DNA from: Ptychomitrium polyphyllum
Lineage: Eukaryota
Reading direction: 5' to 3'
DNA: 64,000 nucleotides
NCBI GenBank assembly: GCA_973851085.1
Contig: OZ316775.1
Coordinates: 10,912,001-10,976,000, forward strand
The position numbers were made by a program, and so were the translations under genes. The notes under the pieces were generated by a model. That model saw nothing but the letters and a program-made list of their open reading frames with translations. It ran no database searches and was not told the origin of the DNA. The number at the start of each line of letters is the position of its first letter. Position 1 is the first letter of the stretch. Shown here piece after piece: positions 1-64,000 of the stretch.

Positions 1-56
1 TCAACATGAAGCTTTGAAAAGTGAAATGACACTGAAACACGACTTCAGATGATGTT

Positions 57-65
57 AAAGGATAC
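57..65 (-). other. U12-type (minor spliceosome) 5' splice site after a 15-nt NRPC1 microexon (66-80)
   Basis: Minus strand reads tttgcag|GCGTGGCTAGTATGA|GTATCCTTTAAC. The 15 nt encode (G)VASM(N), the expected continuation of TFHFAG, and GTATCCTTT is the U12 donor consensus. Confidence 0.8.
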
Positions 66-8098
<8,033 letters not shown>

Positions 8099-8898
8099 CG
8101 CTTCGCTTTCTACGAATCCCTTTTCGTCCCCTCCTGCTCACCCAATCCGTTGTCTACTATTCACCAGCCCTCCCTGCCATCCTACAGCCCATGAGATCAG
8201 AGCGACCTGATGATGCCAATACAATCACTTGCAGCATAGCAAACGAGTCCACTCTCAGAGGTATTTCAACATGTGTCCAGAGCCACAAGGTTGCAGGTCA
8301 TCATAAGAATCAACACAGATCAAGCTGCATTCAACACGGGCGTGCCCCGCAATGCATGCCATGAGGAAATCGGCGGTCGTCATTAACCATACCTCCTGGC
8401 ACTTGCACCACCACAGAATTCGAACAGAAACAGCTAGGATAGGATCTTCTAAATAATCAATGTGAACCTCTATGCCCTCCAATTCCCTCGACGAACACAT
8501 CCACCTCAGCATGTGAACCCCCATCCACCCGAACTCACTTCCACAATTCACGTGCAGCAATGCAGGCCGAAATTCGAAACATGCACAGCCTAGGCAATCC
8601 TCTCTCCCTCCCACCCTGCTCCCTCACTGCCAGGGATAAAAATCATTACTCCCCGCGAGAAAAACGTATCCAAATTCAAAAGCCCTAGACATGCACACCA
8701 TCGAACCCAGCAGCGGAAATACGAAATCCAGCAGCCGGCCCATCGCTAACGTAAGGCTGGTAACGGGTCCACTACAGGGCCACAAACTCGAGGAGGCCCC
8801 CGCATCAGAGCCAACCAGAGACTAAACTTTCCTCGCAGCAGCAAACGAAGACCTCCAGGATTAGGGAAAACCCGCTAGAATCCCGCACCGGAGAGCTC

Positions 8899-8949
8899 CA
8901 CCCCACCCGATCAACACTCACCCCACCCGATCAACACTCACCCCACCCG
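8899..8949. repeat. 20-bp tandem repeat (CACCCCACCCGATCAACACT, about 2.5 copies) upstream of the NRPC1 start codon
   Basis: Read directly from the sequence. Confidence 0.9.
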
Positions 8950-8951
8950 CG

Positions 8952-9354
8952 AAACCCTAGCAAACCCGAATGGATCGAAACCAGCGACGTACCTGCGCAT
9001 TCGTGCTCGGAGTCGCGACGGCGACGGCCGAACCGAATTGAATTGCCCCGCATTCAATCCGAGCGACGTCACGAATCCTACCCCTACAATTCCACGCGCG
9101 ACATCCAGCACATGAGACGATCGCCCTGTTGCAGCCCCAGCAGCCCCACCGTGACCTAATTCCAGCTCCCGGTCGCAGGCACCACGTCCATACTTGCCTC
9201 CCTCATTGCTCCTCAAACCCCGAGCTCATCGGCATGGTCAACTCCTGCCGGCTCGGCAAAAACAAAACAAAGCACCCTCGGTTCGGCTGCGAAACAGCGA
9301 AGCTGCTGCAACAGAGTGCGAGCGTGCTCACCACTTCTGCATCGCCAAACCCTA
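8952..9354. promoter_or_regulatory. NRPC1 5' region with two telo-box motifs (AAACCCTA at 8952-8959 and 9347-9354) and a probable 5'UTR intron donor near 8992
   Basis: Both motifs are present. Telo-boxes are typical of plant translation and ribosome-biogenesis genes. Minus strand CAG|GTACGT near 8992. Confidence 0.5.
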
Positions 9355-11289
9355 AATCTGGTCGCTAAGTTTAGGAGCCAATCTAGAGGGAATCCCTACC
9401 ACTGGGATCCCCTGTCGGAGGCCATCTGAATCAGCCTGTTCGTGTTGCTACCCGCTTCCTCTCCTTCGCTCCATTCGTCCCTTTGGCTAATGTAATGGCT
9501 CATGTAAACTAACCTGTAACCTGCAATCATTAGAATAAAGAACTAACTAAGTTCCATCTTTTAAAGTTTATTCAAAAAATTTGTAATAAGACTTCTAGTT
9601 TCAAGAACAAAAGTGCACTTTTAAATTTTTTGTATTGTATGAATTGATAAGGAAGTTTCAAAAGGATGTTGCCATTGACATCCTTTAGTAGTTATTTATA
9701 AGGGAGACATGACCATCATAAAAGTAACCTTTAATTGTCATTTTTCACTTTTTTGATCCACTTGATCTCATTTAAAAGACTACTATGTATGATATATCTA
9801 ACCTATTATCTTTATACATAGTTTTTTTTGTAATTATTATGTTTTCAAAAAACATGCAAAATATGGTGATTTTAAAAGAAAGAAGAATTATGAGAAATGA
9901 TAGATTATCTTTGAAACTCTTCATACAAGGAGGTAGTAATTATATTGCAAACAATATTAGAAGCTTTGACATTTTTTTTACTTTATTAAGGAATAAGACT
10001 AACAATTAGAGAAATTGCTCTATAGAAGTAAGAAAAGTCTTTGGAAGGATTTAGTTTGGAATTTTGATTCTTAAATATATTGAACAATATGTTTTAGTAT
10101 CTTATCTTTAAAAATATTGATATTTAAAATGGATTTTAAGTTTACAAAAATTAATAAATTGTTTTTGATCCTTTTTTTTTTATGATATTTAAAATTTCCA
10201 AAATTGATGAAGTGAAGGTTTTAAGACATATTTTAAGATATAGTATAAAGTACTAAAAATCAACCTTGTTTTCTAATAGTGAATGACAAAAATTTAAAAG
10301 CTTGTTCTTATTGAAGATTAAAAATAGCTATGAATAATGGTCATGAGTTAGATACTAGTTTCTCTCCAAAATATTTGGTACTTTGCTACCATGGGTATTG
10401 TTTTGATTAAAAATTTTGACTTTGAACTAAAATCTAGATAGAAATGGCACTGCTTTCAAGACTAACAATATATTTTACAATATTACTTAGTGGAATCATT
10501 AATTCTTGTAGTTTTAATTGATTTTCATCAGCTTGTGCAAAAAAATGGGTATACATGTCATTTCTTTGGGAGGCTCTACCATATGCATCCAGCAATTAGT
10601 GCTTTCCCAAACAAACAACCCTACAATTGCAAGTTAAAGAATGGTGATAGCATCAATCACAAACAATTATGAAAAATTTGCATATCCGAAGGAACTGTTT
10701 GAATCTTCTGCCTTCATTGATATTCTTGATGGTACAGAAGCCACTGCGAGCTCTAGCAAGAAAAATGGGGGCTTAAGCTTGTTCTTCATTTGATTTCTCT
10801 CATTTCTGGTTCTGGTAATTTTGACCTCAAGATAAAACCAAAGAGAGTTGGAAACAAAATATGTTCACCACAAAATTCAAAATCTGGAGAATAAGCTTTA
10901 AGGAATTCTCATTTGATTGGTTTCTTTGGCTAGCGACGATGCTTGATTTAGTCGTGAGAATACGGCAAAGAGAAATGCTGTGAAATGTCTAACCTTTTAT
11001 GACCTCTCAAGAACTCTGCAAATGTTTCATTGCTTTTTTTTGACACCAGCAACGTTTTTATGATGACCACAGCCATCAGCGACCTGCGATCTCCCTGCAC
11101 TCTGGCACTCATTCAAATCCTTGATCTCAATCCTGGACCTGATATTCAGGAAGGCAAAGGTTACAGGCAACTTAATGCCAACTTAATGACAAGATCAGTT
11201 GTTTCAATTATCTGAATACTCAATTTATCTCAAACACCACTGAATACAGTTTCAAGCACACCAGTTTGATGAGGACAAGTCCCATACAA

Positions 11290-12392
11290 GGATCAACAGC
11301 ATGGATCTCCCTGGAGGTTGGCTCTGGTGAAAGCAACGGGCAAATAAAGAACTGAGCGAACCTACGAACACATCAGGTCACAGGACACTGTGGTTTCTGT
11401 GAAGCATAAATCCTTCAAGGTAATGGAACAAAGAAAACTGGAACGTCGTCCTTAAGTTCTTAAAGTCAACTAGTTCACTTGGGACCAACCTGTCCAGAGC
11501 TTCTCCCAAATGACTCGCATTGACATCAAAGTGATGATTAGTGAATTCATGTCCTGTGTAGGCATTAGCATATCCTCCATGCTGCAGCCAAAATCCTCCA
11601 TAAAACCCACGAGCTCCCTGAGAAACTGCGGACCATAAGTTAATTACTAGATTCTTTTGCACCTCTAAATTTGATTTGTCCACAATATTTTCAACTCTTT
11701 CCGGGCAAACTAGGTTCACCACCACTAACTTTCAGATGTAATTTGGCTTCCTGTCATGCTGGAGGTGCAGAGATACAAGCGGCCCGAAGTAGTGTTCCTC
11801 ATTAAGGAACCTCTTGTACATCCCTTCCCAGGGATACATTTCACTTGCATAAAACAGCGTATGCTCTATGGAGCTAGCAGAATATCGTTATTCACATATC
11901 GATCTTTGGAAATGGAGAAATTGGGGTTTCGTAAGTGATTAGACAATGGTGTAAGATATTGTTGGACATGATACATTCCTAGGAAGTGAACCAAGTCCTG
12001 CAAACCCTCCGGGTCACTGAATGATCCCACATGCACATTCATGGATGTAGCTGCCTGCACTTAGAGCCGGACAGATCAAGCAGTCCCTTTGAGCTAGTTC
12101 GGAGGTTGAATGATGGAGTAGACCTTGCTAACACAGTCTGTGGACAGGGACTTGAAAGCACAAAAAACCTCCCACCCACATTACATTGACTTCAGCGTAA
12201 CTAGCATACAGCAGAAAGTGGACACAGAAGTGGATGCTAAATCAATGTGTTGTTGCAATTACAAATTCCCTTGTCTGTGTCGGGGTTACAGGCAAGAAGA
12301 TCTTGGAGGCCATTCGAGAGAACCACTCCTCTGTGGTCTCTTCGGCCGTTGCGGTGCTTCACTATTCGTGTATTGTCCCCGCCACTTACCAT
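11290..12392 (-). pseudogene. Insulysin / insulin-degrading enzyme (peptidase M16A) 5' fragment, decayed
   Basis: Exon-like pieces: MVSGGDNTRIVKHRNGRRDHRGVVLSNGLQDLLACNPDTDK / AATSMNVHVGSFSDPEGLQDLVHFL / EHTLFYASEMYP..YKRFLNE / HGGYANAYTGHEFTNHHFDVNASHLGEALDR / FAQFFICPLLSPEPTSREIHAVD. The HxxEH motif is split by an intron. Two donors read GG and GA instead of GT, and the rest of the ~1000-aa protein is absent. Confidence 0.8.
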
Positions 12393-13284
12393 TGAATAAC
12401 TCTTTAGACTACGTACTGAATACTCAATAGGACGCTTTCACTGGATCTCACTAGCTTCGGATGATTTCAAGCTCAATCGGCACGTATCGTCACAAACTAG
12501 CTGTCCAGCCTGTCACGTTGCTGACAGTCACAACCGTAAAACTAGGCAGCATTTGTTGACCAAATTCCGAAACAAGCCAGACACTCCATTATAAACTTTA
12601 AGGTAGCGTCTGGTTGAAATAGGAGCCCATAACAAAAGATTTGTCAGGAGCTGGGTAACGATATTGCAGCAGGACATGAGCTGTACACGCTCTAGTAAGG
12701 ACAAGACTAAATGATGACATATCTTCCGTTTGAACGCACTTTGTTGAAGTTTCACATCTCCTTTCTAATAAATCATTACCCAAAATGCACTAGAACTCTT
12801 CAAGTCCAGCCCTCTCTTACAAGTAACTCCGTGGTTAACTGAGGGCACAGGCTGAGTTAGGATTTGTTGATCTGTGTGTTTTTGTAACGCACCTTCACGA
12901 CTTTACTGAATTCACTCCCATTCTAATCTTCGCAGAATCTTGAGATGGCGTTCGAAGCAAGTCTAACATATCAGCTCATTCAGTTCAACTCGCCTTCCTC
13001 CTAAACTCCCAATGTGCGAAACCAGTTCCTGTGGCAGCTCCAGCACCTAAACCATGATTCTGATACTAAGGTGATAGTGCTCCAGCTCGACCCCGCAGTC
13101 CTCCGGTCTCCGAAACTTGCCTGAGCTGCCTTCCAGTACATTCTTTGTCACGAAGGTTGTATGAACGATTGCCTTGCTTGTCGAGGCGTTTCGTTCTCGT
13201 GTGCTTGCTGTGCCTTGTTTCACCAGGAATATATCGGTACTTGTGTGCCGGCAGGATGGAGTCACATCCCATGTCTTCCTCTTC

Positions 13285-13505
13285 AACTGCTTGCCCGACT
13301 CCAGCAGCTTTCAAGAAGAAACGCTTCACAATGCTTTCCTCCAAGCTGTGGAAGGAGATGAGAGCCAGACGGCCTTCGGGTGAGAGCAGATCAAAAGCAT
13401 CATCAAGAGCTTTCTCAAGTTTCTCGACTCGTCATTAACTGCGATTCGTAGGACTTGGAACGTCCGTGTTTTTGGGTGCAAACTCTTCCCCCTCTCGGAG
13501 CGTCC
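13285..13505 (-). pseudogene. RsmH/MraW rRNA methyltransferase C-terminal fragment, frameshifted
   Basis: [17 protein letters not shown] continues in a shifted frame as [35 protein letters not shown], matching the RsmH HPATRxFQAxRIxVNxEL...GRLxxISFHSLEDRIVK signature. No N-terminal half was recognised. Confidence 0.8.
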
Positions 13506-13854
13506 TGAGCAAAAAACTGGGCCTTTCCCACCCGTCCTAGCAGGGCTTCCGCCTCCCAGTCCTCTTGCAACTGCCAAAGCTCGATCGATCTTTTGTCTCG
13601 GTATCGATCTGCTGCAATTTGCCATCTGGCATCTGGCATCTCCATGGCTGCCAATTAGGCTTCGACAAAGGCCTTCTAGCCGGTATGGAACTGGGCTTCT
13701 CGACGCTATCAGGTTGCGGTGACCAAGGACCTCAGGAAATTCGGTCCATCTCACCTAAATTCTTATTCCTTTCGTATTTTTGTTCCGATTTGGAGTCACA
13801 TGTTTTGGGGGTGACTGAGATGAAATTCTTTTGGATGTTGCATCGGTGGAGAAG

Positions 13855-14012
13855 GACTGCGGTACTATGACTTGTATGACGACATGTATGACTTGAACGT
13901 GAAGGAGGCGTTTAACCAGCTGCCGCAGCAGGAGATGGACAACGGCAACCAGCGTCTGAATAGCGGGATGGACTCTTTGATGAAGCATCAGTACTTGCCC
14001 AAGCAATTGCAG
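13855..14012 (+). pseudogene. Cytochrome b-c1 complex subunit 7 (QCR7), isolated internal exon, diverged
   Basis: GLRYYDLYDDMYDLNVKEAFNQLPQQEMDNGNQRLNSGMDSLMKHQYLPKQLQ resembles plant QCR7 (GLRYDDLYD..DIKEALNRLP.E.VDARNQRLKRAMDLSMKH.YLP). It is bounded by AG and GT. Flanking exons were not found and conserved Arg residues are lost. Confidence 0.75.
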
Positions 14013-15814
14013 GTTTTTCTTCTTTGCTACCCCTGCACTTCGTTGCAAAGCGTTAATCTGCTGCGTTTATAGGATGTCACGTAGTTGGTAGCTGTCGTTT
14101 GATGATGGTTTCTTAAAGAAACGGCTGAGCAAGAGCACTTGGTTATCAAGGGTATCCCTGAGCTAATAGCTTACCTCATGCTATTCTGATTCATGGAGAA
14201 AGCTATGATTATCTCTGCAAAATGGGCCAACGGCTAAGCGTGTACTGCCGAACGACTTCTTCAGAATTGTTGATTGTTACAGTGACGCTAGTTGACACGG
14301 TAACTTGGAGAACCTGAAGTATGAACCAGGTGTTATGTGAGTGCTTCTTAACTGAGCTCTTCCAGCACCTGAAGAGCCCTGAATTACACAATCTTTGATA
14401 CAGGCAAAACAGGTAAAGAATCGAGAAAGCATAACCGGTATGTACAAAACACACATTTATACCTTTCAATTGACTCATGACCTACTACGGCCCTTGACAA
14501 CTTCTGCACTCGAAGGAGGTCATCTTGATAAACAAAGCAACTGGTCTCAAAAAAAGTGGGACAAGTAGAACACGTTGAATATTCCTACGAGAGTGCCTGG
14601 AACGAGAGCCAAGTCATGCAGAACTACTGACCCAAATCGGACCACAAGCCAACAACGAATTGAAGAATCACAAATCAAACTGGATCTACTCCCGAACAAA
14701 GAATAAGGCATCATTAATTCCGAAATGAAGGATCACTCGCAAAGACTAGCCTAACACCAAAACCAGGACTCTCTCTAACTCGACCTAACCCAAAACCATG
14801 AACTAGTGCGATCCTCTTCAGCACTACCCGCAATCACAAAAACCCGACTACACAGAAACACTCCTTAAACACAAAAATTAATCAAACACCTACGGTTCAA
14901 GAATCAAACCACCGCCTCCTCACTCCACCCAAAAACAGTATTCTCGTAAACCACTGTCCGAGACTAAATACGAGTTTCCACTACTCTACTCCTATCTTCG
15001 TACTTGCACATCACACACCTCGCAAACAACTGTTGATTCACAAAGACGTGACTTCACCTACACCTCAGTACGAAACCCAACCCCAGTTTCAGTTTCTCAA
15101 TTCCCTGAACAGCCAACCCAACTATACAACGGCGGTCGCTGCCTCACGCGCTCGCTCGCGAACGTTCGCGGACTTCCTCTTCTCCAAAATCGAAACTCAA
15201 CATTCGCCTGAGAAAAAAGAGAACGACGTCGCGCCTGCCAGGCATTTGCAGAGACGCAATCTGACACCCCCGTGCCGGCACATGACAATCGACACATTCC
15301 AAGCGAGACAAGGCACAGCAGGCACACGAAAACAGAAAACTCCTCGAGAGGCAAGCCCACTATTCACCCAATCTCCCCGACAAAATGGGCTGCACGGCAG
15401 CCGATGCATGATGCGGAGGCGGCAGGACTCCGGCGTCCGCCGAGTAACTACCCCAGCAAAGTCGGGCCGGGAAGGGGTCCCGGAGACGAGGGAACCCAGG
15501 ATTGTAGGCGAGGGCAGTACCAGACGCCCATAACCCGGTAACCGGAGATACACCGGCCCCGGTTTCTGGTCAGACTTCCACGGAGGACGCCCAAACAAAA
15601 AGCCAATGAGGGTCACCAAGGAATAGACTTCGCTCAAGAATGACGAACAGAGATCTGTGCGTCTGTTAGGGCAAAGACAGGGGCCGAGAGTTCGAGCCCT
15701 AAAGCGCGAGGGGGGACGAGGAGGTCGGTCTTTCACGGCCATCGCCACGCCAGGGCTTCGCGGGCTGCCCCCCTCTTCCCCGTCGCTGTGCACCTCGGAG
15801 CCCCGCCCGCAGCC

Positions 15815-17109
15815 ATGAAGTTCTCCCCCCGTAAGTCCCCCTCTCGCCCTTGTCTCCGCAACTTTCAGCGCCCGGGATGGTTTAGGGCCGCGTGCTGTGT
15901 GGTGGGTGTGCGACTCGGAATAGATGCCGTGTTCCGTTCCGGAGAGACGTCGCGTATGGGCGAGGTAGCCCTAGATTTGGGAAATTCGATCACCTGGCTC
16001 TCTGGGCGTCCGTGCGCTCGCAGGCCCAGGCCTTGGGTTCATGAGGTGCTCTGGAGTGAGGTTCGTGTCCCGTTCTCAGATGGGTGTGGTTGATGCAGGT
16101 GTGAGCAGCTCCAGGCGCAAGTCGAGGAAGGCACACTTCAGTGCTCCCTCCAGCGAGAGGCGCATTCTCATGAGTGCGGCCCTGTCCTCGGACCTCAAGA
16201 ACAAGTACAATGTGAGTGACACGGTGTTGGTCATGCTGGCCTTGCTCGTGTCTTGGCGTAATTCGGCGACAAGCAATCTGGAACATTGAGAACTGGTTGC
16301 ATCTAGTTGCGAAATGAGGTCCTCGGGGCTGTGGCGTCGACATGGCGTGGTCTTCGACAGACTCGGGGTTTCTGGATGACGTGTGTCTGGTCGGACCGTG
16401 TCTCCGCAGTGAGTGGGGTGTTGACGTGTGTGGTGGGTGGGTTGCAGGTTCGGTCTGTACCAGTGAGGAAGGATGACGAAGTGATGGTGGTGCGCGGCAC
16501 GTACAAGGGCCGGGAAGGAAAGGTGGTGCAGGTGTATCGCCGGAAGTGGGTGATCCATGTGGAGCGCATCACTCGTGAGAAAGTGAACGGTGAGTTCCTT
16601 GCTGCAGTGGAAGGTGGAGGGTGGTGTCGATGTTTGTTTGCGGCCGGGCCTGTTCGAGGCTCCTGGGCCCTGGTTACGTGGTCTCTGGGGGTTCGCGTGC
16701 ACGTTCGCTCTACTGCGGAGTAGAGGAGTAGGCGCAATCTAGTCCTTGTGCTGTTCGAACTGGGAACACGCTCTTTGCGCATTGTGAGTAGTGTGCTGCT
16801 GGTCGGGCACGTAATTAGGGTTAAGGGCACTGAGCGTTCAGGTCGGTTTTGTCGTGTGAGGTATAGGCTTCATTGTGAAGCCGACTGTGCACTGGGTTGG
16901 GACGAGGTGATGGAGTTTTCTGTGTGATGCGTGCAGGAGCCACCGTGAACGTGGGCATCGACACATCGAAGGTGGTGATCACGAAGCTGAAGTTAGACAA
17001 GGACCGCAAGGCCCTGCTAGAGCGCAAGGGCAAGGGGCGGTCTGCAGAGAAAGGGAAGGGGAAGTTTACGGATGCGGATGTGGCTCCACCCCTGCAGGAG
17101 GTGGATTAA
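15815..17109 (+). CDS. RPL26: 60S ribosomal protein L26 (uL24), copy 1; exons 15815-15830, 16099-16211, 16448-16589, 16937-17109; 147 aa
   Basis: [121 protein letters not shown]...; all introns GT-AG; exons total 444 nt. Confidence 0.97.
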
Positions 17110-17384
17110 GGATTCTGTAAATTTATCAATGGAATCAGTTCATACTACCGGTGTTTGCAGTGAGAATGTGTGCGATGCACGGGTCGGGTGGTCATGTGCT
17201 GCTGAAGTCGGTGTATGGCCCCATCTGGGATGAATGTGAATGTGACTCATCGCTGTGTTGGCAGGAGTATTGCATGGTAGGCCCTCCCTTGTGCTTGGAT
17301 TGTGACATGCGTGCGGAAGTCGCATTTTTCCCAGTCTATTCGGATTCTGTTAGGTCGGGTTGAAGTGTCGGTCGTTTGCTTGCA

Positions 17385-18345
17385 GCCAAGTGATGTGGCC
17401 GATGAGGCCGACCATGATGCGGACAGATTGGCTCTCATATCTGATAGCCTGGTTACTGATGGCGAGCAAGTGTGGAAGTAGGGTGTTGTAGGTCGTAGGT
17501 TCTTTCTGTTAAGAGGTTGTCTAATGGAACCTGAGTTGACACGGCTGTGTCCAGTGTTTCTCTGACCAGGGACTGTCGTAACCTGGGTGCTCCTCTGCAG
17601 TACTCGGACGTTTTGAATCGCGCCGGTTATGTCTGCACCCAACAAACTGATTACAGGCTGGACGTAACTGCCAGCTTAGTATGAGATGGTGCTACATGAA
17701 TTTCACCCTTCACTGGTACAAACCACACTTCATGGTTGTGTCGTTTTCAAACTGGCGGGTACACCGGAAGCCCATCGGTCGTGTTATTGTGAGTTGGCTG
17801 AGTTGGATTTTGTGTCCGCTGTTTGCACGCGACAAACTGATTCCGGGCTGGAGGTAGCTGCGAGCTTAGTGTGACAAGGACATGGTGCCACAAGGACGCC
17901 TCCGCTGGTCCAAGTTGCTCGGGACGGTTGTTGCGTTTTCGGAACTGGTGGGACAATCGTTTTTGCGAGGCGAAGGGTTGTATGTGGCAGCATGGTGAGT
18001 CGAAGGTGGCTGTGTTTGTCAGGTCGTCGCACCTGACCAGGACTGTCACCTTGATGTGTTCGTGGGAGTGGCCGTGTACCTTGGCCGAGTGATGCGGCTT
18101 GTAGGTCGACTATGATGCGGACTGACCTGGCTGAGCCGTGTATGATAAACCTGGTGGTAACCGATGGCAATACTGTAGTGCAGGGGATAGGCGCTGTCTT
18201 ATTTCATCCTACGTTTGATAGGGTTTCCTCTTGGTTGTGCCGGTGTGGAGGAAGCTTTGTTGCCAAGTGATTAGACCTTTTAGGTCGACCATGATGCGGA
18301 CAGAGAAGGCTACGCCATATCTGACAATTTGGTAACTGATGGCAA
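17385..18345 (+). ncRNA. Three diverged ~80-nt box C/D-like elements downstream of RPL26 (17385-17463, 18084-18168, 18260-18345)
   Basis: Shared layout GCC(A/G)-A-GTGAT...hairpin...ATGATGCGGAC...TGGT(A/T)A-C(T/C)GA-TGGC with a GCCA/TGGC terminal stem. No rRNA guide recognised. Confidence 0.35.
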
Positions 18346-18577
18346 GCTTGGTACACTAGAGTGGGTCTGCAGTGTTTGCGATTGGCGGGTCTTCGTTCAC
18401 TGTTTTGTTTGCTGGGGGTGTAGGTGGACTTTCCCGGACAGTTGTTTTGGTGGAAGTCTTTGCATCACATTGGTGATGGCGGTTGCATACATGCTAATTG
18501 CTTGCCCGCTGAGTGTGCGGAGAGGCTTAGGATGCGCTGATGTACGGTTTGGGGCTTTTGCAAGGCAATATTTATAT

Positions 18578-20451
18578 TTGTGGGTTTGTTATGCCTTATG
18601 TAATATACTTGTATAACAGTTTTTGAATACGAGTTTTGAGGATTATTTTACTTTTTCGTATCTGTAGGAAGATCTTATACTAACGTTTTCTAGTTTTTGA
18701 ATTTTGAAGCTGTGAGAAGAACTGGTGTGTGTAGCAGATTATTTAGTTTTTCGGTCACAGGATTTAGGGGACTCGGTATTTTCTATGATTCCCACGGTAG
18801 GCATGTGCGTAGAAGTCGGATGTCCTCCACTTGGGTGAAAATCCTCGAGTACTTTTAGTTGGAAGTCTTATATTTGAATTTGATCAGTAGTATTTATCGG
18901 TTTACTTTGCAGTGAGTACATGTTTCAATTAAATCAGTTTTGTTTGGCTAATACTTATTTTTGTCTAATATGTAAATTTTGGAAGAGAAGATATTTCGCC
19001 ACTCAGGTGTTTGCAGAATTTTTTTCTGTATACCAAATTTTGTCTCGTCGAAAGATATTTTAATGTACAAGCCAGTGTGGATGGTAGTTTAATCAGTTCT
19101 TTGTCTACATAATGGTAAGTATCTTACAGTTAGCTTGATTAATTATTAGCTACAACTTCTTGATTAATTATTAGCTACAACTATATGTACCTGTTTAAAC
19201 AACGAAAGCATTTCGATATATTAATGATAATACTTTCGATATACATGTGTTCCAAGTGACGTCAAATAAATTCGATGATGCATATAGGATGATGATATGG
19301 CATTGATTTTAGGATAGTCCTCGTTCCTTGCAACAAATACGAATGGTTGATGCCAGCCTCAACCATTCTAAAACATCCACATCCATATCATATAAGAATG
19401 AGTATCAACATATCCAAATGCTCTCATTCCAAGATCGAAAAACTCAACAAAAATCCTTGAAGCCNNNNNNNNNNNNNNNNNNNNNNNNNNNNNNNNNNNN
19501 NNNNNNNNNNNNNNNNNNNNNNNNNNNNNNNNNNNNNNNNNNNNNNNNNNNNNNNNNNNNNNNNTTGTGGGTTTGTTATGCCTTATGTAATATACTTGTA
19601 TAACAGTTTTTGAATACGAGTTTTGAGGATTATTTTACTTTTTCGTATCTGTAGGAAGATCTTATACTAACGTTTTCTAGTTTTTGAATTTTGAAGCTGT
19701 GAGAAGAACTGGTGTGTGTAGCAGATTATTTAGTTTTTCGGTCACAGGATTTAGGGGACTCGGTATTTTCTATGATTCCCACGGTAGGCATGTGCGTAGA
19801 AGTCGGATGTCCTCCACTTGGGTGAAAATCCTCGAGTACTTTTAGTTGGAAGTCTTATATTTGAATTTGATCAGTAGTATTTATCGGTTTACTTTGCAGT
19901 GAGTACATGTTTCAATTAAATCAGTTTTGTTTGGCTAATACTTATTTTTGTCTAATATGTAAATTTTGGAAGAGAAGATATTTCGCCACTCAGGTGTTTG
20001 CAGAATTTTTTTCTGTATACCAAATTTTGTCTCGTCGAAAGATATTTTAATGTACAAGCCAGTGTGGATGGTAGTTTAATCAGTTCTTTGTCTACATAAT
20101 GGTAAGTATCTTACAGTTAGCTTGATTAATTATTAGCTACAACTTCTTGATTAATTATTAGCTACAACTATATGTACCTGTTTAAACAACGAAAGCATTT
20201 CGATATATTAATGATAATACTTTCGATATACATGTGTTCCAAGTGACGTCAAATAAATTCGATGATGCATATAGGATGATGATATGGCATTGATTTTAGG
20301 ATAGTCCTCGTTCCTTGCAACAAATACGAATGGTTGATGCCAGCCTCAACCATTCTAAAACATCCACATCCATATCATATAAGAATGAGTATCAACATAT
20401 CCAAATGCTCTCATTCCAAGATCGAAAAACTCAACAAAAATCCTTGAAGCC
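18578..20451. other. Assembly gap (100 N, 19465-19564) flanked by an 887-bp direct duplication (18578-19464 = 19565-20451)
   Basis: The sequence just after the Ns repeats the 887 bp just before them, as expected for unmerged overlapping contig ends. Confidence 0.9.
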
Positions 20452-20937
20452 AAAAGAAAAATACTTCAATGCGTACTGTAAAATTTATACCTAACCTCAA
20501 CAAGAAATTCCTATCTAAAGGCATACTAACCCTCTCACATACCTTTGCACCATAGACTTTATAGTCAAGAAAAGAGAATCACTAAAACACTAGAAAACGT
20601 TAGTATAAGATCTTCCTACAGATACGAAAAAGTAAAATAATCCTCAAAACTCGTATTCAAAAACTGTTATACAAGTATATTACATAAGGCATAACAAACC
20701 CACAAATATAAATATTGCCTTGCAAAAGCCCCAAACCGTACATCAGCGCATCCTAAGCCTCTCCGCACACTCAGCGGGCAAGCAATTAGCATGTATGCAA
20801 CCGCCATCACCAATGTGATGCAAAGACTTCCACCAAAACAACTGTCCGGGAAAGTCCACCTACACCCCCAGCAAACAAAACAGTGAACGAAGACCCGCCA
20901 ATCGCAAACACTGCAGACCCACTCTAGTGTACCAAGC

Positions 20938-21898
20938 TTGCCATCAGTTACCAAATTGTCAGATATGGCGTAGCCTTCTCTGTCCGCATCATGGTCGACC
21001 TAAAAGGTCTAATCACTTGGCAACAAAGCTTCCTCCACACCGGCACAACCAAGAGGAAACCCTATCAAACGTAGGATGAAATAAGACAGCGCCTATCCCC
21101 TGCACTACAGTATTGCCATCGGTTACCACCAGGTTTATCATACACGGCTCAGCCAGGTCAGTCCGCATCATAGTCGACCTACAAGCCGCATCACTCGGCC
21201 AAGGTACACGGCCACTCCCACGAACACATCAAGGTGACAGTCCTGGTCAGGTGCGACGACCTGACAAACACAGCCACCTTCGACTCACCATGCTGCCACA
21301 TACAACCCTTCGCCTCGCAAAAACGATTGTCCCACCAGTTCCGAAAACGCAACAACCGTCCCGAGCAACTTGGACCAGCGGAGGCGTCCTTGTGGCACCA
21401 TGTCCTTGTCACACTAAGCTCGCAGCTACCTCCAGCCCGGAATCAGTTTGTCGCGTGCAAACAGCGGACACAAAATCCAACTCAGCCAACTCACAATAAC
21501 ACGACCGATGGGCTTCCGGTGTACCCGCCAGTTTGAAAACGACACAACCATGAAGTGTGGTTTGTACCAGTGAAGGGTGAAATTCATGTAGCACCATCTC
21601 ATACTAAGCTGGCAGTTACGTCCAGCCTGTAATCAGTTTGTTGGGTGCAGACATAACCGGCGCGATTCAAAACGTCCGAGTACTGCAGAGGAGCACCCAG
21701 GTTACGACAGTCCCTGGTCAGAGAAACACTGGACACAGCCGTGTCAACTCAGGTTCCATTAGACAACCTCTTAACAGAAAGAACCTACGACCTACAACAC
21801 CCTACTTCCACACTTGCTCGCCATCAGTAACCAGGCTATCAGATATGAGAGCCAATCTGTCCGCATCATGGTCGGCCTCATCGGCCACATCACTTGGC
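20938..21898 (-). ncRNA. Mirror copies of the three box C/D-like elements (20938-21023, 21115-21199, 21820-21898)
   Basis: Part of the right inverted-repeat arm. Confidence 0.35.
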
Positions 21899-22173
21899 TG
21901 CAAGCAAACGACCGACACTTCAACCCGACCTAACAGAATCCGAATAGACTGGGAAAAATGCGACTTCCGCACGCATGTCACAATCCAAGCACAAGGGAGG
22001 GCCTACCATGCAATACTCCTGCCAACACAGCGATGAGTCACATTCACATTCATCCCAGATGGGGCCATACACCGACTTCAGCAGCACATGACCACCCGAC
22101 CCGTGCATCGCACACATTCTCACTGCAAACACCGGTAGTATGAACTGATTCCATTGATAAATTTACAGAATCC

Positions 22174-23468
22174 TTAATCCACCTCCTGCAGGGGTGGAGC
22201 CACATCCGCATCCGTAAACTTCCCCTTCCCTTTCTCTGCAGACCGCCCCTTGCCCTTGCGCTCTAGCAGGGCCTTGCGGTCCTTGTCTAACTTCAGCTTC
22301 GTGATCACCACCTTCGATGTGTCGATGCCCACGTTCACGGTGGCTCCTGCACGCATCACACAGAAAACTCCATCACCTCGTCCCAACCCAGTGCACAGTC
22401 GGCTTCACAATGAAGCCTATACCTCACACGACAAAACCGACCTGAACGCTCAGTGCCCTTAACCCTAATTACGTGCCCGACCAGCAGCACACTACTCACA
22501 ATGCGCAAAGAGCGTGTTCCCAGTTCGAACAGCACAAGGACTAGATTGCGCCTACTCCTCTACTCCGCAGTAGAGCGAACGTGCACGCGAACCCCCAGAG
22601 ACCACGTAACCAGGGCCCAGGAGCCTCGAACAGGCCCGGCCGCAAACAAACATCGACACCACCCTCCACCTTCCACTGCAGCAAGGAACTCACCGTTCAC
22701 TTTCTCACGAGTGATGCGCTCCACATGGATCACCCACTTCCGGCGATACACCTGCACCACCTTTCCTTCCCGGCCCTTGTACGTGCCGCGCACCACCATC
22801 ACTTCGTCATCCTTCCTCACTGGTACAGACCGAACCTGCAACCCACCCACCACACACGTCAACACCCCACTCACTGCGGAGACACGGTCCGACCAGACAC
22901 ACGTCATCCAGAAACCCCGAGTCTGTCGAAGACCACGCCATGTCGACGCCACAGCCCCGAGGACCTCATTTCGCAACTAGATGCAACCAGTTCTCAATGT
23001 TCCAGATTGCTTGTCGCCGAATTACGCCAAGACACGAGCAAGGCCAGCATGACCAACACCGTGTCACTCACATTGTACTTGTTCTTGAGGTCCGAGGACA
23101 GGGCCGCACTCATGAGAATGCGCCTCTCGCTGGAGGGAGCACTGAAGTGTGCCTTCCTCGACTTGCGCCTGGAGCTGCTCACACCTGCATCAACCACACC
23201 CATCTGAGAACGGGACACGAACCTCACTCCAGAGCACCTCATGAACCCAAGGCCTGGGCCTGCGAGCGCACGGACGCCCAGAGAGCCAGGTGATCGAATT
23301 TCCCAAATCTAGGGCTACCTCGCCCATACGCGACGTCTCTCCGGAACGGAACACGGCATCTATTCCGAGTCGCACACCCACCACACAGCACGCGGCCCTA
23401 AACCATCCCGGGCGCTGAAAGTTGCGGAGACAAGGGCGAGAGGGGGACTTACGGGGGGAGAACTTCAT
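22174..23468 (-). CDS. RPL26: 60S ribosomal protein L26 (uL24), copy 2; exons 23453-23468, 23072-23184, 22694-22835, 22174-22346
   Basis: Mirror of copy 1 with the same translation. Confidence 0.97.
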
Positions 23469-26257
23469 GGCTGCGGGCGGGGCTCCGAGGTGCACAGCGA
23501 CGGGGAAGAGGGGGGCAGCCCGCGAAGCCCTGGCGTGGCGATGGCCGTGAAAGACCGACCTCCTCGTCCCCCCTCGCGCTTTAGGGCTCGAACTCTCGTC
23601 CCCCGCCCTTGCCCTAACGGACGCATAGTGCACGAATTCAGCCCCAACGGCCGGACGGACGATCCCGTGGACGAGCGTCCGTCGATGCTCACCCACGGCG
23701 GTGCCTCCGTCTCTGAGTCGTGTATTTCGCCAAGGTTGTCACATGCAGGCTTCCTTCGCGGACGACGCCTAGAGGGTGCCGCGAGTTGGGTCCTGTCGAT
23801 CAGTGCTTGCCGCTTTTTACCTGTATCGTAGACGCGCGGCCGCGGTTGGTCTTCGGCGTGCTGGCTTCGGTGAAGGTCTGGCTGGTTGCTAGGAAATGCT
23901 TGTTGCTTCTTGTCGAAGGAGTCTTTGTGCAATCATCAGCTTTGGCGGGCGGAGGCGCGTCGCTGTCATTCACGTGCAGTTGACTGGGGTTGGAGACCAC
24001 GTCATTGCGTCGCATTAGTCGGTTTTTTTTGCTTTGTGGAGAGCATTTATCTGACTCTCGGTTTAGAGTCTCTTTGGATAGCGTATAGTTTCGGAGTGGA
24101 GTGCAGATGTTTGGGGTGCCCGGTCGGGACTGTTTTGGAGGGACTTACCGCCAGGTTAACTTATTGTCCTTAGAGGCTGGGGAGTCGATAGAGCTTTCGG
24201 GGACTTGGTGGTAGGGAAACAGTACAAAGCCCGGGGTTTGTTTGTTGAGTTGACGTAGGCGTGGATTTGTTTTCTGAGGGATCAGTGTTGTTTTAGAACT
24301 AATTGTTCTTTACTGCGGGGTGAAGCGTTTCGAGGAATTGCGTTTGAAGTCTTTGGGAGTGTTTTTTGGGTTAGAGTTAAGATGGCTTGCCGACCACTCG
24401 GGTTCCTCATTGGTCTGCCGTTCATGCTGATCGGCTTTGTGCTATCCGTGATTGGCGTTGTGCTATGGATTCTTGCGTAAGTGTCTTATTGTTTTTTGAT
24501 TGTGTGCTGATTCTCCTGCCGTTTTGCTGTCTTTGCCACGGTTTTTTACGCTTTGTTTTCATTGTTTTTGTAGTTGAGTCCAGTGCACATAGCCCTTGAG
24601 GACTTCTTCAAGGGAATAAGACTTTTGAAGCTTCCTTTGAACACTGTACTGGAATGGTGCACAATGATAAGCCCAACCTTTTGGACATGGTTTTCAATTT
24701 TTTTGCTCATGTGTACTGCTGTCTGATAAAGGCTCGACACTGCGTTGTGTGCTGAACTCAGCTACGATGTTTGAGACTTCTGTGATAGGCTTGAGAACAG
24801 GGTAGAGAGCTGGAGATTTTTAGTCTTTTTACTCCTGTAGCATTTGAATTCGTACAGAAGGCAGAGTGCATGAAGTCGGTGCTGACAAGTGAACGCCGTC
24901 TGTTGTGATGTTGCTGTGCAGGTCGATCCTGGTGTGTCTTTGCCCTTGTTGTATCTGTTGTGCGCCTCTTCCTCCTCTTGCCGTGAGCCTTATCAAAGCT
25001 CCTGTCAGCATCATCTACTGGTTCACTGAGCAAATACCTTGTTGAAGTTACAGAAGATGCTAGTGTAGCACACTTACGCTCATTACTTGTGATTATTTTG
25101 AAAGAACTTTTCAGAATAAACACCACATTGGAAGCGAAGGTAAGGCTGCTGACTACAGAACTGCAATATATGTTACTTCAGCTGCTTTTCAATTCTTTGC
25201 TAGAAAGTTTGGAGGAAACACTGAAACCTGGAGTTGGAAGATACAGAATAATTAGGGTGTTGCACAGGATACTTTGTGGCCTAGCGGTTTTGTCGTTTCC
25301 CGAATGTTGTACACAAAGCCGTCCACGATATAAAGATTTCCTGATCTCTCTCAGACTGTTTTCCACACGAGTATCCGTTATGTTGTGAAGAGAGATGCAT
25401 GACCTGTGAGTACTGAAGTTGAATTCGTGGTACCGGCAGTTCTGGATGTTTACTCTACAACGGTGCTGTCTTTGAACGATGTGTTACCTTCACTTACTCA
25501 AGAGTGTGTTCCTTATCAGAAGCATCAAGAGTGTTTTCCTTTCACCCATCCACATTCTTTACTGTATTCTTACACGGTTCAGTGAAATACCAATTCGGTC
25601 ATGTAGACTTTAGAAATCACACACCAGTTGTCTCTCTTGATATCTTCCTCCGTGGCAGCAAACTGCATACGCTCCCTTCCATTATGTCATAATGCAGTGG
25701 TGTGACCAGGGACAGCTTTGGCATCTGGGAGGCTTGTGTGAACTAAGAGAGCGGAACGAGTTCTAATTGGAATGAAAGCATGCTTCCTAATGAATTCCGC
25801 AAACGAGAGCATTTGTGTAGGCGCCCACTGCCTTTACAGAAAGAAGGCCTCAGTCCCCCATATCATAACATGGAATGGTTCAAAGACCTACTCGGAGGGG
25901 AATGGAACAGTCATCCATCCAGAATATTTCCACAGTGCAGGTCACCAAAATATTATGGAAAAGTTTGCAGAATCTTTCAGAAGCGAACATTCTCGTGTAG
26001 TAAGCCATGGCATTCTAAACTGGGGATAACGTCCGCGGGGACTTGGCAACGGAATCGCACTGCGCAGGGGCACCAGGATGAGATCACCTGCAGTGGTGGT
26101 GAGAATTGTTCTGCACACCCATCCGCCATCGCCATCGCCACCACCACCGCAGGGGAGGGGTCGCTGGTGAAAGGGGTCCATGCTCTGCACCTGAGTTGTC
26201 ACGAAGTGTCATTGTGTTCTTTCTCGCTCTGCTGAGGGGGTCGCACAATTGGACGCC

Positions 26258-28832
26258 ATGGCGGCCCGTGCCCTATACACCGTAGGATTCTGGATTCGCG
26301 AGACGGGCCAGGCGCTCGATCGCACCGGCTGCCGCTTGCAGGGCAACTATGTCTTCCGGGAGGAGTGTGAGTCGCAGTCCTTTCTTATCACCCCATTTAA
26401 CTCTCAGGATGTGCGGAGTTGTGTGTTACTGGCGTTTAGGGTTCTGTGTTGTCTGCCATGGCCACATTCTCTGGAGCTCAGATCGGAAGCGGGTTAGCGT
26501 CTCGTCACGATTCTTTTCGAGTGACATTGTTGCGATTAGGCCGAATTCGGATTAGCTCTATTATTGTAAGGAGTTTCAGGTTTCAGGTTTCGAGGACTGA
26601 TCGTATGGAGTAGGACTTTTGCGGAATTGCTGGGATTTGATGCGTTTTGTAACCGATGTTCTCAATTATCGTCTGGAAGCGGATTGTTTGCAAATGCGGC
26701 CGCTTTTGTGGGGATTACCGAGGTCATGATTTGGGGTTCGTTGTGAGAGGTTTACGCTCTGCAGGAGTTCTTGAGTCGCTTGTTAGGACTCTGAGAAACG
26801 CAAGGTGCAATGTGTTGCTTCCCACTGCAAACGTGAATATCTTAAGACGATGATGACTTCCTTTTATGCTGATGTGGTTTCTTCTTGGTTTCTTCTATGG
26901 ACGACTGCGAACTGGAACTTTCATTTATTGAAGTTCATGGTTTCCCTGGATTAAAACTCTAGTTCGTTCATTGGAAGTTCTGCACTATTAGTGGGTTTAA
27001 TGGTGCAGCTAAGTTTTTTTTGTGATTAAAGGCGTACACACATGGTTGAAAGAACTGACTGTCAGAGGCTTGAGTTTACGGAAACAATTGTTCCAGTGTA
27101 TGAGTAACCTAGTCCCAAACGCTTAGGTGCGCGTTGAATTTTCTATTGTGAGATATACATGGTGAATGTATATCGGTTGTCCAAACCTTATCGTGGTTAG
27201 CATTATACAACTGCTCAAGATGTACTTGAAAAGAATGCGGAATATCTCCTGCCTTGCCATTGGCGTGCTTTTGCGAGACGTCCTGGTGGCACCTCCTTGT
27301 GCCAGCCTTGCTGTTATTGGATTCAATCGGTCAATTCGCTTATAGATTTATGCATTTATGGAAATATTTGTTCAGTGTCAAGCGTAGTTCAATGTCTGGA
27401 GTTATTTGTTTGCGGGAGTCTCAGCTAATCCATGTTCTTATGACGTTTGTTCTCAGTGTCGAGGCATCGACCATTGATGAATCTTTTCGATAAAGAGCCC
27501 AATGTTGCTGAAGATGCATTCATCGCGCCTAGTGTATCCCTTGTTGGTGATGTTCAAGTTGGATCCAAGTCCTCCATTTGGTATGACTGTGTGCTCAGGG
27601 GTAAGTGATTGATCTTATTTGAGCAGTCATCTTGTCTATTATTTGTACTTGATGGCGTTATCAGATTATGAGACGGATTCTGGATGTGGAATTTGGTTTA
27701 TGTTGAGTACGTTCTGAGTGTTGTCAAACTATGTGATAGGGGATGCAAATAAAGTAATAATTGGTTCTGAGACAAACATTCAAGATCACTCTCTTGTTAC
27801 TGTTGGTGGTTCTCGCTTTAGTGGTGGTAATGCTCCCACTGTCATTGGCAACAAGGTGACCATAGGTGAGTATTCTCGACATTGAGGAAGAATTCGGAAT
27901 TCTTGTCTGCAGTTTTCAGTGGTCGGTCCAGCCAGAATCCTTTAAGTACTTGCTAGTGGTGAGGGTCTATGCTATAAATCATTTGCAAATGCTTCCTCAT
28001 AGTATTTAGAGATAGAGAGTGTATTAGGAGATTCATGATGCTGAGGTTGTATGCTGGAAATGGGTGCAGGGCATAGTGCAGTTATTCATGCTTGCACTGT
28101 GGACGACGGGGCATTTGTCGGCATGGGTGCAACTCTTCTAGATGGTGTGGTCGTAGAGCAGGGTGCATTTGTCGCTGCAGGATCGATGGTCACTGAAAAT
28201 ACCCGCATTCCTGCTGGCCAGGTCTTTCTCCTTTCAGTCTTGAACTGTTTTAGTTTGATTTCATTCCTCAGAGCTTGCAGCTGGGTTGTTTTCGTTTTCA
28301 GTGTCTAGTTTCTTGTCATTAGAGGGCTTTATTTACAATTCTTTTCTCGAAGAATCTTGTTTGCATACAAAGATGGCATTCGTATACTGTTGTTACATAG
28401 CAGGTTCATCATTTTTTAATTCTAAAAATAGATGACGAATAGTTTGGGAAATTATTTTCCAAAAGTAATTTTATGCAAGGGGGGAAATGAGTTTAGAAGA
28501 TCATTCGTTTGCGAAATCTATTTTAGAAAATATTAAGATGCACGTCAAGGTAGTGACGAGCCTGCTACGTGACTACAGTACTCATAAATTTTGGGTATCT
28601 TGTATCATTCATGTCTGAGCAGATCTGGGCTGGAAATCCGGCGAAGTTCTTGAGGGAGTTAACGGATAATGAAGGTGCGTTCATCCCGAGGTCTGCAGAC
28701 AATTATTCGGAATTGGGAGCTGCACATGCTGAGGCAAATGCCAAAATCTTCCATGATGTGACTGCTGTTCAAGTGAAAACCGAAGAACAATGTCCAGAAT
28801 TGACTGGGGAAACTGCCCCGGCTGCCCTGTAA
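26258..28832 (+). CDS. Gamma carbonic anhydrase family protein (mitochondrial complex I CA-domain type); exons 26258-26366, 27457-27600, 27740-27865, 28070-28221, 28623-28832
   Basis: MAARALYTVGFWIRETGQALDRTGCRLQGNYVFREELSRHRPLMNLFDK..GDVQVGSKSSIWYDCVLRGDANKVIIGSETNIQDHSLV..IGHSAVIHACTVDDGAFVGMGATLLDGVVVE..IWAGNPAKFLREL; hexapeptide-repeat pattern; GT-AG introns. Confidence 0.93.
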
Positions 28833-31375
28833 AAGTATCGAGAATTAGTTTCCCGTTAGTTTAGTATCATGAGAGGTTATTCCACCATGGGTATGGAAGC
28901 AATCGGTTCCTGTTTTTCCAGGTTTTGCAGAATTGTCATATTTTATGTCTAACATTAGGGATTTACCCTTCACAGATTGGTCAGGTCTGGAGACATTGGT
29001 CTTACAGTTTACTGAGGTTCCAAATCAAAGCTTGATATTCAAACACATTAGAGTTACCCTGAAAGTACCCGTGGGTTTGTCAAGGTGTATCCCGGGCATA
29101 ATATTGCTTGATGGTCCCAAAAAATGACTAGTTTACACACGATTCAAGACACTAGGACATCTACAGTAAGCTTGATGGTATACCGGGCCCTTGTTTTCAA
29201 ATCCTCACATTGACAAGAGACAGTCTTCTGAACTAATCCTCACATGGTGTATGAGAACAGAATGGTCTATGCATGTATTCTGTTCCTGATGTAAATATGG
29301 TAGCACCTAACCTGTTTTGAAGTAGTACCAAAGATTTCTGCAATCTCTAACTCAAAGATCTTGGAACTCGTCATGTTCCAATCAAACTCTATCAAAGTGA
29401 AGAAATTCCTTACTTGGAAATGCTCGGACTCAAATATATCCTCACCTTTCATGGCATAGGTCTAGATGTCGGTTGACTAAGGCCAAACAATTTTGAAACA
29501 AGTGTTTCAAATCCATATCCCGAGAGCCAGTTAATTTAATGAAACTAAAATTAATTTGCTTTTTTTGTTCAAATTATTTGTTTATAAAATGCCATATACA
29601 ACATTTCTTAGAGAATAACAAGATTGTTAGTAGAAATCGATTTATCTGTTCCCAGCTCTATTTTTGAGATATAACAAAAAGAAGTTAGGGTACAACAAAA
29701 TGAAGTCAATATTTTAGATAGAAATATCAAATCTTGTAAGGAGATATGATGGTTCCATGCGACTGTAACCATTACGTTTATAAAGTTTCCAAAATTTGGT
29801 ACTAAATTGAACAAAGTACCATTCCAGTTTTTAAATTAATTATTATATACCAAATAGAACCAATTTAGAGATGTATTATTGTACATGTACTAACAATAAA
29901 GGAGGAAAACGTTGTTTGTCATGGATGGTTTAACTACCAGCATTGAATAGTAAATTTGCATAGTATGTTTTACACAATTAGTTTAGAATGCCATTTGTAG
30001 AAATTTAATATTGAATTCCATCCTCCAATAGGTGCATAATGCAGAGCTGTGTATGAAGGAAGCTCACTGATCTTACATTTGCACAACAATAAACCATCAT
30101 TGCTTCCGCATATGAACTTCAATTTCTTCACTTCAATTAGCAACTTCTTAGGAAACCGTTTCTCATTGCAAAAGCTTCTAACAACTAGGGTCCACAACCG
30201 CATCCACTAGAAGAAAGCTGATAACCTTAGATGAAGAGGATCAACATCATTCACGATGGTTGATCGAACTTCCTCCTTGGCTTCCTCCAGCTTCTTACAA
30301 GCTTCAAGAATTCGAGAACCATAAGGAACGAGTAACAAGTATTTTGAGCACCTCGACAGGACCATCAAAGGAGAACTCTGATAATAGACGTATACTGTTG
30401 GTAAGCTGAAGATTGAACTAAAATACGTTTTATAGATCTGCTCTTGATACATAAGAGCAATTGACTTTAGCCAACTCGAAAATAGAAAAAAGTCAATATA
30501 GGCCCTGGATCACATGGACTTGAGTAAGATCTTAATAGCCATTCGTCGTTGACAGAGCAGCCCCTCCATCCACTCACTCATTCATGCAGCCTCCTTCATG
30601 CCGAGTCTGCATCCCGGACCCCGTTTCTAGTCCTCCAACTCCCATCTTTCTTCCAATGCTCTTTTCCTGAGCTCACCTCCCCACTTCAGATTTCCCAATT
30701 GTGCTCTCCCAGATGCTTATTCATCAGGATCGCAATTTTGTCCAAGGCCAATAAGATTGATTTATGCTCGTCTTGAGTTTGCACGTTGCAACCTCAACCA
30801 GTAGCATCAGTAAGACAAGACCATGAGCGATCAAGGCGAAACTCTAAGCAGCACAAATGAAAAACACTAGAAACAACACTGGGAACAGGAGCAGAGAAGG
30901 ACCAATCATTACAAAGAAGAACAAGCACCACAAAGACGAACAAAAGGAGTATCACATCGATTAGTCTCAGAAGTTTAAGAACTGTAAAGCTCAAAATAGA
31001 TCTAGCTCAGCAAAGGACCTTACAGACATGCATTGAATCAGACACTCTTTGCTGTGTGTATTGAGCCAATCATACTAGCAGATGCGACTGTTACATCTAG
31101 CCTTCAGCTTATCAAAATTTGAAAATCGAAAATAAATTCAGAACAAATATATTGTAAATGGACAGAACATCAATTTCTACGACATTTTCTACAGAGGATT
31201 ATCAAGGCCTAGACCATGAACGTTTCAAAGATCAAGAAAATTTTGAGCTCACCCAATTATATTGAAATTCTGACGGGATAAGTACCCGCCCTGTTCAGGA
31301 ACAACTTGTACCTGTCTGTAATTTTGACAAATGTCTAAATAAGAAATGTGTCAAATGAATTCCTGGTGATCAAAT

Positions 31376-34300
31376 TCAATCCAACATAGCATTGTACCAA
31401 AATGCTTGCGCCTGAAGGGTATTAGAGTCCCTATACTTCCGGCCACTACCAACCATGACCATACCGTCTAACCAATCCTCGTACTGCACCCAAGAGTCAC
31501 GTCCAAAGTCCAAGACAGCAAGAACCTGATCAAACATTCAGCATCATCAATGCATCCGTAAATATAACTGCCAATCATTTCAATAGCCCTAGCCAAGTTA
31601 ATAAACTCCTCACCCAACTCAGATGCAGGAAAAGCACATTCCATCAAACACTCGCAACATACTCACATCAAAATCACTGTCAGCCTAGAGCTTAGAAATA
31701 TTACAGTTTTCGAAACACTTACCGCACCACCTTTCCACATGATATTCATTGGAGCCATTCGATTTTGAAGAACCTGCCAAACGAAACGGAAGTTCTGAAC
31801 TCAGCATATATGATCGTGGAAATTATGTCATCATAAATAGTAGTATAATCTAGGAGCTCATGAGCAAGGATTAACGTCTGGACAGCCATCGAGTTTCATG
31901 CAAAGCATCAGAGATTGAATACCTCCACAGTATCCACAGCTTCATCCACAGGTATAGCATGCAGAACCCTGAAAAATTTCCCAGGGACTCGTCAGAAAAG
32001 ATAAGTCGGTAAATCAGCTTGACCTATTTTATTGCCCATCATGCGCAGTCAACAATATGCAACACCCGTAGACGAAGGACAAAGTAAATTTCCAGTTCCC
32101 CTGAAAAAGATTTACCTCTCCTCAACAGCATCAACCAACCCTTTCGTTGACCCAACGCCACCAACCTAACAACAGCCCACATAAGGGCGATTACAGCTTT
32201 TCTGTAGATCAACAAAACCTTTAAGACATTTGTAATGAAATTAAGAAAGCTGTGTGTGCCGCTTGTAAAAGACAGAAAATACTCCAAAGCAAAAACGTTT
32301 TGCCTGTCCAGGGAATTGGAAACTAAATCACGAATCTAGAAAAATAAAATACGCCAGTCTGAAATCACGACATCAAAATGGTGCAATATTTCAGGCGAAA
32401 CCAACCAGCTGAATACTTGCAAAGAGCTTCTTCTGAAGATCCACACGTCCTGTAATTTCAAAGAAGCAAAAGTTAATAAACAAAGCACACTAACGGACCA
32501 CCAAATAACAGGAGAAAAAGTTAAATTTGAAATGCAGTACTCTTCGGAACATAATCCTGAATAATGGCAGCCTAACTCGCTCAAAGTAAAAGCTACACAC
32601 AAAAACCGCACCTAATGATAGAATGCTTTTAACAATAGCTTGTGCAAGACCACTAGAAAATTCCTCAAAATCTTTCTTCTCTTTGTCTTCAAAGTCGTAT
32701 GGATCAGAATCATTATTGATAGAGTTTCCATTGACACTGCCATTGGCTACTCCTATTTCATTTGTATCAAGACGTCGACCAGCTTCAGAAAAAGTATCGT
32801 CTGTAGTATCTTCATGATCTATGTGATACCTGCAACAGGCCACTATCATCTAAGGAATACGAATTCCAATGCTACTGCATGAGCACTCTCAGGTTTAGAA
32901 TCCAAATAGGTTACTGCTTTTCATCTTACAAGAATTCATTGACAACTGGTTCAACACAAGGGCCAGCGCAGACGCCCACCGACGCATGAAAGACAACTAC
33001 AATAAAGAGAGTATGAATTATAAAGACAAACCAGGGTCGAGGAAGGGCCGAAAACTCCTCCAACGCAAAAAGCGAAGGGTAAAATAGTCCCATAGGTGGA
33101 ACCTGCAATATGAAATCTAGACAGATCAGTCACGTACAGAAAATGACAACATCTTGGACTGTGATACTCTGGACAAGCGGACTAAGACTTGGCGAATCAG
33201 GACAGCGGACAGAATGGATATGAAGTCAACAATAAAAGAGTACCAACCGCTGAAATGTATAAACCTTTTATAATAGCACATATAACCACACAACAGTAAC
33301 TAAGTGCAAGGAAGTAGTGTTTTAGTACACACGTTTAGAGAAGACAATACGACCGTGTACACTCGAGTTGGCTCGCCTGCCATGCGACACCGGATATCAG
33401 CCGTAGTATGCTGCTCACCTTCCTGTACAAAGCAGAGATAAGCAAGGTGGGAGCTCAAACACCTCAACAATCACTGTCCTTCGGCCCACACACTAATGAC
33501 AAGAAAAGCATAAAACATCCTATTCTTTGTTGACAGTTGCTGTGCAAAGTGTAGAGCAGAATGCACATGCTTACAAAAAGCACGCAATGAATCTCCTTCA
33601 ACTTCTCAAGAGTTTGAAAGTCCAATGGATCACGTAAAGGATCAGTGTCGGCAAGGGGCCATGTCTTCTTTCGGTGTTGGACCCACAATAAACACCTAGT
33701 GATGTCCTGCATTCAATAGAACGGGCTGAAATATAAATTCGTCAAACTCCAACATTGGATAACACCAGCACCTACGTATTTTTAAAAGAAATGAAGAATC
33801 TCAGCACGGAACATGCTTAGGTACTAGAGGCGTGCCAAAAGGGATCTGCAATAGGGATGTGTAATACAAGGCAAATAGAAGGCACATACATCTCCACCAT
33901 AAGGCAGCAAAAATCGTGTTGATGGAATAGCAACCCCTTCCTGTAAAACCACATGAAATTTTTGCTTTAATTACTGTCTTCAAGAACCCCAAGTTGCAAG
34001 AGTTTATCTGATGAATAACCTCTTAGAAACATTCACACAAGAAGTCTTATCCACTAGAACGTTCATAGTCAACATATACGCTAAGCACTTTCGATGTGAT
34101 TTTCAGAGAATATTCTGTAAATCTAGCGACTAGAAGAATCCCACACATGAGATGCAAAATAGGAGATACTCGAAGCAATCCTTGTTCATGATGAAATATT
34201 CTGGACTTAGAAATGCTATTTAAAGATCAATGGCAGATATATGGAGCTTCTGGACCTGCATACCTCAACACACATGCCTGAAATAACTTGTGAACCCATA

Positions 34301-37300
34301 TTTACAATGCATCCGGATGAAAAGCCATTCCCAAATGTAGCTGCTACGCATTCCTGAGATTCAAGTGCAAGCGTAGTAATATGTCAAGAATCAACACTAA
34401 TCTTGAAATACAAACAAGAGCAATGACACAATCAACAACATCTGAACATCACACTCAATCAATTTCTGATCCAGTTCCAGAATTTAGAAGTACGATATTT
34501 TCTTGAACATACCTGAATTACAACTGCAGAGTGGAATTGAAGATCTCGCAAGACCACTGACAGCAACTCTTTTACCTCTGCACAATGAAAATAATACAAT
34601 CAGAAGTAGAGAGACAACCTGTGCTACTCCCACACTAGTGCTTCATGACATAAAATTAAGCACGTAAATTATAGTCTCACTCGTATACTAGTACGAAATC
34701 AAAAACCGTATCAGTAGACTAACACAGAGGAAAAAGCAGAAATCCCAGCCAAAGACTGTACAATCGTTCTTCCAACTCTAATTATCAAACCTGGAGTTTC
34801 ACAGAACACTTCCAAAAGATACAGTATCTCACCTCGATTATCAAGAGTATCAGGTACAACCAAAACTGCTGAAAATCTAGGTCTCAATTTGGAGCCAATG
34901 TGGCACTTCTCTGTTAAAATATAATCCCATATTCTGAAGATATCATCACAAACCTGGACAAACACAATTTTAATCAAGGTTTATAACAGAAAAAACTATC
35001 AGAGTTTTAACACTCGAGTATTGAGGTAATCGCAATGAGATCACACAGGAGGACTGGTTTATAACCCATATCAAGTTTTCATGAACTAGTCGATCACTCA
35101 ATCAGCGTTACAAAATCATGAGAAAAGCTGCAAGTACAGCCTTACTAAAGAAAGCTACGGATTGTACAAGCTAACAAACTAGCATACCTGCTGCATAGAA
35201 TATTTACTAGATATATTGAGACGTCCCCGACAGATAGGCCGATATAAAGTGTACGGCTGGGATGCTGGAATCTTTAGCGCTTCCTCCCCACAAATGTACT
35301 TGCGATACGTTTTAGGCTTGTCAAGCTTCTGTCTGGAAAGTTCGTCATCTGCATCCGTCATACCCTTTCCTCTGTTGTTTTTATAATTCCTCAGAAAATC
35401 TACTTAAGCTCACATCATCGGCATGAGCTCTGAGATTTAATTCGCAAAATATTTGAGCACTCCCAGAAAAATATCACAAACTATAGAAATTCATCATCAT
35501 TCCCCAATCTAAGAGCCACATTGAAGGTGAAGTGTCTCCAATCACAATAAGCATTAAGATGTCAGTTGGTGAAATGCTGCTTAGAGAAATTCTTCAGGCA
35601 ATAATACAATTTGTACAGTAAACAATCTGTGTGTGAAGACAAGCATTGACTTTTTACTTCCATCCAACCATGATAACTGATAATAAACATATGCAAGTCA
35701 TGCGTTCTGACAATACCGTCCGTTCTGGTACTGGAAGTTGAAGATTTTTGGAATCTTGGTGTTGAGCGGCCACCAGAAGTGAAATCCTCTACATTAGTCC
35801 ATTCGAAACCAGTATCCCGCTCCTTTGAAAGCAGTTCGCAACTATTTGAATCCCCCGCACCTGCCTGGCCCTTCATGGTTTGAGTTACTGCTCAAATTCA
35901 AGACTAGCTTAAGGTTGTGTTGATTTATTTCAAGACAGTCCTACAAAAATTCTCCTCTGCAGGTGATTATGTAGCAATCCCAAAATTGCAAGCCTTAATA
36001 AAGACTCACTTCCCTGCCCTGGGTTACAGATTCGACTGATGTCTACCTTCATTGAATTCGCATAATCTTCTTTGGAAAGACCATCATAAAATTTTAGATA
36101 CCAATCACTATTACAGAATTATTGTGATAAAATAGAAAGAAGAACATCGCAGAAAACGGGTAGGTTAGTGAGCATTTGCAGTAGTGGAGAATCTATCTTA
36201 CCTTTGCTTCAGAGAAAAAAGACCTGAGCTTAAGCTGAGAAACCACCTGGCATCCAAAACTCGAAAGCATAATTAATGAGGAAACAACCTATCTCACAAG
36301 AATCCAGTAGAAGCTCAAGTGTCAACTACAGGTCACGAGTCTTCGCTTAAACTACTTCCAAGTACACGATTAAATTACAAAAGAAGCGCACCTCAAAGTT
36401 TCGACTTGATATTAAATGGCATAAAAACACGACAGCTATACTAATTGGCTACAGGAGACAGAAGCTAAATACTATACCAGCTCAAGAGCATCTTCTCGTT
36501 CATCCACCCTTGCTGCTGTTAGTGACGATGTCCCAAACTGCCATAACCAGACAAACGTGTTAATAAGATACTGTACATGTAATCACCTCTTCAATTGTGA
36601 AGTATGTGAGCTACACTGAAAACCACAACAAGAAAAGGCACTGACTAGCAGTGTTGTTAAGAGGTAGGTTATTCAGGAACAGAACCATCCACCTTCAATT
36701 AACTCAGATTCGTAATGTAGCCACATCAAAGAAATGAATCGTTAAGTTTCCATTATGTAGCTAGTAAACCGCACCCTTCGATGGCTTAAGCCCTGCTTAT
36801 GCGACTAGACTCTCTACAAGAGCTGACAATCTTTTGTCATCTATACACCCGAACAATAACATCTGGAAGATTTCACAGCTCACGTCGTTTTACTTAACCA
36901 AGAACTCCCAAAATCTTGCTCTAGTAGTACAAGATTTTCATTAAACCCTTTCCACCAATGCAATTAATGAGTAATCAGCCAAGTCGGAGACAATCAATAC
37001 CCAGCCCTCGCCAACTGCTCCTTTTTGGGGCAATTCAGCAGCATCTTGCTGATTACCACTAATTCGCAATTGATGCGCTATGCAGTGTGGCACACTCATA
37101 GGGGCCTTTGCAGACGCAAGGCCAATCCGAACATTTGCTGAACCTGCTCAGCCAAGCTCAAAAATTAGTATAACCTCAATAAAACACAATACCCCTGTGG
37201 GCACTCCATAAGGTATGCAATTAACCAAGAAAAACCTCTTCCTGCAAGACCTCTCACATTCATCTCTCTTCGCCACTCTCTAAAACCGCATACTGTTAAA

Positions 37301-37768
37301 CGAGAGATTAATAGCTTCTGGACGTACCAGGATTTATAACAACAATCTCTTCGCCACGCTCCGCAAGAAGCTGAGATGGCACCAATGACTTGTAATAATC
37401 CTGCTCGCACACATAAACCCGTTAAGAACCCTAATCTTCAGAAAACCTCCATATCCCAAAGAATCAAGGCCACCCACTTCCATCACCCCCCAAGCACCCG
37501 ACATTGTCAATCGCCACCATACTCAGCTAATTGCCATCCTCAACTAAACTAACTACTGCAATACTGCATCTTTTCTCCATTACTTGAACAACTCCCAATT
37601 CCTCTTCCACAATACATCGAGTCCCAACACAACCGAGGTTGAGCAGCTACAGCGATCGCTGAAACGAAGCTAGGTGTTGCCAGAGTGAGAAAACGAACGG
37701 ACCTGCTGGCTGGTGGGCTGCGGCGGCGCCCCGCGAGGCGCCCCTCCTCCACTGCCTGCAGCCGCCAT
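31376..37768 (-). CDS. ARP9: Nuclear actin-related protein 9 (plant ARP9, Arp8-like), multi-exon
   Basis: Exons encode DYYKSLVPSQLLAERGEEIVVINPG/SANVRIGLA..PHCIA, RKYICGEEALKIPASQPYTLYRPICRGRLNIS, DITRCLLWVQH, VPPMGLFYP, GLAQAIVKSILS and a C-terminal ..LQAQAFWYNAMLD stop at 31376. The first exon (37703-37768, MAAAGSGGGAPRGAPPQPTSQQ) is inferred from ATG context and a CAG|GT donor. Confidence 0.9.
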
Positions 37769-40439
37769 CGTGTCTCTGCCTTTCTGTCTGCCTGCCTCCC
37801 CCCCACGACCTCACTCCCTCTATCTGTCTGTCTATCCTTAAACCCTAGGGACCATGTGCCCAGCCATTGCCAATGCCATCCTTCCACACAACAATCCCTC
37901 CACACATGATAACAACGACGCAAAGAGGCTGCAGTGAGTAAATGAACTCTCTGCAATGCCGCGACAGCAACGCCATGCCATCGCATTCCCGCATCTGCTC
38001 CATCCTCCTCCCATGACGACGACCAAGCCCTAGAATGAGTATTCCAGAACCGTCGCTTCCCTTATCATCTTCCTTCAGCGTACACTTCAGAAGACGAAAA
38101 TAACGGTATTCTACACTCTTTGTAGATAATCCTTTACATAATCTGAAGGTAATAATCTAAAGGTTCTGTACATAATGACGGCATCGTGCGCAGGGACGAC
38201 GGTCCAGGTCCAGAACAAGTTACCATTAGTAAGAAGAAGAGCTGCAATCGTGTTGGGCTGTGATTGCATGAATTGTGATTACCAGGCATATTCTACATGT
38301 GGAATTGTACGTATAATAGTATGTATGGTAACTTTGAAGTGGTGGGAAGGTGGAGCATTTATTGTTGAGCTACGTTTGAATGTGTTGCGACAAGCATATT
38401 TTGAAGGGAGCAATTTTTTTATGTGATTATGGTTCCAATGCAATTGTTCTATAAATATGATTTTTTTACAAATGGTTCTTTCTTAAGAAAAGTTAATGTT
38501 TAGTGATAATTTGTTTGGTTGCAATTCTGAAATGGAGAGGAAATTTTTTGATTTGATAAAGAATGTTATGTTACTAAACAATGTATCATGTTGATTGACC
38601 AATGTATGAGAATAGGAATATTCAGAATGTTTCGTTCAGTGATCTAAATTTTTTTATTTTTTACCTCCAGTCTACTTGCATATGGGTATGTAAAATCTAC
38701 ATATATTGTAATATATGCCAACTTCACAACCCCTTTTGCATCTCACCTTTTTTTGTAGCTCTTACTTCGATTTCCTTTCATAGTATAAAAAGTGATGACA
38801 CCTCCAATGGACATATTTACCGGTAAGGAACAAGAAATATTTCATGTCGGGAACGTTATATACCCCCTACTTACTACTGTGTTCCTGAAGATCTCTACAA
38901 CGTTCCCGAAGTTCCATATGGGTTCCCATCGCTCCCACCGCTTGCTGGCCAGAATGAAAGAACCTGTATCTACCTCCAACTTGACGATCTGAACTGATTA
39001 TGAAGGGGCCGCAGTTTTCACTTAAGGCCAAGCGGCAACGGGGGGCCAAATGTAGCGCCTATTGTGGTGTGTGGAGCAGATGCTGTAGTACCCTATTTTG
39101 GTGTGGAGGGCGGAAGAGCGTCCCACAGCGTCAGTTTAGGAATGGATGTTTCTCATCCAGAAGAACCACGTCATCGATGCAGAGCAGACGACGAGAGAAC
39201 GGAGGCTCTTGGGAAAAGGTCATGTCAGCTGATCCCAACGGTTTGTCTTTGTCGCTTGGAAGTTGGAGTTTAGACTCCAACGAGATCCGCAGAAACAAAT
39301 CCTGCTATAAGCTTATGCCTATGTGTGCACATGCTTCGTTTTTCAGGCTCCGATGGCGGAACGACATCTCAAGCTTTCAAGTGCATGCACCTCTGGAGCA
39401 TGGACAGGCGTACAATCTTTGTTCATGTATCTCCAGATATTATCTCGAGTATCACCCACATATCAATTGGAAAACGGATGTGGTGAACTTCCCTGGAATA
39501 GGTCCGCACGGTGCATGGCGGACATGGCGAGCGCTTGATAGTGACAAAATTCAGAAGGATGTCGATGCGAGCGCCGTTTGGAAGCCTTTCAGCTGACAGG
39601 TCAGTGAAACAGCCAGAAATGAGGTTTGCCATCTGATCACGCTCAACAGGGTGGGCCGGGAGTGGCAGGGAAAGGGATTGCTCCCTTGATAATCGGAAGG
39701 GAGATGAGGCGGTTTCAGCTTACATGCCTCTCAGGCTTCCCCTCGTTGTCTCCTCCCACCCCGGCCCCCCCTCAAAGAACTGCTGCCACCATTCATGCCT
39801 GCTTGCGCATTTTGTTCCACCATCTTCGTCTAAATTTAAGGCCTCCATTGACTGTCGCAATCATTTTCCTCCCTTCTTTGCCGTGTACCAGACCAATTGT
39901 GTGTGAATTTGGGAGTTATAAAAGCGATTTGATGAAATGAGTGCAGTACTCTACTTTTTGCGTGCTACAGTTCGGACGTCGTTGATCCTGGGTGATGTAT
40001 GAGCGGGGAGAATCGACAATGAATTTGAAAGTTTTACATCGGGGGAGTTTGCGGATATGAGACTTTGTGGTTTGAGCGAGATGCTAGGTAGTGTTTTCAC
40101 GTATGTTGTTTCTAGGACTTGTGTACTACATCTGAGATTCTTGTGCTGGCAATGGAGCACTTTCTTGAATTGACTTCGGTGGCTCAAGTTCTGGACGGGG
40201 ATGTTGAGGTCAAGCTTATAGGGATGGGATTGTGAGAGGTTAAGCGTGTGATCTGCAAGCTTGGAGTTTGTTACTGGCGATGCACATAATTGAGGGGTAG
40301 GCAGATAGTTGGCTCCGATCCTCCGTCATGCCGCTTAAGTTTGGCTGCAGCGGAGTCCGTAACCGGGTCGGTACAAGAGGTTGACCTCTTCCAGCAGTGG
40401 TGCGGAACAATTGAGAAACTACTGAAATATTTGACCGTC

Positions 40440-42590
40440 ATGGGATGTGGGGCATCCAAAGATGACATTGCAGAACCCCAACCCATGCAATCTCACGGGC
40501 GTAACAATCTCCAACTGACAGGCAAAGGAGCCTTAAAACCCATCCAAGTAACCAGTGACATATCCGCCTTATACATCTCTTCTTCCGAGATCAACAATCC
40601 TGCTTCTCCACCCTCCGTCTTTATCCTCAGCCCGGACTCGCTGTCTAGTGATGAGGATGAGTCGGACTTGGATTTGAGCTACGAGTTTCCTTCCAATCTG
40701 AGGAGCATCGAAGAACTTGAGGAGAATATATCCAGAACGACAGCATTAGCTGCTTTGAGCTGTGAGAAAACCAGAAAAGAAAAGAAAGATGTTGACGAGC
40801 GAGTTGAAGCCATCTTGACCGGCAATGACGTGTTGAGCATCGAGCATAGTCCGGAATTTTCGACTTGTCCACTTGGTATATCGTCCGGGATTGCTGTCTT
40901 CGAAGCCCTTAAGAGTACCGTCCCCGTGATCATACAACAGAACTTTGCTGGTGATTTGTCGCGGGCAAGGGTAATCCTACTAATCTTTCATCATCTCTGC
41001 TTTCCATGTCGGTTTAGTTGTCAAATCTAGGGCTACCTGCCGTTCAGCAGTGTACTCTCATTGTAGAAGAATCCTATTGTAACACGGCAATTTAGATCTG
41101 GAATCTGGATCACCAAGGCCATTGGAATCATTTGCTCACATTTATGTTGAGTACAGGTTGGTAGTGTGGCAGTGATCTCAGGGCTGGAACCCATCCATTG
41201 CGAGGTCCCTATGCGGAAGGCGGAGATCATCGATCTGGACGTAAGCTGCTCTTGTGTTCTAAGACCATCGTTAAGCATTATAAGCCAGGTTCAGAACGCA
41301 GGCATTTCATGCTATTACTTTCTAAGCAAAATCCAGTATTGGCATGTATGTACCTAAGAATTTGCACAAATGAGGAAATCCCTCGTGAACCACGTGAAAG
41401 GCTGTAAGAACCTTTCAAGAATTTGCGACCTTCAGAGATCTCTTGCTGAACGTTGTTGTCTACAAATTCATTGAAACTTAACAGAGGCTTTTTTGTAATC
41501 AAGAGAGGATCCCCGCCCCACATGCTGTACTATTGTCCAGCACGACTGGGGAGTAAGTCCACTGCGACTCTGTTATTACAGAAGTTGAAATTTGAGAGGT
41601 ACATCAGTTCACGTGTATGACAATGCATGGAAGTGTATAGCAGCTACAAGAGGTCACTGGGTTCTATTCAAATCAGGACCTAGCAAAGATACTTCAATTT
41701 CATAATCGTCAGAACTTGATAAAAACCATTACCTGCCTTGGAACAGAAGGAACAAGATGTTGGTGAAAAGCTTATGCTGGAGAATACGCATGAGAAGAAA
41801 AAGTATCAATTTGACACTGAACAAGAACCTGCTGAACGTGCTAGAGTTGCTGAGCCTGCTTTTCCTGATCATGAACAAGAAAACGGTGATCAAGAATCTG
41901 CATCCTGCTTGACAGCGCAACCTCAGCAAGAAGAGCTGAAGCTCGATGATGCTCATAAAACTCTCTCCGGCCCCGAGCCACGAAAAGCAAAGCTGCCTCC
42001 TCTCACAATCGTTCCACCCATTCGTAAGATAACCCTAATTGCACTCAACACTTCCTGTAAAATGAGCCTACTTACAACTTCAACAACAATGTTATGGAAT
42101 TATAAGTCATGATCATGGTAAAGTAAAATGAAAATTGACATCAGTGTTCTGCAACATTTGTACAGTTGTTGAGTTTCCGGAAATTTCATTTAGGCACCCA
42201 TTTGAACCGCCTACCCCCCCTATTGTTATCAAGCAAGACTTTTTTGAAGTGAAAATTCCTGCTGTCTTCGGGGCAGAGCAATTTGAAGATCTCTTTGCTC
42301 GGACACCGGATGTCGCTGCCCTAGACTCGGCTAACGGTGACATCCACGACATGAGCAAGTCGTCACCAGTGACAGAGCAATGTGAAACCCCAACCCCTGC
42401 AACCAAGAGCCCCGCAGAAAATGAATGGAGGAGCCTGCACCGCGACACACCCGACCTTGACATTGAGGACATCGTGCTTTTGGGGTCACAGGAGCTGGAC
42501 AGCCTGCCCCTAATTCCCACGTTGGACTGCCATGGCATTCACATGGATAACAAAGATCTCATCACCTCAAGTCTGCGACTCATCTCTTAG
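40440..42590 (+). CDS. Protein of unknown function with an N-terminal MGCGASK acylation-type motif; acidic and Ser/Pro-rich; 3' exon structure uncertain
   Basis: ATG 40440 opens a 177-codon exon ending at a GT donor (40971). An in-phase exon follows at 41157-41240, then coding-like ORFs at about 41738-42020 and 42166-42590 that I could not join unambiguously. Confidence 0.55.
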
Positions 42591-43407
42591 ACTAGCTGCT
42601 CTCATCTTCCTCCTCAACGACTCATCTCATCTCTCAGAATTGGAGGAAATCATGACATTTCATGCGATTTCGAAAGACAGACATGTCAAGGAGGAAAACT
42701 ATTTGGTTAATCTTAGGTTTGATTTCTTCGACCATCAAATTGACAGAGAATGCACCATAGAAACTCTTGATTGAATCATGCACTCTTCTTACAAACACTC
42801 TCATCGTAGCTCACGTACGTGGCCGTCAGAATGGAGATAAGGCCAGCACCTGATTATAACGCCAGCACCTGATTGTAACACGAGGACCATTGCAGCACAC
42901 CATGAAGAAGCACCGTCTGCCAAGGAGAAGCGTGCCTCAACTCATTTCAAAACAATCCCTTTGAATAAAAATGGAGTTCTTCGTTCGTGTACAGGAAAAA
43001 ACCCACCTTCTCCGCACATCTTGCGTAATTTCGCAAACCCCGAGCTTGTGAAAAGAGTTCTGTGATCAAAACCTCAACCTCATCAAACAACTGTGCAGGC
43101 AAAGTACACAATACAATTTCCAGCTAGGGGCCGAACCAAATCCGAACCAAATCCGAACCTCTACCGAACCTTCACCCCTCTCTTTTCCCTTCTCTAGTGC
43201 GGCGCCTCCCTCTTCATCGCCTGTTTATATTTCCCTTGCATTCAACAAGATCTCCACCTGCATAGTCCATTCTTCACGCTCTACGTCTCTGCAGTTGGAT
43301 TACTGCAGTTGGATTACTGCAGTTTTCAGTTCCGAATCCATCTTGTGTGCATTGTTTTTCTGTGTTTGTTACCGACGTGAGCCTTCTGGCAGTGTGGAGC
43401 TTCAGCC

Positions 43408-45556
43408 ATGTATCTCATGGCTTATACGAACGAGAATGGTGATAAGGTGTACACTTTGAAGGTCAGTAACTAGGTTTCAATTTAGGATTTGTGTGATGGG
43501 TGAAGCTTGAGTTTCTCTTTTCGATGTTTGACATGACGAAATGGACGTAGGGTTTGAGGGTGTCACATGCGTGTTCTAGGTCTTGCTGGTTCGGATTTGG
43601 GTTTTTGCGTTCTGTAGTTGTTGGATCTTTAGGGTTAGGAACGACGCGGGCTGGCATCCTTGGCGGGGTGCCTTCCTAAGAACGTGGAACGACGTCGCAC
43701 TTTTGTGCGAGTTTTTGTCGTGGAATCCTTTGTTAACGTCGGAGAGCGGTGCGTTCGTACCTGGGAGCTCTGAGTCGTCCGTGATTGAGAGCTTCGGTCG
43801 TGAATGTGGGGTTGTATATTCCATTGCCCTGGCGGCAGCGTCGCGGCTCTTACCCTTTGGGACAGACCATGCCACCTACAACGGATCGTTTTAGTGGATT
43901 TGAGATGATGACAGGAGTGCACCCTTGGCGGGGTGTCCCTCTAACAGTATGGAGCGATCACTTGCATTCATGTGATGCAGTCCAGGTCGTAGATTCCTCC
44001 GTTAACGTCAAAGATTGATGCGTTTGCGTTACGAAGCTGTCGGTCTTTAGGGATTTATAGCTTCAACGTGAAATCGGAGTCGCGTATTCCATCGCTCTGG
44101 GGAGCAGCGTCGCTGCCATTACTTTTTGGGACAAACCATGCTACTTCCAGCAAATTATTTCATGTTCTGAATTGTTTTCTCTTGATTATTGTGTTCTGAA
44201 ATTGCGGGAGGAGCATCCTTGGCGGGGTGTTTCTCTGACAGTGTGGAGCGACCATTCGTCTTTGTGATGCACGTGTAGTCGTAGAGTCCTTTGTCAACGT
44301 CAGCGAACGATGCGGTCATGCGATGATGCTTCTCCTGCTTCGGTTGGAAGAGCATATTTGTGTGAAAGTAAAGTTGCATATTCCATTGCCTTGGGGAGCA
44401 GCGTCGCTGCAGTTACGCCTTGGGACAGACCATGCCACTTACATTTCTGTACACTTAAGTATAGTTGCGTTTCTTTTCTGTTTAGACGCCCCTTAGATTT
44501 TCATCTTGTGTTTCTATTCAGTTTTTAGACCGATGATTACATCATATCAAAATACCATCTTTCGGATCGTAGTACACCTCTGGGTGGTGGTGATTTGTTA
44601 CGTATGGTGGTCTTTAATGATATGTATCATAATTTTCTTCGTGTCATGTACGAAAAGCAGAGGTTATTGACACCGCATGAGCTAATTCTCGTCAGTTACA
44701 GGTATAGCATATGCATCATCTTTAGGTGGTGAGCTACTGCCTTTTTAATGGCAACAGGTTCAATCCATGGTGCTATATTTTTGTATATTTTCTACTTCTA
44801 CATATGCTGATATGATTCTGAAGCTGGTGATATTGATGTATCCGAAAATTACTGATTTTATTTCATGTTTAACTTATCACCGTCTTTCGACTGAGGTTTC
44901 TAAGTTCGTGTCAAACGTTTGGCATCTGTATGGGCGAAGACTGGGTGAAGACAGAATACATAGACCTGTTCTGAATTTATATGTTGGACGAACATGCACT
45001 ACCAACTGACAGTCTTCGTCGTCAGGCCCAATTTCACTTTAGCGATGACGGGGGTAGTTCCCTTTTGGCGGCGTACTCTGACAGAGTGAAGCGACCATCC
45101 GCGTCTCTGTGATTTGACTTGTGGTCGTATAATTCGTTGTTAAAGTCGCGGAACGACGAGGTCACGTGTAGAAGCTCTTGTTCATTCGTGAGCAATAGAA
45201 TACTCAAGTGGGAGTGAGGTTGCATATTCCATTGGGTTGGAGAGCAGCTTCGCTGCCATTATTCTTTGGGACAGACTATACTACTTTTATTATACATTGC
45301 TTATAGGTTATTTCTTTGAGCTGAGTTCAGTTGTCTTTATTTCTAGAGTACTGATTTTGGTTTTTATTATTGCTATGTTTGGTTAAACGTTAACCTTTTG
45401 AGTTTGATTTTGCAGAAGGAGTCACCTTTGGAGGAGCCAACTCACTCGGCTCATCCAGCTCGGTTCTCTCCTGATGACAAATTTTCGAAGCATCGGATTA
45501 TCTGCAAGAAGAGGTTCAACTTGTTACCCACACAGCAGCCTCCACATAATTATTAG
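43408..45556 (+). CDS. NOP10: H/ACA ribonucleoprotein complex subunit 3 (Nop10), 64 aa; exons 43408-43461 and 45416-45556
   Basis: [64 protein letters not shown], with the [12 protein letters not shown] hallmark and one GT-AG intron of 1954 nt. Both exons are too short for the ORF track. Confidence 0.97.
43548..43555 (-). promoter_or_regulatory. Telo-box (TAGGGTTT on +) at the start of the NOP10 intron, upstream of the snoRNA cluster
   Basis: Motif present, with a variant TAGGGTTA near 43630. Confidence 0.4.
43641..43883 (+). ncRNA. snR30/U17-like H/ACA snoRNA, copy 1 (NOP10 intron)
   Basis: m1 ATATTCCAT at 43816-43824 and m2 AGACCAT at 43864-43870 lie on opposite sides of the 3' hairpin base; ACA box at 43878-43880. 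The 5' end is approximate. Confidence 0.8.
43905..44152 (+). ncRNA. snR30/U17-like H/ACA snoRNA, copy 2 (ACA position reads CCA)
   Basis: m1 GTATTCCAT at 44084-44092 and m2 AAACCAT at 44133-44139, in the context GACAAACCATGC. Confidence 0.7.
44202..44446 (+). ncRNA. snR30/U17-like H/ACA snoRNA, copy 3 (most canonical)
   Basis: ANANNA (AAAGTA) at 44365-44370, basal stem AAGTTGCAT/ATGCCACTT, m1 at 44378-44386, m2 AGACCAT at 44427-44433, ACA at 44441-44443. Confidence 0.82.
44527..44613 (+). ncRNA. Box C/D snoRNA, snR39B/SNORD2-like, degenerate boxes
   Basis: AGACC/GGTCT terminal stem and C-like ATGATTA. The guide ACCATCTTTCGG (44554-44565) is complementary to conserved LSU rRNA CCGAAAGAUGGU. 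D' and D boxes are non-canonical. Confidence 0.55.
44821..44899 (+). ncRNA. Box C/D snoRNA, U51/snR39-like (LSU site equivalent to yeast Am807)
   Basis: AAGCT/GGTTT stem, C-like GTGATAT, D' CTGA at 44852. The guide CACCGTCTTTCG (44878-44889) lies one nt before D box CTGA (44891-44894); the D+5 rule selects the second A of CGAAAG. Confidence 0.65.
44936..45017 (+). ncRNA. Dual-guide box C/D snoRNA: U33/snR55-like guide at D and U25/snR56-like guide at D'
   Basis: 8-bp terminal stem GAAGACTG/CAGTCTTC and C-like GTGAAGA. CATAGACCTGTT-CTGA (44959-44974) pairs with 18S AACAGGUCUGUG, and CATGCACTACCA-A-CTGA (44993-45009) pairs with 18S UGGUGGUGCAUG. Confidence 0.8.
45042..45292 (+). ncRNA. snR30/U17-like snoRNA, copy 4 (most diverged, no ACA at the expected position; possible pseudogene)
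   Basis: m1 ATATTCCAT at 45224-45232, m2 variant AGACTAT at 45273-45279, GCAGC-TTC-GCTGC hairpin. Confidence 0.65.
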
Positions 45557-46530
45557 TATCTGTACCTGAGAAGAGTTTATACCAGGGTATGTTGTATGTC
45601 GCATGACGCTCTGACACTCATTTCTAGAGCTTTCCAAGTCATGATGATCCTGAGGGTTGTACCATAGTAGTGAGATTGCCATGCAATGTCCTCAGTTCTA
45701 TTTCTTGGAGTGGTCAGACTAGGAAAACCAACCTCAAGTTAAACAATTTAGAAATGTATCGACAGCTTCAGTTCGATTGTCTCAGTAAAGATTATATTCT
45801 TGGTTTAAACTTGTTTGATTCCGTCCTTTTGATCTGGCTTATGCTTTCGTTATCCTCGTAGCTCGCTGCATGTTATTGACATTTTCTCATGGCTTTTACG
45901 TTTCTATCAAACAATTGGCACCTCGGAGCAATTTTGTTCATGATGAGCGTGTGATATCTGCATACTTCTGCAACAATAGATTGCTATACATGGGGCATGC
46001 TGCGGATTGTGGACCTCTCCTCACGAACCAAAAAGCCTAAATGTGGAACATATTTTTAGACTGCAAGTAATCACGACAGTAATTCTTGAAGCAATATGAA
46101 GCTTAATTTATGTTTCAACTGCAGATAACTTAGCTTAGTTGAAATGCACACTGCAGTTACAAAGTAACCGGTTATTCAATAACTTCTATTTTCCGTAAGG
46201 GTGAAATTTGTCTAAAAATGGATACCACCTTGGACAGTGGTCGAAGTGGTAGCAAGTAGATTACAGAAAATAACACATTGCAAGCTATTTGCACTGAAGA
46301 CACATCAATATTTCCCTAAACCTGGACATGCTCATCCTAGAGTACTTCATAGGACATGTCAATCAAACATGTACCCGGTTGGTACCCGGTTGAAATGATC
46401 AACACTTTTTTCTACTATGCCTCTAAAATGTACACAAACTTCATAACATTTGGTCCTTATCGTGATCATGTCAATAACTTAACTTGTCTATGCTAATTTG
46501 AACCTTAATTCATGCACACTAAGCTTCAAT

Positions 46531-46624
46531 GTTTGAACCTTGTTTCACGCAAATTAAATTTTATTAGTTGTCTTGTTGTTTGAACCTTGTTTCACGCAAA
46601 CTAAATTTTATTAGTTGTCTTGTT
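46531..46624. repeat. 47-bp tandem duplication
   Basis: GTTTGAACCTTGTTTCACGCAAA(T/C)TAAATTTTATTAGTTGTCTTGTT twice. Confidence 0.9.
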
Positions 46625-46719
46625 GGCAAGTTGTTATAAATTTATGTAATAGCTAAGAAAGTATTTTCACTTATTTTCGAGATGTTCAATATTTTTTAAT
46701 TTGTTTAATTTTTTTTGTT

Positions 46720-46845
46720 TGTTTATTTCTTTCTTCCTTTACTTACTTATTTTTATTTATTTACTTATTTTCTTATTTTCTTATTTACTTATTTATTTAT
46801 TTATTTACTTACTTATTCATTTACTTATTTATTTACTTTATATAT
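46720..46845. repeat. Imperfect (TTTA/TTAC)n microsatellite
   Basis: Read directly from the sequence. Confidence 0.85.
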
Positions 46846-47013
46846 AAACAAGGTGGAGATTTTTCTATATTGTATAAGAAATTGAGATAAGTTATTGGTT
46901 TTTCAAAGATAATTTAATGAAGCTATGTGCTTTGCTTTCCAAGAGTAATTTGAGAACAATAATGTTACAAGTGAATTTAAAATTCTTAGTCCTTCTAATA
47001 TGCCTTAAAATAT

Positions 47014-47092
47014 TTTTCAGTTGTCAGAGTAGGGGGGTTCTTTGAGTTTTCAGTTGTCGGAGTAGGGGGAGGTCTTTGAGGTTTCAGTTGCC
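47014..47092. repeat. About 33-bp tandem repeat, about 2.3 copies
   Basis: TTTTCAGTTGTC(A/G)GAGTAGGGGG..TCTTTGAG units. Confidence 0.8.
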
Positions 47093-50000
47093 GATTGTCG
47101 CAGTGCATTACCCTTCAACAAGCGACCGGCTTCTAGCTGATGTCTGTGTTGGGCGGTTTCTGCCTCCAAATCTCTCATGTAAGCTATTCTGCTCGCAATG
47201 CGTTCCAAGCTCTTTCTGCAGCGTTTTTGAAGTGCAAGAGAGCTAGGGACGCGTAGGAGTCATGTCGAGGACCTCTCGACGTGACCCCTCCGCGTCCCTG
47301 GCCGCTGTGTTGGATTTCCTTACTCCCGCCACCATTGCGAATTTTCCGTCACGCTCCGAGCTTGTTGCTCTGATACCATATGTTACATTCTCTGATACCC
47401 GTCCATTGAGAAGCACGCAATCACCGCGAAGGAGACGAAATTTGTGGAGGCATGGGGGCTTGCGAGGTACAAGATGGTCATCGGGAATGCGCCCAACGGC
47501 AGATTGGAAGTGGTGAGTTCGTTGAAAGTTAGAGTTGAGTTTAGTTTTGCCAACCTCGTTTAGACTCTGCTGTCTGTGTAGGTTCTTTTGTACGTGTTTG
47601 GATTTTCTTGTTCTTCTTCGACCACCTTCCACTCCCTGGTGCAGGAGTCTAGTACGTTTCAAGTTTGCTGCAGTATCAGGTTTAGGGTTTGGCTCCTCCT
47701 TTGAAATGTACCTTCTCGTGGTCTTGCAGTTGTTTTTTTGAGCAACAGCTCGGTTTGGAAGTGCATCCAAGTACTTATGACAAGAACGGGGTGAACTATT
47801 ATCGGATCAGCAATCAGTGCCCAAGTTACCAAAGACCCAAACCCTTCTAAATGTACGCAGTGTTTGCTGCCAGCCAACATGAAGAGCTGGACCGGATTTG
47901 CTTAGTGAAGGGGCTTATACTTTTCCCCTCTAAACCAGCAAGAGGTGAGAAACGAGGGTCGCAGGAGGGTGTAGCCGACAAACCTCTAAAATTCTCCACA
48001 ATTTCTGCTACTGAGCAGACCAGTCACGCTGGGGGTTTAGAGGCAGGCCAAAACTCGAAGACCGAGAAGCTTCTCAACCCGTCCAGGGCTGCAATGCCCT
48101 ACGTTGTTCTGCAAAGGATATAGTGACGACCTAGCTGCAGGGGGGTGGTCCCGGGAGGGCGAAGGATGAGGCGATGCAGTCCATGGCATTTACCACGACC
48201 TGCAATTGAATGGGGAAGTCTTTCCAGTGGACAAAGGAACAGCCAATTAAAGTAACTGACAGTCCCTTGCGAACTAAACCTTAGCAGGTCCTTGGTCCTG
48301 CTGGCAAATCGGACAGGGTATCCATCATCGAACAGTTTTTTTCCAAGTCTCGGGATCTGAAGGAGCTGCAAGTCCAAGTTCTTCCCTGGTCCCGCTATTG
48401 GACTTGAAGTGGAAGTCTACTCTCGACAAACCCCGCAAGGGGTTACGAATTAGTCGAGATCTCGTGAGCAGGTAGGGGAGGCAAGGGCAATTGCTGCAAA
48501 GATGACCACCGAGGATCTCATCAACGTGGAACCACCAGCGGCACATGTTCCCGTCTCCAGCCTTTCCAGCCTTTACTACCTGACCAAAGAACGGAAGTCA
48601 ATGCACTGGTTGGACCGCAAATATTTGGACAAGCCACAAGAGTGCATGGAACTACTACTCCCGAAGTTGCATTTGAGTGGGGAGATGAGGGGAAACTTAG
48701 TCACGCATTCGCTGACTCGGTGGACTGTCCTCCGGAGGTAACGCCTTTGTTTGCTCTCTTGGTGTATTACTGTATTACAGCCGCAGGCAAGATAATAGCA
48801 TCTGTCCAGTATACGTCAATCATCCCTCACGCTTTTATACGACAGTGCAGGACACAATGGAAAATGGTAGATTTCAGATGGAACCATGTAGGAGACGTCA
48901 CCTCACAGGACGTTGGTTCATGTCGTGTGAGACGAATGTTCTACTCAACTCTTAGTTTAAATAAATATTAAACCACCTCCTACGCCTTTATACATAGCTT
49001 GCCTTTATACATAGCTTAGTATAGCAATAAGATATCACAAATCTCAGCCTATCACATTGCTCCGTAAAACGTTGGACGCAATTTTAATAGATGTATATTG
49101 TGAAATATTCAAAAATTCCTTAGCTTTTAACACAAGGAACTATAAAATATGAAATTCTATGCAATACCATAAATTTAATCCACAATTTATTAGTTAACGT
49201 TATAATATACCAAAACTTATAACAATATCTGAAACAATATACTAATAGATCTTTAAGCTTTACCATATTATATCGTTTTTAATCTTGTTTTTAATAAAGA
49301 TTTAATTTATAAATTAATCCACTTTGTGCTCCTTTTAATAAATACTACATGTTTATGAATTTGTTAATATTTTTTCACAATGTCTATTATTTTCGTAACA
49401 TTTTGTTAATAAATTGATGAACCCAAAAATATATATATTGAATCGACTTGTCCATCAAATTTTTATTCAATATGATAGATTATTCCAAAGGTTTTTTATT
49501 TAAACTTTTCATGATGAAAGTTAGTTGGTTGTTTTACATTTTAAACTAAAGTTTTAGTACATGTGTTAATATTATAAATATGTTATGTTATAAGCTTTGG
49601 CATTGATTAACAATTGAAAAAATAATATGTTTCTTTTAAGACCTATATTACACGTAAATGACTTAAGAAGCATCTTATGTTTGTTGCCCATTTTTCACAT
49701 ATTATTTGGGATTTTTTTAATCTTTTTTGAAAAAATATACATATATTTTAATAGGATATCAAGCTTAAATGAATTTGAATCATGTCAATCTAATTTAAAC
49801 ACCATCTATAGAATTTTTTCAAAGTGAAACACCTTATTGTTGTCATAGTGTTATAAAATTTCCTATATCAAGCAAATAGTCATGTTATTGTTGTTTATAA
49901 GTTATTGTTTCGTTTGTTACAATACAACATCCATTATTAGCCAATCATTTCAAAATTAAAGTACCAATTTTTTTTTAATTATAGAAATGATGAAACTTTG

Positions 50001-53000
50001 AAATTTAACCTCTTTTGAATTAATTAAATGAAGATTTAAACCAATTTGTGAAGGCCTAACCGTACAAATTTTTTTCTTTTCATCTTTTTTTTATTCGTTC
50101 AAACTTCATTGAAAGTGCAAAAGTCACTTAATATATCTCATTTTGGTCTTGATTTGTACACCTTGTATCTTTATAGATTTTATTATGGAATTTACTTGAA
50201 AAAAGAAAAACTGAAAATATATTTATTCATTACTAGCAATTCACAGTATTTATAAACTTCAGTAAACTAGCTTGAGATTTAACATTTAAGGATGAAGCAT
50301 CATAGGTATGATAGAAAGATTTTCTTGAACCTCTCACATTTTTCCTAGAATAATTTTCTCACACTTATTTCTATGTTACATCTATTTGTTTTCATATTAT
50401 CATATGAAGCATTTTTTTGATATGTCTTAGGTTTCCATCCATGGACCCTACCTTATTAAAGCCTAACTAAGTGATAAGGAAACATCTTTTCTTCCTACAC
50501 ATGAATTCAATTGAGATATTTGAAGATGTTTAAATATAAATCTTCAGTATTTTCACTTCTCCCTACTGCAACATTTTGTTGCATGTTTCTTGGAAGAGGA
50601 GAACCTTTATATCAATTCACACAGCTTCATTTATTTCCTTTAAGTCATGCTTACAGTCTCCCACTTTTCAAAGTGAAACTGCATACTTCTAACTGTTGAA
50701 GGATGCTATGCCAAAGTAAACAAATACTCTGTCCACTTGCATCAATCAAGATGCTAACAGTAATACAAATTTGACTAAATTCAAGGAGAAACACATTAAC
50801 AAGCCAAGCCATACTGATAAATATGTGGCATGTTGCTCCTGCTTTCTCATGAAGTAGTGAAGGGACATGCACCTTGAATAACCACTGCAACCTGTGTAGC
50901 ATTGATAATCCCCATTTGAATTATTGTTTTTGAAGCATTTTGTATGGTTTCTCAGCAAGGAATTTTCAACACTAACAAACTAGTACAGTAGTTTGAAATG
51001 ATGCATTACAAGAGTGCCAAATATCCAAGTTTGTATGAGACTTTGGGGTTTGATTTTGTTTTGATATCACTAAAAACATACAGAGGCATTGAATGAGCTT
51101 CTAATGAGGAAGAATGGGTCATGAAGCAATACTTTTTTTGTTTCAAGCTATATTTGTCCAATTATGACAGGTTTGACGATTTTATCAAGAGGGTTCGAAA
51201 ACATGATAGAAAATTAGTAAACACCACAGAGAAATCTCAGATATAACCAAACTTCACCTCAGTGTTACGCAAGTATCATCTAGATATTACAAGAAAAAAA
51301 CTGTGGGTACAGGCAGAATCAGAAAAATAACCTCTGTCATGAAGTAAAGACCTCGCCACATGTGGAGTCCTTGTAATGGACAGTAGTGGGACTTTAATGA
51401 TTCACTTAGCCGTTGGAAGAGCTCTCTGCCCAAAATTATTCATTTAACGATATGAGAATGGTCAAACTACAGCATCAATATTCAGAAGTTATACCAGTGC
51501 ATAAAATTAACCAGTAAAGCTTAATCTACTCCTCTCCTAAAATTTAACAGAGATCATTTTCAAATACAATATTTCTCTACTCTTTGTAGGTAACAACCTG
51601 AGCTCTTGCTTTTACAGGAGAGAAAAGAAGAATTTCACACAAATAAAAAGCTATTTCATTGAAAGTATTAAAACTATCCGAAAATCTAGTCTAAAAGGGG
51701 GAAGTTTATGTAAATCCTTTTTTCTCAAATTAAAGAAAAATTGGTTCTTCATGAAGACTGAAGCAAGTGTATATTAAGATGTTATAATAACAATCATACT
51801 CTTTTATAAGAAGACTAGATATACATACGAAAAAACCAAGGTGATGTGACTATATGAAATGACAAAATATAAAACGCCAAGTTTATAAATAGATAAATTA
51901 GATATTTCATTTATTTTTCAGTCACAGTCGATGTTAAATATTGGCAGATTTTAATATTTAAAGATTATTCCAAAATTGTTGATGTATCTTACGTTGTAGT
52001 TACTACTACAAAATTCACTAAGGTGCTACAGTGGTACTGCATAGTCTCAAAATTCTGTGAGTTTTTAATAGCGAAATTTTTTATAGTAAAATGAAACATT
52101 TTTAAATGATCCTTTTCATATCTTCCACAAAGATACATTTCCAAAAGTATCATGTTGTCAATGGTTTCTGAAATTGAAAATGAAGGCCATGCATTTCTTT
52201 AAGTCATGAAGACCTTGCTCTTCAGTTTAGCATGTTTGATGCTACATAAGACAGAATTATTCCATCACAACCAATCTCATCAACTACTAAAAATTTTAAA
52301 CCGACTTGTGCATTATTATTAACAATCAAACTCTTCAACACTAGTAGTTTAGGTTTTGTAAGTGATATTTACAAATTGAAATTGGGTGCAAATGGAATCA
52401 CGGACTAGTGATGATGCAAGCAATAACGTAAAGTGGTTAGTAGTTGTAGTTTGAGTGATTTATGAATTTGTGTACTAGGAGTGATTTTGACCTTTGACCA
52501 AAAAAGACTCCTCCAAAAGTTCATAAGAAATCTAGATTTATCAAGAAAAATATGTTCTGAGTTCCACTGAACTTCTGACCTGTTTTCTATCGGCCAAGAA
52601 CTGCTGAAACTTACAAAGGCAAGCAATCTTTATGGAGGTAAAGGGCTGTTCCAGCATACTATTAACAGTCATATGGAAGGCCATCATATAAACGCCAGAT
52701 AAGTGGCGCTATGCCAGTATACATGGTGCCCTATGATGCTCTGTTGAATTCAACAAAAGCAAAATCTCTTCCAAGTATGGTAATCTAACTAACTTACAGA
52801 CTGCAAAACATGGGCTCTGGTCTGCAGCTGTAAGTCCTGGTTGTGCATGGAGACTGACTCGTTGAGCAGGTCATCATTCATCCATCCGTCAAAAATTCAA
52901 TTTTGAATTAAGAATAGAGAATGGACCAGGACTCTAAGTCAGTTGGGATTTTCTGCAGTGATGTTTCTGCAAATTCCCACTCATGGAGTTCAGTTGTAGG

Positions 53001-55265
53001 CTGCCACTGTAATTTTCCAGACATTCCTTATTTATAATCACAACAATAAAGCCCTAGCATCTGGGGTATGTGAGAACCAGTTTCTACCGTATTTAGAGAA
53101 TTTCAGCAATAACATTGTTTGAAATTTTTTAAGTTCTTCCACAAGGTTTTACACCTTATGTGCTATAGCCCATTGGAGAAGCAATTTGGAGATGAGTAAG
53201 AAAGTGAATTGGTTGTCTATATGGTAGTAACTATTGTGAGAAAATCTTCTCATTTTGGAAGTACTATTGGGATGACAATCTAAGAGCTTATTTGCATGAA
53301 AAACTATATCTCATTAAATATTATTTTAATATATTTTTGTCTTCTTCTATAAATTGTCATTTTCTTGGAATCATCATGTTTAGGCCAAAAGGTTTTACTT
53401 TTGCCATCTCTTAAGAAACAATGGAAAAGATCTTGAATTTAGAAACATGAAAAATGAAGGGGAAGTTAATAATTTTCATCAAATGCACATTGAGGTGGAA
53501 AGTGGCTAGGGAAAGATATCAAGCATCATAGGGCCCCTTTACACCTTCTCATGTAAGAGAGAAAAGAAGCAATAAATTTCAACTCAAGACTTGAGTAGTT
53601 TAGGAAAAGACAGTCTATGGGAGAATATGGGAAGACATTAAAATAATTAAGGTGGAAAAAGTCCTTCTCCCATGGACAAGCTTTTATATTGCCACTTCTA
53701 AAAGTGGTCAATGGAAAAAGTCTTTTCGACAACAATTGGTCGCATATAAGTGCCCAACTCATTTTCTCATCAAATTTCAAATTGTTTCACTTGGAGATAA
53801 GGGAACAATGTATAAAGCCTTCTAGAAAAATTTGAAATTTTTAACTAATTACATCATTTAGGTTTTTAAATATGACAAAACCTCTTCTCTAATGTGCAAC
53901 GCCGGAGGGTGTAAGTCAACCCTTAGAGTGTAGGAAGTATTCCATAAGTGTTGAGTGATCTTGTTTCCTGTCTTGCGTTGAGCTAAATTGCTCCTTAAAT
54001 TATTGTCAGAAGTTATGCTTTAGAATGTTTCCACCATTTCAGATGAAAGTTTTAGTGCATTTACTTGCCTAAACTCATGTACAAATGAAAGACTATGTTT
54101 ATGCTCCTCTGTGTGCTGTTTATAGTGTTTGCTTCACATTTAATTAAGTTCTCATCTGGTGAATGCAAGAACTGTCTCAGTGGAAAGATCTTACAATTCT
54201 TTTAGGGGACAAACAGCATCTTGTTATCTTGGCCACAAGCATTTGATATTCCTACATTCATGCATTGCCAACAGTATATGATTCATAGAATTGGCATAAT
54301 CAGCAACTCCTGATAGAGGATGATTGTTAAACTTGACTAACTTGTGTGCAAACAAGTGCTTTGTATAACTATACAGTCAGAAAGTACCCCAAGGAAAATC
54401 CAGGTAATGCAAAACAACCTGTGGGATCTATAAAAGGTTAAAACATAAAGCATTTTAGACCATGCTTGTACTAGGAATTTGACTTTGTTGAAAATGGCCC
54501 CATTAGCTATATGAGTCTATAAGACGTTCCGTTTTTGAATAATCACACTAATAGAGTTTGGAGTTCAAATTGTACCCAAGTTGAATCCAATGTTTTTACA
54601 TCGATTTGTGTGAGTGCACAAAGATAATACTGATTACAAAATTAATGTAAATGTTATATTACATACAATAGGCATAATATGGTTAATTAAAAAAGAGATT
54701 AACTTCTTGATGCTGAGGGTATAATATACAATATTTTTATTTGTGTATACATATTTCAACTTCTTTTTTCACTACTACATGTATTCTTTTTTATTTGTAC
54801 TTAAAGAAAAAATTGTATGCACAACTGTTGCGAAAAATATCATAGATGCATATGAGGTGGAATGTACGTATTAAGTTCATTTTCCAAGAGGTTGCAATGC
54901 AAAATATCATTATTCTTCATGACAAAAACCATTCTTTGTGTTGTGGAAATATTTATGTAATCTTTGCTTGTTCGATTTTTCTTGTTCAAGTTCATATTAT
55001 AATAAAATGCAAGGATTAATACTCTATGGCTCAAAGGCAAATACATATTGTCTATTTAAAGTCTTTGTTACTTACTTAAAGTTGTTTTCTTGAAAAGCGC
55101 ATTGTTTCAAATTTATTCATGAAATCGCAATAAGTGCAATGTTTATATAATATTCTTGTATATATGTATGAATTCTCTATATTTTCAAATCTATATTATG
55201 GATGGGCATGTTGATTGCTATAATTTCTTGCTTTCAAATCTCTATTCAACAATGGTAAGCTAATA

Positions 55266-55767
55266 TGCTACAATAGGATTGAATATACTACTAAAAACAC
55301 AAGAAACAAGAAGCAAAAACGAAGTGTTTCCCAAGAATTAGCTTCCAAAGACCTAATGATTAACAAGAACTTAATACAAAGACTAGAACAAGGCAAGATT
55401 CAAGATGATCCACAACTTGTGTTGGGAAGACTAATAAATACCTTGTCTTGCCTCCTATTTATACTATGACGTTTTTATTTCCTAGGATACTTCTAAAGAA
55501 GCTTCCTACAAGGCTTAAGAATGTTCTAGAAGTCTAAGGAACCTTCACAAGAAATTTCTTAAGATGTTGGAACCTTCCTAAGAAGCTTCCAAGGAATTGG
55601 AACCTTCCTTGGGAGTTTCTTATGGTGGTAAAACTTTCTTAGGAAGTTTCTTAAAATTGTTGAAACGGCTATGAAGAAATTTGAAAGTATTTTAAGAAGT
55701 TAGTATAATATACCAGAAGGTTCTAGAAGGTTCTAAAGAATATTTTGCATGATCCATGTCTGTGACA
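55266..55767 (-). mobile_element. Probable solo LTR or LTR-retrotransposon remnant
   Basis: The minus strand starts TGTCAC at 55767 and contains repeated AGAA(C/G)CTTC/TTCTAGAA motifs and an internal GTATAAATAGG TATA box near 55460. The left end is uncertain and no clear target-site duplication was found. Confidence 0.5.
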
Positions 55768-58700
55768 TATACTTGAGCTTAAAGCAATAAATACAAGCTT
55801 GTTTGATAAGTGAAACCATTACAAATAAAATATTTTTTATCAAATAATGAAATTTTAGACAAATTGTGGCCTAAAGCTTAAGTGAAATCAAATAGAAGGT
55901 CATGCTTATGATGCGAAAAAACACAACATGATACAAATATTAATACAAAAACATGCAAAAATTTCTGGAAAAACTTCATCTTTTAAAAACTCAAATTGTC
56001 CAAAAAAAATCCAAAAACAAAAGATGTTTTTAAATTTTGAAATACTTAGGCCTAAAGTTGTTTTTTTAGCCATCTAATTTTTAGTTTCTTTAATCTTATA
56101 AGAAATAAGCAAGTTGTATTATTTTTAAGTGCAAAAAAAACTCAATATAGGATGTAAGTAGACTTCTCATCTATGGATATTTTCCAATCTCTATATCTTC
56201 ACATAATATACTATTGAATGCCAAGCCACATTAGATGGATGAAATGTAATTGAATTTATGAAGCTTTCATTCATTTAATATAAATTTCATGTTATTTGGC
56301 CTTGTTAAACCTAATCACAATTTAAAGAGATGTTAGTAGAGAAGCTTCTTTGGACTTGGCATTCCTTTATCAAGTTAATTTTGGTGAGTATTTTTTGAAT
56401 TGCTTTTTATTGTAGTTTTTGCTTGGGTATGATGGTTTAGCCATAAAAAAACCTTACATTTCTTCTATCACTTGCACTTTTTGATTTTCTTTTGATGAAG
56501 TAAAAAGCAATTTGATTTTGATTCATCTCTTTTTTGAAAGATTATTGACAATATATAAAATTGCATTCAATGTATTAAATCTCTAATATCAGATTGCACT
56601 CAATTCAAATTATAAGTGAACTTTTGTTTTGATTTATAACACATGCTAATGTAAATACATAAGCTCCATTCTAATACTTTATATTACCAATTGAATTTTA
56701 TTATTTATTTTAGAAAAAATCTAAAATATTAAAAAATATTGATTTAGTATATATAATATTGTAAAATGTGACTATTTAAATCTCTTAAAGAATTTTGTAT
56801 TTTCAACGCAAGAATTTTAATTTTCTTTTGAAATTAAATTGAAGATTTTCATATTTTAAAGTCTAATTTAATACCTTAGTGCCAAATAATCTAATTCTAT
56901 ACACTAAAGTCATTTTAATATTTTCAAGAAAAACATTAAAAATTGAATTGCAATCTTTCAATAATACAATACATTATAATCCTTTTACTTTTTTATATTC
57001 AATTCTATGTATTGAAAGTTTCTTAGGATTTCCACATAAATTATCAAATTTTATCAAAGTTTTCCAAATTTTAATTTATCTACGCCAATTATAATTTTTG
57101 TTAGAATACATTTTGTAGATCTAATTATTTTTGGCCATTGAATGCAAATTTAAGTTGAATTAATAAAAAAATTATTACTTATGAGGAGTCATATGGCCAT
57201 CTACAGAAAAAAAAGTCAACAATGTAAACACGTTCACAAAACACACATTGATGGTTTATTAATGTTATATTTGAAAGTGAATAATTGTAATGTGATTTTG
57301 TTTATAATGCCCTTTATTGATTTGTCAAAACATCTTCTTTTAACATAATAACTTTACTTTCAAACAAAGAAGGTGGCCATTATATTTTTGATAATTTCTT
57401 ATATTCTTTTATATTATTCCATTTACATCTTTAGTATTGGAACATGAAACTGTACCAGTTCCAAAACAAGAGTTTTTGTCCTCATTAGCAAAATTGCATA
57501 AATAAAGTTTTATTTATTTTTATTAGCCTATATTTACAACCATCAATTATATATATTAATTGAAGGAATTTACTTTTTTATAAGAAGATAGATATCGTAC
57601 CATACATATAAATTAAATGAAATACTAATTGTGTTAGATGACATTTATATGTTGAATATTTTGTACAACTTGGAACGCTAAACCATAAATTTTGTTGTTG
57701 GTTGAATAAAAATGCACATTTTATATATTAGACTTATATAAATATAATTTATAATGTGTAATAGCTTAGAATTCTTAAGAATTATACATCTATGATGTTC
57801 AATATACTAATTTTGCAACCATGTAACAATTACAAAATGAGCTTGATTTTCTTCAAAAATGGATGAAATAAATAATATTTAGTACATTTAAAAACAAACA
57901 AGTACTTTACACTTCCAAACACCAAAAGATGGATGGGCACATTCTACCATTAATTCAAAAAAACTTATATTAATTTTACACAATTTGTATTTTTGATGAC
58001 ACAAACTATTGTAGAATAGATTTCTAATGGTTTTATATAATGCATAAACCATGCACTTGGAATTATAGAAGATCTATGTGCAATGTAGCTATGAGTTTTT
58101 AAGAAACAATGGCAATTATGAAATATTGATTCACATACAAGACTTCATTAATGACTAATGTTTCAAATTAACCACAACAAAAGAAAAATGACCAAACTTT
58201 CACGTCCTTTGGATAAATAATCATTAAAAAATCAATAATTATAAAAAAATTCAATTGAAGAATATTTATGTACTATTGATATTAAACTAATAATTTTTAA
58301 TCTATCAAGTAGTATACATTTTCATTGTCTTTAAAAGACATCAATGGAATTATTGAGATATCTTATGAAGAATTTTAATGGAGTGGATAAAAAATGCAAG
58401 TTAAAAATGTGTGTTCAATATAGTAATGAAGTGAATTATGGCATGCATTTAAAATCATAAGAAGTAACTTTTTTTGCAATCTTGATAATATGGAGGAAGT
58501 AAATAAAAATTGTGTTTTGAAAGAAAATTGTATGACTTTGATGAAATATTGCAATTGCATTGACAAACACTTGCATATTGCAGTAGAAAGATAAATACAA
58601 CTAAATTTAGAAATAAAAATCTAAGAAAAAAACTATTAAAAGAATTATAACATGGATCAAGTTTCAATTCTCAATAAAAAATTATGCATTATACATATGT

Positions 58701-61700
58701 TAATAACAAAACGCTTAAAGTTGATTTTATGATTTAAATACTAGTACAACTACAATTCAAATACAAAGATGATTAACAATGTTTCTTTAAAACTGGATCC
58801 AACAGTCAAATATTGTACCATGATCTGCATCATCTTTTTTGAATGTGAAAGTAGTCTCTTTAACAATCACTGTTTGTGAATAATACTGCTTAGTGGCATG
58901 CACATGTATGCTTACACTTTAGCTTGACCTGTGAAACTTTGAGTTTTTTCACATCAACAAATAAGCATAAACTTTATTCCATCTAGATCAACACAAGAGA
59001 AGTACCTGCCATAACCAAATAAACAGCTCACTGTACAAGAAACTGAAACTCTGTAACACTAAAAAGGAACTTCTTTATGAAAAAAGAAAACATCTCCATA
59101 CCGCAAGTGAACTTTGTGGGGTACCAAGTCTGAAATTGCAAAGGCTTGTTTCAGGTTATCATAGATTCACCAGCTACTACTATTAAGAGTTTTATAGCAG
59201 TTCAAATTCCAGCTACTGTTTGTGGCAGAAATAACCATCACAGGGGCATATACTATGCCACAGAGAACATGCCCTTTTTAAATTGCACTGCTGGTTGTAT
59301 GCATAATGGTTATTCTTGCATGGGGATAAAACCAACAAACAATTTAAAGGAGAGAGAATTTTTCAGCTTCCTTTATTTAAAAAGATCAGAGGAGATCCTT
59401 GTATGCCTAAGGCCCTTTCAACCTGTTTTGGGTGGTTTGGGTGGGTGCCAATCTTTGACCATCCAATTTTCACCGTTCATGTACCTATCCACCCTGAAAC
59501 ATTTTTGAAGGTAGTCCATCAAGTTACTATCCAATGGTTGGATTAGGTGTTGTTAAAACATTATACTTCACTAAAATTATAACCACATTAATACTTAAAG
59601 TTTTTACCAAGCTAACATTGTATTGACTTTAGTTCAAAAGTGGTCCTGCAAAAATGAGGTCACAAACTTAAGCAACACCAAGACTTCAAAAGATCACCAC
59701 GGTACAAGTACCCATTTCAAACTCATTCCAACATATCATTTTTGTCTTATTTAATATTTTTAGTTCAATCAAATTTAAAAGGAGTTATGAAATTAAAATT
59801 CCACACTTCGAAATAAAATACTGACCATAGCATTGGTGAACCCAAATACTGATATAATTTAAAATTCAAAATCTTCAACTCTCATGTGTACATGAACTTG
59901 AAGATATTCATCCCACGAACAGCTTCTAATCATTTGTGTGTCGATTCAAGAGTGCATGATGTAAGGGGTGTAAGTGATTTGGAATTCCAGGGTGCATGAA
60001 TTAAGTTGATATTATTAGAAGTGACAAATTAAGTTTTCAAACACGACTCTGAACAGAGAAAACTTCTCACCTGATTTCTAAGCATCTAAATTATTGTGTT
60101 TAGGTGCTATCCTCTAGGATATTTTGCTTGGTGTTTAAAGCTCCAATACCACGCTCTGTACATGCTTGTTAGATAGATGAAATGCCTTGGCCTTGCTGTA
60201 CCGTGTGCATTGTCACTAATGATAATAGAAACTGTAATGCACTAAATCACCATACACTCTGAGTAGTTAAATGCAGAGCGTTCAGAATTAGTGTTGCTTA
60301 TAATAACCATTCCAAAACTGGTTATGATTTTCTAGTGGATCGAAGGTACTACACTAAATATAAACAACCGATACTACTATGGTCTTTTGTAAATATTGTG
60401 GCACATAGTAGACTGTGATTTTAGTATAGTGGTTAGTAGGTGTAATATATGACACTGACCTTTGAATGTTTTTTTTAATGTAAGTATAGCAACTACTAAT
60501 AATCATATTTATATTCTCAGCTCCAAATATACAAACTGAATGTAGGTTTCTCATCACTTACCACGTTCACACACTCTCCTACTCCCAGTGTGAATTCTGG
60601 GACTCATGGGCACCATGTGTTACGTCATTCAACCAAAGTTTAACTTGTGTGAAGGACACTAACATGGTTGAAATGATATTTATTTGAATGAAAAGTTGAT
60701 ACAAACCGTAGACATTAAGTCAATCCTGCACACTAAGTCTTCTTTCATAACATTCTTTAACATTGGAATGTTTGTCCTTCTAAAATAAAAGATATTGTTG
60801 TATAAAGAGTTAAGCATGTTTAAAGCCACATAGTGAGATAACTCAAATATAAGTCTTAAGAAAATTAAAATTTTATGAATACCAAAAAAATGATATTGGA
60901 ATAAACTTCTCTAAAGCATATTTTGTACGATTTTTGGACAATTTTTGTTTTCAAAAAATCATTATTTGCTAAGTAATGAAGGCACTTGAGAGAGTTGAAA
61001 AACTTTCATTCCAACATTGTCATTGAATTTACTTACTATCACCCATTATCACCCATTGTCATCACGATGATTCATGTATTAAAGGAAATCTTATTTTGGA
61101 AAAATTGGAACGTTCCTTCACTCTCTTCCAGAGTGTATAGTAATAATGAACTATACTCATTTTTTCCTGATCAGGAACAACTCTAAAACCTGACATTTGA
61201 GTGTGTGCTTTGATCCTGACACTCAAAAGCTGAATCTCCAAGTGTGCACTTTGGATTTTCAAATTTCCATCATCCCCTCTTCTACAGTCTGACAGTCATT
61301 AAAAGTTCTCATCAGGTCCCCATCCAAGAAGCCTGGCAAGAAATGCAACCCAACTGTAATTTGAAATGTGGAATCCATTTAAATTTTAATTTGAATGTAC
61401 AGAATGCCCCAGCTGCTAATGCTCACATGTAATTCTAATGTGAAAAGAATGAGGATTTGACATGACTACGGTTGGTGGTAAAGTACATGATTATGATACA
61501 ATGCCTGTCCATCTCAGGGGGTCATTTATACTCGTGACCCATTCAAGTGGACCAAGATTCTCCTACATTACCATGATCTTTAATGCCTTTTAACTCTTTT
61601 GTGATACAGCTCTCTAATGAAAAAAAATTAGAAATAAAAAGTGCACTCCACAGAAGCTCTTTTGTACAATATCCCACTAGTGATGGCCCCCCTTCAATTC

Positions 61701-62579
61701 CAAGTTGGTGGCCACTGTCACCCATGCTTGTCCACATCAGCTAAAGTTAATTCAAGGCAGGCGACTGCAGCTCTAAAAAATGTTCTCTTTCACAAAACTA
61801 CAAAATTGACTGCCCCATTGAATTTCCTCATTTGAATCCAAGTTTGTTGTTTATTTCGCCTGAAACCAATGAGCAGTACTCTCCAACTTCCAAGCTTGCA
61901 AGTTGCTCTGGCTTGCTCTCCTGTTGAACTTCGGGTCCTAGCTGTGAAGTAGAAGGATTTCATTTGTTTGAACGAACCAAAAAACAGACCTCTGTTCCGA
62001 AAACTAAAGAATCGACAGTTTTTTATCTCGTTAATTACGTCGACTGCCTAGTACAATCATACATAGGATAATATGGTTAAATTCCTGCCTTCATGTAACT
62101 CCAGGTTGTTACGCTGCTGCACATACTCTGAACCACCTCTTAAATTCACCCTAGGCTTGAATTAGTTAAAAGTACCGAGTGTGTTTCTTACAGCCCAGGC
62201 TGAGCAAGCTCCATGGCCTGGCACCTAAGTTAACCGTGGATCACAACTAATCGCACAGACTAGTGACACGGAACACCAGTATTAGTGAGGCTGATTGTGC
62301 TGGTGGGGTGGGTGTGCGGTTGCAAAGGCGCAACTTTTGTTGGCTGCTGCGGCTCTTCGCCATCGCCAAGCTTCCCATTCCTTCGTCCCTGCAAGCCTGC
62401 GATCCCTTTCACGTCGTGCTACAGTTGTTTTTCTCCCGCTGCTTCGCCATTTCTGGAACTCCACCCACTTGGTTAAGTCTGGGCGGCTTCCATTTATGTC
62501 ATCATTCTCACCCTTGTGCAGCGTTTGCACCTTTGGGAGGACCTGGGAGGAGTTTTTCGAGCTCTGACTTCAACGATCG

Positions 62580-62613
62580 AGAGACAGAGCTAGAGACAGA
62601 CAGACACACACAT

Positions 62614-62644
<31 letters not shown>

Positions 62645-62650
62645 CAGAGC
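62580..62650. repeat. (CA)n(GA)n microsatellite in the probable RopGAP 5' leader
   Basis: Read directly from the sequence. A probable 5'UTR intron follows at 62667-63140 (CAG|GT...TTTTACAG). Confidence 0.85.
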
Positions 62651-63544
62651 CAACCGTTGCTGTCAGGTCCGGGCTCTCCTTGTGTATTTCCGCTGTGTGA
62701 CTATGTGGTCAACGATTTTGGCCTTCAAAGGTGTCGCCTTTGGTTGCGTTTTTGTTTGGTTTGGTTTGTGTGTGCATGTATGAGGTTTGTTGTTGTGAGG
62801 GTGCATTGGATGGTGAGGTTGTCTAGCAATTTTGTGTCTGTGGGTTGGGGTTTTTGTTTGGGCACCGGGGTTTTAAGTGGTGGTACAGTAGTGGTGGTTG
62901 AAAATGGGCGGGAGTTTTTTAGGATCTGTTTGTACGACGCGCTAGGGCTTTCATTTTGGGTTTGAAGAGTGTTGACGGTGAGTGTATGGTATTTTTAGTT
63001 TTAATTGCAGCGTGGAGTGTTCGGTTACCGTCTTATGTTGTAGTTTGTGTGATGTTGGACTCTGATGGTTTGAGTTATTTGAAATTTTGGTTTACTTAAG
63101 GAGTTGATTCAAGGTTGTTTTGCTTGACTGGTTTTTACAGGGGGAGCATCATACGTTGGCTTCAAGTGAGTCCGGTATCCGGTGGGTTTCTCTTCTCGGC
63201 TGTGGCAGTGATTTGAGAGTAACTCGATACTCGTGGTGACAGTAACCAAGTGGGTTTGATATCCTGATCTTCGCCAGGTTTCGATCCTTCAGGAGAAGAA
63301 CTTATTCGTGTTCATCCTCCTTAGTTTCAACCAGAATATTCGAAAGAGACAGAGTATACCTCTTAAATGGCTGCTAAAATTTCGCTATCTTTAAAGGGAC
63401 ATTCGTGGTAGTGGGGAAGGATGAACGTGCAGAATCTCTTGGATCTCAATTTTGGTTGGAATCAAGGGTGATAAAATACCAGGGTTGCTTCTTACTCAAC
63501 CGCATGATCAGACTCTTCAAACATTTCCAGTAAAGAATAGCACC

Positions 63545-64000
63545 ATGACGGAGGTTCTTCCCTCTCAAGTACACCTGGGGAGCTACACGCCGGACCAAAG
63601 CGAGTCCGAGGATTACATGAACGCGCTGCACTACGTTTCCGACACTGATACAGATGGCTACAGTGGTAACCCTGCATCCCCTCTCGTACTGGGCGACACC
63701 ACGATCTCCATCAGAGAATTGTGCAAAGATCCAGAATCGGGCAACACTGTTGTTTCCCAGTCCAGCAGCATTAGCAGCATCACTCGTGGTCGGTGGGGCG
63801 AGATTGGGCAACGAAGCAGGAACAGCAGCCTGAACCGCAGAACTAGCAGCTTCAACCGCGGCAACAATGATGAGGAGAGGGAGAGATCTGCCCAGCTTTC
63901 GTTGGTGGCGCTCCTCCTCGCAACTGTGAGAAGATCTGTTTTGACTATGTGCCAAGATGTCGAAGAAGGCGATGAAAGTTCTCTTGAGATCGGGTGGCCC
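63545..64000 (+). CDS. Rho/ROP GTPase-activating protein (CRIB-type RopGAP), 5' part, runs off the window end
   Basis: 152 open codons, MTEVLPSQVHL...QLSLVALLLATVRRSVLTMC...SSLEIGWP. The QLSLxALL..RRS..C and EIGWP (CRIB start) segments are characteristic of plant RopGAPs. Confidence 0.88.
   Translation, partial: MTEVLPSQVHLGSYTPDQSESEDYMNALHYVSDTDTDGYSGNPASPLVLGDTTISIRELCKDPESGNTVVSQSSSISSITRGRWGEIGQRSRNSSLNRRTSSFNRGNNDEERERSAQLSLVALLLATVRRSVLTMCQDVEEGDESSLEIGWP

Follow-up and report, generated by a model that had tools for sequence, protein, structure and literature searches.

Four diverged units in the NOP10 intron of the moss Ptychomitrium polyphyllum are very probably intron-encoded paralogues of the green-plant snR30/U17 RNA, a predicted chaperone of early small-subunit assembly. 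snR30/U17 is among the few snoRNAs that are essential for making 18S rRNA. According to a 2021 review it had not been identified in Arabidopsis, and plants might use another route (PMC8351944); our literature search found no report of a plant snR30/U17, and none linking the Arabidopsis RNA HID1 to snR30/U17. The original prediction had read the units as snR30/U17, and this reading is supported by their pairing with ES6 of the moss's own 18S rRNA, by covariation in the 3′ hairpin, by algal homologues that share features outside the query, by the 7-nt spacing of the 3′ box and by low copy number. The analysis supplies moss and green-algal snR30/U17 candidates, together with a model for finding the remaining plant members.

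Four copies in a mixed snoRNA cluster

The window (the whole 64,000-nt stretch of moss DNA that was analysed) encodes a NOP10 protein with 95% identity to NOP10 of Ceratodon purpureus and 92% to that of Physcomitrium patens. This identity and the exon and intron coordinates (Table 1) bear out the predicted location of all four units in the NOP10 intron. The description of the four units as an array needs correction: four copies do lie in the intron, but four other snoRNA-like units are placed between copies 3 and 4, and the array is not a pure one. The first of these, at 44527, has a guide directed to the site that corresponds to Arabidopsis 25S G814, which is targeted by snoR39BY, with 13 of 14 pairs; with CGTA as the box after its guide, this unit may be decaying. 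Assignments of the units at 44819 and 44938 as snoR39BY and snoR21 were dropped after target mapping.

Table 1. Features of the NOP10 intron cluster, in window coordinates. The 5′ ends of copies 1 to 4 are inferred.
Feature	Position	Strand	Details
NOP10 coding exon 1 (host gene)	43408..43461	+	
NOP10 intron, cluster of eight snoRNA-like units	43462..45415	+	GT..AG
U17/snR30-type copy 1	43641..43883	+	H-box slot 43743-43748 AGAGCG; m1 43816-43824; m2 43864-43870 AGACCAT; ACA 43878-43880
U17/snR30-type copy 2	43905..44152	+	H-box slot 44012-44017 AGATTG; m1 44084-44092; m2 44133-44139 AAACCAT; CCA 44147-44149
U17/snR30-type copy 3	44196..44446	+	H-box slot 44304-44309 CGAACG; m1 44378-44386; m2 44427-44433 AGACCAT; ACA 44441-44443
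C/D-like unit	44527..44613	+	Rfam SNORD96 25.2 bits (cut-off 43)
snoR74-like H/ACA unit	44651..44780	+	Rfam snoR74 24.5 bits (cut-off 44)
C/D unit, U51-type, guide toward equivalent of Arabidopsis 25S A816	44819..44901	+	Rfam snoZ196 32.1 bits (cut-off 55)
Dual-guide C/D unit, two 18S targets, SNORD33-like and snR56-like	44938..45015	+	SNORD33 31.6 bits (cut-off 44), snR56 23.4 (cut-off 54); pairing with plant 18S
U17/snR30-type copy 4	45042..45292	+	H-box slot 45150-45155 GGAACG; m1 45224-45232; m2 45273-45279 AGACTAT; TTA 45287-45289
NOP10 coding exon 2, through stop codon	45416..45556	+

As predicted, the copies are ~245 nt long and diverged, with pairwise identities of 61.7-69.1%. Each has the expected TTGGCG (at 43660, 43925, 44219 and 45065) and the expected GCAGC-N-TCGC-K-GC hairpin, which a search of both strands of the 64 kb found exactly four times, always inside the copies. 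The GGGACARACYAT motif is likewise confined to the four copies (exactly four occurrences on both strands), and m1 has one lone extra occurrence in the 64 kb, at 53937. The ACA that had been noticed 7 nt past m2 in copies 1 and 3 is indeed there, with CCA (copy 2) and TTA (copy 4) in the same slot. Human U17 presumably contains TGCATATTCC and GACAAACCATGC, both of which were said to be present verbatim; TGCATATTCC occurs in copies 3 and 4 and GACAAACCATGC in copy 2 only, and the two are never found together in one copy. The moss copies share with U17 the order of closing helix, H-box slot and internal hairpin. None of the four copies has a canonical H box (ANANNA) at the homologous hinge slot; in human U17 this box is dispensable for RNP formation in vitro (PMC7601244).

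Pairing with 18S rRNA and the 3′ hairpin

The targets rm1 (AUGGAAUA) and rm2 (UGGUCU) are present in ES6 of the moss's own 18S, as read from a deep rDNA contig of the same sample. Pairing of m1 with rm1 comprises 8 of 8 Watson-Crick pairs in all four copies. All six m2 positions pair with rm2 in copies 1, 3 and 4, one of them as a G-U pair in copy 4, and copy 2 has five of the six pairs and one A-C mismatch. The view of m1 and m2 as the motifs that define snR30/U17 holds in that both complement the moss's own ES6, but the canonical AAACCAU, carried by copy 2, fits this 18S worst. Compared with the tabulated snR30/U17 motifs (AUAUUCCUA/AAACCAU; PMC7601244), moss m1 and m2 depart in the pairing-preserving direction, compensating rRNA changes. 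Seed-plant 18S has AUGGGAUA at rm1 and UGGCCU at rm2, and seed-plant members are therefore predicted to carry m1 AUAU(C/U)CCAU and m2 AGGCCAU. A 10-nt complementarity to 18S in the first hairpin of copies 1 and 3 was rejected, being equalled by 13, 13, 6 and 61 of 100 shuffles.

In the 3′ hairpin, an internal loop with m1 on one strand and m2 on the other lies between a basal stem and an upper stem that covaries, and the box stands 7 nt past m2. Across 19 sequences, 90.6% of cells pair and 9 of the 18 pairs show changes in both partners. The covariation score of 0.435, obtained for a structure drawn from the very 19 sequences examined, was reached by none of 500 shuffles, and slid controls gave at most 0.192; two of the five covariation measures were weaker (pairs with a double change, 24 of 500 shuffles; further pair types, 80 of 500). 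That pairing is kept while the stem sequence varies was confirmed by copies 2 and 4, which retain their stems at 31-38% divergence, and by covariation of both basal and upper stems. Single-sequence folds of the copies did not leave the m1/m2 loop open, and whole copies folded little or no better than shuffles (z of −0.23 to −2.27). The Rfam search that had been suggested as a check returned no match at gathering score and no snR30 family match for any copy. SNORA73 aligned to copy 3 only, at 18.3 bits (E 0.036, cut-off 74); this alignment spans m1, m2 and the ACA 7 nt on, and shows the same hairpin layout around the loop.

In known U17/snR30 RNAs the 7-nt spacing from m2 to ACA is invariant (PMC2664660). 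At this distance, two of the four moss copies and two of the 27 algal loci have ACA, the other algal loci having CTA (16), ATA (4), CCA (3) or TTA (2); the third position of the box is A in all four moss copies and all 27 algal loci. The CUA, CCA and UUA boxes are relevant to how stringently Cbf5 recognises ACA.

Vertebrate U17/SNORA73 (Rfam RF00045) is similar to the moss units in length (203-240 nt for known RNAs of vertebrates and Tetrahymena; PMC7601244), in its intronic multi-copy genes, in having an H-box slot at the same register after the closing helix, in the internal hairpin, and in the 3′ hairpin with m1/m2 and a box 7 nt past m2. In contrast, moss m1 is (A/G)UAUUCCAU and moss m2 mostly AGACCAU, the moss H box is non-canonical, the box of the moss and algal family is often CCA, UUA or CUA, the 5′ domain is not alignable, the SNORA73 score is 18 bits (cut-off 74), and the moss units belong to a polycistronic mixed cluster within a single intron. 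Yeast snR30 shares the m1/rm1 and m2/rm2 geometry in ES6, the 7-nt spacing and a conserved distal stem where yeast has an essential element (PMC2664660, PMC12095548), but is a 606-nt, independently transcribed RNA (PMC7601244) whose Rfam family does not match the moss copies. By analogy with yeast, the moss RNAs would be released from the NOP10 intron, and their 3′ box would load Cbf5/NAP57-Nop10-Nhp2-Gar1. The RNA would then clamp rm1 and rm2 in a three-way junction without making a pseudouridine, and recruitment of Utp23, Kri1 and Krr1 would lead to folding of the platform helices and, through it, to the early cleavages that free 18S.

Green-algal homologues and alternative readings of the units

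A metagenome scan that used the m1..m2 pattern alone as query, with seed-plant variants permitted, matched at least 119 loci. Among the 119 matches listed, none carried a seed-plant variant, and 27 green-algal loci, 15 of which had been in the training set of the hairpin model, scored 84-99 bits with that model, compared with 18.6 or less for the other 92. A moss-only profile of the spacer, which was not part of the query, matched 25 of these 27 algal loci and 0 of the 92 others among the matches listed. Conservation of m1 and m2 in related species, on which the original prediction had staked its reading, was found to be near-invariant from moss to marine algae, with 18S pairing computed for the moss. 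The algal homologues lie mostly in EBP2 introns, and in the eight frames tested they sit after a ribosome-biogenesis coding sequence (EBP2 in seven, Brix in one). A canonical H box is present in 13 of 15 algal homologues, after AAC(G/A) and 4 nt, which is the register of the SNORA73 consensus; an Rfam search of six algal loci gave no SNORA73 match. In viral contigs, one scan gave 6 chance matches without m2, an 18S primer, the snoR158 primer and part of the HID1 probe had none, and a further scan gave 15 matches, all at 19.1 bits or less. A plasmid search gave no match, nor did the hairpin model match any of five genomes with plant rDNA contamination.

The four repeats in this intron and a small number of additional partial matches elsewhere among the contigs of this sample could suggest that the unit is a transposon fragment that has dispersed, or the product of neutral tandem duplication. 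However, the copy number is low, these other matches are at single-copy depth (40-55 compared with 35.6 in X1, except for one 38-nt contig at 70) and restricted to the snoRNA units, with no matches to spacers or exons, and conservation tracks structure and extends to green algae; this explanation is already largely refuted and we give it practically no weight. Alternatively, the units could be ordinary pseudouridylation-guide or orphan H/ACA snoRNAs whose match to m1 and m2 is coincidental, as their position among modification guides and the lack of an Rfam assignment to SNORA73 would allow. The U17 order of closing helix, H-box slot and internal hairpin argues against coincidence, which we consider very improbable. 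A third possibility, compatible with the preferred snR30/U17 reading, is that the family is U17/snR30 but copies 1 and 3 alone work, copies 2 and 4 being decaying duplicates. Consistent with decay are the CCA box and m2 mismatch of copy 2 and, in copy 4, the TTA box, the G-U pair in m2, a weaker first hairpin and the lowest hairpin-model score of the copies (68 bits); the occurrence of the same CCA and TTA boxes in algal loci and the retention of stems despite divergence point the other way, and we regard decay as possible but doubtful. Full function is most plausible for copies 1 and 3.

A probable link to Arabidopsis HID1/snoR158

HID1 and HIL1, the orphan H/ACA snoRNAs snoR158a/b (AT2G35747), are by homology probably the flowering-plant members of the moss and algal family; we infer that HID1 is snoR158a from identical cluster lists in two papers. 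The comparison covers three short published oligos, and the m1/m2 region lies outside the compared sequence. In a positional test, the published HID1 probe fits the closing helix and H box of the family at 15.5 bits (2 of 20,000 shuffles), and the snoR158 primer holds an exact 6-nt complement of the same element (248 of 100,000 shuffles). Plain pairwise alignment of the three oligos with the copies did not reach significance (87, 720 and 257 of 1000 shuffles), nor did a whole-RNA profile of the family detect the HID1 probe. Further likenesses are size (HID1 226 predicted, 236 reported, 260 on northern), an arrangement as tandem paralogues and a reported Physcomitrium homologue; snoR39BY, immediately downstream in the Arabidopsis snoRNA cluster, may correspond to the G814-directed unit after copy 3. 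HID1/HIL1 differ from the moss units in being published as a chromatin-acting light-signalling lncRNA from an independent cluster.

HID1 has been assigned to the orphan H/ACA snoRNAs, lies in a snoRNA cluster, and its mutant hid1 has retarded, pointed leaves and raised snoRNA levels. Such leaves are typical of ribosome-biogenesis mutants. On balance we favour the view that HID1 is the snR30/U17 of flowering plants; its conservation, its nuclear RNP, the rescue by rice HID1 and HIL1, and the pointed leaves would then stem from a dose-limited 18S-processing snoRNP with relaxed H/ACA boxes and with m1/m2 co-evolving with ES6.

The published role of HID1, PIF3 repression in red light, suggests another reading, in which all members of the family act on chromatin as regulatory RNAs, with a U17-like hairpin that is vestigial or merely stabilises the RNA. 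HID1 has been reported in nuclear RNA-protein complexes at PIF3 and is rescued by rice HID1 (PMC6095000, PMC4563214), the part conserved among flowering plants has been said to be a 5′ stem-loop, SL2 (PMC6854645), and the hid1 bte1 hil1 triple mutant is viable and resembles hid1 (PMC9271193). Viability of the triple mutant is no proof of dispensability, however, because hid1 is described as a knockdown (PMC6095000) and edited HIL1 still yields truncated RNAs (PMC9271193). A chromatin-acting family is also at odds with m1 and m2 that match the moss's own 18S and barely vary as far as marine algae, with hosts that are ribosome-biogenesis genes, and with the snoRNA class and mutant phenotype of HID1; we judge it unlikely, and the chromatin and ribosome-assembly roles need not exclude each other. 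If HID1 carries m1 AUAU(C/U)CCAU and m2 AGGCCAU, a standard case of a regulatory lncRNA in plants will have to be reinterpreted, and the existing hid1 and hil1 mutants are ready tools for the study of plant 90S assembly.

The surroundings of the moss copies resemble the Arabidopsis HID1 and HID2 snoRNA clusters in that the intron mixes guides for the targets of snoR39BY (HID1 cluster) and of U51 and U33 (HID2 cluster), but the moss cluster is intronic, inside the gene of an H/ACA core protein. When the neighbours were compared with those of the HID1 cluster, the G814-directed unit with box CGTA was found after copy 3, and the 18S guide aims at a U33-type uridine, not at the snoR21 site.

Four snR30/U17-like copies and their neighbours in the NOP10 intron

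The four copies predicted from the sequence are real: they are diverged (61.7–69.1% pairwise identity), they lie in the sole coding-region intron of a NOP10 gene, and both their apical hairpin motif and the motif that bears m2 are confined to them, with four occurrences apiece in the 64 kb. A model built from the copies and their homologues scored the copies, which were part of its training set, at 68–89 bits and the rest of the window at ≤11.7 bits. Among 533 matches, the 64-residue NOP10 protein came nearest to that of Ceratodon purpureus, at 95%, and then that of Physcomitrium patens, at 92%; the window is therefore from a moss. One contig of the window's own sample spans the array without letter differences, so that, within what this sample can reveal, assembly error does not account for the array.

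The original prediction overlooked, however, that copy 3 is separated from copy 4 by four more snoRNA-like units, every one of which scored below its Rfam cut-off. By guide mapping, three of these units would target two 18S sites and the positions equivalent to G814 and A816 of Arabidopsis 25S; the fourth unit is snoR74-like. The snoR39BY-type unit has CGTA in place of the CTGA expected for box D′, and a clear CTGA is missing from its 3′ end too, which reflects either decay or an unusual box. Dispersal as a transposon fragment had been named as an alternative, and the sample does hold a few further partial matches to the units; since these are at single-copy depth and at least one has a paralogue of the unit at 44938 immediately before it, duplicated clusters are favoured over a transposon.

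Coordinates of features (positions in the window unless an algal locus, L, is named)
Feature	Position	Strand
Copy 1	about 43641-43883	
Copy 2	about 43905-44152	
Copy 3	about 44196-44446	
Copy 4	about 45042-45292	
NOP10 intron	43462-45415	
Region covered by one sample contig	43303-45700	
snoR39BY-type unit	44527-44613	
Other snoRNA-like units	44651, 44819, 44938	
10-nt 18S complement, copies 1 and 3	43655-43664, 44214-44223	
3,044-nt inverted duplication	15655-18698, 20585-23628	
~55-nt units	17412, 18110, 18289	+
~55-nt units	21871, 21173, 20994	-
AT-rich repeat	46710-46854	
Algal GCTGCCCGC hairpin (examples)	L007:1562-1600, L025:2338-2380	
Partial 5′ duplicate	L068:2241-2340	

Pairing with 18S rRNA and covariation

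Contaminants in bacterial genome records served as the plant 18S reference. Among these loci, 48 of 69 fit the ES6 pattern; rm1, the site complementary to m1, was AUGGGAUA in 47 and AUGGAAUA in one (L147), and rm2 was UGGCCU in all 48. Of the 69 matches to an 18-nt motif of 18S in reference genomes of bacteria (L126-L194), 64 are plant or algal 18S contamination, several of them in type-strain assemblies. Compared with L147, the moss rDNA contig of the window's own sample (depth 6086, with single copy about 36) has an identical rm1 and a single altered base in rm2, which reads UGGUCU there. With these sites m1 pairs at 8 of 8 positions in all four copies, and m2 at 6 of 6 in copies 1 and 3, at 6 of 6 including one G-U in copy 4, and at 5 of 6 in copy 2; no copy pairs with the seed-plant rm2 without a mismatch. 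Known members have m1 AUAUUCCUA in 11 and m2 AAACCAU in all of 14 tabulated (PMC7601244), and six perfect pairs in yeast imply that rm2 is UGGUUU in that species. The A-to-G change in moss m2 thus answers the U-to-C change in rm2, and this compensation is the strongest single evidence for the snR30/U17 reading. Copies 1 and 3 also contain 10 nt that are perfectly complementary to a conserved part of 18S, without significance against shuffles.

A metagenome scan with m1 and m2 alone as query gave at least 119 loci. Of the 119 matches listed, 27 have common features absent from the query and scored 84–99 bits with the model, as against ≤18.6 for the other 92. A profile made only from the moss m1–m2 spacer, built to escape circularity, matched 25 of the 27 and none of the 92 others among the matches listed. 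The 27 listed homologues comprise 16 distinct 3′ domains; an EBP2 motif lies immediately upstream in 18, and the upstream frame was Ebp2 in seven and Brix in one of eight tested. For one host, the highest-ranking relatives with a name are Bathycoccus, Mantoniella and Micromonas, and we take the 27 to be Mamiellophyceae. A hairpin loop in their 5′ domain, GCTGCCCGC, is nearly invariant, and the arms of its stem are similar to those of the first hairpin in moss, but with their order exchanged. Five loci (L068, L079, L008, L080, L100) have, immediately upstream of the complete copy, a second, partial version of the RNA's 5′ portion.

Pairing of the basal stem had been described as largely kept across the diverged copies, and the 3′ hairpin bears this out in 19 sequences (4 moss and 15 of the 27 algal): 90.6% of cells are paired, both sides have changed in 9 of 18 pairs, and the covariation score of 0.435 was reached by none of 500 shuffles (slid controls ≤0.192). 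Two other covariation measures were weaker (24 and 80 of 500 shuffles), and the structure had been drawn from the same sequences.

Box departures and proposed function

No Rfam family reached its gathering score anywhere in the window. The proposed comparison with SNORA73 nevertheless recovered the motif layout in copy 3 at relaxed thresholds (18.3 bits against a cut-off of 74; E 0.036 in 841 bases), m1, m2 and the ACA 7 nt later coinciding with the model's motifs and the 5′ domain remaining unaligned. According to PMC2664660, this 7-nt distance is invariant across snR30/U17, and shortening it by two in yeast abolishes processing.

The RNA begins at its 5′ end with a multibranch domain that a short helix probably closes (in moss, 4–5 of its 6 pairs form); then come the H-box slot, an internal hairpin and, last, the 3′ hairpin. 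The slot comes after AAC(G/A) plus 4 nt in the algae, three moss copies and the SNORA73 consensus, and copy 4 reads AAAG. A canonical H box occupies it in 13 of 15 algal rows and in none of the four moss copies. The 3′ box is ACA in two of the four moss copies and, in the listed algal loci, CTA (16), ATA (4), CCA (3), TTA (2) or ACA (2). Whole-copy folding energy is unremarkable (z −0.23 to −2.27). Because a class-defining box fails in moss, we file the units as a variant predicted to work like snR30/U17 rather than as a plain member.

Motifs, spacing, complementarity, covariation, conservation and host context are established here. The homologue originally proposed is upheld by m1/m2 pairing with the moss's own 18S, the covarying hairpin, the algal homologues and the spacing to the box, and the units are very probably the green-lineage snR30/U17. 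As in yeast, the H/ACA core would bind the RNA; ES6 would form a three-way junction in the basal pocket, without pseudouridylation, Utp23 would act as sensor, and helices h20, h22 and h23 of the platform would fold with Kri1 and Krr1 (available text of PMC12095548). The NOP10-intron location may couple RNA supply to the core protein. Residence in the gene for a core protein of its own RNP was correctly predicted for the moss, but in the algae the copies use an EBP2 or Brix gene, so a NOP10 host is dispensable.

The snR30/U17 kind is already known; the green lineage, the relaxed boxes and the probable HID1 identity are new. In the literature covered, which lies outside subscription journals and in part comprises the best 30 of 592 and 40 of 293 entries, we found neither a report of plant snR30/U17 nor a paper joining HID1 to it. 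The word "plant" does not occur in the 2020 snR30/U17 review or in the available text of the 2025 structure paper (PMC12095548).

Relation to Arabidopsis HID1, and other features of the window

Arabidopsis HID1, published as a chromatin-acting lncRNA, probably belongs to this RNA family. The leaves of hid1 are described as pointed and retarded, a phenotype associated with ribosome mutants, and this argues for the identity, as do snoRNA levels raised by 24–31% in hid1 (PMC8053127), the Araport label of HID1 as a snoRNA (PMC9388643) and the snoRNA-like domains of a homologue in Physcomitrium (PMC10226578). The hid1 cluster is given as HID1, snoR39BYa, snoR21.1 and snoR149 (PMC8053127) and, earlier, as snoR158a, snoR39BYa, snoR21a and snoR149 (PMC2875012); because these listings correspond, HID1 would be snoR158a. 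The earlier paper describes snoR158 as an orphan of the H/ACA class with a length of 226 nt, or 260 nt by northern blot. Reverse-complemented, the HID1 northern probe (PMC9271193 supplement) carries AACG followed, after 4 nt, by a canonical H box. With a position matrix made from the moss and algal sequences alone, this probe scored 15.5 bits, which 2 of 20,000 shuffles attained; the 5′ primer for snoR158 includes a stretch exactly complementary to the helix strand (248 of 100,000 shuffles). The element was picked for this test, and the figures carry no correction for the choice. Against the identity, plain alignment of three Arabidopsis oligos gave no significant match to the copies, the whole-RNA profile did not match the probe, synteny with the HID1 cluster extends to one neighbour, whose box is degenerate, and the hid1 bte1 hil1 mutant is viable (available text of PMC9271193).

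Elsewhere in the window, a perfect 3,044-nt inverted duplication is either very recent or an assembly artefact. It contains what is, from its translation, presumably a gene for ribosomal protein L26. Three related ~55-nt units, which open with ATGATG, have C(T/C)GA close to their end and carry short stems at their termini, resemble miniature C/D RNAs; their sole Rfam match was a weak one to sR44 (15.6 bits). Downstream of NOP10 lies an AT-rich repeat with an 8-nt period.

Follow-up and report, generated by a model that had tools for sequence, protein, structure and literature searches.

The single coding-region intron of a moss NOP10 gene carries four repeats of about 240 nt that resemble the snR30/U17 family, and it is highly probable, judging from sequence comparison, that these are moss snR30/U17-type H/ACA RNA genes with an m2 motif, AGACCA, that complements UGGUCU in the host 18S rRNA in a predicted 18S-processing pairing. 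snR30/U17 is required in yeast for 18S rRNA production, and its pairing with rm2 is essential there (PMC2664660). The mechanism is a known one; what is new is the lineage, in which the RNA had been reported missing, together with what is, as far as we could find, the first changed m2/rm2 pair. A 2021 review (PMC8351944) describes snR30/U17 as unidentified in Arabidopsis and suggests that plants may have evolved another route, and the family table of PMC7601244 (2020) includes no plant, all 14 of its entries having AAACCAU as m2. The words snR30, U17 and SNORA73 are absent from the main text of a survey of snoRNA families in plants (PMC5122169), and no report of a plant or green-algal snR30/U17 was found among the listings and abstracts of the open literature searched.

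The NOP10 locus and its four repeats

The window, by which we mean the whole stretch of 64,000 nucleotides that was analysed, includes a NOP10 gene of 64 codons (Table 1), and the top named relatives of the protein encoded next to it are from Ceratodon purpureus (61-71%) and Physcomitrium patens (55%), which marks the host as a moss. Four weaker snoRNA candidates (44527-45015), all below Rfam cut-offs, lie between the third and fourth repeats. Elsewhere in the window, an RPL26-like gene is flanked by a 3-kb inverted duplication, 99.8% identical (15655-18698 and 20584-23628), with an exact 887-nt direct repeat between the inverted arms (18578-19464 and 19565-20451); the inverted duplication is either recent or an assembly artefact.

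Table 1. Features of the NOP10 locus, in window coordinates.
Feature	Position	Strand	Details
NOP10 coding exon 1, 18 codons	43408..43461	+	17/18 residues common to NOP10 exon 1 of metagenome contig L135
NOP10 intron, GT..AG, snoRNA cluster host	43462..45415	+	splice sites predicted from sequence
snR30/U17-like copy 1	43642..43883	+	5' end inferred from closing stem; H-like AGAGCG 43743-43748; m1 ATATTCCAT 43816-43824; m2 AGACCAT 43864-43870; ACA 43878-43880
snR30/U17-like copy 2, likely degenerate	43907..44152	+	H-like AGATTG 44012-44017; m1 GTATTCCAT; m2 AAACCAT 44133-44139
snR30/U17-like copy 3	44203..44446	+	m1 ATATTCCAT 44378-44386; m2 AGACCAT 44427-44433; ACA 44441-44443
C/D snoRNA candidate, SNORD96-like	44527..44613	+	Rfam 25.2 bits, E 0.082; gathering 43
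H/ACA snoRNA candidate, snoR74-like	44651..44780	+	Rfam 24.5 bits, E 0.7; gathering 44
C/D snoRNA candidate, Z196/R39/R59-like	44819..44901	+	Rfam 32.1 bits, E 0.019; gathering 55
C/D snoRNA candidate, SNORD33/Z195-like	44938..45015	+	Rfam 31.6 bits, E 0.004; gathering 44
snR30/U17-like copy 4, likely degenerate	45046..45292	+	m1 ATATTCCAT 45224-45232; m2 AGACTAT 45273-45279
NOP10 coding exon 2 through stop codon	45416..45556	+	Pfam PF04135 Nop10p, E 3.4e-14

The earlier note had described three copies between 43816 and 44433. Those copies are real, and a fourth lies beyond these coordinates, with its m1 at 45225. The reported m1, TATTCCAT, is present in four of four (starting at 43817, 44085, 44379 and 45225), and AGACCAT is indeed the m2 of copies 1 and 3. 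Aligned over ~240 nt, the copies have a mean column identity of 77%. TATTCCAT by itself is a weak signal (9 occurrences in the window vs 3.0 expected); the composite pattern of m1, gap, GAC, m2, 7 nt and ACA occurs twice, compared with 0.00 expected from 100 shuffles.

In copies 1 and 3 a spacing of exactly 7 nt separates m2 from the ACA box downstream. The corresponding box is CCA in copy 2 and TTA in copy 4, and these two copies are not counted as working members; both have likely decayed. The m2 of copy 2 is mismatched to the host rm2, that of copy 4 forms one G-U with it, and copy 4 is also without an H-like box. A reading of the copy 2 AAACCAT as a functional ancestral form was rejected, given the lost ACA box and the mismatch to the host rm2. 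No copy is flawless: copy 1 has a G-ended H-like box and a single A-G mismatch in its distal stem, and copy 3 lacks an H-like box at the conserved place, where its sequence is CGAACG (44304-44309). The AGAGCA at 44349, which the Rfam alignment takes as the copy 3 H box, was rejected since it lies ~45 nt downstream of the place of the homologues' AGATGA.

A separate complementarity was noted near the start of copies 1 and 3, in their first 5' hairpin (window 43656-43664 and 44215-44223), where CATCCTTGGC matches GCCAAGGATG of 18S rRNA over 10 nt, at a site (positions 795-804 of the 18S piece L040) ~110 nt beyond rm2. The core of CATCCTTGGC, CCTTGGC or TTGGC, is kept in land-plant copies and not in algae, and the match could be an extra 18S contact or chance.

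Hairpin structure and homologues in metagenomes

No Rfam cut-off was reached anywhere in the window in an Rfam scan. The SNORA73 model (RF00045) scored 18.3 bits (E 0.038) in the 3' hairpin of copy 3, below its cut-off of 74 bits, and had no match on copies 1, 2 and 4. The literal family motifs AUAUUCCUA and AAACCAU, which the earlier note had named as the yeast/vertebrate forms in agreement with Table 1 of PMC7601244, are replaced by AUAUUCCAU and AGACCAU, and it is for this reason that we call the moss RNA a variant.

The pattern used to scan metagenome contigs allowed C or T at m1 position 5 and a purine at each of m2 positions 2 and 3, and was unconstrained at m1 position 9. The 93 stretches listed correspond to 91 loci; diverged members can be missed because the pattern demanded ACA and GACA, and the same pattern gave 2 chance matches in viral contigs. 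A covariance model built from 13 plant-type hairpins was applied to 89 of these 91, with L102 and L151 (contig of L097) left out, and matches at E 0.26-0.39 (L076, L130 and L125) were counted as chance. The model separates 19 green loci at 75-99 bits (partly training set) from 33 other U17-like loci at 21-46 bits, and the remaining 37 are without a match at E 0.05. Copies 1 and 3 score 81.3 and 95.3 bits, both as part of the training set. The SNORA73 cut-off is passed by L077 (103.5 bits), L080 (101.1), L119 (101) and L071 (94.2), which score 35-46 bits with the plant model; that several of the other U17-like loci pass the SNORA73 or Afu_309 cut-offs links the hairpin found in plants with the snR30/U17 family.

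The green loci include two land-plant-like groups, represented by L103 and L106, and algal RNAs lying within an intron of EBP2 (compared with the EBP2 of Bathycoccus prasinos, L075 is at 86% and L072 at 72%). On contig L135, NOP10 exon 1 precedes a tandem array of five copies, of which the fifth is interrupted by the contig end. AGACCAT occurs with ATATTCCAT in all 8 distinct green hairpins, land-plant-like and Bathycoccus-like algal; AGACCAT is also seen in 4 of 31 chance matches, and the 27 distinct non-green U17-like hairpins have AAACCAT (21), AAGCCAT (4), AGACCAT (1) or AGGCCAT (1). ATATTCCAT, which contains TATTCCAT, is also present in 21 of these 27, and TATTCCAT is frequent in the U17 of invertebrates and fungi, so that m1 is a widespread form and m2 the lineage-specific one. 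The proposal that m1, too, is a plant compensation is thus not upheld, the rm1 form ATGGAATA being also that of fungal-type 18S. Within the two tandem arrays, the three copies whose m2 is not AGACCAT (copy 2, copy 4 and one L135 copy) all lack the ACA box, and AGACCAT copies keep ACA or ATA (3 vs 3 unselected copies, Fisher p 0.1).

Variant m2 motifs were also seen in animals: AGACCAT in an RPS2-like intron of an eriophyoid-like mite (L086:2998-3078, minus strand), AGGCCAT in an RPL18 intron (L089:761-836), and AAGCCAT in L080, L081, L109, L119 and L131. Going by these animal sequences, m2 is less invariant than published.

In the 13-sequence alignment the 3' hairpin consists of three helices, and at the pocket base m1 lies on one strand and m2 on the other. 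Of 260 cells in its basal, upper and distal 5-bp stems, 91.9% are paired, and 9 of the 20 pairs have changed on both sides; the distal 5-bp stem reaches 98.5% of cells and includes 3 invariant pairs. None of 500 shuffles had as high a pairing score, and slid controls gave 33-52%, over which the consensus structure is favoured since it was drawn from the same 13 sequences. RNAalifold, unprompted, predicts nearly the same fold. Single-sequence folding of the 3' hairpins was no better than that of shuffles (z 0.47, 0.29 and -0.17 for copies 1-3). In the 5' domain, two stems are enclosed by a closing stem, both sides of which vary between mosses and algae, and the human U17 5' layout (PMC7601244) has the same two stems within a closing stem before the H box. 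At the box H place after this domain two L135 copies have AGATGA, a canonical ANANNA; copies 1 and 2, L103, L110 and L075 have ANANNG, and copies 3 and 4 have no such box.

These features bear on whether the array itself is active. The family could be real and all four copies inactive, in a decaying array with the working gene elsewhere, a reading that is compatible with the m2/rm2 match and that we regard as unlikely. None of the four is without damage, either to a box or to the distal stem. Moreover, other contigs of two runs, X1 (in which one contig is identical to the window stretch, so that the run may be its source) and X2 (from the same sample), are of similar depth and match parts of copies 2, 3 and 4 (window 44090-44144, 44376-44435 and 45117-45302) with 7-36 differences, and further paralogs are therefore present elsewhere in the genome. 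However, m1, m2, the spacing and ACA are intact in copies 1 and 3, copy 3 scores like the single-copy homologues (as a training-set member), the G-ended H-like boxes recur in the single-copy homologues L103, L110 and L075, and an array in the NOP10 intron is retained in L135.

Predicted pairing of m2 with the host 18S rRNA

The host rm2 was read from contigs of four runs compared with an 18S reference (L040:540-790), whose own rm2 form is TGGCCT. Coverage of rm2 is provided by X1, X2 and X5, the last carrying another organism label, from another study, and having contigs that also match the NOP10 locus; contigs of X3 fall outside rm2. A C686T difference from L040 makes the host rm2 TGGTCT at full depth in both X1 (6086 of 6086) and X2 (50023 of 50023), which represent one sample, and X5 likewise has TGGTCT (6682.8 of 6682.8 depth, 12 contigs). 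The X1 18S contig has a depth of 6086 vs 35.6 for the NOP10 contig and spans 629-768; positions 683-685, 687 and 688 are >50 letters from its end, with no difference from L040 listed. The reading covers rm2; rm1 (647-654) lies within ~30 letters of the X1 contig end, and 4 of the 11 differences of this contig fall near its ends and are unlisted.

With TGGTCT as rm2 and AGACCA as m2, both partners therefore differ from yeast at the same pair. The match with UGGUCU that the earlier note had predicted from bryophyte 18S amounts to six predicted Watson-Crick pairs, at -7.0 kcal/mol, whereas the yeast/vertebrate AAACCA forms one A-C mismatch with UGGUCU (-3.2 kcal/mol). The suggestion that an rm2 of UGGUUU would speak against pairing was too strict, because AGACCA pairs with UGGUUU through one G-U, at -4.5, about equal to AAACCA on UGGUUU (-4.3). 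On UGGCCU, AGACCA has one mismatch (-1.9) and AGGCCA six Watson-Crick pairs (-9.1). What matters is the asymmetry: AGACCA can pair with both forms, but AAACCA mismatches UGGUCU. A test of covariation across plant lineages had also been proposed; the m2/rm2 match holds in the 18S of the runs of two mosses, which is its scope, and it counts as one event because it rests on these two compared with the yeast/fungal type.

For the range of rm1 and rm2 forms we used 50 eukaryotic 18S pieces present as contaminants in bacterial assemblies. The pieces comprise 29 with ATGGGATA/TGGCCT, 18 with ATGGAATA/TGGTTT, one with ATGGAATA/TGGTTA, one covering rm2 only (TGGCCT) and one covering neither. We take the first group to be of flowering-plant type (GGGAUA/UGGCCU) and the ATGGAATA/TGGTTT group to be mostly fungal. 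All 48 pieces that cover rm1 have one of these two forms (19 ATGGAATA, 29 ATGGGATA), which are those of the contaminants and not the host's own, and both pair with TATTCCAT over 8 nt, ATGGGATA with one G-U. The 18S motif had 12 matches in viral contigs, none of them rRNA, and plasmids yielded a single record that offered nothing new, its identity to the reference of flowering-plant type being 99.2%; plant 18S sequences were absent from the PMC5122169 supplements searched. As an incidental observation, at least 50 contigs (L013-L062) in GTDB bacterial and archaeal assemblies represent eukaryotic 18S contamination.

It is improbable, in our estimate, that the RNA is a real snR30/U17 whose m2 change is tolerated drift, the rRNA letter having changed for reasons of ES6 folding. 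Such drift would be eased by the ability of AGACCA to work on UGGUUU too, m2 forms that wobble on UGGUUU do occur in animals (four distinct AAGCCAT hairpins, AGGCCAT in L089 and AGACCAT in L086), and a single evolutionary event is documented. Against this, the ancestral AAACCA mismatches once rm2 is UGGUCU, pairing with rm2 is essential in yeast, and AGACCAT is fixed in all 8 of the green hairpins, those of mosses and of Bathycoccus-like algae alike, although the stems on either side of it vary. An ordinary pseudouridylation guide with a pocket resembling m1/m2 through convergence would fit the H/ACA build and the low Rfam SNORA73 score, and we give it very little credence.

Proposed action and comparison with known systems

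On the preferred reading, a snR30/U17-type RNA with a matched m2, the RNA would be excised from the NOP10 intron and, by analogy with yeast (PMC2664660, PMC12095548), would bind Cbf5/Nop10/Nhp2/Gar1. By the same analogy a three-way junction would form in which m1 and m2 keep the ES6 segments rm1 and rm2 separated, ES6 would be kept from early folding and the platform domain could then assemble; no pseudouridylation would be expected, and the distal stem would dock a protein. The A-U pair at m2 position 2 may have become G-C early in green plants, probably via a G-U step, for which the easiest order would be the snoRNA first (A to G, wobbling on U) and then the rRNA (U to C). A further change, to AGGCCA with UGGCCU, would be required in flowering plants. 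Given the matching change in moss rRNA, green plants likely use the same mechanism, and the matched m2/rm2 change in the green lineage argues that plants keep the ES6-chaperone step.

We lean towards a broader reading in which snR30/U17 is present throughout green plants and has been overlooked as m2 tracks rm2, with AAACCA:UGGUUU outside plants, AGACCA:UGGUCU in green algae and mosses and an as yet undescribed AGGCCA:UGGCCU in flowering plants. If so, the present alignment would be a probe for the missing Arabidopsis gene, and the prediction for a flowering-plant gene is sharp: an m2 of AGGCCA, with a predicted m1 of UAUUCC or UAUCCC on GGGAUA. No flowering-plant homologue with a plant-like hairpin was found among the 91 metagenome loci, the plant hairpin model had no match (best E 0.55) in 5 bacterial assemblies contaminated with plant DNA, and a motif search in parts of the supplements of PMC2875012, PMC7464842 and PMC5122169 returned no flowering-plant homologue; these blanks do not show absence. 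The PMC5122169 supplement includes CrACA54, a Chlamydomonas orphan H/ACA RNA with three copies and a multi-stem 5' part, which is a candidate Chlamydomonas member of snR30/U17.

Features that the moss RNA shares with snR30/U17, i.e. SNORA73 RF00045 (PMC2664660, PMC7601244, PMC12095548), are the placement of m1 and m2 at the base of the 3' hairpin pocket, a GAC preceding m2, a distance of 7 nt from m2 to ACA and a conserved distal stem. Like vertebrate U17 it is ~240 nt long, with a 5' domain of two stems and a closing stem, and like known U17 it is repeated in tandem within an intron of a gene related to the ribosome. It differs in having AGACCAU rather than AAACCAU as m2, AUAUUCCAU as m1 and an H box that is often G-ended or missing, in residing in NOP10, which itself encodes an H/ACA core protein, and in scoring below the Rfam cut-off. 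In the family as described in PMC2664660 the 7-nt spacing between m2 and ACA is invariant, the m1/rm1 and m2/rm2 pairings were shown by compensatory mutation, function is ascribed to the pairing and not to the letters, and the distal stem of the 3' hairpin is essential in yeast.

A second comparison is with Aspergillus Afu_309 (RF01512), whose cut-off is exceeded by L100 and L128, with ATATTCCAT/A and AAACCAT 7 nt before ACA. Together with L108, these loci (L100:2782-3068, L128:168-443) have m1, m2 and ACA at U17 spacing, and Afu_309 thus looks like the filamentous-fungal snR30. Its m1 form is the same as in moss, whereas the fungal m2, AAACCAT with a fungal-type rm2 of TGGTTT, differs.

The moss change also provides natural genetic evidence for the m2/rm2 helix, which earlier was available only for m1/rm1, in Trypanosoma brucei. 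The T. brucei snR30 (PMC2664660) resembles the moss RNA in having an altered docking motif together with a compensating 18S change; however, T. brucei changed m1/rm1 and kept m2 invariant, whereas moss changed m2/rm2.
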